A DNA stretch of 64,000 nt from Lophium mytilinum (Eukaryota): assembly GCA_010093605.1 (NCBI GenBank), contig MU004199.1:620001-684000 (forward strand). The letters run 5' to 3'. The position numbers and the translations under genes are program-made. This document shows, piece by piece, positions 1 to 64,000 of the stretch (positions are counted from its first letter, which is position 1; every line of letters starts with the position of its first letter). The notes beneath the pieces are model-generated. The model was not told the DNA's origin and searched no databases. It saw only the letters and a program-made list of their open reading frames with translations.

Positions 1-244
1 TTTTAGGGCGTATCGATAACATCTCCTCATTCATCTCTCATTTTCATTCTCTGCGACCTGGTGTTTCAATCACTCGACGAACACCCTCTTCATTCCTTTG
101 GGGCTGTTCGTACGAGCATCTTTGTCGGTCTTTATATCAGCTGTGCTGTTGCATATAACGCTCCTTGCACCCAAAAGCCCTTAGTGATTCGATATCACTT
201 CTGAAGAACTTTCCAAGCCTAAATTACGCATCCGGTCACCTATA

Positions 245-1210
245 ATGAGGGTTCAAGTCCTCAGCGTTGTCTTTGCCGCTTTGGCATCAGCTTCCCCTAT
301 CGCGCCCCGTGATCCTGGTGTTTACACCGATGTCGTGTGGTTCACTGTGGTGAGACAGCACTTCTCTTTCCCGCAGCTAGTATCAACTCACTGACACCCA
401 TTCTCTACACAGGAAAAAATCGTTACCGTCACCGCCGGCCAGCCCGTCCCAACGGTCGCCAATTCTCCCAGCTACAACCAACCCTCATTCAACCAAGTGA
501 TCCACCACCCCAAAGCATCCCACCAGTCATCAAAGACCGTATCGACATCCACCACCCACGAGCCCGTCTACTCCGCCCCCGCAGCATCCGCACCCGCCTC
601 TTCCGCCGCCGCCGCCCCACCCGCCTCCTCCCCATCCCCATCCTCCAACTCCCCCTGCAACTCCAACCCCACCACCTACCAAGCCAAAGTCCTCGACTCC
701 CACAACTGCCACCGCGCCAACCACTCCGCGCCCGCCGTCTCCTGGGACGCCGCCCTCGCCGCCACCGCCCAAAAGATTGCCGAAACCTGCGTCTACGCAC
801 ACAGCATGGACGTCGACGGCGGCGGCTACGGGCAGAACATCGCCGCGGGCACCGAAGCCGCGCGCGTCGACTGGGTCATCACGGAAGGCTTCTACAACGG
901 CGAGGTCAACGCGTACCCAGCCGCGGGCTACGGCGTCGCGAACCCGGATATGAGTAATTTCGAGAAGTGGGGGCATTATAGCCAGGTGGTGTGGAAGGAT
1001 ACGACGCATGCGGCTTGCTATACGAAGGATTGTAGTGGGAGTGGGAAGGGGCCGAAGGGGTTGGAGGGGGTTACGGGGGATTGTGCGCCGGTTTTTACGG
1101 TGTGTAATTATAAAGGCCCGGGAAATTTTGGGGGGGAGTATGGGAGGAATGTGGGGAGGCCGGAGGGGAGGCCGACGGTGCATGGGGTGGGGTGGAAGCC
1201 GGGGAATTGA
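245..1210 (+). CDS. Secreted CAP/SCP (PR-1/Pry-like) protein, 2 exons (245-349, 413-1210)
   Basis: ATG at 245 gives signal peptide MRVQVLSVVFAALASA. Intron GTGAGA(350)...CTGAC...ACAG(412) joins in frame to ORF 497-1210. S/P/A-rich linker followed by CAP motifs HNCHRANH, GQNIAAG, GHYSQVVWK, VCNY.GPGN. Confidence 0.92.
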
Positions 1211-1743
1211 GGGGTTTGTTGGGGTGGACTCGTGGCCAAGAAGCCGTAGACTGAGGGGTGCTCCCGTTGGACTTTGGTCGCCCTTGGTCTATAGAGACGT
1301 CATGTGAGCTGTCGCGTGGATTGACGCCTACTTTGAGGTTTAAGACGGATGTTTTGAGGTCGATGTTGGAGGTGTGAGCTGTTCGTAACTAGTGTCTTCT
1401 ATTCTAACTTCTTTCGAGAAATCGAGGTGACAACACTCAAACCAATTCATTACATTCACAGTAGCGCCGGGGACCAGTTATCAACACAAAGTCTACGCGA
1501 ATTTACTTTGATGGGCGATAGGTTCTTTGTGAAGGTAGATATGGGGGTTCCGTTATGCTTAAGCAAAGTAAGCCTCCTTATGCCTTAGATCCGCCTTTCT
1601 ACCCCCCTCTTGGTTCATGTTAAGGAGATGGCATAGAGGCTGCTCATATCTGTTGCAAGTTCGAGCGGAAGCTTCTACTTTTATGCCGAGAATGTAGACG
1701 AAAACCTATATGAATAGGATTTTACAACCCCTAATACTTTTAT

Positions 1744-1854
1744 ATTACTCCCATTACTCCCATTACTCCCATTACTCCCATTACTCCTACTACTCCTCTT
1801 ACTCCTATACTCCTATTACTCCTATTACTCCCATTACTCCCAATACTCCTATTA
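1744..1854. repeat. Degenerate 9-bp tandem array (ATTACTCCY)n
   Basis: About 12 units visible directly; CCA/CTA variants. Confidence 0.9.
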
Positions 1855-2019
1855 CCACCCCAGCCTCCCGCCTACTATCTCTTACCTTAGTGGAATTAGC
1901 TTGCTTTTACAGGGAATTGTCTAAGTGCTTAAAACCTACCTCACGAAACGCTAATTAGGAAGCTTTTTTTGGAACTAAGACATGTCGTCCTATTCGCTCT
2001 GTTCTGGTCCTCCTACTGC

Positions 2020-2147
2020 GAGTATTAGGAGTATTAGGAGTATTAGGAGTATTAGGAGTATTAGGAGTATTAGGAGTATTAGGAGTATTAGGAGTATTAG
2101 GAGTATTAGGAGAATTAGGAGTATTAGGAGAATTAGGAGTATTGGGA
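2020..2147. repeat. 9-bp tandem array (GGAGTATTA)n, inverted relative to the 1744-1854 array
   Basis: About 14 near-perfect units; the reverse complement TAATACTCC resembles the left array. Confidence 0.9.
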
Positions 2148-2475
2148 GATAAAGGACGGAAGGCTTGCGGGCTACACCGCGAGGGTAGTATCTCGGGCGA
2201 TGGCTTCATCATGTCCGCATACAAGCCAGGCTGGCTAGTAACGTCGCTCTCCTCTTCCTCACTTCTACACCGTCAGAAATTCGAAGTTCGATGCAGCGGC
2301 GTTGGGATAGAATAGATTAGCGGTCCTACAAAGGTATGTAATAGTAATGTACCCTATAGAACGAACTTAGCAGCAAAAAACGAGAAAGTAATTAGAACAT
2401 ATACGCTGGATCTATGATAACAACATGCCACCCCTTTCCATAACCACATTATCACAAACTCCAAAGCTAACCCCA

Positions 2476-3655
2476 TCAAGCCTCCCTTTCCCCATCCTCC
2501 CCCGCAACAACCCCCCCCCCCTCCGCCCCATCCCCCTCCGAACCCGCCGAACCCAACTTCTCCACCTCCCCAGTCTTACTCATACTATACCCAAAGCACA
2601 GTCCAGGGTGGAATGCATTCAACAGCAGCGTCGCAAGCGCACACATCCTACCCACTCCCGTTAGCCTCATGCACCACAACCCCTTCCACCTCAACAGACT
2701 TGAAAAGCAGAGCGATCAACATACCCCGAATCCAACCCCAAAAACAAATCCTCATCCCGCATAATCGGGCTCGCCCACCCCTTACTCATCTCCGCAATCC
2801 TGTACACACACCTCAACAACACCGCCAGATACGCCAGCCCCACAGCTCCCAAGAAACACCGAAACCGCACACTCTTCCGTAGTGGGGCAGTTGCGGCGTT
2901 CAGCTCCCCGCGGTGCGACCGTACCCGCGTGAAGTACTCGGCGGTCAGCGCGCCGAAGACGAGCAGCGTGAAGACTTGGAAGGAGAGGCCCGCCATCATG
3001 GTGTTGTTGCCGGACGTCATTAGCGGGCCCGGGGTGGAGGCGATGGAGGCGAGGATGCCGCCGACGCCTTGCAGGATGATGGAGACGATGTCGCAGGAGA
3101 TGAAGGTGTGGGTGTAGCGGGAGGGGCGAAGGCGGGAGAAGGCGGGGCCGAAGGTGAGGACGCTGTGGGGAGGTTAGTGAGAAAGGGGGATGGTGAGAAA
3201 GGGGGATGGTGAGAAAGGGGGATGGTGAGAAAGGGGGATTTTTTGGGGGGTGGGGATTGGGGGGCGTACAGGTGCTTTAGGGTTAGGTAGATGCCGGCGG
3301 CGAAGAAGGCGGGGGCGATGGTTAGCAGGACGATTTGCAGTTTGAAGCCTGAGTCGGACCAGGGGTTGGAGTGGAGCATGAGGCGGCCGCCGTAGCCTGG
3401 TGATGGGAATGAGCTTTGCGGTTTGGAGGGGGTTTGGAGGGGTCTTTGGGCGGGCATACCGATTGTTTCACACAGGTTTCCGACTGTCATGGCGACGAGG
3501 AAACTCCAGGTTTTGTAGCGGTAGCCTTGGATGCCGTGGACGATCATACTGAGGGCGAAGATGACGAGGAAGGCGGTGTCGGCAGCGAGTTGGGGCGCAT
3601 AGCCGTAGATGGTGGCGCTGATCGGACATGTTTCCTTCGTACATTGTTGAGGCAT
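2476..3655 (-). CDS. RTA1/RSB1-like lipid-translocating exporter (7-TM), 4 exons
   Basis: N-terminus MPQQCTKETCPISATIYGYAP; RTA1 motifs GYGGR, LLTIAPAFFAAGIYLTL, FISCDIVSIILQGVGG, AGLSFQV, RCVYRIAE..GW, FHPG across exons separated by GT-AG introns. Confidence 0.9.
3177..3239. repeat. About 4 x 16-bp tandem repeat (GGTGAGAAAGGGGGAT) in RTA1 intron 2
   Basis: Directly visible. Confidence 0.85.
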
Positions 3656-4887
3656 TGTGAGAGACTTCGACAGGGGCAGGGGGTAGGAGAGGGGTGGCAA
3701 GGAAAAGGTTAAATTTCAGATCTAAAGGATGGATCTATTGTCTAGATGGACGATATGAAAGAAGTTCAGAAGTGGAAGACACCGGGCCTAGGAATGCAGC
3801 CTCATATGAATAGAACCAGGCTGCTCGATTTATATACTTAATCTCCATGTCAGAAATACCTCACGATACCGTATACCCTGTTATTAAAGTTTGCCATCCT
3901 GACGTCGAAATCACAGGATCGAGTGCGTAGACTAAGACTATTCTACACAGTAGTACCTCGAGTATGGCGTTTACAAGGCGCAGACTTTCTTCATCTGTCG
4001 TTGGAACCGTCATATTGCGAGCTAGATCGCAGTCCGTGGTGTTTATGATGTTGTTGATTCTCGTACGTGCGTACGGGTTCGGTGTCTTACGCACGAAAGA
4101 TGACTGGCGCGCTAGGATGTTTATGACATAGCTCCCTGCTTAACATGATTGGCTGCTACGTACTATCAAAGTAATACAATCATCGCTGGAGTTCTGCGTA
4201 ACTCTAGAACTGAAACCTCTGCAACTTGAGCTTCGTAGAGTGGCAAAGGCAACGCTTACCGCAATTGAAAATGAATCACATATGGGGATACTGTCTTGGT
4301 CCCCTTTACCTCGTCAATCCGAGATCTCTCGCTCAATAAAGTCCATCGAACTTCTCAGGTTTTTGTTTCGGCGTATACCATGACCGGTAGTTTAGACTAT
4401 AATGGCATTGGCTATAGTATGATTTCCCTAGCCGCATCGAACAAGTGCAGGACATTGGAAATCAAAAGCTGCGACAAAATTACAGACGGGCGGCCCCTTA
4501 ATAACTGAAGTCTCTCAATGATTTTGTCGACACTAATCGGTGGCGTCCTGCTCGTGAGTTCAGTCTTTGATAGGGAATTTGCCCCTGGATTCTGGTGTCG
4601 TCGTCCTGGAACCTGGGTGTTGAGCTGGAAGTGTCTACGATTGTTGATACACTATGGTGAGAGCTGGTAGCAGAACATGAACGGATTACGCCCAGCGGCT
4701 GAGACCGAGTTCTCTTCGACTGTACCGATCTTGCGAGGCGCCCTACGAAGGTAGTAATGGACAGTGGATCTATAGCGGCTGTGGAAGCATGACCGGATCG
4801 ACTCGGCCTCAGAAGATCATGTTCGTAGCGTCACGCCAGGCAGGCCAACAGGGTGATCGCACAAGGGTAGCCTCGAAGCGAAATAAA

Positions 4888-5266
4888 CTATAGAACTTCT
4901 TCAAGCACAACTAACATTACTAGATCGTTGTAGCTATAATCACCCATAAATGGGTGGTAATCGGTCTCTCTCACAGTCCAATCATAGGTCTCTTTCACCT
5001 TCCTTTTCGTGATGAAAGGAGCAGAAGTCTCGACAAATGGCCCAGCTGACGTCTCGAGGGAATTGATGATTGTCTTTTTTTGGGGGAAGTGTAATTAGTA
5101 TAATATTTGAATATGTTATTCTTTGTAAAAAGGGAAGATATAAGCCCACCCTATTAAGTACCTTGCCATCCTTGGCAAGGACGAGTCCTGGATCCCTGCG
5201 GTGGATGGCAGATGCCGATGTTAGCGCAGCGATGCTGACCGCCATGCTGAGGTTGAGGATCTTCAT
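4888..5266 (-). CDS. Putative small secreted protein; exon structure uncertain
   Basis: Signal-peptide-like MKILNLSMAVSIAALTSASA then IHRR. Candidate AT-rich intron 5161-5074 (GTACTT...CTAAT...AAG) would give ...DGK|TIINSLETSAGPFVETSAPFITKRKVKETYDW... No recognisable domain. Confidence 0.35.
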
Positions 5267-5921
5267 GTCCTGAGCGTTGGTACGTTGAAGAGGCTGTTCC
5301 GAGGTTTAATGGGAGAGGGGTGTACGTTATGGGTAAGCAGCACAGCTTCTAGCCCAGCGAAAGCAACAGAACCAAGGCTCGGCATAAGAAGCAGAATCTA
5401 GGTACGAGTGACCGCAAATGGTTGAGAGCTGAACGGAAAAAGCGAAAACGAGTGGATTAGGAAGAATGAGTTAGTAGCCTCGTTCTTCTCACTCAGGAGT
5501 TTACGATCGTCTGTATCGCATGAGACGGGCTGTAAAGAGATCAACGCATGATCCAGATATCTTCATTTTCTCCTCCATTTGTTCATCCTTCAGCGACGTT
5601 GCAGATGTCATGGCTGTCTAGACTTGTGGGGCGAATCGGTAGCAAAATGGCTCTAGGCTTTGAACTACTCACCAAAATACAACTGCAATGAGCATCAAAG
5701 GCCAGCCTCTCTATAATCCGCATTCACTTGTCAGAACAAACACAAAACCGTAGACACAGAATGCAACCTGAGACCTGAAAATGCCGCTCTAGAACAATCA
5801 CGAACCTACATCATCAGATCCAGCCCGCCTGTAGTAGCAATCAAGCCCGGTTCCCCTCCCCTCTGATCCAAACTCACAATCCAATATATACAAGCCCAGC
5901 TCTTGATTCCACACCACCACT

Positions 5922-7266
5922 CTAATCCCTCTTGCCAATACCATACCCATACCCGTTATAACCACCTCCATTACTAACAGGCAACCCATAACCTCCTCCC
6001 CCACCCCCTCCATACGCCTTATCCCGCGCATACCGCCTCAGCCTTCGCGGCAGCTCCACACCCCTGAAATAGGCCACGCATATCGCCGCGCTCGCCCCAG
6101 CGCTGAGCAAGCAGTACACAATCGTGCTCGTGTACAAATGCCCGCCCATGCCTCGCCACCCGCTTGGCAAAACCGTCCCGGGGTACCAGCGTACGCTGAA
6201 TTGTAATGTCAACGGATCCCCAATCGACACCCTCGCTTGCCGCGTATGCGCGGACACCGAGTACGCAGCTGCCGCGTCAATGGTGCCCGGTGCGACGGCT
6301 TTCGGGGCCGCGTGCACGAGCAGGTTGAGCGCGTTGGAGATGTGGAGATGGGAGAGTTGGAGCGTGCCTGCGAGGGCCATGATGAGGGGCGTGTAGAGGG
6401 TGGATTGGGTGCCCATGGCGCCTTTCTTCGTGGATTCGTCGGAGACGGTGTATTCGTCCACGGGAGGAGAGGTGCCGGTGCCAGTGCCGGTGCCTGAGGA
6501 GGAGGGGAGGATGGACGAGGGAAGCGGCCGCGAGGGGATGCGGCAGGTTAGGGGCGCGTCGTTGTGGACGTAGAATTCGAGGAGGTGGAAGAAGGCGTCG
6601 TCTATGAACTCGATTGTGCAGTTGATTTCTGGGGTGGGTGGTTAGTAACTTTCGATGTCGATTCTGGGGTTCATACGAACCTTTTTCTATCCCGAAGTGC
6701 AGCTCGAGTGGTCGACCGGTTTCGTTGCAAGTTGGGAAGGGGATGTATTCCAGCTGGCCTTGCTCGTCTGTGATCTTGAGATACCCGTAATGTTAGCTTC
6801 TCTTCTTCATGATGCTCCAGGGCCCTCATTGCGCGAGTGCTACCCTCCAAAATGTGCTTTCCTCCGTAGCCCATATCCATCCAACCATTGCTTCCTCATC
6901 TTTCACAGCATTGAAAGACCTCCAGTATTATCCTTCCGCCCATATCCTCCTCGTCCATCGCCCTCCTGCCAACGAGGTATGAAAAAGTCTTACATGTTCA
7001 CCAGTATCTCTACACTCCGTTAGCAACAATCCACGCAAGGGGTGGTGGCTGGTGTCCACGTCGCGTGCAACACCACCACTGCCTCCCATAGCCTTCAAAA
7101 CCTACATCGTCCGATTCAGACAGCTAACAGGAATCGCCTCGCCAGCAACATAGCTCTTCTCTATCAGCTTCAGCGGCTCCTGGCTCGAGACCGCCGCAGC
7201 AAGCGCAATGTAGAACGTGTACGCGACGGTGAGGGCCAGCCGTGGGGAGTAGGGCGAGCGCGACAT
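5922..7266 (-). CDS. Conserved fungal type-I membrane protein of unknown function (multi-exon)
   Basis: ATG 7266 gives MSRSPYSPRLALTVAYTFYIALAAA; motifs IPVSCLNRT, YIPFPTCNETGRPLELHF, FFHLLEFYVHNDAPLTCR; C-terminal TM (STIVYCLLSAGASAAICVAYF) and a G/Y-rich tail ending GKRD. Confidence 0.8.
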
Positions 7267-7758
7267 CGTGGGCAAAGAGGAGGGTAGGATTGAGGTGAGA
7301 AGGATAAGTTATGGTGTGAGGGAGCACGCGATTGGGCTCGTAGACCTCATATGGAGAACATTGTTTGTGGTGTTGGCTGGCGGAATGCTAGTAAGCAAGA
7401 GGTTGGTTTGTAGAGGGCGATCCTTTTGCAAGCGTGAATTTCTTGTTCTATTCTAAGAACAAGGGAAATTGTTTAGAGGCTTCCAACACCACTCAATTCT
7501 TATAGTAAGATTGTCAGTTTAGGCTTTTGGTGTTTTTCGATCTCTACGTCCATCACTCATGTTCGTTGAGATGGTAACAACGATAGCTTTTCACGGCGAG
7601 CATTTGAGGAAGCCTTGGGTTGCACAGCGCTATTTTTTTTGTACTTATCAGTATCAATCTGAAACTATTTACTATCCGTCTAGTGACCCTCGATCATTGC
7701 GAACCAGCCCAGTCGTGACACATTAGAAACGTCATTGTCTGCCCTCTACATTCTGAAT

Positions 7759-9650
<1,892 letters not shown>

Positions 9651-10737
9651 TTTGTCGAGTTATCGCCGTTGAGGAAAGGGGAACTAAACTAAAAGCTGGG
9701 ACGGGACGGTTAACGACAGACAAACACAGCAGGTGCGGGGTATCAATGGCTCACGTTGGATTTCAGCGGAAAAACCTGCAAGCACGAAGCTTTACAAAGG
9801 TCAATTGACAAGAAAGAAGAGTTTAGTAGAGGGTTCTGCGGTGGTGTGGCCGGAGGTGTCGTGATGTTTTAAGGGAGAAAGTGCTCTTGGAGAAATGACG
9901 ACTGTTGGCGGGGCACCTTTAGGTTGTTGGCGAAGTGGACCTAAGAGTGTGGGGGGATCCGTTGCTCACAGCACTCGTCCTTGAGCACTCGGGACGCTCC
10001 TATATTTCAATTGGGCTTGATTATTGCGGTCTTCTACTGAATGATCGCATTCATAATGGATTATAGTGCAATGAAGCCCATGAGCTAGCTTGATGAATAA
10101 CCTCACTAAGCACTACTCCCACATCACGTAATGCTTTACACCTCCGAGACGGCGGGTGTTGCGGAAGAGAGGTTCGAACACTGCTCAGTGGTTACAAGTA
10201 TTATGAGCGTTCGAGATTCACGATAATGCTCTCTACATGTGTGCATGCCTCACCACAGTGAAGCTCCGATATCGCTCACAGGAAAGACGTACAGTGGTGT
10301 CTTGACTACGATTTCCGTTCATTCACTACTGTATCGGTTGTATCAGTAGTTGGGCAAACATTGACAGACCAGCTGCGTAATCGGGCTGCCTCAAGTCATA
10401 TCATGGACTGCAGCATGCTCTAAGTACTGTGTTGGATTTGATAGTTACAAGCAAGCAGTGTTCAAGATGCTACCGGGCGCCAGAATGCCAAACCCAATTC
10501 TCGCCATGAACAAGAAGATCTGCCCGCCATTGATCCCACCCAAAGGAAAGAAAAAGAACTGCCCGCAGCTTCAAGTCACACAGCAGTGAGCATACGCGGT
10601 GCACAGCGAGTGATGTGAGCATCGTCTTCCCATACGCGACTGCCCAGCAGCGAGCGTGGCTGGTGAATAGTAAACTGCCGCTTCTGCGCCTCGAATGTCG
10701 TTGGACTCGTGATGGTTTGCTTTTGGACAATGCCTGT

Positions 10738-12925
10738 CTATCTCTCCGAAACACCTTCGAACGACGGGTCCTTTACACTCCCGCCGGCATCTCCGAGACC
10801 GGCGACTGGTCGGTTGTATGACCAGCCCGCGAACTGCTGTTGCATTGTTTGAGACAACATAGGCCCATCCACGTACGAGTCAGTGGGCGCCTCTGATGTG
10901 AATTCTCGGTCGAAGTTGGCAGTATCTCGTTGATCAACCTAGATAGATGAGAAGAGCATAGGATAGATGATCATTGAGGTCACTTACCACATTGGGCTTG
11001 AAGCTGGGCTCGTACTTGCGCTCCAAGAGCTTCCGCCAGTCGATACTGTGGAAGAAGTAATGAGATTTGATCTCCGCGGCACCCTTAGCACCCAAACGCT
11101 TCTCTGCGTTCCTGTCAAGAAGTCGGGTGAGAAGATCGCGTGCAGCGGGCGGCACAATTTCGGGTCCAGGGAAATGTAGGGGTTCTGTAAGAATCTTCCG
11201 GTACATGTCGTTGGTGTTTTCGTCGTAGAAGGGTGGTAGACCAGTCAGCATCTCATATAGAAGGACACCAAGCGTCCACCAATCGACGGTCTTGGTATAA
11301 CCAGCGCCCGTGAGAAGTTCAGGAGCCAGATACTCCGGGGTTCCGCAGAAAGCTATCAACTGTTAGCAGGGCTTCGAGTGATACAAGGGTTTTTCTTACT
11401 GTTGGTCCTGTCTTCGTCTTTCATATCAAGCTTGCAAAGACCGAAGTCGCAGAGCGCAATATGTCCCGTATAATCTAGAAGAATATTTTCTGGCTTCAGG
11501 TCACGGTAAATGACATTGAACCCGTGCAAGCACTCCAAAGCACATAGTAGTTCTGCGGCGTAAAATCGAGCTCGGTTGATATCGAAGCGCTGCTCTTTCT
11601 GGAGATGGTGGAACAATTCACCGCCATTGACGAAAGCGAGGACGAGATACAGCTTCTCGGGTGATTGAAATGAGAACTTCAGTGGCACGATGAACGGATT
11701 GTTGATTTGAGCGAGGACCGATCGCTCGGCAAGAGTATGTGCGACTTCGGAGCGCGAGATGATATGGGCCTTTCGGATTGTCTTCAGCGCATAGATACGA
11801 TGTGTGTCACGCTTCCTGCATCCCTGATTAGTCCCCGGTTTTACAACATCTCAAACTTGCACAACTTACTGGACTTGCATGACCTTGCCGAAACTGCCCT
11901 TGCCGACGACCTTGAGCAACTCGAAATCCTCAATCGTCAGTTTGTCTTGACGGTTCTCAACAAAGTTGACGCCGATCCTCATAGAACCTGTTCCATATCC
12001 AAGGTTGATCCAATCAGCACCCGCCTGCGCCTTTCCGCGCTCCGACTCGGCGTGAGCTGCCGCCGCCTTTTCCTTATCTTTCTTGCTCAGCTTCTGGTCC
12101 TCCACATATGGCTGCTGCTCCTCGAAGCGGGGGTGGACCTTGCAGGTGCCGATGAAGATATCGTCGTTTCTGCCGGCATTGGGAGCTGCGGAGGGATTGC
12201 GAATATAGAGGGAGATGTTCAGTTCAGTTGTCCGCGAGACATCGAATTTGTATTGTGTGTTTCCCCCTGCCCAGAGCGGGTTTTCCGGGGTACCTTGCAC
12301 GGCGTTGATGAAGACTTGCTGCTTGTCAAAATCGACGAGAGCATACGGGAGGTATTTTGAAGAGTAGCGGCCGTGGATAGTAGGGACCGCGTTGATGCTT
12401 CCAGCTGCGGACTGCGGTCGGTTGTTGGAGTATGAGCCAGCTACACCCTGGTTTCGTGATGACGAATTCGGTCTCATCGACCCTGCAACAGAGAAACCTC
12501 CTGTGGAGAGCGAGCCTTGATGATGACCGCTCGTAGTAAAGGCAGCCTCCGAGCCCGCAGGGAGAGAGAAGCCCTTGCCCTCGTAAAGCGTTACTATGAG
12601 AATACCTGGCTTCAGGGGTTGTGGTGGAGGGGCTGCAATCGCTTCAGATGCAGCTTTGGTTGTTAGCAACGTCTTGAGAATACATTTGAACAGGCCTACC
12701 GATGCCATTGGGGTCCTTCGGGTCGACGAGAGTCGCGCTGCTCGCCGTACTCGAGGGCTTTGGTGTGCTGTCCGCGACTATGGTCGAGGTAGACGAAGAA
12801 CGGCTGAAGGTGTTCGCTAATGGGGCCAAATGCGTCTCCTTGAGCTCTGTTGGAGATGAGATACTTGCTTCCAACAGCGTGTCACCAAGCGGGTTCTACT
12901 TACTCTTGGTGAGTTTCCAGGACAT
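10738..12925 (-). CDS. YPK1: AGC Ser/Thr kinase Ypk1/Gad8/YpkA, multi-exon
   Basis: Exon 1 MSWKLTK; C2-like region; GKGSFGKV, YRDLKPENILLD, DFG, FCGTPEYLAPE; C-terminal hydrophobic motif QQFAGWSY; stop TAG at 10740-10738. Confidence 0.96.
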
Positions 12926-13472
12926 GATTGCGGTGGTCGCCCGAGGGGGCCTTCACTCTGGGGTAAGACCGAGCGCGGTGAAGGCGGGGGGAGTGAAGTG
13001 GAGTAGCGAGCTGGCGGGCAGCGATATCTCAGCGGCTTCTAAGCTGCGACTAAGAGTTGTGGTAGAGACGAACACAGCGGGCTCAGTAGTAACTCGAGAA
13101 CGGAGTGTTTGGATGCAGAGAGTGGCGAGGAGGTTGGTAAAGAGTGTTGATGGCTGAGTGAAGACGGGCTCGCTCCTCTGCGAGGATTGGACTGGCAACG
13201 AAACGCCGCTAACTCGGCGGTCAGGGTACGGTACCAGGTATCCTCAGCCCGACCTCAAAGCGCGGATTGTCGACGACATGCGCTGCGCCGACCCTCTTTG
13301 CCACCCTAAACTCGAAGCTATTCACTGCATCGCGGCCCCCGAGCTCCTCCTCCACCCGCCACGTCGTACTGCCCTTATCACCGCGTTGAGGGCCAAGGGG
13401 CGTTGAGGGCGCATCAACACAACCCACCGGCCACCCCCTCTCTCACACCGCCATCACGTCCTGCATGGCAGC

Positions 13473-15110
13473 ATGGGGCTTATCAAGAAGAAGACGGCCT
13501 CGCGGGGCACCGAGGGCGGCGTGAAGTACGTCTGCGACGTGTGCTCCGCCGACATCACCTCTACTGTGAGTGCCCACGATGCGCGACCGCATCACTTTCG
13601 TCCGACCTCAGCCTCCGAGAACGCCAAGACTGACATTATTTAGGTCCGAATACGCTGTGCCAACGCCGCCTGCCACGAATACGACCTCTGCGTGCCGTGT
13701 TTCGCGGACGGCAAGTTCTCGCGCGACCACGACCCCAAGACGCACTCGTTCCAAGTCATCGAGCAGCACTCGATACCGATATTCACCGAGGACTGGGGCG
13801 CCGACGAGGAGTTGGCATTGCTGGAAGGCGCCGAAACATACGGGCTCGGGTCATGGTCCGATATAGCAGACCACATTGGCGGCTACCGGACCAAGGATGA
13901 GGTTCGGGAACACTACATCGATACCTATCTAAACAGCTCCAAGTTCCCTCTTCCCGAGCACGCTAGTCCAAACGACAAACAACTTAGCGATGCAGTTCCC
14001 CGCGAGGTCTTCCAGGCTCGGAAGAAGCGGAGGATCGAGGATAGAAAAGAGGATGCAAAAAATGCGCCTCCTGCCACACCCAAACAGAAGCCAACCGCTA
14101 GTGTACCGGCATGTCATGAAGTCCAAGGCTACATGCCAGGTCGGCTGGAATTTGAAACGGAGTATTTCAACGAAGCCGAGGAAGCCGTGCAGCACATGCA
14201 GTTTGACCCCGGAGATGGTGTGAACCAACGAACCGGGGAAACAGAACCCGAGATGGAGCTCAAGATGACGGTGATGGAGATCTACAACTCGCGGTTGGAT
14301 GCGCGGGTAGAGAGGAAAAAGATCATATTCGAGCACAAACTACTAGAGTACAAGAAGAACGCCCTAGCGGATAAGAAACGCACGAAGGAGGAACGAGAAC
14401 TAATGAATAAAGCCAAGCCCTTTGCGCGAATGATGAAGCACGAAGACTTTAAAAGCTTCTGCGAGGGGCTGGAGTACGAACACAATCTAAGACAGGCCAT
14501 CGGCTGTCTGCAAGAATGGAGGCAATTGCAGATTGGAGATCTGAAGTCTGGCGAAAAATACGAGCAAGAGAAGCAGCTACGACAGAGTCGGGGCCCGCCA
14601 GTAGGCCAATTCGATCGAATGGCAGCCGGCCGCATCAGCAAGCCAACGCCGCCCGTAGAAACACCATCCGCAACCACTGCATTGACATCACCAGGACTGG
14701 CATTGCGCCTGAACAACGGCCTATCAACACCCCCACCCGACAGAATCCTTCCAAATGGGACCAACGGAGTCAACGGCACCAACGGCTTGACCAACGGCGT
14801 AGGCATAGCACAACACGTCAAGCCCAAGTTCTCCATCCAAGCCCTCCCAAACACCGTCCCGCTCAAGTTCGGCAAAGAGAACCAAGCCGATCTGCACCTC
14901 CTCACGCCCGAAGAGCAAGAAGTCTGCAGCATCCTGCGCATCATGCCGAAACCCTACATGGTCATCAAAGAGGCGATGCTCCGCGAAGCACTAAAACAAG
15001 GCGGTAGCATGAAGAGGAAGATGGCACGGGACGTGTGCAAGATCGACGTCAACAAGTGCGGCAAGCTCTTCGACTTTTTCGTTTACAGCGGGTGGATTAC
15101 CAAGGCATAG
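13473..15110 (+). CDS. ADA2: SAGA/ADA transcriptional adapter 2 (ZZ, SANT, SWIRM), 2 exons
   Basis: MGLIKKK...[14 protein letters not shown], intron ~13566-13643, VRIRCA...[39 protein letters not shown]-terminal KIDVNK...FDFF...GWI. Confidence 0.97.
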
Positions 15111-15446
15111 CGGGCGGGTCTGCTTACTCTATCATTGCACGGAGTACCTCGTTTTGGGAGGCTGGGAGGCTAGTGGCGTTACGCTTTTGATACCCGGAGC
15201 GTGAGCTGGATATGTTTCGGTATGGACGGCAACGGTGTATAGCACTGTTTATGTAGACAGTATTCAATTGAAACAGATTGATTGTTTAGTACTCCTAGTG
15301 GCTATTTGACGAAATGCTTGGTGTCCCGGCTTTTGATCACATTTCTGTTGACCTCTGCGGTTACTGCAGATATTAGGCTACCTTTCAACCAGCATGACAT
15401 ATACTATTCAGGCCACCCTCTACAGTGCTATCAAGCTCGCAAAAGC

Positions 15447-15730
15447 AAAGCCGCAGTAGTACATTGTTAAGCTTATAAATCTTCTTAAACGCGAATATGG
15501 GGTTAACATAAACACCATAGAAATCAAGCTACCTGATAACTAGTAAGCCACTTGCCAGTTAGGCCACTCCCAACGGCGCTATCGAGCGCGCAAGAGTGCA
15601 GCCACGGTAGTATGATATTAAGCTTATAGGTCTTCTTAAACGCGAATATAGGGCTAGAATGAACACCATAGAAATCAAGCTACCTCATAACTAGGAAGCC
15701 ACCAGCCACTTAGGCCACCCCAAACGCCGG
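15447..15730. repeat. Tandem duplication, period ~151 bp, covering the GlyRS stop codon and 3' UTR
   Basis: AAGCTTATA..TCTTCTTAAACGCGAATAT.GGG.TA...AACACCATAGAAATCAAGCTACCT occurs at 15469 and 15620. Confidence 0.9.
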
Positions 15731-18031
15731 CAACCTCCCCTCAACCTCCTCCCACACCTCGGTACCAGTAACCATCCTCACGATCGCGTCCACAATCTCC
15801 TCCTGCGACGCCCGCACTTGCCTCGTACTATCCCTCTCCCGCAACGTCACACTCCCATCCCTCACAGACTCGAAGTCCACTGTAACGCCAAACGGCGTGC
15901 CGAGCTCGTCGTTCCGCGCATACCGCTTCCCGAGCGTCGCGGAGCTGTCGTCGATGCGGTTGGAGATGCCCAGCGCGCGGAGTTTCCGGGAAAGCGTGTG
16001 TAGGATGGGGCGGAAGGCGGGTTGGGCGGAGAGGGGGACGAGGAGGACTTTTGTGGGGGCGATGGAGGGGGGGAGGGAGAGGACCTGGGGCGCTGTTAGT
16101 GATGGATGTCTTCGGGTGTATAATCACAGTATCAAGCCATAAGTCTTGACGCGCAGACTCGTTACAGCTTGGCTCCAAGTTGCCTACTTGACACCACTGT
16201 CTAGGGTCCCCCTATAGGATCTCGAAGATCCAAGGGTTATGTCGAGGTTCAAGCGGTGCAGTTTGGACTACATCTTTGTCTAATGGGTGCTCAGCAACCA
16301 GGGTACCCCCAACAAAGGCGTCAAGTGTGCAAGTTGGAGCCAAGCTGTAATGAATCTGTGTGCCCAGACTTGTGGCCTGTCACTCTAGGCAAGGGAGAGG
16401 GGAGACTTACCTCACGCGCGACATCGCCTTCGCGATGCCAGTAGACGTGCTCGAGGAGGCTGTATAGGATGCGCCCGATGCCGAAGGAGGGCTCGATGAC
16501 GTTGGGGGTGTATTCGCGGATGTGCTCTACGCGTGTGACGTTTGAGATTGTGATGAGTTCGCTGCCGAGGGTGATGTCTGGGATGCTGGCTGATAGATGG
16601 AGTGTGATTTCGCCTTCTTCGGCGAGGGTAGTGGCGGCAGGCTCGAGAGCGATTTGTGACAGCGCTGCGACGACTTCTTCAACGGCTTCTGTGTCTTCTC
16701 GGAGCAACGGCTCAAGTTTCCCCTTGTCTAGCATTGTTTGCCATTCTTCGACCCTCAGAGGCTCTGTGCGAGGTTCGCAAACCACTAGCGGTACCCCGGT
16801 TCTCTTCGCGTGGACTGTCAGGTCGTATGCACTACGATCTGCGCAACCAACACATTCGATCCAGCCATATGAGGTCAGTAGCTCTGCATCCCAGCAGTCG
16901 GTCGCGTAGTGCGCCATTTCGTTGGCAAGATGCTGTCGGAATCTCAACTTCTCCAATCTAATGCCCAACTTCTGGAGGAACAATTTGACGCGTGCTAGGA
17001 AGTACCCAAGAGTCTCGTTGTCGACGATACATTGCTCTACCGCCTCGCCAATTGTCATGCTGCGGAGGTCCTTCTTACCAGCTAACTGCGTATCGCGGTC
17101 CAATAACCTCAGCTCCACATCCCGCACCTCTTCGAACCTTTTATGCTTCTTCCCACCGTCTGGGTCAACGAAGTGCTCAATCTCTGCTAGAAGGAATTCC
17201 CGGACTCGTAGTAAGCCGGAGCGCGGCGCAATTTCGTTGCGGAATGCTTTGCCAATGCTTGCTGATGCAAAGGGCATCTGGTTCTCGTTGTACTCGAGGA
17301 GTTTGCGGAAGTTTACGAACTGGCCTTGGGCAGTTTCGGGACGAAGATAGGCTGGGACAGCGGCATCGGGGCCGGTGGAGGTCTTGAACATAAGGTTGAA
17401 TGGGATTGGGGGGTGGACGGGGTTGTTGCCATTAAGGTTACGGATGTCGAATCGGTTGATTAGCTCGCCGAGTTCAGGGCCGTCGTAATTATCGATCTTT
17501 AGTTTAGTATGTCAGCTTGAAAATCTTGCTATAAAAGATGTTGTTTTTGGATCGACGGACCTTGGCCAATATCTCGTCATACTCCTGTTTTGTCGAGTCG
17601 TCCAACCGTGTCGCCTCGACTTCCCTGGCCTCTCGCGCTCGCTTGTCCCCTTCCAGCCTCGCCTCCAATACACTCTCGACCAAATGATCAGCTCTTAAGA
17701 GATCACCGTTGACAGTATCCTTACACATCCAGTCCGCAAACTTCTCCACATGGCCACTCGTCTTGAACACTTCTTCAGGCGTCAGCATTGTACAGTCTAG
17801 CTCGAGCATGTCTTCCTCGAGAACAAAGTGTTCCCGCCATGCTTCTACGATGTTGGCTTGTAAAGCACAGCCCGGTGGGCCATAGTCGTAGAGGCCCTTG
17901 CTGCCTTTCTTAATGTTGGTTCCTTCGCGGTAGATTTCGAAGGCTTCGGTGAAGAAGAAGCGGCGTTTGAGGAGGGAGGTGAAGGGTTTGCGGTCGAAGG
18001 GGACACCTGTGAGGGTTGTGGTGTCGGGCAT
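15710..18031 (-). CDS. Glycyl-tRNA synthetase (alpha2 type), divergent paralogue; 3 exons (approx. 18031-17561, 17497-16411, 16084-15710)
   Basis: [69 protein letters not shown], and an anticodon-binding C-terminus [20 protein letters not shown]. Confidence 0.95.
16127..16385. mobile_element. MITE-like element family A (~70-bp imperfect TIRs starting CAGT) inside the last GlyRS intron
   Basis: Left arm CCATAAGTCTTGACGCGCAGACTCGTTACAGCTTGGCTCCAAGTTGC matches the reverse complement of right arm GCAAGTTGGAGCCAAGCTGTAATGAATCTGTGTGCCCAGACTTGTGG. A second copy lies at 23631-23857. Confidence 0.8.
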
Positions 18032-18527
18032 TGTGAATGGTTTTGAGTCTTATCACCGAGATAGTGATATATAGAAGTAGGTAGTTGAAAGAGTAGGAAC
18101 TAGATAGAAATATGGAAATGTAGAGGATACCTTCCTACAAATGATTCTAAGGAATGACTAAGAGCTTAAATATGATTCAACGCTTAGGATGTGGATGTGG
18201 CTCAGCCAACCTAGGAGTCATGGTGTTCCATGGTTTGAGATTGGCGCCTGTTGAGGCACAGCCGCTGGTAATTATAGCCATTGGTAGTTTACCGGCGTCG
18301 AATTACGAGAAAACGCTACCTTAACACCTACCTACCAGTCATCCAGCAACTTGACTCCTGGATCGTATTGTAATTCTCAGATGAAAGCTCCTCTTTTTAG
18401 CGCCTAGGTTCGGGGCAGGCCGATTCGACAGGCCGATATGTCACGTGCTCTCGTAGCCGAAAATTGTGAATCACCACACAATACTCTATAAAGATTGAGA
18501 AGGCGAGATTGAAGTAAGGGAAGGAGG

Positions 18528-18666
18528 CACGCTAGGCAGGAAATAGGTGGCATACTCCAGCAGTTCAACACCGTCTGAGGTGCCCCGGAGAGCTATTAGG
18601 CTTGCCAAAGCTGCCCTTTTATAGATAGCAATAGGGTACCAGAGGACCTCAGACGGTGCTATTCAA
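18528..18666. mobile_element. Partial MITE-like element family B (one terminus)
   Basis: CACGCTAGGCAGGAAATAGGTGG...TTCAACACCGTCTGAGGT...GAGAGCTATTAGGCTTGCCAAA is the imperfect reverse complement of 20846-20929. Confidence 0.75.
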
Positions 18667-18985
18667 GTGTACAAAAATACAGAGATACTGAGAATACCTT
18701 ACAGATACGTAGAATGTCAATTCCTGCTCCCATGCGATCTTACCAAGGAAGTTGGTACATCTGTCTGCCACTGTATGGAGTGCCCCAGCAAGTTTCCACA
18801 TCGCCCAAAAGTAAGAGTTCCTATCTCATTCACAAACTACACAATGCATCGAGGTACCACACACGGCGGCAGACAGATGTATTAAAGGCCGAACGCCAGT
18901 CCTCAAAGGGGTATTTCCAAGCCACTAGCCTATCGCCAAACGCCTGAGAAGTAAAATCATTAGAGGCCTCTTTACTGTTTAGCCC

Positions 18986-20272
18986 TCACCTGGCATTCCA
19001 CTTTCCTCGAGCCTGTCGCTTGTATGGCACATCAGAGAAGCTCTCATCCTCCATGTCATCGTCGAAATCCTCGATTTCGAACTTGCTACCAAGAGCTTCC
19101 TTGGCCTGCCTGAGCATCAACTTTGTTTGAGCACTCATCTTCCGTAATCGCATCTCCTCCTCCATTTCATCCCGTTTGACTTTGTTAATGAGGCGCTGCG
19201 ACTCAGCGGGGAGGGGGCTAGTCTGCTGAACCTGGAACATAGCCGGTGATCCATAGCTCTGCCGGCTGTATTTGCGGAAGGCCGGCGATCCTGTATTCGA
19301 CACCAAGGAGACGCGTGCTGACGATGTGCGGCGAGACAAGGGAATTCGTGAAGGCCTCTCACTCGAGCCGTGGGCCATGGAGGCTCGAGATACTGGGCGC
19401 GGGATCTGAGAGGGCGAAATAGGGGTCGATAGAGCTGGAAGGCGCCGTTCCGAAAGTCTTGGGCTTGACGCTCTAGAGTCTGCATCTCCTGAATCTTGTA
19501 CCATTACCCACTCCCGATCATCTGTGCACAATCGTTTGATGGTTCGGGGGCGACTCTCATCCACAGGCGCTATTGACAAATCACCATAGTTTTCGGCTGG
19601 AAACCGACCGGGGAGTGTGGAGGCGTCGGAGAATGTTTTCAAATCGGGGGTGTTCAATGACAGCTTTTCCCATACGTTCGACCCTGCCAGACCCTCCTGG
19701 ATGTCGTAACCCTGCCCACCACCAGCATGGAACCCTCTGAAGGGCACGACGCAATACTGCACCAGCTTTCCAGCCACTCCACCCACCATCGTAATGAGAT
19801 TCCGTAGTGTCGACTGGCTCACTGATTGCCCGTCCATATCCGCAGGCGCAGTGTCCCAATATCCACGGCGCTGGCCCCCCAGGTTATGGTAGTCGTCGAT
19901 CTCTCGCTGGAAGTTCGCTAGGACCTGTGGCGTTTCTGATCCTCCGGCCAGATGGTACTTTTCGTTCGCAAGCGGTGGCGGGCTCTTGGCATTGCCTGCG
20001 CGATCTATCGACGCGCCCACGGAATGGTCCCAGAGATCGGAGCTGGGGAAGTACGAGTCCGAGATGTCGTGCCGCGAGCGCTTTTTGCTAGTGCTGAAGC
20101 TGTCGTTTCCTGTCGCGTGGTGTCTGCCTGGCCGGCCGGTAGCGAGAGCGGGAGTATGTGGGGGAGGGTTGAAGAAGATGGGTTTGGCGCCAGTGTGCGT
20201 ATCGAGGATCGGAGCCACGGGCGAGCCATATGACCCGGGCATGTGTCGCGGTCGGGGTGAGACGGCAGTCAT
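18986..20272 (-). CDS. Hypothetical protein (428 aa, low-complexity, conserved-looking C-terminal helix)
   Basis: Long uninterrupted ORF; motifs SPPPLANEKYHLAGG, PFRGFHAGGG.GY, RQAKEALGSKFEI resemble a Pezizomycotina-specific family; function unknown. Confidence 0.8.
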   Translation of the reverse strand: MTAVSPRPRHMPGSYGSPVAPILDTHTGAKPIFFNPPPHTPALATGRPGRHHATGNDSFSTSKKRSRHDISDSYFPSSDLWDHSVGASIDRAGNAKSPPPLANEKYHLAGGSETPQVLANFQREIDDYHNLGGQRRGYWDTAPADMDGQSVSQSTLRNLITMVGGVAGKLVQYCVVPFRGFHAGGGQGYDIQEGLAGSNVWEKLSLNTPDLKTFSDASTLPGRFPAENYGDLSIAPVDESRPRTIKRLCTDDREWVMVQDSGDADSRASSPRLSERRLPALSTPISPSQIPRPVSRASMAHGSSERPSRIPLSRRTSSARVSLVSNTGSPAFRKYSRQSYGSPAMFQVQQTSPLPAESQRLINKVKRDEMEEEMRLRKMSAQTKLMLRQAKEALGSKFEIEDFDDDMEDESFSDVPYKRQARGKWNAR

Positions 20273-20510
20273 GATGCTGGATTTAGCAGTGATTGCGGGG
20301 AGAGCTCAGCTTGTAGGTGGATAGTTCTGGATAGAGTGAATGAATAGAGTTCCACCGACAGCCACAGAGTCTCTCAAAGATCCCCTTGATAGAGTGAGGC
20401 TGTTATGCGCCCATGGCGTGGAGGATGATGTGATGTTGGAGTTTGTTGTTGAGAGCTCTAATCGTTGCTGGGCGCTTTCTAGCGCGTGGCCCATGCGTCA
20501 CGAGGCACCT

Positions 20511-20929
20511 CACGCTGGGCATAAAAGAAGTGGCACACCTAGGTAGTAGGCATTCTGCCTTAATTAGTTTCACACCTGTCTGCCACTGCCTGGAGTGCTT
20601 CGATGCATTTTAAAAAATAGAAATTCTCAGCTTTAGGCTATAATTAAATATGTTAGGGCACTCCAAGCAGTGGCAGACCGGAGTACCTACTATACCTCCT
20701 AGGTAGAATAGCCGTAAGAGAGCGTGGTAGAAAAGTAGTAGTAGATATTAAGTCTTTAAATCTGTAAGGTATTTCTAATACTTCTATACTTATTTAGTAC
20801 TGTTGGAGGTTCTCCAGTATGCTATTAATACTAATGAAATACCAGATTTGGCAAGCCTGATAGCTCTCCAGGCCACCTCAGACGGTGTTGAATTGCTTGA
20901 GTGTACCACTTCTTTTTCTGCCTAGCGTG
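20511..20929. mobile_element. MITE-like element family B (~420 bp) with ~28-bp TIRs, TpA-rich interior
   Basis: Left CACGCTGGGCATAAAAGAAGTGGCACAC and right GTGTACCACTTCTTTTTCTGCCTAGCGTG are inverted. Internal hairpin 20578-20598/20658-20678. No clear TSD. Confidence 0.72.
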
Positions 20930-22180
20930 GCGGAGTCTCAGATATATCTCGGTCTCTTGCAACAGCATCACCAACAACAGTTACGAATGCAGAAGATGTA
21001 CCCGGTTATTGTCAGACGTTTACTTTGGCATGCTTATCTGTGGACCTGAGAGAATATCGCCAGCATGACACTTGCGCATGGTGCGGCCCGACCGCCTTTG
21101 TCTACTCCCCGTACAAGACTAGCAAGTGTGGGTGTGGAAAGCTGGTCACTCGGTGCCGGGAATGCTAGCCAGCTCCGAGCTCTCCCCTCCTATCTTATGT
21201 ACGATGTCTTATCGAAGGCCAACTTGGATGCCAAATGGCTCACTTATATGCCTCACACGACACTGCAGCCCGTCAGCGTGCCACAGCCATACGAAGCGCT
21301 TCACACAGTCGGAGACAACTCCATGTACCCTAGATGTACTTGGGCAGGTAGCTACCACGGGAACTCGCTACGCCAGCACCGCAGGCACACCGGAAGTCGT
21401 GATGCGCTTCCGGCGGACATGGGCTGTGGTTCGCTCTGTACGAACGACAGCTCTACCGCAAGCGAAAAATACGGGAACGGGTATCCACAGCCATCCTCAG
21501 CTAAATGCGTGGTATATGTATGGTGATGTCGAAGTGTCTTCAAGCAGGTTTGTCTCTCTTCTTCTGGTTCCTTGAACTAAGCAAGGGCCGCGCAAGACGC
21601 CGAGACGGTCCTTTGTAAAGAGGGCTGTTGGAAGCATGTACCCACCAGAGTGCAACCGTGGTCAGGTTGGGCAGTTCGGCTTGGCCCTATCTCGGCGTGG
21701 AGCGCCTGGAAGAGGCCCATTTACGGCTTTGAGGCTGTGTCTTGCTGCAGGCCGCGGAGGGTCTGCCCCTCTACCAAGCTAGAATTCACCCCGCTTCTGC
21801 ACATATACGCACTATTTCGGCTCCACGGCGTCCTCGCCCACCCACCCAGCTGGGCGGATACGTTAGGTACAGTGCTGTCTTCTGCCGCCGTCTGGAAGAG
21901 TGTAGTGCTCAGCTGCCGCGTCCCCCTTGTACATAGCTACCCTAGGCCAGGCATGTGAGCTGTTCCTGAATCAACCCTACGCCCGACGCCAATATATTCA
22001 CCCCTCTCCACCCACTGTGCCCTTTCTTTCTCGGGTGCTTCTCATTCCTCAGTCCTCTCTCTCATTTCCTTCTCTAACCACTCCCTTCGTCAGGCTACCC
22101 TATTTCTTCTCTTCTCTATCTACTAGCTTTTATCAACCTCCAGATCCACTTCTCCACTCTCCACGCACGCGATAACAAAC

Positions 22181-22984
22181 ATGACGTGCAACATCACCAC
22201 CACGCCGCTCTACACGGAGCCCCTCCCACTCTACCAACGCGACCCCGAGACCGCCTCTATCCGCTCCGCCGCGCCCTCCTACGTCTCGGACGCGCCAACA
22301 TACACCTCACGTCGTCAGAGCATTCCCGCTCCTAATGCAACCACCAACTCCCCTTCGCGACTCTCCACCACCCCAAGCCGCGCTACCACATCCACCCCAG
22401 CCTCCGCCTCCCCGCCCCGCCTAGGCCTCCCGTCCCCCCGATATGCCCCCGGCTTCCAATCGCGCGCCCATGGCTCCTCGAGCGACCTGTCCGCCCACAA
22501 CTACAATATCTCCCACTGGAGCAACATCCACAGCAACCACCAATCGCGACAGTACGAGAACGTCGCGCGGCGACGCGCCAGCCAGGCCGTCAACACGACC
22601 CTGATCATCAACACGCCGCTCTCTACTCCCCTCCCCCCATCGACCTCCCACACCACGTCTAGCACCGCGCTTGATAGCTCCGCCGCCGGCGCGTATCCGG
22701 CCGACACGGTTCACACGCCGACGTCGCCGCTCGAGGATCCGTACCTGGTGGGCGAGGAGGCGGCGGAGAAGGCGAGGAAGCAGCGGATTTACCGGGAGAT
22801 GTGTTTGAGGGGGGAGGAGGCGTTGAAGCATGAGAGTAAGACGTGGGATTTCATGTTGGGCCAGATGGCGGATTGGGAGGAAAGGGAGCGCAGTTGGGGG
22901 AAGTTTAGGGAGACGGTGAATACGGGAAGGACGAAGTTGTTGGGGAGGAGGATTGGGTTGGGGGGTGGGCGGTTTGGGTTGTGA
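22181..22984 (+). CDS. Hypothetical fungal protein (267 aa)
   Basis: Intronless ORF after a pyrimidine-rich leader with good ATG context; conserved-looking blocks SIRSAAPSY, YENVARRR, LEDPYLVGE, WDFMLGQMADWEERERSW. Confidence 0.85.
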   Translation: MTCNITTTPLYTEPLPLYQRDPETASIRSAAPSYVSDAPTYTSRRQSIPAPNATTNSPSRLSTTPSRATTSTPASASPPRLGLPSPRYAPGFQSRAHGSSSDLSAHNYNISHWSNIHSNHQSRQYENVARRRASQAVNTTLIINTPLSTPLPPSTSHTTSSTALDSSAAGAYPADTVHTPTSPLEDPYLVGEEAAEKARKQRIYREMCLRGEEALKHESKTWDFMLGQMADWEERERSWGKFRETVNTGRTKLLGRRIGLGGGRFGL

Positions 22985-23630
22985 GAAGAGCGGGGGGGTG
23001 GAGGGTTGAGATGAACTGGGGATTTGGCTTTGTTGGTTACGATTGCGGATGAAGGGTAGAAGGGGCTACGGGAAGTGTTTCGATGCTAGAATCGATTCCA
23101 CAACACGACAGACACGAACGACACATTCTCCTCGTCTTTCGGGGTTTCATATTTCTTACGACTTCCACGACTGGGCGCCGGGCACACAGCAGGGGTTCTT
23201 AGACGGACGGGGGCGGCGGCACTGGTTCTGCGTATGATCTCTACATCTTCTTCACGTTCACTGGATGGCTACGGGCGTCTTCGCATACACGGTGTTTGGC
23301 GGAATGGCTTCATCCCCTTTTTGTGCTGCACTATTTTGCGAATCGGTTAGTAGGCTGCTAGTGCGACTAGGTGTTCTGCTAGGCCGTTGAACTATGATTT
23401 TTTGATAGAGGTGTTAGTGATGCTGAGGTGAATTATGCTTGTTATGTGATAGAACTGAGAACGTTAGTGTTGGAAGATATGAGAAGTATCTGACGCTAGG
23501 TAGTTACATTTAGTGGAAAAAGTGACAGATCCGATTGGTCTGTGTGGTGAAGAAATGTTACGTGGAGGGGGTGTCAGCGTGGATACGCTTTGGGTACATG
23601 AACTTACAGAATTGACTGCGTAAGCACTTA

Positions 23631-23857
23631 CAGTACTAGACCATAAGTCTGGGCACATGGACTTGCCATTGCTTGGCTTCAATGTTGCTCACTCGACACC
23701 ACTGTAGGGGTTTGCCTGGCTGCTGAGTAGCCACTCAGTTAAGAGGCAGTTGATTTTGACTGCTTGAAACTCGACTCTGCCCTTGGATCATTGAAATGCT
23801 GTTGGGGTACTCCAAGCAGTGGCGAACCAGTATGCCCGGATTTACGGCTTGTCACTG
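23631..23857. mobile_element. MITE-like element family A, second copy (opposite orientation, right arm partly deleted)
   Basis: TA|CAGTACTAGACCATAAGTCTGGGCAC...GTATGCCCGGATTTACGGCTTGTCACTG. The reverse complement of the interior aligns with 16190-16320 (GATCCAAGGG...GTCGAG.TTCAAGC...CTCAGCA.CCAGG). Confidence 0.8.
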
Positions 23858-24038
23858 TGGAAAGGGCTCTACGTATATAAAGTGGTTTTGTCAAACTGAT
23901 GGTACGATTTTACATCAGAACCTGAACTGTACAGCTACTATGCCCACTCTCTTCTAATGCAATGCCCATGCTGATACATTTACACCCCTTCCCCTGCTCA
24001 TCCTTCAAATACAAATACACACCTCCCTCCTCAAGCTT

Positions 24039-24773
24039 CTACCACCCCTTCCTCGTCAACTCCGCCACCCTCTCCGTCAAACTCCTAAACCCCACCTTAA
24101 ACCTCTTCCGCCACCTCTCCCCATGCAACCTCTTCCGCTTCAGCCCCGCCCGCTCATGGAACCGCTGCGCATGCACATCCGACTTCACCTTATTCCTCGA
24201 CACCAAACTATTCAGCATCCCCAAACCCCTAATCAGATCCCGCCCCTTCATCGGATCCAACTCGATGCTGCGCCCACTCGACGCATTGAACCGCGGCGGC
24301 GCGGCTTGCGCAGCTAGTGGGGTCGGCGGCGGCGGCAGGTTGGACGGCATCGAGGGCGTCCCCGCAGGCATCTGCATGCGGTCGAAGTCCAGGCCGCGCG
24401 AGGAGGGGGGCCCGCGCGCGGGGGTGCGGGGGGCGTAGTTTCCGAAAGATGTTTTGCCGAAGGCGGCGCTGATGTTGGCGGAGGAGGAGCGGGCGGGAGG
24501 CGGGCGGGAGGGGGTGTCGAGGATGGAGCTGTTGATGAGGGAGTTGAGGGATTCGGTGAGCTCGTCGGGCGCGGCGGGGGTGGTGGTGCGTGGTGGTGCG
24601 GGTGCGCGTTGGGGTGCTGCGGCGAAAGCTGGACGGGTTGTGGTGAAGCTCCGCTGGTGGGAGGTTGATAGCGAGATGAGAGGGCGTTGGGAAGCTCGGA
24701 GGAATATTGAAGGAGATGGGATGATGCAGTGAGGAGAGCGCAGGAGAGCGTCTCCTACGCGGCGGAACTCCAT
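24039..24773 (-). CDS. MRP21: Mitochondrial ribosomal protein bS21m
   Basis: Arg/Ser-rich presequence; C-terminal S21 domain LNSLVSRNKVKSDVHAQRFHERAGLKRKRL..ERWRKRFK.GF...RKGW. Confidence 0.9.
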   Translation of the reverse strand: MEFRRVGDALLRSPHCIIPSPSIFLRASQRPLISLSTSHQRSFTTTRPAFAAAPQRAPAPPRTTTPAAPDELTESLNSLINSSILDTPSRPPPARSSSANISAAFGKTSFGNYAPRTPARGPPSSRGLDFDRMQMPAGTPSMPSNLPPPPTPLAAQAAPPRFNASSGRSIELDPMKGRDLIRGLGMLNSLVSRNKVKSDVHAQRFHERAGLKRKRLHGERWRKRFKVGFRSLTERVAELTRKGW

Positions 24774-25114
24774 GGTGGTGGATGTGAGATGGACGGAGCG
24801 ATGTTATTGAGGTGCCATCTAATTGATTGAATTGACAGCGGGACCGGACGTGGACACGTGCGAGGTGTTTGTGGTTGTGAAGTCGGAAAGTAAAGAAAAC
24901 TAGCGCAAGGCTCCGCCAAGCCAAACGGGCGAAGTTTTGCCGGCTCTCAACGTGATAGGTCTTCACTTGCACATCTTCAACCTCCACCCCAGTGCTCGTC
25001 CACTCATCTCTATCACACTATTCCAGCGCGTAGCTAAACGTCGCTGTTACTCTCCAACCAACCTCGAAGCTTCTCGCCAGCTTCCGAGACGCGCAGATCG
25101 GCGCGGCTGCAGAC

Positions 25115-27683
25115 ATGTACAACTACCAAGGCGTGTGGCTCTATCTATCCCGCGACATTCGTCGCTCAATGTACTTTGGTACTGACAGAAACAGCACCCG
25201 GCCAGTTCCAGCGACCTCCATCAGGCTATGGAGCACCACCAGGCATGCCTCCTCCCCCAGGGATGGGTGAGTCTTTCCATTATGCATTCAAAGCGAGCGC
25301 ACTACTAACAGCTCCAGGCGCACCACCAGGTATGCCCGCACCAGGAACAGTCGCACCGCCTGGCATGGCGCAAGCTCAGGGCTCACTCCCAGGACGACCA
25401 GCGGGCCTCCCGCCTAACTTCCAGCCTCCCGTAAACATGCCCAACATCAACTTCAACGCGCCCGTCATTCGCCTAGGAACCTCTGGACCGACCCGACAAG
25501 ACTCCTCAGGAGGGCGTAGGGATAACGCTGCAGACTCTGGATCGGCTGGTGGCCGACGAGGCCTGGGTCATGAGTACAGAGGCGCTGATCGGGGGTTTCA
25601 GATGCGGGAGCCTCTCGTCAGTCTGAACCCGCCTACGAGAGAAGAGATTGCGCGCACCATATTCGTCAACAACATCACGGAGGCACTCGGAAACAAGTCA
25701 GGGGGAGGCGATGACTTTGATCATGATTTGCAGAGGATTCTACGCTGTGCTGGTGGTTTGCGGAGGTGGACACGAGCTACGGATGCGAATGGCCAGCCTT
25801 GCAAGTTTGGATTTGCCGAGTATGAAGATTCTCAAGGCCTGGCTACCGCTGCGAAAATCTTTCAAGATATTGAGGTTCCGGTGAAGAAGCAGGAACCGAA
25901 GGCCAAGAGAGATGTTGAGAAGGAAGGCGTAGATGGCGAGGAAGAGAAGAAGAAAGTCGAAAAGGCCACTCTTCAGGTCAGTTTCAATATTGAGAACTAC
26001 GATATTTTTACTAACTAGCATGCAGGTCGTTGTGGACGAAGCCTCCGTCAAGTACGCCGACGAATGGCAAGAACGCAAGAAGGAGAGCGAGGAGGAAGTA
26101 GAATTCCGAACCGACACAGCTAAAAACAATCTTGCAGATGTCCTCGCAAGCCTCTTCAATCCTCCTCCTCAGAACAGTATCGATGCAGACGTAGCTATGT
26201 ATGGAGATATGGTCATGCAGGGCGGCGACGTGAAGCCTGAGGGAACAAATGCGGAAGTTGTCACAATCCCACTGACTGTCGAGGACGAACTATCAGATAT
26301 CCCCGAAGACATGCGCGAAACAGTCGCAGCAGAGATTTCAGCATTCAGAGATCGGAGCCACAGACGAGATATGGAGCGATTGCGGCAGGAAGAAGAATTG
26401 GAGGCCGCGCAATGGGCTAGGAATGTTGCTGGTTCGAAAGCGAACCGGCTAGGATCTCCTCCTCGTTCAGCTCCTCTCGGTCCTGCAGGAGGTGCGAACG
26501 GCATACCAGTCGGTCCTAGGGGGGAACGTGGAGTGCATGGTGCTCCCAGCGGTCCAAAAGGTTTTGGTGCTCAGATCCCCAAGGATTACCAAGGTGGAGT
26601 TTCGTTTGTCAATGGTGGTACTAACGGATCTGGATCTGCAGGCTGGCTGAAACGCGACGATGAAGACGACTCAGCAAGCGATTCTGAGATCGAGCGCCGA
26701 CACAAAGCCAAGAAGGAGGCTGATCTCGAAAAACAGTATCTCGACTACGAGCGACGCTGGATCAACCGGGAGAAGAGTCGTGGACTGGCCCTGGAACGGG
26801 AGAAGGCCCGTGACACTCAAGAAGAAGCCGACAAAGAGAAGGTGGCAGCTGAAATGGCCAAGAAGCTTAAGGATTGGAATGATGAAACCGAAGCCACTAC
26901 AAAATCCCACGAATACTACAGAGATCATGTCGTCTGGGCCCGAAAGCGGGCGGACGTGCGTCTGCGGGAACTCCAGGCCGATAACATAGACCGCGAGCAG
27001 GAGAAGCGAGACAACGCCCACAAGGACCGGCTACGCAAGAAGGAACGTGATATGGCTGATAACTTTTTGGACCAGCTATACCCCGACGTACCGGCTCAAG
27101 AAGCGGCTGCTCCCTTCAAGCTATCTCTCGGAGCCGCCGCGCAGAAGGTCAATGCTGCTGCTGCACCGCGCCGTTCTGCTGCTGAGATTGAAAGCTTGCT
27201 CGAAGACGAAGAGGAAGAAGAGGTCACTACTAGGCGCGTGCTTGTCCCTATCCAGATCGATACTGCGGCAGAGGCAGCTAGCTTGACACCAGAAGAACGC
27301 AAAGAAGCTACTCGCCAACTCGCTCAGACCATTCCCGTGTCCAATAAGGAGGCCCTCTTCAGTTGGGAAGTCAAGTGGGACTTCTTCGATGACGCAGCGC
27401 TGGAGGGGACTATCATGCCATTCGTTGAGAAGAAAATTATGGACTACCTCGGCGTGCAAGAGCAGCAAATGATTGACTTCATTGGCAATCATCTCAGGAA
27501 TAGGGGAAAGCCCGAGGATTTGGTGTCAGAGTTCGAAGCGGTAAGTTGCCGTCCCCGTCCAGAAGCTTGGTGATGTACTAATCCTGTGTATAGCTGCTTG
27601 ATGACGACGCGGAGCAGTTCGTCATGAAGCTCTGGCGTATGCTCATCTTCTGCTCGGAGAGCGCGGCGAAGGGACTTTCTTAG
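25115..27683 (+). CDS. SNU71: U1 snRNP-associated protein Snu71/Usp107 (RRM, coiled coil, PWI), 5 exons
   Basis: MPNINFNAPVIRLG, RRM with CKFGFAEYED, EDELSDIPEDMRETVAAEISAFR, PWI domain PFVEKKIMDYLGVQE...FVMKLWRMLIF; stop TAG 27681-27683. Confidence 0.9.
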
Positions 27684-29403
27684 TCTGCCACTCGACTGAT
27701 GCATAAAACCTCTCTGCCTCGACATTGGTCATACTTTTTTCTTCACTTCAAAAGAATTTCGGTTGCTGACCATTTGGATTCCAATGGCGTGATTAGTGTG
27801 TTGGCAGCAGGTCAAACAGGCGAAAGATGGCGAGGCGGATCCTGGCGACGGCGATCGAGTTGGAGGGTCCCCAGGCTCCAGGTGTGTATGATAAGTAGTT
27901 GCTATGGACACAGATTGAGACTTTCAATAGGTCAAAGCAAATCGCCAGATGCCCGCCTGTGACCGTCCAGAAGTTCGAATCGAATGACACGTATGTTCTC
28001 ATCGCACTTGATCTTGCTGACCTTCTAGTATCAACTCGCCTGGAAGCCATAGCGCAACCGCTGGAGCATCTGACAAGATATTCGAATCTATTAGCATGTT
28101 CTAGGCACGTAAACTTCGTTTCGCTAACATGAAACAATGCAGCGGGGTATAAGAGGTAGGTCGCAAGCACTTGACGTAGTGCTTGTGAAGTCTTAACGTG
28201 ATATTCCTCCATTACCTCGGCTACGACTAATCGATATCGAGAAGTATTATGATAAAACAACTGTGAAACCATTTAGTAAGTGGGATTACACAATGACTGC
28301 CCTGTTAGTTTATAGTTGGCTACTCAAGAACTCATACCTCTCTTTTCTTGGAGACAGACCTGAGGCCTGATTTCTGTCCGGAAAGGGAAACAAGCTTCTT
28401 ATGCTTCGATAATTTGGTGGACTGACAAGGGCAAAATTGGGTGTAACAGACGTATATAAATAGCACTTACATGAATGATCAGAGCACCAGCCAAAGAAAT
28501 TGCGCTCGTCATGGAAGTTATAGCCCTGTCTAACCTCGCACAAATCTGTCTTGTTTCCCAAAAGAGCAGCTGGAATTTGTGAACGAGCTTCTCCCGTGAG
28601 CGTTTCATGATAGACGTTGAGTGAGGTCATTCTCATACCCCTGAGAGACAGATCGACTGCTTCTCCACACGCCAAGGCCCCCCTGTCAGCCACTCACGAT
28701 GTCGTCCAGCCTCGCTGCCAGCTCCCCATCATCCCATCATCTTACCTTGTCAGACATCAGCCACTCACAACAGCACCACTCTAGATCAGTTGCTCCAGAA
28801 ACGAACGCAATAGCTCGATTTGGACGAACAAATAGTCTTAGTGCGCGCTCATTGCCCAATGTCAGCTCAGGCTACCCCTGTGCCGTGGTTACAGCATGAC
28901 GTCTGCAGCAAGAATCGCCCCAGACATGTATCGATCGGCCGGTCCGGCATCATCGTAGGGAACTAACGGCCGAATAATCTATTTACGCTTCACGAGATGC
29001 GGTACCCCGGGTTTGGTTGTGGGTCGCAGCTGACCTTTCCCAGCCTCTCCCGCTGCGCCTTACATCGTCACTAACGACAGATCTCCTGCCTCTTATATAG
29101 CTCCGACCTTTCTTATTTCTTCACTCACGACTGCCTCACCTTCAAACCTCTAGTTTCACGCGAAAGACATCTTAATTTCGAATTGTTGTTCTTAAAGCCA
29201 CCTCGATCACCGACTTCCAGCCACACAACCCCAACCACCTATCAACCCAGTCGATGAACCAACTATAACGCTTCCCACTCCGAGTCGTTCTCCTTCAAGC
29301 AAAATCACCTATCCATTGGGCATACCCTCAACACTCAAATAAATCGACTTCACCCCCACCGAACCACCTCTGAACTCAAACAAAAACCTCCAAACCAACC
29401 ACA

Positions 29404-29889
29404 ATGCTCTCAATAACCCTCCTCTCCACCCTCCTCCTCGCCACATCCGCCTTCGCCATCCCCCTCAGCAAACCCATCAGCAAACCTCTCACCCCCCGAG
29501 CCGGCGGCCCCGCCTTCACCCCCATCCCCGCCACCTGCCCCGTCTACACCGTCCTCCCCGTCCCACTCTCCTCCTCCCCGCCCCGCTACGCGCCCCTCGC
29601 CAGCGTCGACACCTCTAACCAAGTCTACGCCGCTTACTGGGACCCGTCCTCGACAAACGACACAGACGTCTACATCGGGTGCTTGGAGCAGTGCAACGGG
29701 TTCAGCGGGTGCAAGGCGGCGTATATCGCGTGGGACGTGCCGACGCCGGCGGGGTACTACGGCACGCCGGGGGGCGATCTGATGACCGGGTGTTTGATGT
29801 ATAACCGTACGTTGGTGGTGGGGGATTTTGGGGTTGCGAAGGAGGGGACGCATCGGGATGGAAGGATGGGGAATTTGAGTTGTAAGTAG
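29404..29889 (+). CDS. Small secreted Cys-containing protein (161 aa), effector-like; possible PAN/Apple-type module
   Basis: Clear signal peptide MLSITLLSTLLLATSAFA; pro-region ending PR; 6 Cys including CLEQCNGFSGCKA...CLMY; TATA-like element near 29093. Confidence 0.85.
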   Translation: MLSITLLSTLLLATSAFAIPLSKPISKPLTPRAGGPAFTPIPATCPVYTVLPVPLSSSPPRYAPLASVDTSNQVYAAYWDPSSTNDTDVYIGCLEQCNGFSGCKAAYIAWDVPTPAGYYGTPGGDLMTGCLMYNRTLVVGDFGVAKEGTHRDGRMGNLSCK

Positions 29890-31315
29890 GGGGGTGGGGT
29901 GGGTTGGCGTTTTTGGGGGGTGCATTTTAGCGATGGGATGGTTGGGATGGGATGGCTAAAAGACGTTTAATGATTGCGAGATGATTCCAAGGTTAATGAA
30001 GATGCTTTCAATCCAATAGTACACACTATTCCTGCGGTATGGTGAACTTTGTTGCTTTTATCATCTCAGAGGTATAACTAGTGTAGAGGACGGAAGAAGT
30101 CACTACGGTTGCTATCAATGGTATTAGGGACACATTGGTAGGTCCACTGATTTAGAAGGCTTAATATAGCATTTGGCAAAGAGAAGTAACGCGGGGTGCT
30201 TGGTTTGCACGCAAAGTGGGAATTGCGTATCCAAAGCAACCCAAAATAAGTGGTTAGTAGAGTCGAAAGAGAAAGAGTTAGGTCATCAACTTTGATAGAT
30301 GGTTTTGAGGTCGGCAGTTGGTATGTATCTTCATCGACGACTCGGGATTCTGTTTTCATCAACGGTCCAACAGTACGCAGAGGATATAGAAAGCAACGCG
30401 TGGTGATAGATTGAATGTTTAGGCAGCATCATGGTGTTTGCAGGAATATGGGACACGTTGGGTGGTTTTCCTAATTGGGATTCTTACCAGGAAAATCTCA
30501 AGCCCTGGGGAGGGTTTATAAATGAGTCATCACAGATGTGTCTACTACACGAAATAGAGTTCTCCCTAGATTTGGGATGCCCGGCTGTGGTCGATCGAGT
30601 ATAGTCACGTGCAGGACTCAGGCCGTCACACCGTCTTTGTATGGCTCTTAGAGATATTTTCATGGTAATCGTCGTCTTCGTCCATCGCCTCCCGTTCACT
30701 TCACCTAATAAGTTTTGAGTTGAATCGTTTAATGAAAGGATCGAGCGGTCTCACCTCTCTTCGACGATGATGCGGCTCTGTTGCTCGAGAGGCAGCAGTC
30801 AGGCTCTGGGCGCAGCACGACATACTGCAGACATCCGATTTGCATCCTTCATCATCAAAGGCATTTCACGTTTAGAATAAACCTACCTCGATTTCGGGTT
30901 TAACGGCGCGTTTATCATTTTCCAACATTCACGAACCTACTCAAACGCCGCCATCTATTTGTCCAAAGCAACGCTTTGACAACCTTTTCAATGATCCGGT
31001 CTACGGTCCGTTACATTGTGCCCAAATTATTCTACGCTAGACGTCGCCTCAAACGGCGGCATCACGCATGCGTTTCACCTAGTAGCACGGTACGAAACCG
31101 AAGACACTGCATTTTCATAGCTCTATACGTACGAACACAGGCATGTTCCAGTTCGCGCTTACAAGTCTTTGTCATCACGAGTGCCACATTTCCAGCCTCA
31201 CGAATCCACTCAAATACCGCCATTCGCCTGTTTAAAGCCCGCCATTACGCCCCTTTCAATTCGAAACGTTTCATCTTTAAATAATATGTGCTATGGATGC
31301 TAGTTGTCCTGTATG

Positions 31316-34300
31316 CGGGCGGTCTCCGGGCAGGCCCCTTAAAAAGGCCCCTTCGTCACGTGCTAATATAGCCGAATTTTGTAAACATTACAATACTTAC
31401 AGGCCTTACGGGCCTTATACGCAACACTAAAAAATTAATAACTCTATTAAATTTTGCGGGTTTCTTCTACTATATTATAGCCTTATTAAACACTATTAGA
31501 TTATTATTTTTGCGGGCGCGTTTTATTCCTAGGGCCTTATTAGGTCCCTAGAATAATGCCGGGCGCTTTAAATTTCTACCCGTTTTTCTACCTCTTTTTC
31601 TACCTCTTTTTCTACTACCTTTAGGACGCCCTCTCTTAGCCTTCCTAGGAGAACTAGGACTATTATCTAGAATAGGCTTAGCGTTAAGAATTAACTTATT
31701 TAAGCCTCTAATATTTATACACCTATAGTTATATTAAATAGGGTTCTAGGGCGGCAGCCCTATACTCTTAGTATACTAAGAAGCTAGCGGAGGCAGGATT
31801 AGCTATAAATTTAGGTATAGATCTCTATGCGGCGTGCCGTATATAATATTTTTATTATCTAAATTACTAAGAAATATATCCTTATTAATTTTAATATCCT
31901 TCTCTAGCACCCCTACTTCTTTCTTATACCTTTTAGCGTGCTCTATAGGCTTCTTCTCCTTCTTATTCTTATTACTACTACTCTTATTAACGTTGTTTAG
32001 CTCTTCTATAATACTAGCGTTAAATTTTATAAGGTTATATATTAGCTTAGTATTAATCTATAGAGTCCTTCTTCTTTTAGCCTAAGCCTCTTTTTATAAA
32101 TAAGCATTAGTAGAACGCTTAGTAACCTCCGCACTAGTTAAAGCCCGCTTATTTATCTGCCTGTATTGTTTTCTATATTATAGCTAAGAAAGCCTTAATA
32201 GTATAATAGCAAATTCCGTATTACTTTATAGTTAATAGAGCTTAGCCTTTCTCTCTAATTACTTTATAATCTTAGCCTCTAAGGCCTTAATTTATATAGT
32301 AATCTTAGCCGCGTTATTATCTAGAAGGCCTGCGCAGGCGTTAATAATATAAAGGGCTAAGTCTTACATTTTATTAAGCTTAAGAATATATTCTAATACT
32401 AAATTACTATAGAGAACTATACCCTCTATAAAATAAGGCTACTAATTCTCTTAAACCTTATAGGCTAATATAATATGCTAGCGGGGGTAAATATATTCTA
32501 AGGAAATAGGCGTGCCTATAAGGATTACACGCAGGAGGTAATACGCGCACGGTAGGCTAAATTAACGCGGGTTATTGCATATATAAAGAGACGGAGTCTA
32601 ATCCTTATTAGTATACCGCGTGCGCTCTAGAAAAGGCAAGGCGTAAGCTTTATAGAGTAAATTAAATACCTAGAGAAGCGTAAAGTAAGTAATCTTTCTA
32701 TTAATAGATGTAAAGAATATTTAGTAATAATTAAGAGTAATTTTTCTAGGTAGGGCGGTCTTATACTAATATTCTTTCTCTCTTAAATAGTATTCTAGAA
32801 TATTAATCTACTCTTTTAATTTTCTTACGCATCTATTAAGGCTTAGCTAGGGGTTTATAAAGTACTTTAAGGCTCTATTTATACCTTTAGAGTATATAGA
32901 GCTAGCAGCTCTAAAATTTAGAAGCTTTCTAGCAAGGTATAAATTAATAAAGTTAAATAAGAAAATAAGATAAGGCAGGCAGTATAACGGGTACGCCGGC
33001 GTAATATAATATATATAGGCCGTGCATAGGCTACCCTTATATATTTTTAGTTTATAGTAAGTATATAGGTAAAAATAGATAGGCTACAGGGCCTTATATA
33101 TAAGCTTGCATCTATCTATATATAAGATTAATATAGAAGGCGTACTAAGTATACCTCTATATACTAAATTCTTATAATATATCTATCTTTAACACACGCG
33201 GAGTATATAGATAATAAAAATAATAGAAAAATTTAAAATAATAATAAAAGAAGCTCTAAAACTTACTAGATATAGACTATTATTAAGTACTCTTCTTTCT
33301 TTATATACGTGTTCTAGAACTAGGGCTTATTAATTTTAAGAAGGTAATCTAAAACCGCTTAGTAATTTTTTTTAAGCTCTTCTTCTATCTTAGATTAAAT
33401 ATATAGCTAGAACGTAGCCTTAGCTACCTTTCTTTTAGGCTAGGTATAGCCCTTACCTTTATTAATACTATTATTAATACGCTTCTTTATTGCCTTTATA
33501 GCATGCCACTAATAAAGCTATAGAATAATACTAATAAACTTACCCGCTAAAAGGGTAGCCCTTAGCCCCTTTTTAAAGTTAGCTATAATTACCTTAGGCC
33601 CGCAGTTCTCTTACTATATATTTCTATTAGCTGCGGCTAATAGAAAGGCCTAGAAGGCCTTATCCTCCTCCTTTATAAGAGACTATATAGCTAGAAAGAA
33701 GCATCTAGTATTTATTACGCCTATAATAAGGCTAAGCTTTAGCTTTACCCTATTTATATTAAATATAGCGTCTATTTAATAATAGTAGTCTATAATAAAG
33801 CGCTTACTAAGATTCTTCTAGCCTAGTAGCTAGAAGACTACTTACTTAAGATTACGGGTAATATAGTGGCCGGTGCGCGGGTTAACTTTATAGAAGTAGT
33901 AAGAGTAATATTTAAAGCTATTTTTATAGAGAGATAGCTCTAAGGTAGAGAGGACGTTCTACTTTATATATATATTATATAGAAGAGTATATAGCTTATA
34001 AGCTATATTATAGTACTTTTTTTTAGATATTTTTAATTCCTGGAGCCCTAGTTAACGCGCTATAGTTGCATAAGTCTCTCCTATATAGCGTAGCTTAATA
34101 GTATAGTAATAGGCCTTAATAGCCTTAGGCTAGCAATCTTAGTAAGTAATATAGGCTATTAGATTAGGCATTATTAAGTGCGCGGCGTGTAGAACCGCAC
34201 TATATTTATAGATGTAATTAGAGTATATAACTATAGAGATCTAGGTATAGTTCTCTAGGTTTTTATATAGCTTCTTATAGGCTATATAAACTACCTATAA

Positions 34301-35583
34301 GTAGTTAAATTATAATACTATAGTATCCTCTCTCTACCTGCTACTAGGCCTCTTCTTCTTAAAGTCTATAAGCTTGTAATAGTTCTAAGTATTCTTACTA
34401 TAGTATTTATAAATAATATAAATATGCTGTTTTTTAGTATCTTTCTATAGTAAGCCGCTATTACGTACGCCTAAAAACCCCTTAAAAAAGAAGTAATTAA
34501 GGTACCTCTTAATAGCCTTATCTAGCGTCTTATACGCCTTACCGTTCTTTAGTTTATAGAGGTAGTAAGCCGGAATTTAATTAATTATCCCTTTAATAAT
34601 GGGCACTAATTAGAGGTGCAATTAGGGGCTTAGAACCTATAAAGGGTAAGGCGCGGGGGGCGTTAAAGGGTTAGAATTAAGCTAGGGCTTATTAGAGAGT
34701 ATATAGTAATATTCTAGGGCTATAGAAGTATAGTAGTAAGAAGTTATATATATATAATATTCTTAGTAAGTAGGTAATAACTTAATAGAATCTAAAAGTA
34801 ATAGAAACTTAGTAGAATACGCTGGTGGACTACTTTTAGTATAATTTATAGAGGCTAGAGTCTTAAAAGGTATAGAACTAGAGCTCTAGATACTTAGCTA
34901 GTATAAAAGTACACTCTATATAGGTGTAAGAGGTGTAAGAGGTATTAATTTAATTAGAATTAGCCTCTCTTTATAGCTAGGCGTATAGCTATAGGCCTAG
35001 CCGTTTATATAAGCATATAATTAAGTAAATTAAGTAGGCTATAGGCGTAAAGGCTGCATAAAATAGAAAGGCTATTAATAGGAAGACTATATATAGGCTA
35101 AGTATAGTAATAGAATAATATAAGATAGTAGAGAAGGCCTTTTAATTAAGAATTTATATAAAGGAAGAGGGCTTTCTTTATTATCTAATAATAGATTAAA
35201 TATTACATATATAGAGAATAGATAGAAAATAAAGATAGAAGAGAGAGAAGCTATTTAACATTAAAATTAATAAAATTAGTAAGAATTTCTATATTAAATA
35301 CACCTATATAGGCGCGTTAAGTGCGCAGTTCCCCGCTATTAATTAATAACGCATTCTTACTTCTATCTAAACCCTACGCGCTGGCTATAATGCGCGGACA
35401 CGTAGCTATTAATCTATCGCGTTAGATTCTAATTACAATAAATATTAGTAGAGTTGTAATTTTTTATATAGGGGGCTACTAACGTAGTAGTGTTAATTTT
35501 AAAGATTTTGTGTTGTTCATAAAATAAGCTAGCGAGCACGTGACGAAGGGGCCTTTTTGAGGGGCCTGCCCGGAGACCGCCCG
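31316..35583 (-). mobile_element. Full-length Mutator-like (MULE) DNA transposon, RIP-inactivated, ~50-bp TIRs, 9-bp TSD TCCTGTATG
   Basis: TIRs CGGGCGGTCTCCGGG(G)CAGGCCCCT.AAAAAGGCCCCTTCGTCACGTGCT at both ends. TSD at 31307-31315 and 35584-35592. Extreme TpA excess. Minus-strand relics: IDAIFNINRVKLKLSLIIGVIN (~33790-33710; cf. DATFNTN), PKVIIANFKKGL (~33597), L*LY*WHA (cf. LQLCxWH, ~33520), LPCAYY (SWIM-like, ~32565), AKRGRPK (~31640). Confidence 0.95.
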
Positions 35584-37301
35584 TCCTGTATGTTTGGACC
35601 TGGTTGCGCCGGTTGCGCGGCCCTACCACCTCATGACCATGAGAGACATTTGTATATCTGCAGAACGATGCCGATCCTGTGCATTGCTTCGCGATATTCT
35701 TTCCAAATCAAGTCATGAGTCTCGTTCTCTGGACAATCTTCTAAGGCTAGATGGCGGTATCCAGCTTGGCCGACCGTTACAGCTGCGAGAATTGTACGGC
35801 GAACTCAAGTTGGACATCTTCTGCCCCCAGTTACCAGGTGGGACTACCAACTGAATCTCTACCCTTGATACGAGAGTACAACCTTATTTAGAATACTCAT
35901 AAAAGCTGTTCTCTGCTAATCTGAGCTAGGCGCCGAGGGTGAGCCTATACATCCTAATCTCATTTCATACCCTCCAGTTGAGGCTCATGCTGGATCCCCA
36001 GCCTGCATAGCACTGGCCATATCATGGCTGAAGGACTGCTTGGAGAACCACCCGCTTTGTGATGCCGATGGACCTCTCACCATGCCGAAGCGAATTCTTC
36101 AAATAGAGTCTAGCGACATTCCACAAGCACCTTTTCGGATCCGACTCCTGAACACCAACGATAAATTCCAACGTTACGTCGCATTATCTCACTGCTGGGG
36201 ATTAGAACAGCCCCTCACCACCGAGGAGGCTACTGTCGATGCGTGGATGATGGACATTCCATGGGTTCAGCTACCTAAAACCTTCCAACATGCAATCGAA
36301 ATCACAGCTTCACTAGGCTGTTCGCACCTTTGGATTGACAGCTTATGCATAATTCAGGACTCCAGAACTGATTGGGAGGAACAATCGGCACAAATGGCAG
36401 CCATATATCAGCATGCTGTTGTCACAGTAGTAGCTGCGTCAGCTGCTAGTGACACGGAGGGCTTCCTTGGACCAAGACCCAAGCGTCTTAACGGGACCGT
36501 ATTGTTCCATCCCGAAGGTCCCAATATGTCACCCAGACCGGTTGCGTTCCGAGAGAGTTTATCCCATTACGACGATGATGTCGCTTCGATTGACCCCCTA
36601 GAGAAGCGGGCATGGGCGTTTCAAGAACGCCTGTTATCGGCCCGTGTGTTAGTTTTCTCCCTCCACGAGCTCCGTTGGGAATGCAACATTATGGGATGTT
36701 GTGAATGTCATGGTTATGATGAACATAGCGTGACATGGCACGTAGACACACCCCATCCGTACAGTCGCGCCATGTTCTCTCGGAAAAATCGACGTGATCT
36801 TTACTTGTTTTGGTATAACGAGATCATACCACGGTTTACGCGTGCGTCCCTCACCAAAGGAAACGATAAGCTCCCCGCGCTGTCGGGTGTCGTACAAGTT
36901 CTCAGTAACATTCTTGAAGATCAATATGTCGCTGGCGTCTGGTATGATGGATCTATAGAAGGCCTATTATGGATGGGCCGGAACAGGGGGAAACACCATA
37001 TAAGCGGCACCTACCGTGCTCCATCGTTCAGCTGGGCCTCGCTCGACTGTGAGGTTATCTACGATACGTATGGGGCATTTGCTAAAGAACTATTGTTCAC
37101 CGAAGTCGTCGAACTTCGATGTACTCCAGCAGGACTGGACCCATTCGGCGAAGTACTGGACGGCTATGTTATCCTGAACGGTCCCCTTGTTTCTGCTTGG
37201 CTACATTTCTCACCAGAGACCGAACTTGTGCCAAAACTTACGTTTCAACCAGCAGAAACAACAGCCTGTGATGAATACGTCAACTTCCAGCCTGATGTTA
37301 T

Positions 37302-37410
37302 GCTCGCGGTGTCGCCCCTTCCTCACAGCTTTCCATGGCCTATCACTGCTCACCCTACGCTCGCTGTGTCACCCCTTCATCCCAGCTTTCCATGGCCCGT
37401 CACTGTTCAC
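37302..37410 (+). repeat. 57-bp (19-aa) tandem duplication inside the HET C-terminal region
   Basis: LAVSPLPHSFPWPITAH / LAVSPLHPSFPWPVTVH. Confidence 0.9.
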
Positions 37411-37754
37411 CGAGCAGAGATTGATCCAGGAAGGATCGAGGGAAGTTATCGCTGTTTGCTAATGCGTTTGCGTACGGTTGATATAGGAGACTATTACTTA
37501 GTCCTTGGGGCGTCACTCCGAAAGCCGGGAGCGTTCGAACGGCTTGGAATGGTGGTTCTTAGTGCAGATAGGTTAAAGGCGGTAATTTGGCAAGGCTTCA
37601 AGGACGCCACGAAAGCACAATTGACTATCGTATGAAAGTAGGAGAAAGACACAGGCAACGATGATAGCAATTGGCGGCGCTCTACGCGCTTCTATGCAGT
37701 TTTTTCACTCTACCGCATTCCTGTGTCTGCTACTCTACATATTCGGCTATTCTC

Positions 37755-38508
37755 ACTTGCGTTCTGACAATGTGGACACCGATGGAAGACTCCCCTAGGG
37801 TATCTCAACTCTCCAGAAAGTGAATGTTAAGTTTTGCACGCTGTAAACGAGAGCTCGATCAAGCGACAAGCATATCTGCACGTATACCTTACAAGTCCAA
37901 TATCAGGGGCTATCGATGTGCGTTTTGACAATCTTTGTGTCAATGAAAGACCCTCTGGATAATCTAGACTTCCTGGACAATGAATGTCAAGGTTTATGCG
38001 ACGTGAACAAGAGCTCGATTAAATGACGAGCATGTCTACACTTAAACCTCAAACTTTCAATAACGAAGGCTATTAGTATGCGTTTTGACAGCGTAGACGC
38101 CGATAGTAGACTCCCCTGGGCCATCTCCACCCGCTTAGAAGTGAATGTTAAGAGTTGGACGCTGCAAATGAGAAACTCGATCAAATAACGAGCATGTCTG
38201 CACTTGTTTCTCACACGTTCAATATCAGGGGCTATGAATGTACCTTTTGACAATCTTTGTGGCCATAACAGACCCCCCTGGACTCTCTGAACTTCCTGTA
38301 TAATGAATATCAACCATTGCAAGCTGTAAATAAGAGCTCGATCAAGAGACAAGCATATCTGCACTTATTACTCAAACTTTTCAATATCGAAGGCTATAGT
38401 ATGCGTTTTGACATTGTATATATCAATGAAAGACCTCCTTGGACTTTCTAGATATCTAGGATAACGAAAGTCACGATTTGCAAGTTGTGAATGAGACCTT
38501 GATCAGCG
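37755..38508. repeat. Degenerate tandem array, ~4.7 units of ~161 bp
   Basis: Anchor (G)CGTTTTGACA-like at 37759, 37920, 38080, ~38242, 38403; recurring AGAGCTCGATCAA, AGCAT(A/G)TCT(G/A)CAC, CAATATC.GGGGCTAT. Confidence 0.9.
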
Positions 38509-38882
38509 AATCTCGGATATTTCTGCACCTTAGAGAGGTTACAAATGAAAACAAGGAGTTGAGACCGTCCGAGGTCGATAATGGGAAATAAGTAAAGGAT
38601 GTCGTCCAGGACCAGGAGACGGAATCGCGATCGGAGATGACTAGCGACGGGATGTCACGTGGAAATCTGCCCCTGTCTATTGTGATTTTGCTCGCTCCAC
38701 ACCACTGTAAGGGGTGCCTCGGCCAGCAGGCATATAATCATCCAAAAAGGTAGCGATTGTGCCTCCCATTCGCTCAACACCACACCTACGACGACCCCAG
38801 CTTTTGGTGTTCCCATCGCCGCTGACGTTTAATTATTTTCAAATCTATCTGGACGCGCGCGGTGACCGTATCTGCATTCAAG

Positions 38883-39741
38883 ATGGGGCGCCGGCTTGAC
38901 ATCGTGTACCTGGTCTTCTTCATCATACATCTTCCTGTTATGTTCGGTAAGACAATTCATTTCGGTCATTTCCAATTACATGCTCAGATACTGTTCTATT
39001 CCACGTTTTAGCTTCGTTATGCTACCTTCTATATATCCATAGCCATTCTCTTCCCGAGTCATCAAGTTTGCAATCCTCACTCAGCCTTTCGAAGTCGTTC
39101 GGTCCATATCCACCACCAGCATATTTCTTTCCAAGAGCAATAATTGCAACTCTCACTAACACACTAATCAGTCGTCGACCTCACACCCTTCTACCCCGCC
39201 TCCATCAAGCCCGCTTTCATGACCGCCCTCCGCTCTTACTACGTCACGACCTACCGCGACCAATTCTTCATCGCTCCACCGTACGTCTTCTCATTCCTCT
39301 TCCACTTTCCTCTACCTCCTCCTCATACCCACTAACTCCCCCCATCCGCAGCGCATGGTTCACAACCTACCTCTACATGGAACTTCTCTACCACGTCCCG
39401 CTGACGCTCTTCGCCATCCGCGCCCTCTGGTCCGCGCCGCTCAAGCCCAAAGCGATGCTGCATCTGCTCCTGTTCTCGGCGCAAGCGGGACTAACGACGC
39501 TGACGTGTATTGCGGAGGCGCTGAGTTGGGATCGGACTTTGGAGGAGCAGGGGAGGTTGATGGGGCTGTATTTGCCTTATGTTGCTTTTGGTGAGTGATC
39601 AATCGAGATTCTGTGATGTGTTGGTGAGAGGGGATTGGGGCTAATGGGGCTGTAGCGGTGCTTATGGGGGTGGATATGTTTGGGAGGTTGAGTAACGTTG
39701 TTGAGGGTGCTGCGGGTGGGGAGGAGAAGAAGAGGGTGTAG
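38883..39741 (+). CDS. EXPERA/TMEM97 (DUF2781, Ema19-like) ER membrane protein, 4 exons
   Basis: MGRRLDIVYLVFFIIHLPVMF|VVDLTPFYP...YYVTTYRDQFFIAPP|AWF..YLYMELLYHVP...LYLPY|...DMFGRL; C-terminal KKRV dilysine ER-retrieval-like signal. Confidence 0.88.
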
Positions 39742-40129
39742 GTGCGAGCTGAAGGGTAATCTCGGGGTTTGTAGATGTTGAGAGGTGTTGTAAGCAGTAG
39801 GTGGTACGACTTGGGGTGCCCTGAGTGTGTATTGTATTCCGATGATCATGGTAAGGTGGTAGCACTTCTAGATTCCGCTATCACAAATGTGACACCTCAT
39901 TCAAATTTGCGATAACTAGTTGAAGCACCTCAAGCAGTGGCACAGACTTGCGAGCAGACATCTGACAAGGCACTGTATTTCTCATCCCAGTGTGATAGAA
40001 GATCAGTAAATCGAAATGTAGATTCGTGGTATCATAACCCAAACGCTCACAGACGCCGCCGTCGCTTGACAGCCCGTATGCAGATCCAAACGCCTTGAGC
40101 CCAGCTATGCCATGCAGTATCGACCACTT

Positions 40130-41141
40130 CTATACCTCGATAAGGTCTGGAGCCGGCGGCCCGACACCTCTTAGGAGGACGACCGTATTCCCAGTCACAC
40201 ATGGCGTGCCAATCTTCTCACTGAAATCCAGCAAGCGGCCCCCCTCGACGTGGAACACTCTCAGCTTCGCCTCCTCTCCTCCGCCTCTATTGTTCACATT
40301 CTCCACCTGGAGGGCCTTTGACGCCGCGTCCAGCACGCGGCCCACACTCCACTCCTTGTTGTAGAAGAACTTCCCCGAAGGGTGTTTCGCTTTTGTCGTA
40401 TCCGCCGAAGCCTCCACTAGCAAGTACACCCTCTTATCCTGTGGTATCGAGGCCTCCCCTTTCGCATTCTTCTTGAGGTCCATAAGTGCATTCCTCGCAT
40501 TCGCAGCCGAGACCGTCGCCTTCGACTTCGGCACCAGCTTCTCCATATCCTTAGCCTTAGTCGCCGTCGAGATCGAGATCTTCCGATTCCACTCCTTGAA
40601 CTTCGAGAACGCGCCTAGCGCTTTCTCCCGCTGCGCATCTACGGTTGTCTTCGGTCTCGTACCCAGGGGTATCAGGTTCTTGCAGTCATGGTCTTCGGGA
40701 AGGCGGTGCTTGACGCAGTAGTATCTCCGACATGTCGAGCAATGTATGCCCTCTTTGAGGGGCGTATTGATCTTCTCCTTACAGCTCGATGAAGCACAGG
40801 GCTGGGGTGTAAGCAGCGAGCTGCGCATCGGCGGCGTAGAGCTGCTCTTCTTCAGTTCAGCCTCACGGCGGGCGCGGGCCCAGGCGCCCTCATTTTTGCA
40901 GGCGTGCGCGGTTTCAGTGCGGTGGTCGAGGCAGAAGGTTCTATGACATGTCAGTTGCTATTCCGTAGAGTTTCTAGAGGATCAGAACTCACCCTTTGCA
41001 GCTCTCGCAGCGAAACGGCAGAAAGTCGAGCTGGTGGCAGTACGCCATTTGGCAGTGCGCCCCGATAGCCTCAACGTCGCCCTTTGCCATTTTCGTGAAT
41101 GTTTCTTTCTCAGGAGCTGGGGAACCGGATGAGGTAGCCAT
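40130..41141 (-). CDS. CUZ1: AN1-type zinc-finger protein (Cuz1-like) with C-terminal ubiquitin-like domain, 2 exons
   Basis: IGAHCQMAYCHQLDFLPFRCESCKG|TFCLDHRTETAHAC; second AN1 finger CSTCRRYYCVKHRLPEDHDC; WSVGRVLDAASKALQVENVNN. Confidence 0.85.
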
Positions 41142-41449
41142 GACGGCGGTTGAGAGAGGCGATATATAGGGCTGGGGTGGTGTTGGAGGCAGAAAGGCGA
41201 CGACGACAGATGATTAATGCCTGTCGGAATGGTCGAGAAGATGCCCGAGCTGACACGGTTTCGCCGCACCTCGTAGCTTCCAGCACCGGTGCGCAGTTTT
41301 AGGACCGGAGACTATTCATCACGTGCCAGCGGTAGCCACCCCTGTTTGTTTTGTTGACGGGTCGCGCCTTCCCCTCCGCCACTTTCACGTTAACCACTAT
41401 ATCAACAATCTCAATCGCTACTGCGCCCGCTGCGCAACCCTGTATCGCA

Positions 41450-43134
41450 ATGCCTCGCGCAATGAGTAAGATCGCCTACATGGTCGACTCGGCCTCGGAA
41501 GACGAAATCAACGGTGTGCTGCTCACGCCCGACTCCGCCATCGAGAACCACGCGCCGGGACGAAAAGGCAAACCGATTGCGAAGAAACCAACCACAACCA
41601 TGGCTGCGAAAGGCGTCAAAGCGAAAGCGGCCCCGCGTCGCGTGAGCGGGGCAAGCGTGCTCGGCGCAAAGAAAGCTGGTGTGGCAAAGAAAACAGCGGC
41701 GGGTGGGAAGAGGAAGGTTTTGGGTGAACGCGCAGAGATGAGCGAAACGGAGGAGGTGGAGCATTTTGAGGATGAGGAGATGGAGGAGGAGGAGGCGATG
41801 CCCGCGCCGAAAAAGAAGGGAAGGCCGAGGAAGTCGAATGAGAGCAGTCTTATGGAGGTGCCGCCCCCGAAGGTGACTGGGAAGAGAGCACCGAAAGCTG
41901 CCGCGGCGAAGGCTGCACCAAAGGCGGCGGCGAAGACGACAAAGGGTGCGAAGCGTGTAGTGAAGCAGGAGCCGGATGTAGAGATCCCGGAAACGCAGCC
42001 GGAGCCTGATATGATGGATATGGACGATTCGATTGAGCAGTCGGTGGAGTTTGATGATGATGTCCCGGAGATGCCACCACCACGAAAACCGGTGTCTAAG
42101 CAGACAGCCCAGCCAAAGGCAGCCTCGAAACAGCGACAGAACTCAGTACAACGGCAAACATCGGTGCCGCGGAGGAGAGCAGGAAGTGCGTCAGATACAG
42201 AGAGGGGAGGCAATGATCCTACATTGAGGCGAAAGCTGGGGGATTTGAGGAACCAATTCGAGAACATCAATCTCAAATATCAGAACCTGAAGGAGATAGG
42301 GATGACGGATAAAGAGACCGTCTTTGAGCAGCTGAAGCGCACAACAGACCAACGAGAGAAAGGTGAGAATCAACTTGGGATCGCAGGGAGTACATGGCTA
42401 ATATTTGAATCAAGATCAGGATGCAGTGATCAGGTCTCTCAAGCAACAAGTCGCCTCGCTTCAGACGAGATCCTCCGAGACGTCGTCACTACGGAAAGAG
42501 CTAGCAGTACTAACAGCTGCTAATACTAAGCTGACCTCGGAAAACAAGTCCCTCTCCGAGTCTCTGGCTACAGCACAGAACGAGAACAAAACCATCAGCG
42601 CGAAACTAGCACAGGCACGCTCGTCGGCACCCCCGGAAGGAAAGGCCGGACAAGGAAGTGCAATGAAGCAACAACAGCGTAGTGTCGTCCTCCCTGGATC
42701 CGCAGAAGCACAGAAAGAAGTTCAGATCCGCAAGCTCAAGGAAGACCTATACACCGATCTTACAGGATTGATAATACGGGGCGTGAAGAAAGGCGATGAT
42801 GACGAAGACATATTTGATTGCATTCAGACTGGCCGCAATGGCAGTAAGTTCACTCACAAACCCCCTCAATGAGCATGAGCGAATTGATATTGACCATACT
42901 GCAGCGCTACACTTCCATTTCACGGTACCGGCAGACGATGACGACACGGAATACAACAATGTGAATCTCGATTATTTGCCAATGCTCGACGAAAAAAGGG
43001 ATGCCGACCTTTTCGATATCCTACCCGAATATGCGACTGATGGGGAGGGGATCAGTTTCCCGCGGCATGATGCGGTGAAGTTTTACTCCAAGATTGTGGA
43101 GTGCATGACTAAGAAGATCATTCTGGAAGATTGA
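41450..43134 (+). CDS. CSM1: Monopolin complex subunit Csm1/Pcs1, 3 exons
   Basis: K/A-rich N-terminus with an AT-hook-like KKGRPRK and a coiled coil. C-terminal Csm1 domain LKEDLYTDLTGLI...FDCIQTGRNG|LHF...YLPMLD...LPEY...ISFP....KFY. Confidence 0.88.
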
Positions 43135-43603
43135 GTTCTCAAGTTGCATCAATGAAATGAATACTGTATCTGAAATGGTGCAAGGGAAGGCTATATCACG
43201 GGCGGTTTGTTAGCGGCGCAGAGGGTGTTTTGTGGACTCTGCGTGAAATACGGTTTTCTATATGACACGGGCGTGGAGTTTCTGTTACGGCGTATGGCGG
43301 TGGGCATCATGTTTTAATGCCCAGCTTTGATATCCTCTTGTGCTTGCTATTGGTTACTTAGTTAGAAAACTCACTTGAACTACCTTCATCCAATCACAGA
43401 TCCCAGGTCAAAATAATCCGAAATGGTGCCGGATGAGAGCAGATGTTGTTGGTACAATTGGCGCTGTATCTACAGGTTTTACAACTCGGCAGCCGATAGA
43501 AATCCTGGATGCTCTCGCTCGTCCGACTGTCCTTCGTTCATACGTTCATGCCTCCGCTCCTTAATATCTGCCGGACCCGTCCGATGATGGTCCAATGCAA
43601 ACT

Positions 43604-44061
43604 CTAGTGTGCCGCTTTCTTCTCTTCCGCTTCTGCCGATTTCAGGAAGTCCCTGTAGCGAAACCATATTAGCCAGTGTTTCTCTCGATCGCCGCGGGAT
43701 TGCGATTGCAGCTCCATAAAAGCTCTGAATGTGAGACTAGACGTATGGAAGCCGATAGCACATACTGTATAAACTTTTCCTCGTCCTTGCTGCCAGCCGA
43801 GATAGGCGGGCCCTGTGCAGCCGACTTCTTCGAGCCGCCCATTGCGGCCCACGAGCCTACGAAAACCGTGCCCAGGGTCGCCATTGCGAGCTATACATCA
43901 CATCAATCAGCATTCGTCCATTGTGGCAAGCAGGGTTTGCGCTCCGAAGTCGCGATGAAGGTAGTAAAAGAGCTCTCCTTCGGGCGGTCGGGACGGGTTC
44001 GGGCGGCGCTTACGACGTGCGATCCGACCTGGCGGCCAGCGATTTGATACATGACGACCAT
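43604..44061 (-). CDS. ATP19: Mitochondrial ATP synthase subunit k, 3 exons
   Basis: MVVMYQIAGRQVGSHV|LAMATLG...GPPISAGSKDEEKFIQ|DFLKSAEAEEKKAAH with canonical introns. Confidence 0.93.
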
Positions 44062-44366
44062 GATTGCGGTTGTGAGGGGTTGGAGGTGCGGGAGAGTTGT
44101 GTGGTGGCGGGCAATTGGGGGTTGATGGAGAGCTCTGGCCGGGTGTTGTTGGAGTTGCGGTTGCTGTGAAGAATTGGATGATGCAGCAAGGGAAGTGCCG
44201 CTCGAGCTGTGACGTCCCGTCTATGCTTCCCGAGGTCGCGGTGCTTTGCGCATTCGACACTTTACAACCTCCACGAAAGCTTTTCGGATTGTTTCATTTG
44301 TGAGGAGGGCACTTGACTTGGCGTTAAAGAGATATCTGAGGGTTTAGACACACGGTTACAGGAATC

Positions 44367-45435
44367 ATGGCGAAGAAGGATAACGACACGGAGGATATCC
44401 CACATGAGCGGGCGGGCGCGCGGCCGGACTACTCGGTGCAGCCTGCGAGGAAGAGACTGCCCAAGGGATTGCAGGAGACACTGGATGACGATGAAAAGCT
44501 ATGGGAGACGGTTTATGAGGGATCGTGAGTTACTATTATATCTTCCTATTCATTCCGAGCCGAGCACTCCTCCAAAGAAACAAGATTCTTAAACTCCTAT
44601 CGATGTCTCTAGATCTCTTTGAAACACACATGATCTAACACCCCCATCCTAGGTCCGGCGATACCACCGACAGCGACATCCGCTATGCTGCCTATGCCTC
44701 TCGCGTGCGCACCATCCTTCGCGCCGGCCAACGCTACATCGCCTACACCTCGGACATCGGCGAGTCCTTCCGCCCGGTTGCCCACCCATATCTTATAAAA
44801 GGCGCCTACGCTGTCTCCTGGCTCTACCTCGCGGGTGACGTTAGTCACGAAGGCTACAAAGCATATATACGGAACCAGCGGGTGCTGCACCCAGAACTGC
44901 ACACTGCAGAAAAAGAGAGCTCAGGCAACTCGATCGTGGAGGGCGTGAAGAACCTCTTGCCAGCTGCAGTTGGAGGCTCCGCTGTAACGAGTACGCATGT
45001 CGTTCCCGGGATCGTGCCAGCGATCGAGGATTATCGGTCTGTGATGGCACAACGAGCGATCTTCCAGGGTTTGGCGAGTATGGGATTGCCGGCGTTCACG
45101 ATCCATAGCATCGTGAAGTACTCGGGAAAGGCGATGAAGGATATCAAGAACGCGAGAATTAGGACGTATGGACCGATTGGGGTGAGTGTCTCTTGAGTTC
45201 GGGACGAGTATCGTTTTGCGGGATGCTGATTTCTTCGTAGCTTGGGCTAGCGGCTGTGCCGTTCCTACCTTACGTATTCGACGAGCCGGTCGAGAAGGCG
45301 GTCGAGTGGGTGTTCCACAAGGGCTTCGAAGCGGTTGGCGGCCCGGAAGCTGTGGCGGGTCGGCCGGTGACAGGACTGAAAGAGCTACGGCATGCGGAGT
45401 CGAAAGCTGGCGCTGCGAAAGAGAAAGAGCTTTGA
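44367..45435 (+). CDS. MTFP1: Mitochondrial fission process protein 1 (MTP18 family), 3 exons
   Basis: RYAAYASR...RYIAYTSDIGESFRPV...YAVSWLY..GDV; FQGLASMGLPAFTIHSIV; GL.AVPFLPYVFDEPVEKAVEW; stop TGA 45433-45435. Confidence 0.9.
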
Positions 45436-46975
45436 GCACTGGGCTGTGGTGAGTGAAGATGAGGCTCTAACAAGGAAGTGTTCCAACTGTATTAACTGAA
45501 ATATGGAGTGATGATGGGGTGTTGAGGCGTAGATTCTACTCGAAACGTGTATATATGATGAATCACAACCTTCCTACTAAACAACTTCACTTAATGCTGC
45601 TGATTGGTATGGTTTTTGTGTTGTGAAGGATGATGATTAAGGGGACGGAAGGGGAAAGTGGAGCTGTATGAGAAGGACGATTTAGGGAAGGGGAGTAGAG
45701 TGCTGGCAGTAGTAAAGAGCTAGTATCGAGTATCAATCCATATTAGATGAGAGTAGTAAAACGATGTACAATAAAGGTAGAGTACGAGGCCATGTATTCG
45801 AGCAGACCTACATAAGACTACTCTGTCTTCGCTCTTGCTCTGCGGACCCTACTGTGAGAAGTGCCTCAGGTAGTGTACCTCTCATCAGTCAGATGGTAGT
45901 GTGATATTCACTGCGTTGATCTTTGCGTTAGATTTGGAGTTTCCGAAGCCTACTAGGGTGCCCCAAGCAGTCGCAAGAAGCGCCAAAACTTATGCCATGG
46001 TACTGCAGATTGTGGAGGAAAGAAACGAAAAACTTTTCTACGAGATAACGAGCTTGTATGCACTTCAAATAACGAACATGTGTGGAACTACGAAGCCGAA
46101 GCCGAAGCCGAAGCTAAAGACCTCAAGAGAGAGAATAGAAATGCTACATGCAAGCAAAGAGTATAGCGTAGATTTGCCAATACTGCACCCCTGCTCCTAA
46201 GACAGGGTCATACTGTAACGTAGACAAGGGCGGACGGGTCTGCTTACTCTTTGCAACTGTAGACCTTACCTTTGTGCCCGTATCCCACGACTCCTAGCTA
46301 TGTAACATCATCGTACGATTCTGGCTTCTGGGTTGGAGCGTCGAGGGTACCTGATATTTATATTCACGTGATCTCGACTTAACCGTCACCTCTGCCTTGC
46401 GCAGCGCTCGCACAGTTTCTTTTTTTATTCCTCGAATCCCAAGCCGTACTAGGATGGGTTCGGCTTTTGTTTCTCGAGATTCAGATTTATAGATTCATGG
46501 CCAAAAGCTATAAGTGAAGCGAGGAGTGAATGTATGCGTATGAAGACATTGGCTTGCCGACATTCAGAGTATTGGTCCTATTTGCATCGAACTTGGACTA
46601 GAAGTAGGCGATTCAAGGGGTCTAGTAGGCGACTGATGAGATTTGCGGGTATAGTGTATATGTGAGACGTTGGTCAATAGGTGACGGGGAGTTAAAAAAA
46701 GTTCGATGGACTCCTTACCTCCAAGATTAGACACATTCAGTCTAGAGGACCTCCCCTAGAGTGTTAAAACTGCAACTCGGTTGTAAAATCAGCACTCGTA
46801 ATTCTACATTACAGTCAAGATCCGAGAACGCGAGCGGTTCTCTCCATAAGTTCGTCAAATATGCACAAATCCCAACGCCCCCACCAAACCCGCTGAATAT
46901 GACCACAAAAGAATCCCTAAAACCGTTTTCCTTTCCCTCTATCCTTCCGATTCTCTGATAGCGCATCCCATTCTC

Positions 46976-48450
46976 TCAGCTCGGCAGTTCCTGCGGGGAC
47001 TGCAACGCCGCCTGCTGATGCGCATACTTCACCGGTCTGTCACCAGTGGCCGTCATCTCCTGTGCTGAATCCGCGTGCAGCTCGCCTGGAGGGGCGGGCG
47101 CATACGAGTATCCGTATCCCGGTGCGCCTTTATATCCAGTGGCAGTAGTCCCGCTTACAGGGCGCGCCTTTCGTCGTCGCCACCAGAAGATGCCGCCTGC
47201 GATAAGACCTATCGCAACGACGCCGCCGATGACAGGCCCAGCGATCCAGGCTTTCGAGCTAGCCTTCGAGCTAGAAGTAGGTACAGTGGTGTTGGTAGGG
47301 TTGGAGGTCGGGAGCGGAGTGCCTGAGAGCAGTGCGAAGGTGGTATTTGCGTTACTGGAGATCACGCTTGTTGTATTTTGGAGATAGCAGTTCTGGAATC
47401 CGGCGGCCATTGTGCTGTCAAAGACTACGCCAACGCAGTCCTTATCGCTTTTTGCACAGGCATCAACGCAGGCGGTGATGTTCGCACGGTGAATGGACGT
47501 GATGTTCGTCCCCGTATTCAACTGCGCGCAGTTGATACTGAATGTCTTCCCTTGGGTGTCGTAGGACTTATCAGCCGGACAGGTGGTGTTGACGGGCTCG
47601 ATACTTGTCAGGGCAGCAGAGTGGAGAACACCAATCAGCATGTTGGCAGTGGCTGGCTGGAGGTTATTCCATCCCGTCTTTGGCCAGCAGTTCGCGAAAC
47701 CGATCGTTTGAGAAGGATTCCAGGAGACACCCTGACAGAGGGGGTGGGAATCGGCGCAGATTTCCATGCATTCTTGGAGAGAGTCGGCGTGCCAGAAACC
47801 CTCATATGGACCCTGGTAGCAGCCCGAAACGTCATACTCGTCGAAACATGCGTCAAAGCCACCTATGACTTGATCGCAGTGGATTGTGAAGTTCTCTACG
47901 TTCCGCACCGTCTGGATTGAGAGGTTGTCGAATGGGCAGTCTGTATTGACGCTTTTAAGTTCGGCGTGGGGAACGAGCGCTGAATGCGTGCCGGCTTCGG
48001 GGTATAGGCCCTGCGTGGAGGTGGAGGAGTTGCGCAGCCAGCATGAGTTTCCCGTGTTCCATACTACGCCGAAGCAGCCCTCGCCGGTGGGGCCCCAGTA
48101 CCGCGAGCAGAGTTCCATACATATCTCCATCGTATCCGTTTGGACGGGGCCCTGGGCATCATTCCATGGGTTGTTTTCTAGATATCTCGTCTTAGTATGC
48201 TAGCCTTGGGGTGGCAATAATTCATCACTCACGGTTGCAGTACATCGTGAAGTTAAGTCCATTGTGACTCTCATAGCTGTTCGGACAAGGTGAATCGCGG
48301 GCCTGTAAGTCTAAAGAATCAATAGGATCTATGAAGGTTAACCATTAAGCATCAGCGCCGGATACGAGACGACCGCTTACCTGCTTTCGCGCCTCGTGAG
48401 AGTGCAGCTAAAGCCACCACGCTCGGACCCAACACAAGATCGAAGCGCAT
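46976..48450 (-). CDS. Single-pass membrane protein with repeated PAN/Apple-like Cys modules
   Basis: Signal peptide MRFDLVLGPSVVALAALSRGAKA then introns. Three C..C.....C.GV.(W/F)....C(W/Y) modules, S/T stalk, TM WIAGPVIGGVVAIGLIAGGIFWW followed by RRRK, and a cytosolic tail ending QELPS. Confidence 0.85.
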
Positions 48451-50091
48451 TGTGCCTGTAAAACCTCGATGATCGTGTTCCTGAGGATCTTGACGGTCTA
48501 GAGCACTAGAGGAATAGAGAAGAGGGAAGAGAAAGGAAGTAGAATCAAGGGTAACCAAGTAGAATAGTGGGTGTGTTTTTGGCCTTCGTCTCCGCTGTCA
48601 CACAACGCTGCCTTGGAATAGACGGCCTCAAGGTTCCCATCGTTACGCTTTAGTGGACCGGTCGCTGTTATTAGGAGCGCACAGCCTGTCGATCAAGTGG
48701 GCAGACTATGTAGGTAGGAAGCCTCAGCGTAATCTTACCCACGCCGTCATGCTCATATTGGTGGGAAATACATGCACGATCTCCAGGTGAGCCTAGCTCA
48801 TGGCGCTGTGCAGCTCTAGAGACCCAAGGAGTGGTGATAGGCATAGCGGGTGCGGGCTCCGCCCCCAACCTAAAAGTAAGCGGATGAGCCACTACAGTGT
48901 CGCCTCCCATGAGCCTCAGCCCTGCCGAGATGATGCAGAAATGTGTTTCGAGTTGTTAGCACTTGGTTCCTGACCGGGGGACGCTTGTTGGGAGATCTGC
49001 GTGTATGTCTGTGTGGCAAGATCTTACGGCTGCAATAGGTGAGAGATCTTGGTGTTGAGAGTTTAGAAATGCAAAACCTCCCCAAGAACCAATCAAACTA
49101 GCGAAAGCTGACTACTAAGCCACTTCGACGCTTAAAGCAGCCTACAGGCAGATAGGCGCAAGGCTAATGCTACCTCATGACGGCGTGGAGATACTGCGTT
49201 TAGTCCTACTTCTTCTTTCTGTGCTATCCTTCCTGGAGGTCTGCCGCGTCTTTTAATGCTACTCGTTTTATTGATTCATTCTACCGACGCTTTGCAAACA
49301 TGGCATTCGATTCATCAGGACTAAAGCCCTCAGAGTTGATGACAAATGCACGAGGCGCTTCATATCGGAGAAGACGGGAATTTTAGCGCGCTGGGGGCCT
49401 TATAACGCCATTCGACATGGTCCAGCCCCAGGACTACCCAGGACTAACAGTAGATGTTCACTGTCACGTGACCTTCAACGTTCTCCTTCCTACCTTTGTA
49501 TTCTACCCCTACTTTCCACCCTTCAATCCTCCCCAAAAGCCAACCCATCCCCATGCGTTCAGGCTTCAGCATAGCTACGAAAAGCAAACCCACGGCGCAG
49601 AGGCGGTCTCTAGGCGTTGTAAAATCCATGAAGCTGTAATGTTATGTTAGGTGAGAAGTGTGCCTCATCTACACTTACTGTATGTACAGCAGCTAGCTGC
49701 GGTGCCCGTCACATGAAACGAAAACCCATGCTGGCCCGTTGAGATTATGGGCTGCGCAACAGAAAATTTCCATGCTTCATAGAATATTTGGATCCCCAGG
49801 CTGGAATGGAACTATCAATCAGGATGAAAAGTCCATCTCGTAAAGCTGAACGGCATTCGTTTACTCCATTTAGAATTATGGGAATGGTGGATGTCGCACA
49901 TGCACACGACCGACGCCGCTGGCTCTGATACAGTGCACATAAAGTACGAGGTGTTTTGTCAAAAGCAGTATATTTCCCACTGAATCGACTCTTGCTTTCT
50001 ATTTGAAGTTTGGAATGCCTGTTAGGGGACTTCTTAGCAGCCGCAAGGGGTGCTTGAGCTCAAGTTTTGGTACTGTATCATTCCAACCACT

Positions 50092-52280
50092 CTAGTACGC
50101 AAACCGAAAGTTAAGCCTGAAGCATACTGCGTAAGCGCAAACTCTTTACACAACGCATGAGGAGGTGGAGGAGGTTTGCATACCGCTTATTCCCGCGATC
50201 TTTAGTAGTAGCTAGATACTCCCTCTTCTCGTCCAATGACATCCCGCCCCAGATCTTTGCACGTCGTCTGTCTCATTGTTAGTAGTCTGCTAGGAAATTT
50301 CCTTTTGATAAATCATCTATACCTGTTAACGCTGATATAGAAGACCCTCGCCCCGATAAAGAACGCAAAGTTGCATATGCAAACCGCGATCAAGACCTTA
50401 TTCCCTTTCCGATACATCGGCCGATCCTCGTCACGGTAGATCTGCACTTGTTCAGCAATTGCCTATCAAAAGCAGCCCTTGATCTTACATTCTGCCCAAT
50501 AATCGCGCTCGCCTGCACAAACATGTTATACAACGCACTCGCCACCGTCCGCGTCCTCACCGTCCCCGCATTCCGACTCACAATGGCCACCAAAATCGCA
50601 TGCACGTAGGGGTGACCCACCAACAGAACCGTCAACGTATACTTGACCCACTGATTCGCATCCCCCGGCAGCCACTCCAAGATCACAAGCAGCGGCAGCG
50701 CCCAGATCTGGCTCACCAGCCCAACCAAGAACCGCTGGTTCCACCGCTCCGCAACCTGCGTCCAGAACAGCAGTTGCGCGATGAACAGCAGATACGCGGG
50801 TATAGTCAGCAGATTCGTCTCAAACGTGGAGAAGCCGATCTCGCGCAGTTGCAGCGTCAGATACGCCGTCAGCGGGTTCGTGGGGATCTGGAAGGACACG
50901 GCGAGCAGGTAGATGGGGAGCATGTGCCAGTCGGTCAGGCAGTCCTTGACCATGCTGAGCGTGAGGGCTTGGCGGTTGTGCATGCCGCCTTTGCTGGGGT
51001 CGTCGCGGAGAATGCGGTTCACCATGATCTTTTCTTCGTGCGCGCTGAACCAGCTTTTCCCGCGGAAGCGGCTGGCGGTCTGTGTTGGGCTAGGAGGGAG
51101 GTAGAAGAAGGAAAGCACGCCTATGGCGCCGGTGAGGAGGCCTTCGAGGCCGAAGAGCCAGCGCCAGCCGGCTATGCCGTGTACGCCGCGGAGGTGGAGG
51201 AGGCCGTATGCGAAGAAGGCGGAGGTGATGTTCGTTAACTGTGACGACACCCAGAAATAGGAGAGCCGCGTGGGGAGTTCAGCGCCGGTGTAAAAGTAAG
51301 AGAGATACAAGATGTTATCTGGGATAAAGCCGCCTTCGATAACTCCAATGAGAGCGCGGCATAGGTAGAATGATTTCCGGCCCTGTAGGAAGGCTTGCAT
51401 GCTTGCGATGAGGCTCCAGACAACCATTTGAATCGGTATCCAGCGATCAGGGCCGATCCATTTAGAGATTAGTTGCGAGGGCAGCTCGGCGAGCAGGAAG
51501 GAGGTGTAGAAGATTGCTTGCCCGTAGTTGTAGTCGTTCGTAGTAAGCCCAAGATCAGGCAGCATGTTGTCGGAGAGGGCTTGTTGGATGTTGCCGCGGT
51601 CAAGTTGGAGGGCAAAAAACATCAGGCAGACCCAAGTACAGATCCATTTGTCGATCTGGGGGGTATGTCAGTGGAGTTGGAGGAAGATCGCGGCAGAAAG
51701 AAAAGAAAGATAGGAGGATATCAGAGGAAGAACAGTTTGAATTCGACTTCCTGACGCTGCCGGAGGTGACTTAGGTCAGGAGTAGATCTCAGGAACAACA
51801 TAATTTCTTTGGAGGTTGGTTCCAGACAGCAAGAAATCAAGCAAAGTGTTTAGTCGCATTTTGCTGTTAGGTATTCCTCGGGCCAGGTCTTGGAGGTTGG
51901 AAGCAATGTGAAGTTCGCGAAGGCTGATATGAAGCGTCTATTACAGAATCGAAGACGGGATGCTACATTTTTGAAAAAGTACTCCTTACCTTTCTCACTA
52001 CTTTATGCTCGTCACTTATGTTCCACCGATACTTAGGGTCATACCTATGCGCGCCTTCGTACCCCTCAACGGGCTCGTAAAACGTCTCTAGGCCATCGGT
52101 ATCGAAAGTGTTGCCATCCCCATCGCCTTGCAGCGCATCGTCCTCTTCAAACTCATCCACATCTGCCTTGGGCAGGATCGGTGAGTTGCTACTTGTTGAA
52201 AGCCTAGATGTTGAGCCGCTGTCCAGATCTTCGTCTTCTAGCGCTTGATACTCATGCCGTTTTGCTATGCGGTGGGACAT
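50092..52280 (-). CDS. MFS transporter, allantoate permease (Dal5/ACS) family, multi-exon
   Basis: YEGAHRYDP...VVRK|IDKWICTWVCLMFFALQLDRGNIQQALSDN, AELPSQLISK.IGPDRWIP, EGGF.P, GWRWLF.LEG, RILRDDPSKG.MHNRQ, ASALYNM; ends LNFRFAY*. Confidence 0.93.
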
Positions 52281-53787
52281 GCTGAAAAGGATCAGACTTC
52301 ACGGCTAGATGAATTAGGAGACGATCTCAATTTATAGCTGAGATGATAGTAAGAACTCCATACCCTAGAAATCTTTGTCCATTGAGGGTGGTGAGAGTGG
52401 GGAAGAAATGCGATTATTGCAGCCATGAAACGCTAGGAACGCACGACACAATCATAAGCTTAGCATAGAAAGCGCCCAAAGAGCGACTGTATATATTGAT
52501 CAAAAAGCCTGAGGTTGAGAATGACTTGAGTCGCGATATTAAGGTTGCAGGCGTTGCGTGCGGTTATGGTGTTTCAGATTCGTGTCATGTCGCCATTATC
52601 GTGGCTATCACGCGAAGTCCGGAACAAAGTAGATAAGGACGAAGCGGGTACTTGGTTGATCACGCTTCGTGAGTTGTGGAGCAGCTCAGCATCACGCGGA
52701 GAATCCTTTCGGTCAGATATGTAGGTGTTGGGGAGTAGCGAGCGGAGTTTCTCGAAGTCGATAGCAGACTTGTGGTCTCCCTGACTGAATCAGGGGTAGC
52801 CAATCAGAGGCTAGCTTATAGCTGATGATCTAACCAATATAGCGAATTCCAGTTCCACGTTCTCGTTTCTCTACATATCATGATGTTACTGTCATCAAGC
52901 AAGCTGTCTATGCGCTCAACGAAAAGTCGAGACGACCAACTCCGTTGGCGCCGCAGAACCAAACAACGTCGTCATCCATGTTCAGAGACATGAACATGAT
53001 ATTTGCATCCCTATAATTAGCGAGGCCGTTCATTACCTTAAAACCATCTCAAAGGATCTTACTTACGATATGTCGAAGATGATATTATGAGGTATGAAGA
53101 GAAAATCCGCAGGACTGCCTTTGAGTCTCTGACCGCCCTCGTAAGATGACGCCTACCGTGGCGGGATTCACCCGATGCTATACATGACCGCGCGAGATAC
53201 TCGAGTATGAGGACACAGAGCCTGTCTTTGATGGACACCAAATTGAACTATCGTATAAAGGAAGACCATGTAGTCAACCACCCTAGAGCCGTATGTGTGT
53301 ACCATACTGATTGAAAAGGAACAACTGGGGAGCGGTGCAATTTGTATCACTGGTAGAGATAGGAGAAGTGTTGATGACCTCCTAGTGTTCAGAGGGAATG
53401 AAATCAAGCTTGCTAAAGAGATACCATCCAAGCTTAGAGGTTCGAGGGACTTGAGATTTGAAGTGCAGTTCACATAAACAAGCCGCCAGAAGCACTCTCC
53501 AGTAAACTCTGATAGGTATCATTCAAAGGACAGCTGTCAATCTAGCCAGTGTCTAGGCGTGTCGGTACATGCATGTCGGCAAACTGGTATCCTGGAGAGG
53601 AAGTTAGCCGAAGGATGAATGTTGCAGGTGAGACTCGATGAGGTCAAAGAGCTTGGCTGAGGGTCCGAGCGAGTGCGACCTGCAGGAGCACATGTTGAAA
53701 GCTCACCAAACACCAACAGACCACCACGACGCCATCGCCAACATCCACCTCAACTCTTACTTTCATACGCCGTAAACAAATAACAAG

Positions 53788-55353
53788 ATGGACAAGGTGC
53801 AGGCTTTCGGGAAGAACTTCTCGTACGTACCCCCGCGCTCCAGTCCGTCCCTCGAACTGCTGTCTCTGGGCCTCGAAATGCTGACAGGAATTGCTTTGCA
53901 GTGCTACTTTCACTCCCTTTGCGGCACGAACCCAGCAGTATGTCAAAGAACAGCTTGGACAGGCCGAGGACAAGGTGCGATAGCCTGACCGTCCACCACA
54001 CCTTGTTCAGGAGCTTCGACAAGGGTGGTATTTACGGTCAGATCATTCGTTAACACCACATACACAGACTCAACTCCCACCGGACTATATCGAGCTCGAG
54101 AAGCGAGTCGATGCCCTCAAGAAGGTCCACACTACGCTGCTCCAAGTGACGTTCGTGCAACCCAGTCTGCGTCTCGGTTCCCCGCTTACAGAACGACCCC
54201 AGATCCCAATACACCAACGAAGCATATGACTACCCAAACAACCTCCGCGAATCCTTCAACGATCTTGGACGCACCGTCTCCGAGAAAGTATCCCTTCTCT
54301 CCGCCGCGACCTCCCCGGCAGAGGCCCAAGCCGCGTTGACCGCGCCTCCCGCCGCAAAGCCGCAGCCCAAGACCTTCAGTCACGCCCTTGCGCGGGCTTC
54401 TCTCAATGGATCGCATATCCTGTCAGCCGACCACTCGGGTGCCGGCGAGGACCCTCTATCTACGGCCCTAGAGAAATTCGCCATTGCGAGCGAGAAGGTC
54501 GGCGAGGCGCGTTTGGCCCAGGATGCTCAGATCCAGAGCAGGTTCTTGGCTGGCTGGAGCACAACGCTAAACACGAACTTGATGTTCGCCCAGCGGGCAC
54601 GCAAGGCGGTTGAGAATTCGCGACTGAGTCTCGATGCGACCAAGGCCAAGGCGAAGAGCGGCCCCGCTTTCTCATTGCCCGGACAGCAGCCCAAGACTGG
54701 CTTGGAGGACCATGAGATCAGCGAGGAGGCTAGGGCTCAAATTGAGCAGGCTGAGGACGAGTTCGTTGGCCAGACAGAAGAAGCAGTGGGCGTCATGAAG
54801 AATGTGAGTATACGCATGGCGTGGCAGAGCTCAACCTGGACACTACGCTGAAAGCTCCCATGATTATTTTTCTTCAACCTCATCCCCCTACCAAGGTAAA
54901 TTTCTGACTCAAATCATAGGTCCTCGACACGCCCGAACCTCTCCGCAACCTCGCGGACTTGATCGCCGCTCAGCTCGAATACCACAAGAAGGCCTACGAG
55001 ATCCTCTCGGAATTGGCCCCGGTCGTCGACCAGTTGCAGGTCGAGCAGGAGGTGCGTCGACACGAGAACTCCGATTTCTAGATCTCCCCTGCGTTGCTGT
55101 TCTCGCATGTTATATGTCCTTGCGCACTGAAGGACTGTCTATTTACTGTTCCGATCTCGGACACCCACCCATGTCTCATCTCGCTGCTCTTGCCCTGTAC
55201 GCAATAAGGAGCACCATATGTCATTCATATTCACAAGCCGAACTTGACTATTTACACCCTTTACTGCTTCTGCCTGCCGTCGTTGTTCTCTCGATTTATT
55301 GCTGACTGAAACGTTTATAGGCTAGCTACCGCAAGAGCCGCGAGGGCGCTTAG
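53788..55353 (+). CDS. GVP36: BAR-domain protein Gvp36-like, ~6 exons
   Basis: MDKVQAFGKNFS|...TQLPPDYIELEKRVDALK...YTNEAYDYP...PKTFSHALARAS...RLAQD...AEDEFVGQTEEAVGVMKN|VLDTPEPLRNLADLIAAQLEYHK...|ASYRKSREGA*. Confidence 0.9.
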
Positions 55354-56890
55354 GCTGCTCCTACATTGGACCGATATGCGCTTGACTCCCGACGGCGCAG
55401 TGGGGCGAGACCCTACGGTGAACTCTCGTTGGACCGCAAGGCGCTGGTATCCGGATACCCGACTTCACATTGCGAGTTGTGGGCAGATGGCCAGGTATAG
55501 CGGCCTGTTGCTCTTTTTCATTGTCATTGGAAGGGCTTTCTTGCCGTTGATTGATTAACCATCGACCTTTGTTGGGAGGAGTTTTTGATGACATGTTTAT
55601 GGGGTTCCTTCTTGTTAGTGTAGGTTGCCGAATCAGAAACTGCTTCGATGACGTTTTCCAGTTGCATGGCTGTTGCGTTGGCGGAGAACGTGCTGGCCTA
55701 GGAGCTTGAGAAATACCCAGTGTGAGGTGGCTGCTATACGGCATCTGTGGCTTGCTCTTCACCCTTTGTTCCCGAGATAGTGCTATATCGCGTGAAGATC
55801 TGTCACATCTGGAAAGTCTGACACTTCTCAACTGCAAGACACGATATGCCTGCAGCTTTGATTTCAAGTCGTTGGTCTTTCGTGCCAAATAGCAGCTTAA
55901 ATGTCCGCCTCCAGGAGCACTGTAACAGCATACATGGCCCTCTTCGATCGAACCTCACACCCTTCTCGACGCTTCGGCTCTACACACCTCCACTTCGACT
56001 TAATCTAACCATATGAACGAATCACAGCATAAAGTGCCAGAAGATGCAGAACCCGCACCCCGATCTAATAGCATTGATTGCGATCCACGTGATCGGAAAG
56101 CATATTATTCCTCGCGCGCGAAGTGCGCTGACATAATGTGTCTACACTAACGGAAGTCTAGGCGATGTTTAAGGAGAGGGTGCGGGTAGTAAGGGTAAGG
56201 GGAAGAGTAGAGGAAGGTTGGTCCATAAACAATAGAGGGTAGTGGGATTAAGATGGTAAAAGGGGACAGAAGGTTGGGGTTCTAAAGGTGCTATGGTTGG
56301 CATCGGGCAAAGCTTCGGGATGAGGATCATCATGGATAGATACCCTAGAAGGACTTTTGCAATGTTCTACTCTACACTAGTCACGTTGACATGACACTAC
56401 CAATCCGCCATGCGTGATGGAAATGGTGAGATCCATGACCCAAAGCTTTTGAGATAGGTTGTGGAAATGTGAAGATACTGAGTACTGCGACACAAGTGTA
56501 AGCACTATTTGTAGGTTTTTTGGAGTATCTCGCTATGCTTTGGAACTCGAGGTATAATATGAAACAGCACACAGCGGAAATAGTGCGACTGAGCGACTGA
56601 TCGCAGACATGCTGAGCAAGGTACCTCGTACAGTATTGCAAAAAACAGAAGTGGAACGCGAGCCAGTGACATATCCGTTGCCTGAACTTACAACCTAGTA
56701 CTTACTTTACGAACGGCAGCCAGTCCGTGCGATTCGTCCACGCGATTTATATGCCAAACTAAAGAAGTGAGGAAATACTGCCAAAAAATACCATCTAGCA
56801 GCCATAAGCGATATCAACAGTCTCAACAATCACGGTCTCCGCAATAGAATCACCGTTTTTCCCCCCTATCTTCAAGACACTACCATAACA

Positions 56891-57037
56891 TCACCTAATC
56901 CCCCTCTCCCAAACCCGACACCCCAAACACTGAAAATGCCCGCATTGCCTACACGCAGGATCCCTCTCCACAACCCAAAAATTGCCGCGCCAGATCGTGT
57001 TGCAGTGGCAGCAGCGCCAGACATCCAGTGGTGGCAT
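56891..57037 (-). CDS. Putative 48-aa Cys/His-rich zinc-binding micro-protein (absent from the ORF track)
   Basis: Translated by hand: MPPLDVWRCCHCNTIWRGNFWVVERDPACRQCGHFQCLGCRVWERGIR*. Shows the same 5'-C/3'-G compositional polarity as bona fide genes in this window and a C-rich leader. Confidence 0.65.
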   Translation of the reverse strand: MPPLDVWRCCHCNTIWRGNFWVVERDPACRQCGHFQCLGCRVWERGIR

Positions 57038-60000
57038 TCTTGTTAATTTTAGCATTGTATGTAGTGCGTTAGCTGTGTTTACTGATGTCGATGACTTGGT
57101 CGCGGGGGGTGTGTGAGGGGGGGGGGATGATGGAAGCGGGGGCTGTAGGGAGAGTTGATATGGATGGTGGAAAGTTAGGGGAGGATGTTTCTATGCTGTT
57201 GAAAGATATGGGTTTGAAGAAAGGAGGACAGCGCGCGAGACGTGGTGCATGAGTATTTGTGTGCACTGAATCCCCAAAAAGGGTAGTGATGAGGTGTTGT
57301 CTCTTGCTGTAATGTTGCTAATGCGGGAAATGCTGGCATATTGCATATGGGCGTGTGTTTTCGATCAATTTGGCATCTCCGATTTTTCGCAAGGGGGAGT
57401 CTATGAGGAGGCCGCGTTGGCATGGGGAGCCTCCGTGGCCCGGTTGCTGGGTCGTGGCGTGGTGTTGTCTCCATTATTTGCTGATTTTCTCCAAGCACTG
57501 GGGGGACTCGGATATTGTTTAGCATGTAGACAGGGCAGCTCGCTGCTCAGCCGGTAAGTGTGTACAACGTTATATTTGTCCCATCGTGTCTTGATTATCT
57601 TGAGCATACTAGAGGACTATGGAGAATATCAACAATGGTAAATAGCGCAGCTTAAGTGGGACCATGAATTAAGATATAGCAAAGTCTTCAGCACCGAGAA
57701 TCAGATTGGGGAAATCCTTACGACTGCTTGGAGTACCCTGATAGGCTTATAATATACTATTTACGATGTAAAGGCTGCTGTGGTGGGGAGCAGGCAGCTA
57801 TTTGGCGAAGCTAATACTTGCTAGCTGAGGTACTTCCCAGAGTGGTATCGATGGAACAGGAAGGGAGCCGAAGCAGTGATATACTCGTGTGCCCAACCTT
57901 ATGACCTAGTACTGTATACATAGAGGAGAAGATGTAAAAGAACATTCTCTCACACCTAATACAAGGAAGTTAGCCAGCTCACTCACTACATATATATCTT
58001 ATATGCTTCTACTGACCTCTTAGACTAGCCTAGTACAAAACCGCGACCATGTATACTACCTCGAGGATGAGAGTTAGACAGGAATAAGAGCGAATTTTGG
58101 GAAGATAGAAATGCCCGAGTGGTAGGTGAGCAGACAAAATAAGAAAGTGGCATCCCGATGGCTCAAACTCTACACTTCGCCATCAACATTCTATATTCAT
58201 TTCGTACCAGACGATGAATGGAAACTCAGTACACTATGGTGCACGGGTTACAGGACTGATTGCGTCCCCATGAGAAACTGTCCACGAGGGCTTCATGCAA
58301 GGAAACTTGCGTTCCTTGGTGAGAGAGCCCCGCCGTCCGGGTAGTTGGAAGATTGCGGGGACCGTGACGTGCGAGACCCTGTTGCTCAGGGATGTCAGAC
58401 CGATCTCAACTCCTCGGGGCCTTTGAGAGAGGCAGGCCTGAGATGACCACCTCCAAACGAGTAGAGAGAGGGCGCAGTTCCCGCCAGGGGGAGTCAGTCA
58501 GCTAATTCATCATTCCAGGATGACGCCCCAATGCATGAGCGCTCGGCAGCTTGCGCGGCCTCTCCAGTCAATAGAGAAGATAGAGAAACATACGACATGG
58601 TGATGAGGCGATTCGAAGTCCGGCATACGTCGTGGACTGACTGAGGGAGGACGTGAGGGGCCGGTGCCAAGACGCGGTCATGATGTGGCATCAGCGCCCC
58701 AGCATTCGAGAAGACGCTCAGAAAGGGCAGTGTTAGAGGCTGGAATGACTCGGCAATGGGGAGAAATGCAGGTGCACACCGCAAGTTGGGCTGTCAGGGA
58801 TGGATGGAATCTGATGGCAGGAAAATAGACGAATATTGTGCGTTAGATATCTGAGATTGGTAACTATTGCCACGTTTCTGCAGTGTAAGTTTATTGGCAG
58901 GTGGGAGAGTGTGCATTGCTGCACTCATGGAGACTACTGCCGCATTCATGCTTGGGCGTTTATATTGAATGCGGGGTTGGGACTAGGCCGAGGATGATGA
59001 GGTAGACGCACATGTGCTACCTTGCGAATGCGCAGCGCTTAGAATTTGGTGAAGGAAAGGAACGTATATTTAGCATGTACTACAAAGTATGAGGTAGGAG
59101 AAGGAGATCCAACTAGAAGTGAGGACAGGACGGTGCGACGGTAGCAGGGTCGTTTCAAGCAGACGACAAACCTCTTTGCACGCGCCATTCGCGTCTGGCC
59201 AACTTGACTGCTCGTATTCGTACGATGAGACGGAGTGGCGCCTGTCGCCAGCAGGCGCAGCTCCATAGGATAGCTCTATAGTGCTCGTGGAATTGTCACT
59301 TCCTTCAAGGCCCGCGTGGTCTCGCACGTCTGCGGGAAGGTGATCAAGGTGATAGAAATGATCATCCTTTGTACATGTACATAAAGTACACGCTCATGAC
59401 CCTGTACCGCGCCAACTGCCGGCCTTATGATCGGACTCGGACGCTCGGTCGACCCAGCAGCTTGATAGACGTGGTTTCATGCTTCTTGCCCAAAGAACGG
59501 AGACGAGCTAGGCCTGCTTTTTTTCTTTTTACGACGGCGACGGAAGCAGCCGTCTTCATAGCTCTAATGGTGCTGCTGAAACATGGAAAAGGCGAGAAGA
59601 AGACGGTCAAGGCTCGGAACGACCATATGAAACGCTCGAAACGACGGGCAGGTGAAAAGAGGAAGCTCGGCAAGCAACATCAGACGAGCGAAGCTTTTCG
59701 GCGACTAAAAGCGGCAACGCCCGATCCGGCCTAGCACGAACTGGAAGTTCCACTAAATATTAGCAGCTCGTAAGCTGGTAGGCTAACCACGGAGACAGAG
59801 TGGTTGGCAGGCATGAGAACGCGGCTCAGACGACGCGTTGCTTTGCAGACAGTATGACGCGGAGAGGCCTGCCGGCTGCATCGCGGCCACTTACGTGCAG
59901 CGATTCTACGGGGCGGCACGGCAGTGCAATGAAGGAACAAAAGCATCTGAGAAGCGAACATTGCGGCAAGGAATGGGCGGAGAGAGCAAAGAAGCGGTTG

Positions 60001-62284
60001 GGGGCGAGGGCGGCTGCAGACCCCCGTTGAGGTGAGGGTTCAGGAACATGGCCGCAAAGTCAGCAGCCTGGCCGGGCGGAGACTGTAAATTGTGTGCATC
60101 GGTCACTGGCGACGGCTCGGGCAGGGCTGTGGCTGCATCTGTCGATAAATGGGCTCGCAGCTAGCCCTGTGAGTCTCACGGAGGACGTTGCACGGCGATG
60201 CAGAAACCCGCATGCGCAGTCTGGTGTCTCCCCAGCGGCGGCGAGTCGCGCAGACAAGGTGTAGGACGAAGAATCTTCTTCTTTTGCCAGCGGGCCGAGA
60301 TGACTTCCATGATGAGGGCGGGCGACTTTGCGGCCGGCTGAGAGTGAAGCAGGCCAGCGGCTCCCCCAAATGAAATGCGAAACTGCGCCCAAGAATTGTG
60401 CGACCGGGGGTCCACTTTTTAGAGGCTTTCAGGGCTGGTGCGATTGGCTGGACGAGTGGATACCAGGCAAATTGCCCGAGGGGCGACCCCAGGCTTCAAA
60501 CCCGGATGGTTTGTGCGTCGCGCAGAAGAAACAGCCAGACTTCTGCTCGCCGCCAGCGCAGAATCTTCGGACGGTGAGCAGGACGGCCGTCGCACGCTGA
60601 GCATTGTTTCGTCTCTCGAGGAGCCTGCTGATCGGCCTTGTGCGCGTGTGAGAGAAGGGTCAGTTCGCTGTGTCGACAGCAGGGCCCGCGGTAGGCGCCC
60701 CCTCGCGCTCTCGCGCTATCGAATATCGAATGCCCTTTGGCGCGCTCGTTGTGCCCGTTGCGTCGGTTTATGCCGGGCGTTCTGTGAAGCTGCCCGCAAG
60801 GTACGCCCATCCCAAGACGGGATGTCGGAAGGAGGTTTGGCGGCTGCGCACTTTCACCGATTATTACGCGGTTACTAAGCGGTGTTCAAGCGCTAAGCCT
60901 ATCCGGGAGCCGGGGGCGTGACAAGGCTCCTCGGATACCTCTCCGACCCTTCGTATAGGAGGCATGTTCTTGAGTACAACAGTAGTACCTGGACATGAAA
61001 GAGAGGCTCTTCATATGTAGCGAAAAGTATAATAGATTCTGGCCAGAATAAAGCAAGAGTAAGGCGGCCAAGACGTCCCGAATTCAGTGAAATTACTGAG
61101 GCTTCAGACCCGCCTGTTGTCAACGGGTGCTAATCAGCTTCTGGTCAGCGAGGTCCCACGCGCAGCTCCCGCTAATATGGGCTAATACCACCTGCAGGGA
61201 AGACAAGCTAGGCCCTGGGTGGCAGCCAAATCTCGCGAGGCTCAGCACCCCTTCTTCCATCTCACCTCCGTCCGCCTTGCCAACCTCACCATCTCGCCCT
61301 CCACCCTCCTCTCCCTCCGCCCGCCCTCTCACGACAATCCTCGACCGGACCGTCCCACTGCCCAACAACCGAATTGCAGTGCGAACGCCCTCCCCGCCGT
61401 CGCAGTCCGAACGTCTTCCTCTGCCGCTCTCACGCTCAGCCCCTTCCTTCGACCACGCTCATTCCCGCCGTTCCTAGTGAACACCGCCATTCTTTTGATC
61501 CCTCTGTTTCGTGCCGCCACTTCACAAACCCGCTTCGGACTGTCGCCTGTGTGACGTCCACGACACTCATTTCACCGCTCTTCACGATCCCGCTGCTCGC
61601 CGTCGCGACCGTCGTCCGCATCACACGCGCCAGGCCAACTTCACCTCGACATCGTAACAAAGACACACCCCGGGCGCCGTGACCTATAATCGGATAACGC
61701 TATTCTCTCGCCCCTGGAAAAGTCGTGCGAGCGCCTTTGTTCAAACCCCAGGAACCTAGGACGCTCTTTGTCCGGCCAGCCACGAGAGTCGCACCTTCGA
61801 TCCATTGTTGCGAGCTGGCGATTTGTGCCAAAGACGACGGCACTCGGAAGCCGATTCTGTGCAACGCGCAATCAATCACTGCACTAGAGCACCCTGCGAA
61901 GTCATCGAAGATGACGGCGTAGTCTGTCTGGCCCTGTTACTTCCTTCGACACCACCAACTCTACCCAGAGACCTGGTTTTCGAATAGCTGCCTTGACAGT
62001 CTATGTACGTTCTCCCTGCAAATCTTGGAGCAAACCCGACGATTTCCCGGCAAATTCACCACCCTTCGTAGAACCGCCAACTAACGTGTCAATTCTAGAT
62101 CCACTCATTTCCTTGATTCGTCAAGTACACTCGTTTATACCTCAGCCCTGACAGTACGTGTCCCGCACCTCAAACCTCGATATCCGCTAACTGTCAAAGA
62201 CGTCCCCTCGGACGCGCCTCGAGATACCCTTCAACCATCCTAGACGGAACCTTTTTGCAGACTGTTTGATAATACTGATCCAAA

Positions 62285-64000
62285 ATGCGTCATTCCACCA
62301 CGATATGGGCGGCGGCCCTTGCTATGGCCTCGATATCGGGACCACTGTTAGCTACCGCCGAGGCCATGCCGGCACCCCAGAAGACGGACAAACCACGGTA
62401 CTACTTTCCCCGCAGCATCAAGCGCCAGATTGTCACCAATAGTACGGTTCCAGCAAGTTCAACCGTGTCTTCGTCTACCACGTCCGATCTGCCGGAATCT
62501 CAACAAAAATTGAGCTCGAGGCAGGGTACGGGCTCCGGTTCCGACGACTTGACATCCTTCTTCGAGAGCTTGCTCAACAGCCCCTCCCAGTCGTCTTCCA
62601 CCAGCTCGGGTCCAGCCACAACAACAGTGACGGAGGTCCACATACCGCTTGGAACTACGGTCTCGTCGAGTTGGTCGTCGAGCTCATCGTCCGTCTCGCT
62701 GTATATCCCGCCGCCAGCAATTCCTGTAGATTCGTCCTCGAGCTCTACAGACTCCGCCGATTCTTCTACAACTTCTGACAGCGTCGACGCCACGACAACG
62801 TCCTACGTCGCATCCACTGGAGCCTTCCCAAGCTCAATAGTCATCCCGACGTCAGCGCCCGATGTCAGCTCATCTGATGTATCGCCAAGCTCGATAGTCA
62901 CCCCAACTTCTGCACCTGACGTTGCCTCTACGGGCGATATCCCGAGCATCATAGTTCTCCCGACTTCTCTGCCTGACATTGGCTCTACCGATCTTCTGCC
63001 CAGCTCGATAGTCATTCCCACTTCTCTGCCTGATGTGGGCTCTACTGGTCTATTGCCTAGCTCCATAGTCCTCCCGACTTCAGCACCGGATGCCAGCTCC
63101 ACTGATTCGTTGCCCAGCTCGATAGTCATCCCAACTTCTGCGCCTGACGTAGCCTCCACTGGCGACATCCCCAGCATCATAATTCTTCCGACTTCACTTC
63201 CCGATGTTGCCTCTACCGGTGATATTCCGAGCTCGATAGTTCTCCCAACTTTGGCATCAAGCCAGGAGGTGCCCCTTATCAAGACTGATACCTCATCAGA
63301 CGCTCCTACTTCCGCTCCGGACACTGGCGCCACGTCAACCGGTGTTCTCCCGTTGTTGTCAGCCCTTTTGCCTACTGTCTCATCGGACACTCCTACTTCA
63401 GCTCCGGACACTGGAGCTACGTCAACCGGGGCTCTCCCATTGTTGTCAGCCCTTTTGCCTACTGCCTCATCAGACACTCCCACTTCAGCTCCGGACACTG
63501 GCGCTACGTCAACCGGGGCTCTCCCATTGTTGTCAGCCCTTTTGCCTACTGCCTCATAAAACAACCCCACTTCAGCTCCGGACACTGGCGCTACGTCAAC
63601 CGGTGTTCTCCCATTGTTGTCAGTCCTTTTGCCTACTGCCTCGGATTCGCTCCAGCTTTTGCCTTCGTCGATCCCCGATATTATTGGATCGACTGGGCTT
63701 TTGCCGTCGATAGTTGTCTCTCCTACGACATCAGCGGACGCAGCTACGACGACTGACAGTGCTTCGGAGCCTACTGGCATCATCGTTGGCCTGACCACCG
63801 CTCTTGGAATCACGGATGTCCCAACCTCTACCGGCATTCCGGGCTTAACGTCTACGGATGACACGGCATCGCCCGAGGCCACTCCATCGATCATTGACCC
63901 GTTGGGCTCGATTCTCTCTTCCGCGGTTTCCGGTCTCCAATCTGTTCTTGACCCTACTGGCAGTGGTATTCTCCCTTCAGCCGGAGTGACTCCTACTGGC
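62285..64000 (+). CDS. MSB2: Signalling mucin Msb2-like (N-terminal part; runs off the window; in-frame TAA at 63557-63559)
   Basis: Signal peptide, PRYYFPRSIKRQ pro-region, long S/T/P-rich repeats. Probable 5'-UTR introns near 62004-62099 and 62154-62199 and a ~7-kb upstream gene-poor region. The diagnostic HMH/TM region lies outside the window, so the symbol is tentative. Confidence 0.6.
62810..63640 (+). repeat. Coding tandem repeats: ~7 x ~60 bp (SSIVIPTSAPDVASTGDIP-like) then 4 x 87 bp (SDTPTSAPDTGATSTGALPLLSALLPTAS)
   Basis: The 87-bp unit starts at ~63294, 63381, 63468 and 63555. Confidence 0.92.

What the first reader, a model, noticed from the sequence alone, without database searches (positions are those of the whole stretch)
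31293..37635. MULE insertion splits the N-terminal CxxC of an otherwise intact HET cell-death gene; precise excision would restore it
Seen: the 9-bp TSD TCCTGTATG lies within codons 5-8 of an ORF starting at ATG 31293. Deleting the element plus one TSD gives ATG GAT GCT AGT TGT CCT GTA TGT TTG GAC = MDASCPVCLDL..., in frame with ORF 35594 (...SAERCRSC...) and, via one intron, the full HET domain. The rest of the HET CDS has no stops and no obvious RIP, whereas the element is saturated with RIP. Known: HET domains are fungal non-self/cell-death effectors, and many such proteins begin with a CxxC...CxxC motif. Inference: this is a transposon-generated null or truncated allele (downstream in-frame ATGs at ~35632/35638 could yield a protein lacking the first CxxC), now beside a likely heterochromatic island, and may be polymorphic between strains.
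Basis: partly seen in the sequence, partly recalled or inferred. Interest (0 to 1): 0.78.

Follow-up and report, generated by a model that had tools for sequence, protein, structure and literature searches.

The report
Transposon-split fungal cell-death gene, still transcribed
A young, now dead jumping gene landed in the first codons of one of this fungus's many cell-death (HET) genes, yet the rest of the gene still seems to be transcribed from right beside the transposon's end, which would give a protein that lacks half of a conserved cysteine cap.

Summary
A 4,268-nt Mutator-like element (9-nt TSD, 49-nt TIRs, RIP-destroyed transposase) sits in codons 5-8 of a HET-domain gene whose empty-site frame is open for 657 codons. 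The split CxxC belongs to a conserved double-CxxC cap: 41 of 49 full-length homologues and 52 of 65 metagenomic loci have it (antisense control 0 of 65).

The silent-null reading is not supported. In one RNA-like run, contigs of depth about 110, spliced at the predicted intron, begin 13 nt beyond the right TIR. The native start has no cover, and no empty-site or splice-out joint is listed. Best reading: a transcript started at the element's end, like maize Mu outward-promoter alleles, encoding a 636-aa protein without two of four cap cysteines.

The intact frame needs no selection, because the insertion is young. Excision is unlikely: all three full copies are dead. Polymorphism is untested. 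The transcript start rests on contigs of one run.

The scan earlier noted, in this genome, another insertion into a HET gene and a Cys-capped HET gene, but no TIR-driven transcript. Verdict: a known kind of event with one testable twist.

The parts
31293..31315 (+). Stranded 5' end of the HET gene: native ATG, codons 1-7 and two bases of codon 8, holding the first CxxC. In the present allele this frame runs into the TIR and stops after 45 codons.
   Evidence: no RNA contig over 31137-31315 in run X2
31307..31315 (+). Left 9-nt target-site duplication
31316..35583 (-). Mutator-like element, 4,268 nt, RIP-mutated; transposase on the minus strand, so its promoter end faces the HET exon
31316..31364 (+). 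Left TIR core (49 nt)
33500..33780 (-). MULE transposase domain relic (approximate bounds), many stops
   Evidence: PF10551 E 3e-4, 21.6 bits, under the cut-off, read with X at stops; the sister copy on C10 is over the cut-off
35535..35583 (-). Right TIR core (49 nt); keeps a CACGTGAC box at 35537; candidate outward-facing promoter end
   Evidence: promoter role inferred
35584..35592 (+). Right TSD; holds an out-of-frame ATG at 35590 (42-codon frame overlapping the HET starts)
35593..35837 (+). Rest of exon 1: second CxxC; in-frame ATGs at 35633 and 35639; RNA contig begins at 35597
35838..35929 (+). Intron, 92 nt, GT..AG; spliced (depth 71) and retained (depth 40) forms in run X2
35930..37635 (+). 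Exon 2: HET domain (PF06985) and C-terminal region, no stops, no RIP signal
35597..38002 (+). Stretch covered by deep contigs (110-115) of the RNA-like run X2; sense strand inferred from the GT..AG joint
30664..31136 (-). Low-depth (6-7) RNA upstream of the native start, with a 62-nt canonical minus-strand intron at 30825-30886; no long ORF

Best explanation
A Mutator-like DNA transposon inserted recently into codons 5-8 of a two-exon HET-domain gene of the common double-CxxC-capped type (shown). RIP then destroyed the element and its two sister copies without reaching the HET coding sequence (shown). The native promoter and ATG are cut off by 4.3 kb. The downstream 97% of the gene is still transcribed and spliced from a start at or just outside the right TIR (one RNA-like run, contigs only). 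The likeliest driver is the element's right end, which is also the upstream end of the minus-strand transposase, acting as an outward-facing promoter, as in maize Mu insertion alleles (inferred). Translation from ATG 35633 or 35639 would give a 636- or 634-aa protein with the whole HET domain but without two of the four cap cysteines, so a presumed zinc site is lost (inferred; metal binding untested). The strain lives with this transcript, so the product is most likely not constitutively toxic: a sensing-impaired or unstable hypomorph. The allele is best seen as a tolerated accident in a family of at least 150 HET loci, fixed in place because its transposase is dead.
For: Anatomy and open frame. 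MULE family and 9-nt TSDs. Youth: sister copies differ by 252-323 transitions but only 4-6 transversions, with no frameshifting indel. Cap: 41 of 49 full-length homologues and 52 of 65 metagenomic loci against 0 of 65 on the antisense strand. RNA: run X2 shows two canonical splice joints, contigs 35597-38002 at depth 110-115, and 0 other letters over 3,398 nt of listed single-copy pieces. Depth arithmetic leaves no cover at 31137-31315 and at most 276 depth-bases unexplained in 35480-35753. No joint from 31315 to 35593 is listed in any of the 4 runs. A second family member, the C3 MITE, has one end in a depth-140 contig that runs into the flank towards an F-box gene and stops about 370 nt inside the MITE. 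Precedent: 20 of 33 maize Mu alleles had Mu-initiated transcripts (10.1101/2023.06.05.543741).
Against: The RNA evidence is one run, labelled RNA only by a guess and kept as contigs, which by the tool's own warning cannot show a start, a strand or a level; a filter can drop records. The contig begins 13 nt outside the TIR, whereas the maize transcripts contain Mu sequence, so no element-gene chimeric RNA was seen. X2 does not show that its own DNA carries the insertion. About a third of the depth at the intron is unspliced, which would stop the frame after 73 codons, and an out-of-frame ATG sits in the TSD. No protein evidence. No true orthologue with an annotated N-terminus.
Confidence: 0.58

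Rival explanations
1. The gene is transcribed from near 35597, but the element is not the promoter: an intragenic or cryptic start in exon 1 does the work, or run X2 comes from an empty-site culture whose 5' end is simply missing from the contigs.
For: The contig starts outside the TIR and no chimeric piece is listed. Assemblies often lack 5' ends (stated in 10.1101/2023.06.05.543741, section 7). X2 carries another organism and study code than the DNA runs.
Against: X2 has 0 other letters over 3,398 nt and shares the C3 MITE junction with the assembly. An empty-site RNA at depth 115 would have to lose its whole 5' UTR and the first 9 codons. An empty-versus-filled branch would start the contig near 35583, not 35597 (inference from the flanks).
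Confidence: 0.22
2. Silent null allele: the RIP-mutated element nucleates heterochromatin and the cut-off gene is not expressed; the HET frame is a young pseudogene.
For: The element is saturated with RIP. The native start has no RNA cover. TE-broken immune-like genes are common in Podospora (PMC13449251, passages). Intactness is expected by chance.
Against: Deep, spliced contigs cover the gene from 35597 in run X2. No RIP signal in either flank.
Confidence: 0.12
3. Selected or reversible switch: the insertion was kept because it changes or removes a self/non-self specificity, and excision or an empty-site allele restores it, so both alleles segregate under balancing selection.
For: HET genes act in allorecognition (PMC10197012, passages). 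MULEs with TSDs excise precisely in about 90% of events (PMC5225508, passages). The rest of the frame is intact.
Against: Only about 5 of 125 Podospora HET genes act in allorecognition (PMC10197012). All three full copies are dead and no helper with this TIR was found. No empty site in the runs laid. Intactness needs no selection.
Confidence: 0.08

Closest known systems
Maize Mutator insertion alleles with an outward-reading promoter (hcf106-mum1; 'Mu TSS' transcripts, 10.1101/2023.06.05.543741; abstract, section 7 and passages read)
   Same: A MULE in the 5' part of a gene; no read-through or splice-out; the gene 3' of the element still appears in RNA; the element is silenced or dead.
   Different: Fungal host; the element is killed by RIP, not only silenced; the RNA contig here holds no element sequence; no upstream partial transcript was seen; the start is not mapped.
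TE-disrupted, strain-polymorphic fungal NLR/allorecognition genes of Podospora (PMC13449251; passages read, supplements not read)
   Same: A cell-death gene family member broken by a TE insertion in a RIP-active genome.
   Different: This gene is a HET-only protein, not an NLR; polymorphism is not shown; the broken allele looks transcribed.
HET-domain proteins outside the NLRs (N. crassa TOL, PIN-C, HET-6; about 125 HET genes in P. anserina; PMC10197012, passages read)
   Same: PF06985 as the only recognised domain; member of a large, variable family (at least 152 matches here); weak TIR-like fold in a homologue's model.
   Different: No function is known for this gene. Whether the named proteins carry the double-CxxC cap was not tested.
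PdMLE1, a MITE acting as promoter in Penicillium digitatum (title seen only in the reference list of PMC12612061)
   Same: A TIR element supplying promoter activity to a fungal gene.
   Different: From recall, PdMLE1 lies upstream of an intact gene and raises its expression; here the element is inside the coding sequence, full-length and RIP-dead.

Membership tests
MULE (Mutator-like) DNA transposon | 8-11-nt TSD (PMC6446971) | tested here: met
   9-nt TSD here and in 6 sister elements; perfect in 6 of 7
MULE (Mutator-like) DNA transposon | Terminal inverted repeats (14-500 nt in PMC6446971) | tested here: met
   49 nt at 98%, weaker to about 140 nt
MULE (Mutator-like) DNA transposon | MULE transposase domain PF10551 | tested here: met
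   Window copy E 3e-4, under the cut-off; the 94% identical C10 copy 28.9 bits, over the cut-off
MULE (Mutator-like) DNA transposon | Autonomous: intact transposase frame | tested here: not met
   47, 51 and 44 stops per 700 codons in the three full copies
RIP-mutated repeat | Transition excess at CpA/TpG, high TpA | tested here: met
   Composite index +1.39; 252-323 transitions against 4-6 transversions between copies; CpA is the commonest context, 237 of 446
HET-domain protein (PF06985) | HET domain over the curated cut-off | tested here: met
   99.5 bits, cut-off 22.5
HET-domain protein (PF06985) | TIR-like fold of the HET domain | tested here: inconclusive
   Model of homologue P0008 (pLDDT 84.9, pTM 0.89): best Z 5.8 (deoxyribosyltransferase, rmsd 4.0, 106 aligned), TIR domains Z 4.9 and 4.8 (rmsd 3.8 and 3.5, 96 and 102 aligned); all under Z 8
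Double-CxxC-capped HET subfamily | Two CxxC motifs 20-59 residues apart, 118-193 residues before the HET core | tested here: met
   Empty-site reading: spacing 29, distance 141. The present allele keeps only the second motif in frame with the HET domain.
Double-CxxC-capped HET subfamily | The four cysteines bind zinc | not testable with these tools
Allorecognition (het/vic) gene | Allelic polymorphism that triggers incompatibility | not testable with these tools
   No second allele seen
Mu-type outward-promoter allele | Transcript of the gene 3' of the element without read-through or splice-out | tested here: met
   Contigs 35597-38002; no joint across the element listed; one run only
Mu-type outward-promoter allele | Start site inside the element (chimeric 5' end) | tested here: inconclusive
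   The contig begins 13 nt outside the TIR; contigs cannot show a start

The most novel reading that the evidence does not exclude
The TIR ends of this fungal MULE family are portable outward promoters that outlast RIP. Here one has turned a capped HET sensor-effector into a well-expressed cap-less form, a natural experiment on an undescribed double-CxxC regulatory domain. At other loci (the C3 MITE before an F-box gene, a C12 relic) the same ends supply 5' regions of deep transcripts, so dead transposons would be rewiring genes, immune genes among them, in this genome.
Probability: 0.2. Interest if true: 0.65.

Novelty: new member of a known kind. Interest (0 to 1): 0.38.

Why it matters
Most fungal HET-only genes have no known function, and their double-CxxC cap was not described in the papers that my searches returned. 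An allele that removes half of this cap but stays transcribed is a ready-made test of whether the cap restrains, activates or stabilises the cell-death domain. It would also extend the maize outward-promoter behaviour to a RIP-dead fungal MULE. It warns annotators too: the stored model of this gene (P0001, 517 aa) starts at residue 141 of the empty-site reading and misses exon 1. As one insertion in a family of at least 150 HET loci, the event itself is ordinary.

Tried and rejected
1. Empty-site allele: no joint across the element in 4 runs, of which X1 and X3 are one sample and X4 laid only one 187-nt piece. An exact 24-nt pattern from the left flank found 0 metagenome stretches. These blanks do not show absence.
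2. No run is on record as RNA; X2 is a guess.
3. Close orthologue with an N-terminus: the best named hit (Mytilinidion resinicola, 64%) is a model that starts in exon 2. A search with the exon-1 remainder against longer proteins scored 0 of 79 candidates. The 80 metagenomic loci were only 28-38% identical.
4. Paralogue of exon 1 in the genome: only itself.
5. Helper transposase: the two MULE hits without stops inside the domain (C2, C10) gave no tblastn match to this element at E 0.01; the C2 element has other TIRs (132 nt) and a broken frame.
6. RIP leak as cause of the AT-rich flank of the C5 copy: rejected, that flank is itself repeated.
7. Fold of the cap: Foldseek had no match at E 0.001; the PDB sequence search gave nothing significant; Atlas hits were under 0.9; the wide search barely tested residues 1-113.
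8. The profile score of the stranded residues (15.3 against 11.5 bits; null of 1,000 random heads: 99th percentile 11.9, maximum 16.8) is partly circular, because the profile was built from sequences chosen for two CxxC motifs.
9. Targeting of immune genes by this family: not claimed; 2 of 7 complete insertions lie in HET or ankyrin/NLR-like frames, n is small and HET loci are many.
10. Earlier scan notes on a TIR-driven HET transcript: 0.
Full report
OBSERVATION. TCCTGTATG stands at 31307-31315 and at 35584-35592. Between the two lie 4,268 nt with TIRs at 31316-31364 and 35535-35583 (48 of 49 nt complementary, weaker to about 140 nt). The left TSD covers the last base of codon 5 to the second base of codon 8 of the frame from ATG 31293, which is the first ATG after an in-frame stop four codons upstream. 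Without the element, one TSD and a 92-nt GT..AG intron (35838-35929), the frame is open for 657 codons. Exon 2 holds a HET domain (E 2.8e-28). The RIP composite index is +1.39 in the element and -0.85 and -0.48 in the two coding parts; the four 300-nt bins on each side are all negative. The downstream in-frame ATGs are at 35633 and 35639.

THE ELEMENT. The assembly (43.4 Mb, 49 contigs) has two more full copies (94% and 92% identical), four MITEs of 619-659 nt with the same TIR, one single end and one relic. Six of the 7 complete elements have a perfect 9-nt TSD of their own; the C5 full copy differs at 3 of 9 places by RIP-type changes. The MULE domain PF10551 scores over its cut-off in the C10 copy and at E 3e-4, under the cut-off, on the minus strand of the window copy. 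The transposase therefore reads leftwards and its upstream end faces the HET exon. All three full copies are dead, with 47, 51 and 44 stops per 700 codons. The two MULE hits without stops in the domain belong to other elements. The copies differ by 252-323 transitions but only 4-6 transversions, and over 4,134 inner columns by two indels, both in multiples of three. They were nearly identical before RIP, so the insertion is young. With rough assumptions (non-RIP changes three times the transversions, 4% of them nonsense), a neutral 1,974-nt frame would expect 0.23 disabling hits and stay intact with probability about 0.8. Intactness is thus no evidence of selection.

THE SPLIT MOTIF IS REAL. 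Of 119 homologues listed besides the gene's own stored model (the best 120 of 1,821), 49 have at least 150 residues before the HET core; 67 are shorter models and 3 lacked the core motif, and these 70 were left out. Of the 49, 41 have two CxxC motifs (spacing 20-59, median 37; 118-193 residues before the core), 8 have one and none has none; in 20 of the 41 the first motif lies within the first 10 residues. The empty-site reading has its first motif at residue 5, spacing 29 and distance 141. Independently of gene models, 52 of 65 metagenomic HET loci with at least 700 nt upstream (15 of 80 dropped as too short) have a stop-free double CxxC on the sense strand, against 0 of 65 on the antisense strand. 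A true orthologue could not be checked: the closest named hit (Mytilinidion resinicola, 64%) is a model that begins in exon 2, and the exon-1 search found nothing. The nearest named relatives suggest a Dothideomycete near the Mytilinidiales (inference). A model of a full-length homologue (P0008, 80-sequence alignment, pLDDT 84.9, pTM 0.89) shows the cap as helices and a hairpin, with the first 20 residues at pLDDT 53-65. Its HET part resembles deoxyribosyltransferase and TIR folds only weakly (best Z 5.8). Zinc binding is inferred from the motif alone.

WHAT THE ALLELE DOES. Four runs were laid on 30000-38200. X1 and X3 are DNA of one sample, which may be the source; their contigs bridge both junctions in X1 and show the filled site. 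X4 laid one 187-nt piece. X2 is RNA only by a guess, but it shows two canonical splice joints: the predicted HET intron (depth 71 spliced, 40 retained) and a 62-nt minus-strand intron at 30825-30886. Its contigs cover 35597-38002 at depth 110-115, 30664-31136 at 6-7, and the inner element not at all. The listed single-copy pieces have 0 other letters over 3,398 nt. I checked the depth bins against the pieces. Five of the eight bins tested add up to within 8 depth-bases. The residues in the two bins around the left junction are both met by one record at 31328-31388 of depth 386, whose loose ends map to a TIR relic on C12. That leaves no cover at 31137-31315, where the native ATG lies. The eighth bin, 35480-35753, has 276 depth-bases unexplained, so nothing deep lies upstream of 35597. 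No joint from 31315 to 35593 is listed, so neither an empty site nor a splice-out was seen. The GT..AG joint shows that the RNA is mostly sense. The limits are plain: one run, contigs only, which cannot prove a start or a level; a filter may drop records; and the insertion state of X2's own DNA is not shown.

MECHANISM. Shown: insertion, RIP of the element, an undamaged downstream frame, a conserved cap. Supported by one run: a spliced transcript whose edge is 13 nt outside the right TIR. Inferred: the element's right end drives it. MULE TIRs contain promoters (PMC6446971, passages), and in maize 20 of 33 Mu alleles gave transcripts that start in Mu and read through the gene (10.1101/2023.06.05.543741; abstract, section 7 and passages; its supplements are closed and may hold start positions). 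The window copy keeps a GTCACGTG box in both TIRs, which the C10 copy has lost at both ends; that this matches a bHLH site of the Cbf1 type is recalled, not tested. A second case points the same way: one end of the C3 MITE lies in a depth-140 contig that runs into the flank towards an F-box gene and stops about 370 nt inside the MITE; contig ends can also be graph branches. From ATG 35633 the product has 636 aa and lacks 21 residues, among them two of the four cap cysteines; ATG 35639 has the better context (A at -3). An out-of-frame ATG in the right TSD (42 codons) and intron retention (stop after 73 codons) could lower the yield. The HET domain alone can kill (PMC10197012, passages), and the strain evidently lives, so the truncated form is probably not constitutively active. 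I put 0.58 on this whole reading, 0.22 on a start that does not depend on the element, 0.12 on a silent null and 0.08 on a selected or reversible switch.

EXCISION AND POLYMORPHISM. Precise excision would restore the frame, and Muta1 excises precisely in about 90% of events when TSDs are present (PMC5225508, passages). But no live transposase of this family was found, so reversion would need a rare TSD-mediated deletion. Polymorphism is plausible by analogy with Podospora, where TE-broken NLR genes are intact in other strains (PMC13449251, passages; supplements not read), but it is untested here.

COMPARISON AND NOVELTY. The element is a MULE by TSD, TIR and domain, and non-autonomous now. The gene is a HET-only protein of a large family: 152 matches from 150 scored of 274 candidates. 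Only about 5 of 125 Podospora HET genes act in allorecognition (PMC10197012), so an incompatibility role should not be assumed. The allele works like a maize Mu outward-promoter allele; membership is open because no chimeric 5' end was seen. Searches of the open library for a fungal MULE that drives a truncated gene and for the CxxC cap of HET proteins returned no paper whose listing describes either; I saw those results as listings only, apart from PMC13449251 and PMC10197012, and most subscription papers are not held. PdMLE1 (title in a reference list) shows that TE promoters are known in fungi. The scan's earlier notes on this genome include another insertion into a HET gene and a six-cysteine-capped HET gene, both unchecked here.

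VERDICT. Real, correctly described and mostly ordinary: a young, dead MULE in the start of one HET gene among many. The added value is that the broken allele looks expressed from the transposon's end, which makes the cap's role testable. Interest 0.38; new member of a known kind.

Noticed in passing
window 30664-31136, minus strand: Low-depth RNA with a canonical 62-nt intron (30825-30886) runs away from the native HET start; no long ORF. It may be divergent transcription from the orphaned promoter.
   Followed up: partly
L024:3188-3846 (G000 C8): A RIP-mutated 659-nt MITE of the same family sits inside the ankyrin repeats of a winged-helix/ankyrin (NLR-like) gene; the frame has a stop about 110 nt upstream of the insertion, perhaps RIP leak.
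   Followed up: partly
L023:3589-4239 (G000 C3): An un-RIPped 651-nt MITE lies about 450 nt before an F-box-like gene; one end of it is in a depth-140 contig of run X2 that stops about 370 nt inside the MITE.
   Followed up: partly
L022:2848-2939 (G000 C12): A degenerate TIR relic lies inside a contig of depth about 386 in run X2, between a DUF7730 gene and a mitochondrial calcium uniporter gene.
   Followed up: no
L025:3132 (G000 C15): A single TIR end with a RIP-mutated tail lies between another HET gene (about 1.3 kb away) and a WD40-repeat frame.
   Followed up: no
L003:144-1500 and 5766-6750 (G000 C5): The C5 full copy interrupts a long open frame without Pfam match; its other flank holds further RIP-mutated repeats, and its TSD copy on that side is mutated.
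   Followed up: partly
L002:1501-1560 (G000 C10): The left TIR of the C10 copy has taken on the right-end sequence beyond position 49, a sign of conversion between the two TIRs. The copy lies about 180 nt after a multicopper oxidase frame.
   Followed up: no
window 37290-37410: The HET C-terminus has a short tandem duplication (two copies of about 22 residues) that is single in the Mytilinidion orthologue P0002.
   Followed up: no
window 37740-38400: Several degenerate direct repeats of about 180 nt follow the HET gene; both DNA runs show a joint going back 367 nt here.
   Followed up: no
L108:3871-6726 (G000 C2): A different MULE with 132-nt TIRs (98%), only lightly mutated, transposase broken by a few stops.
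   Followed up: partly
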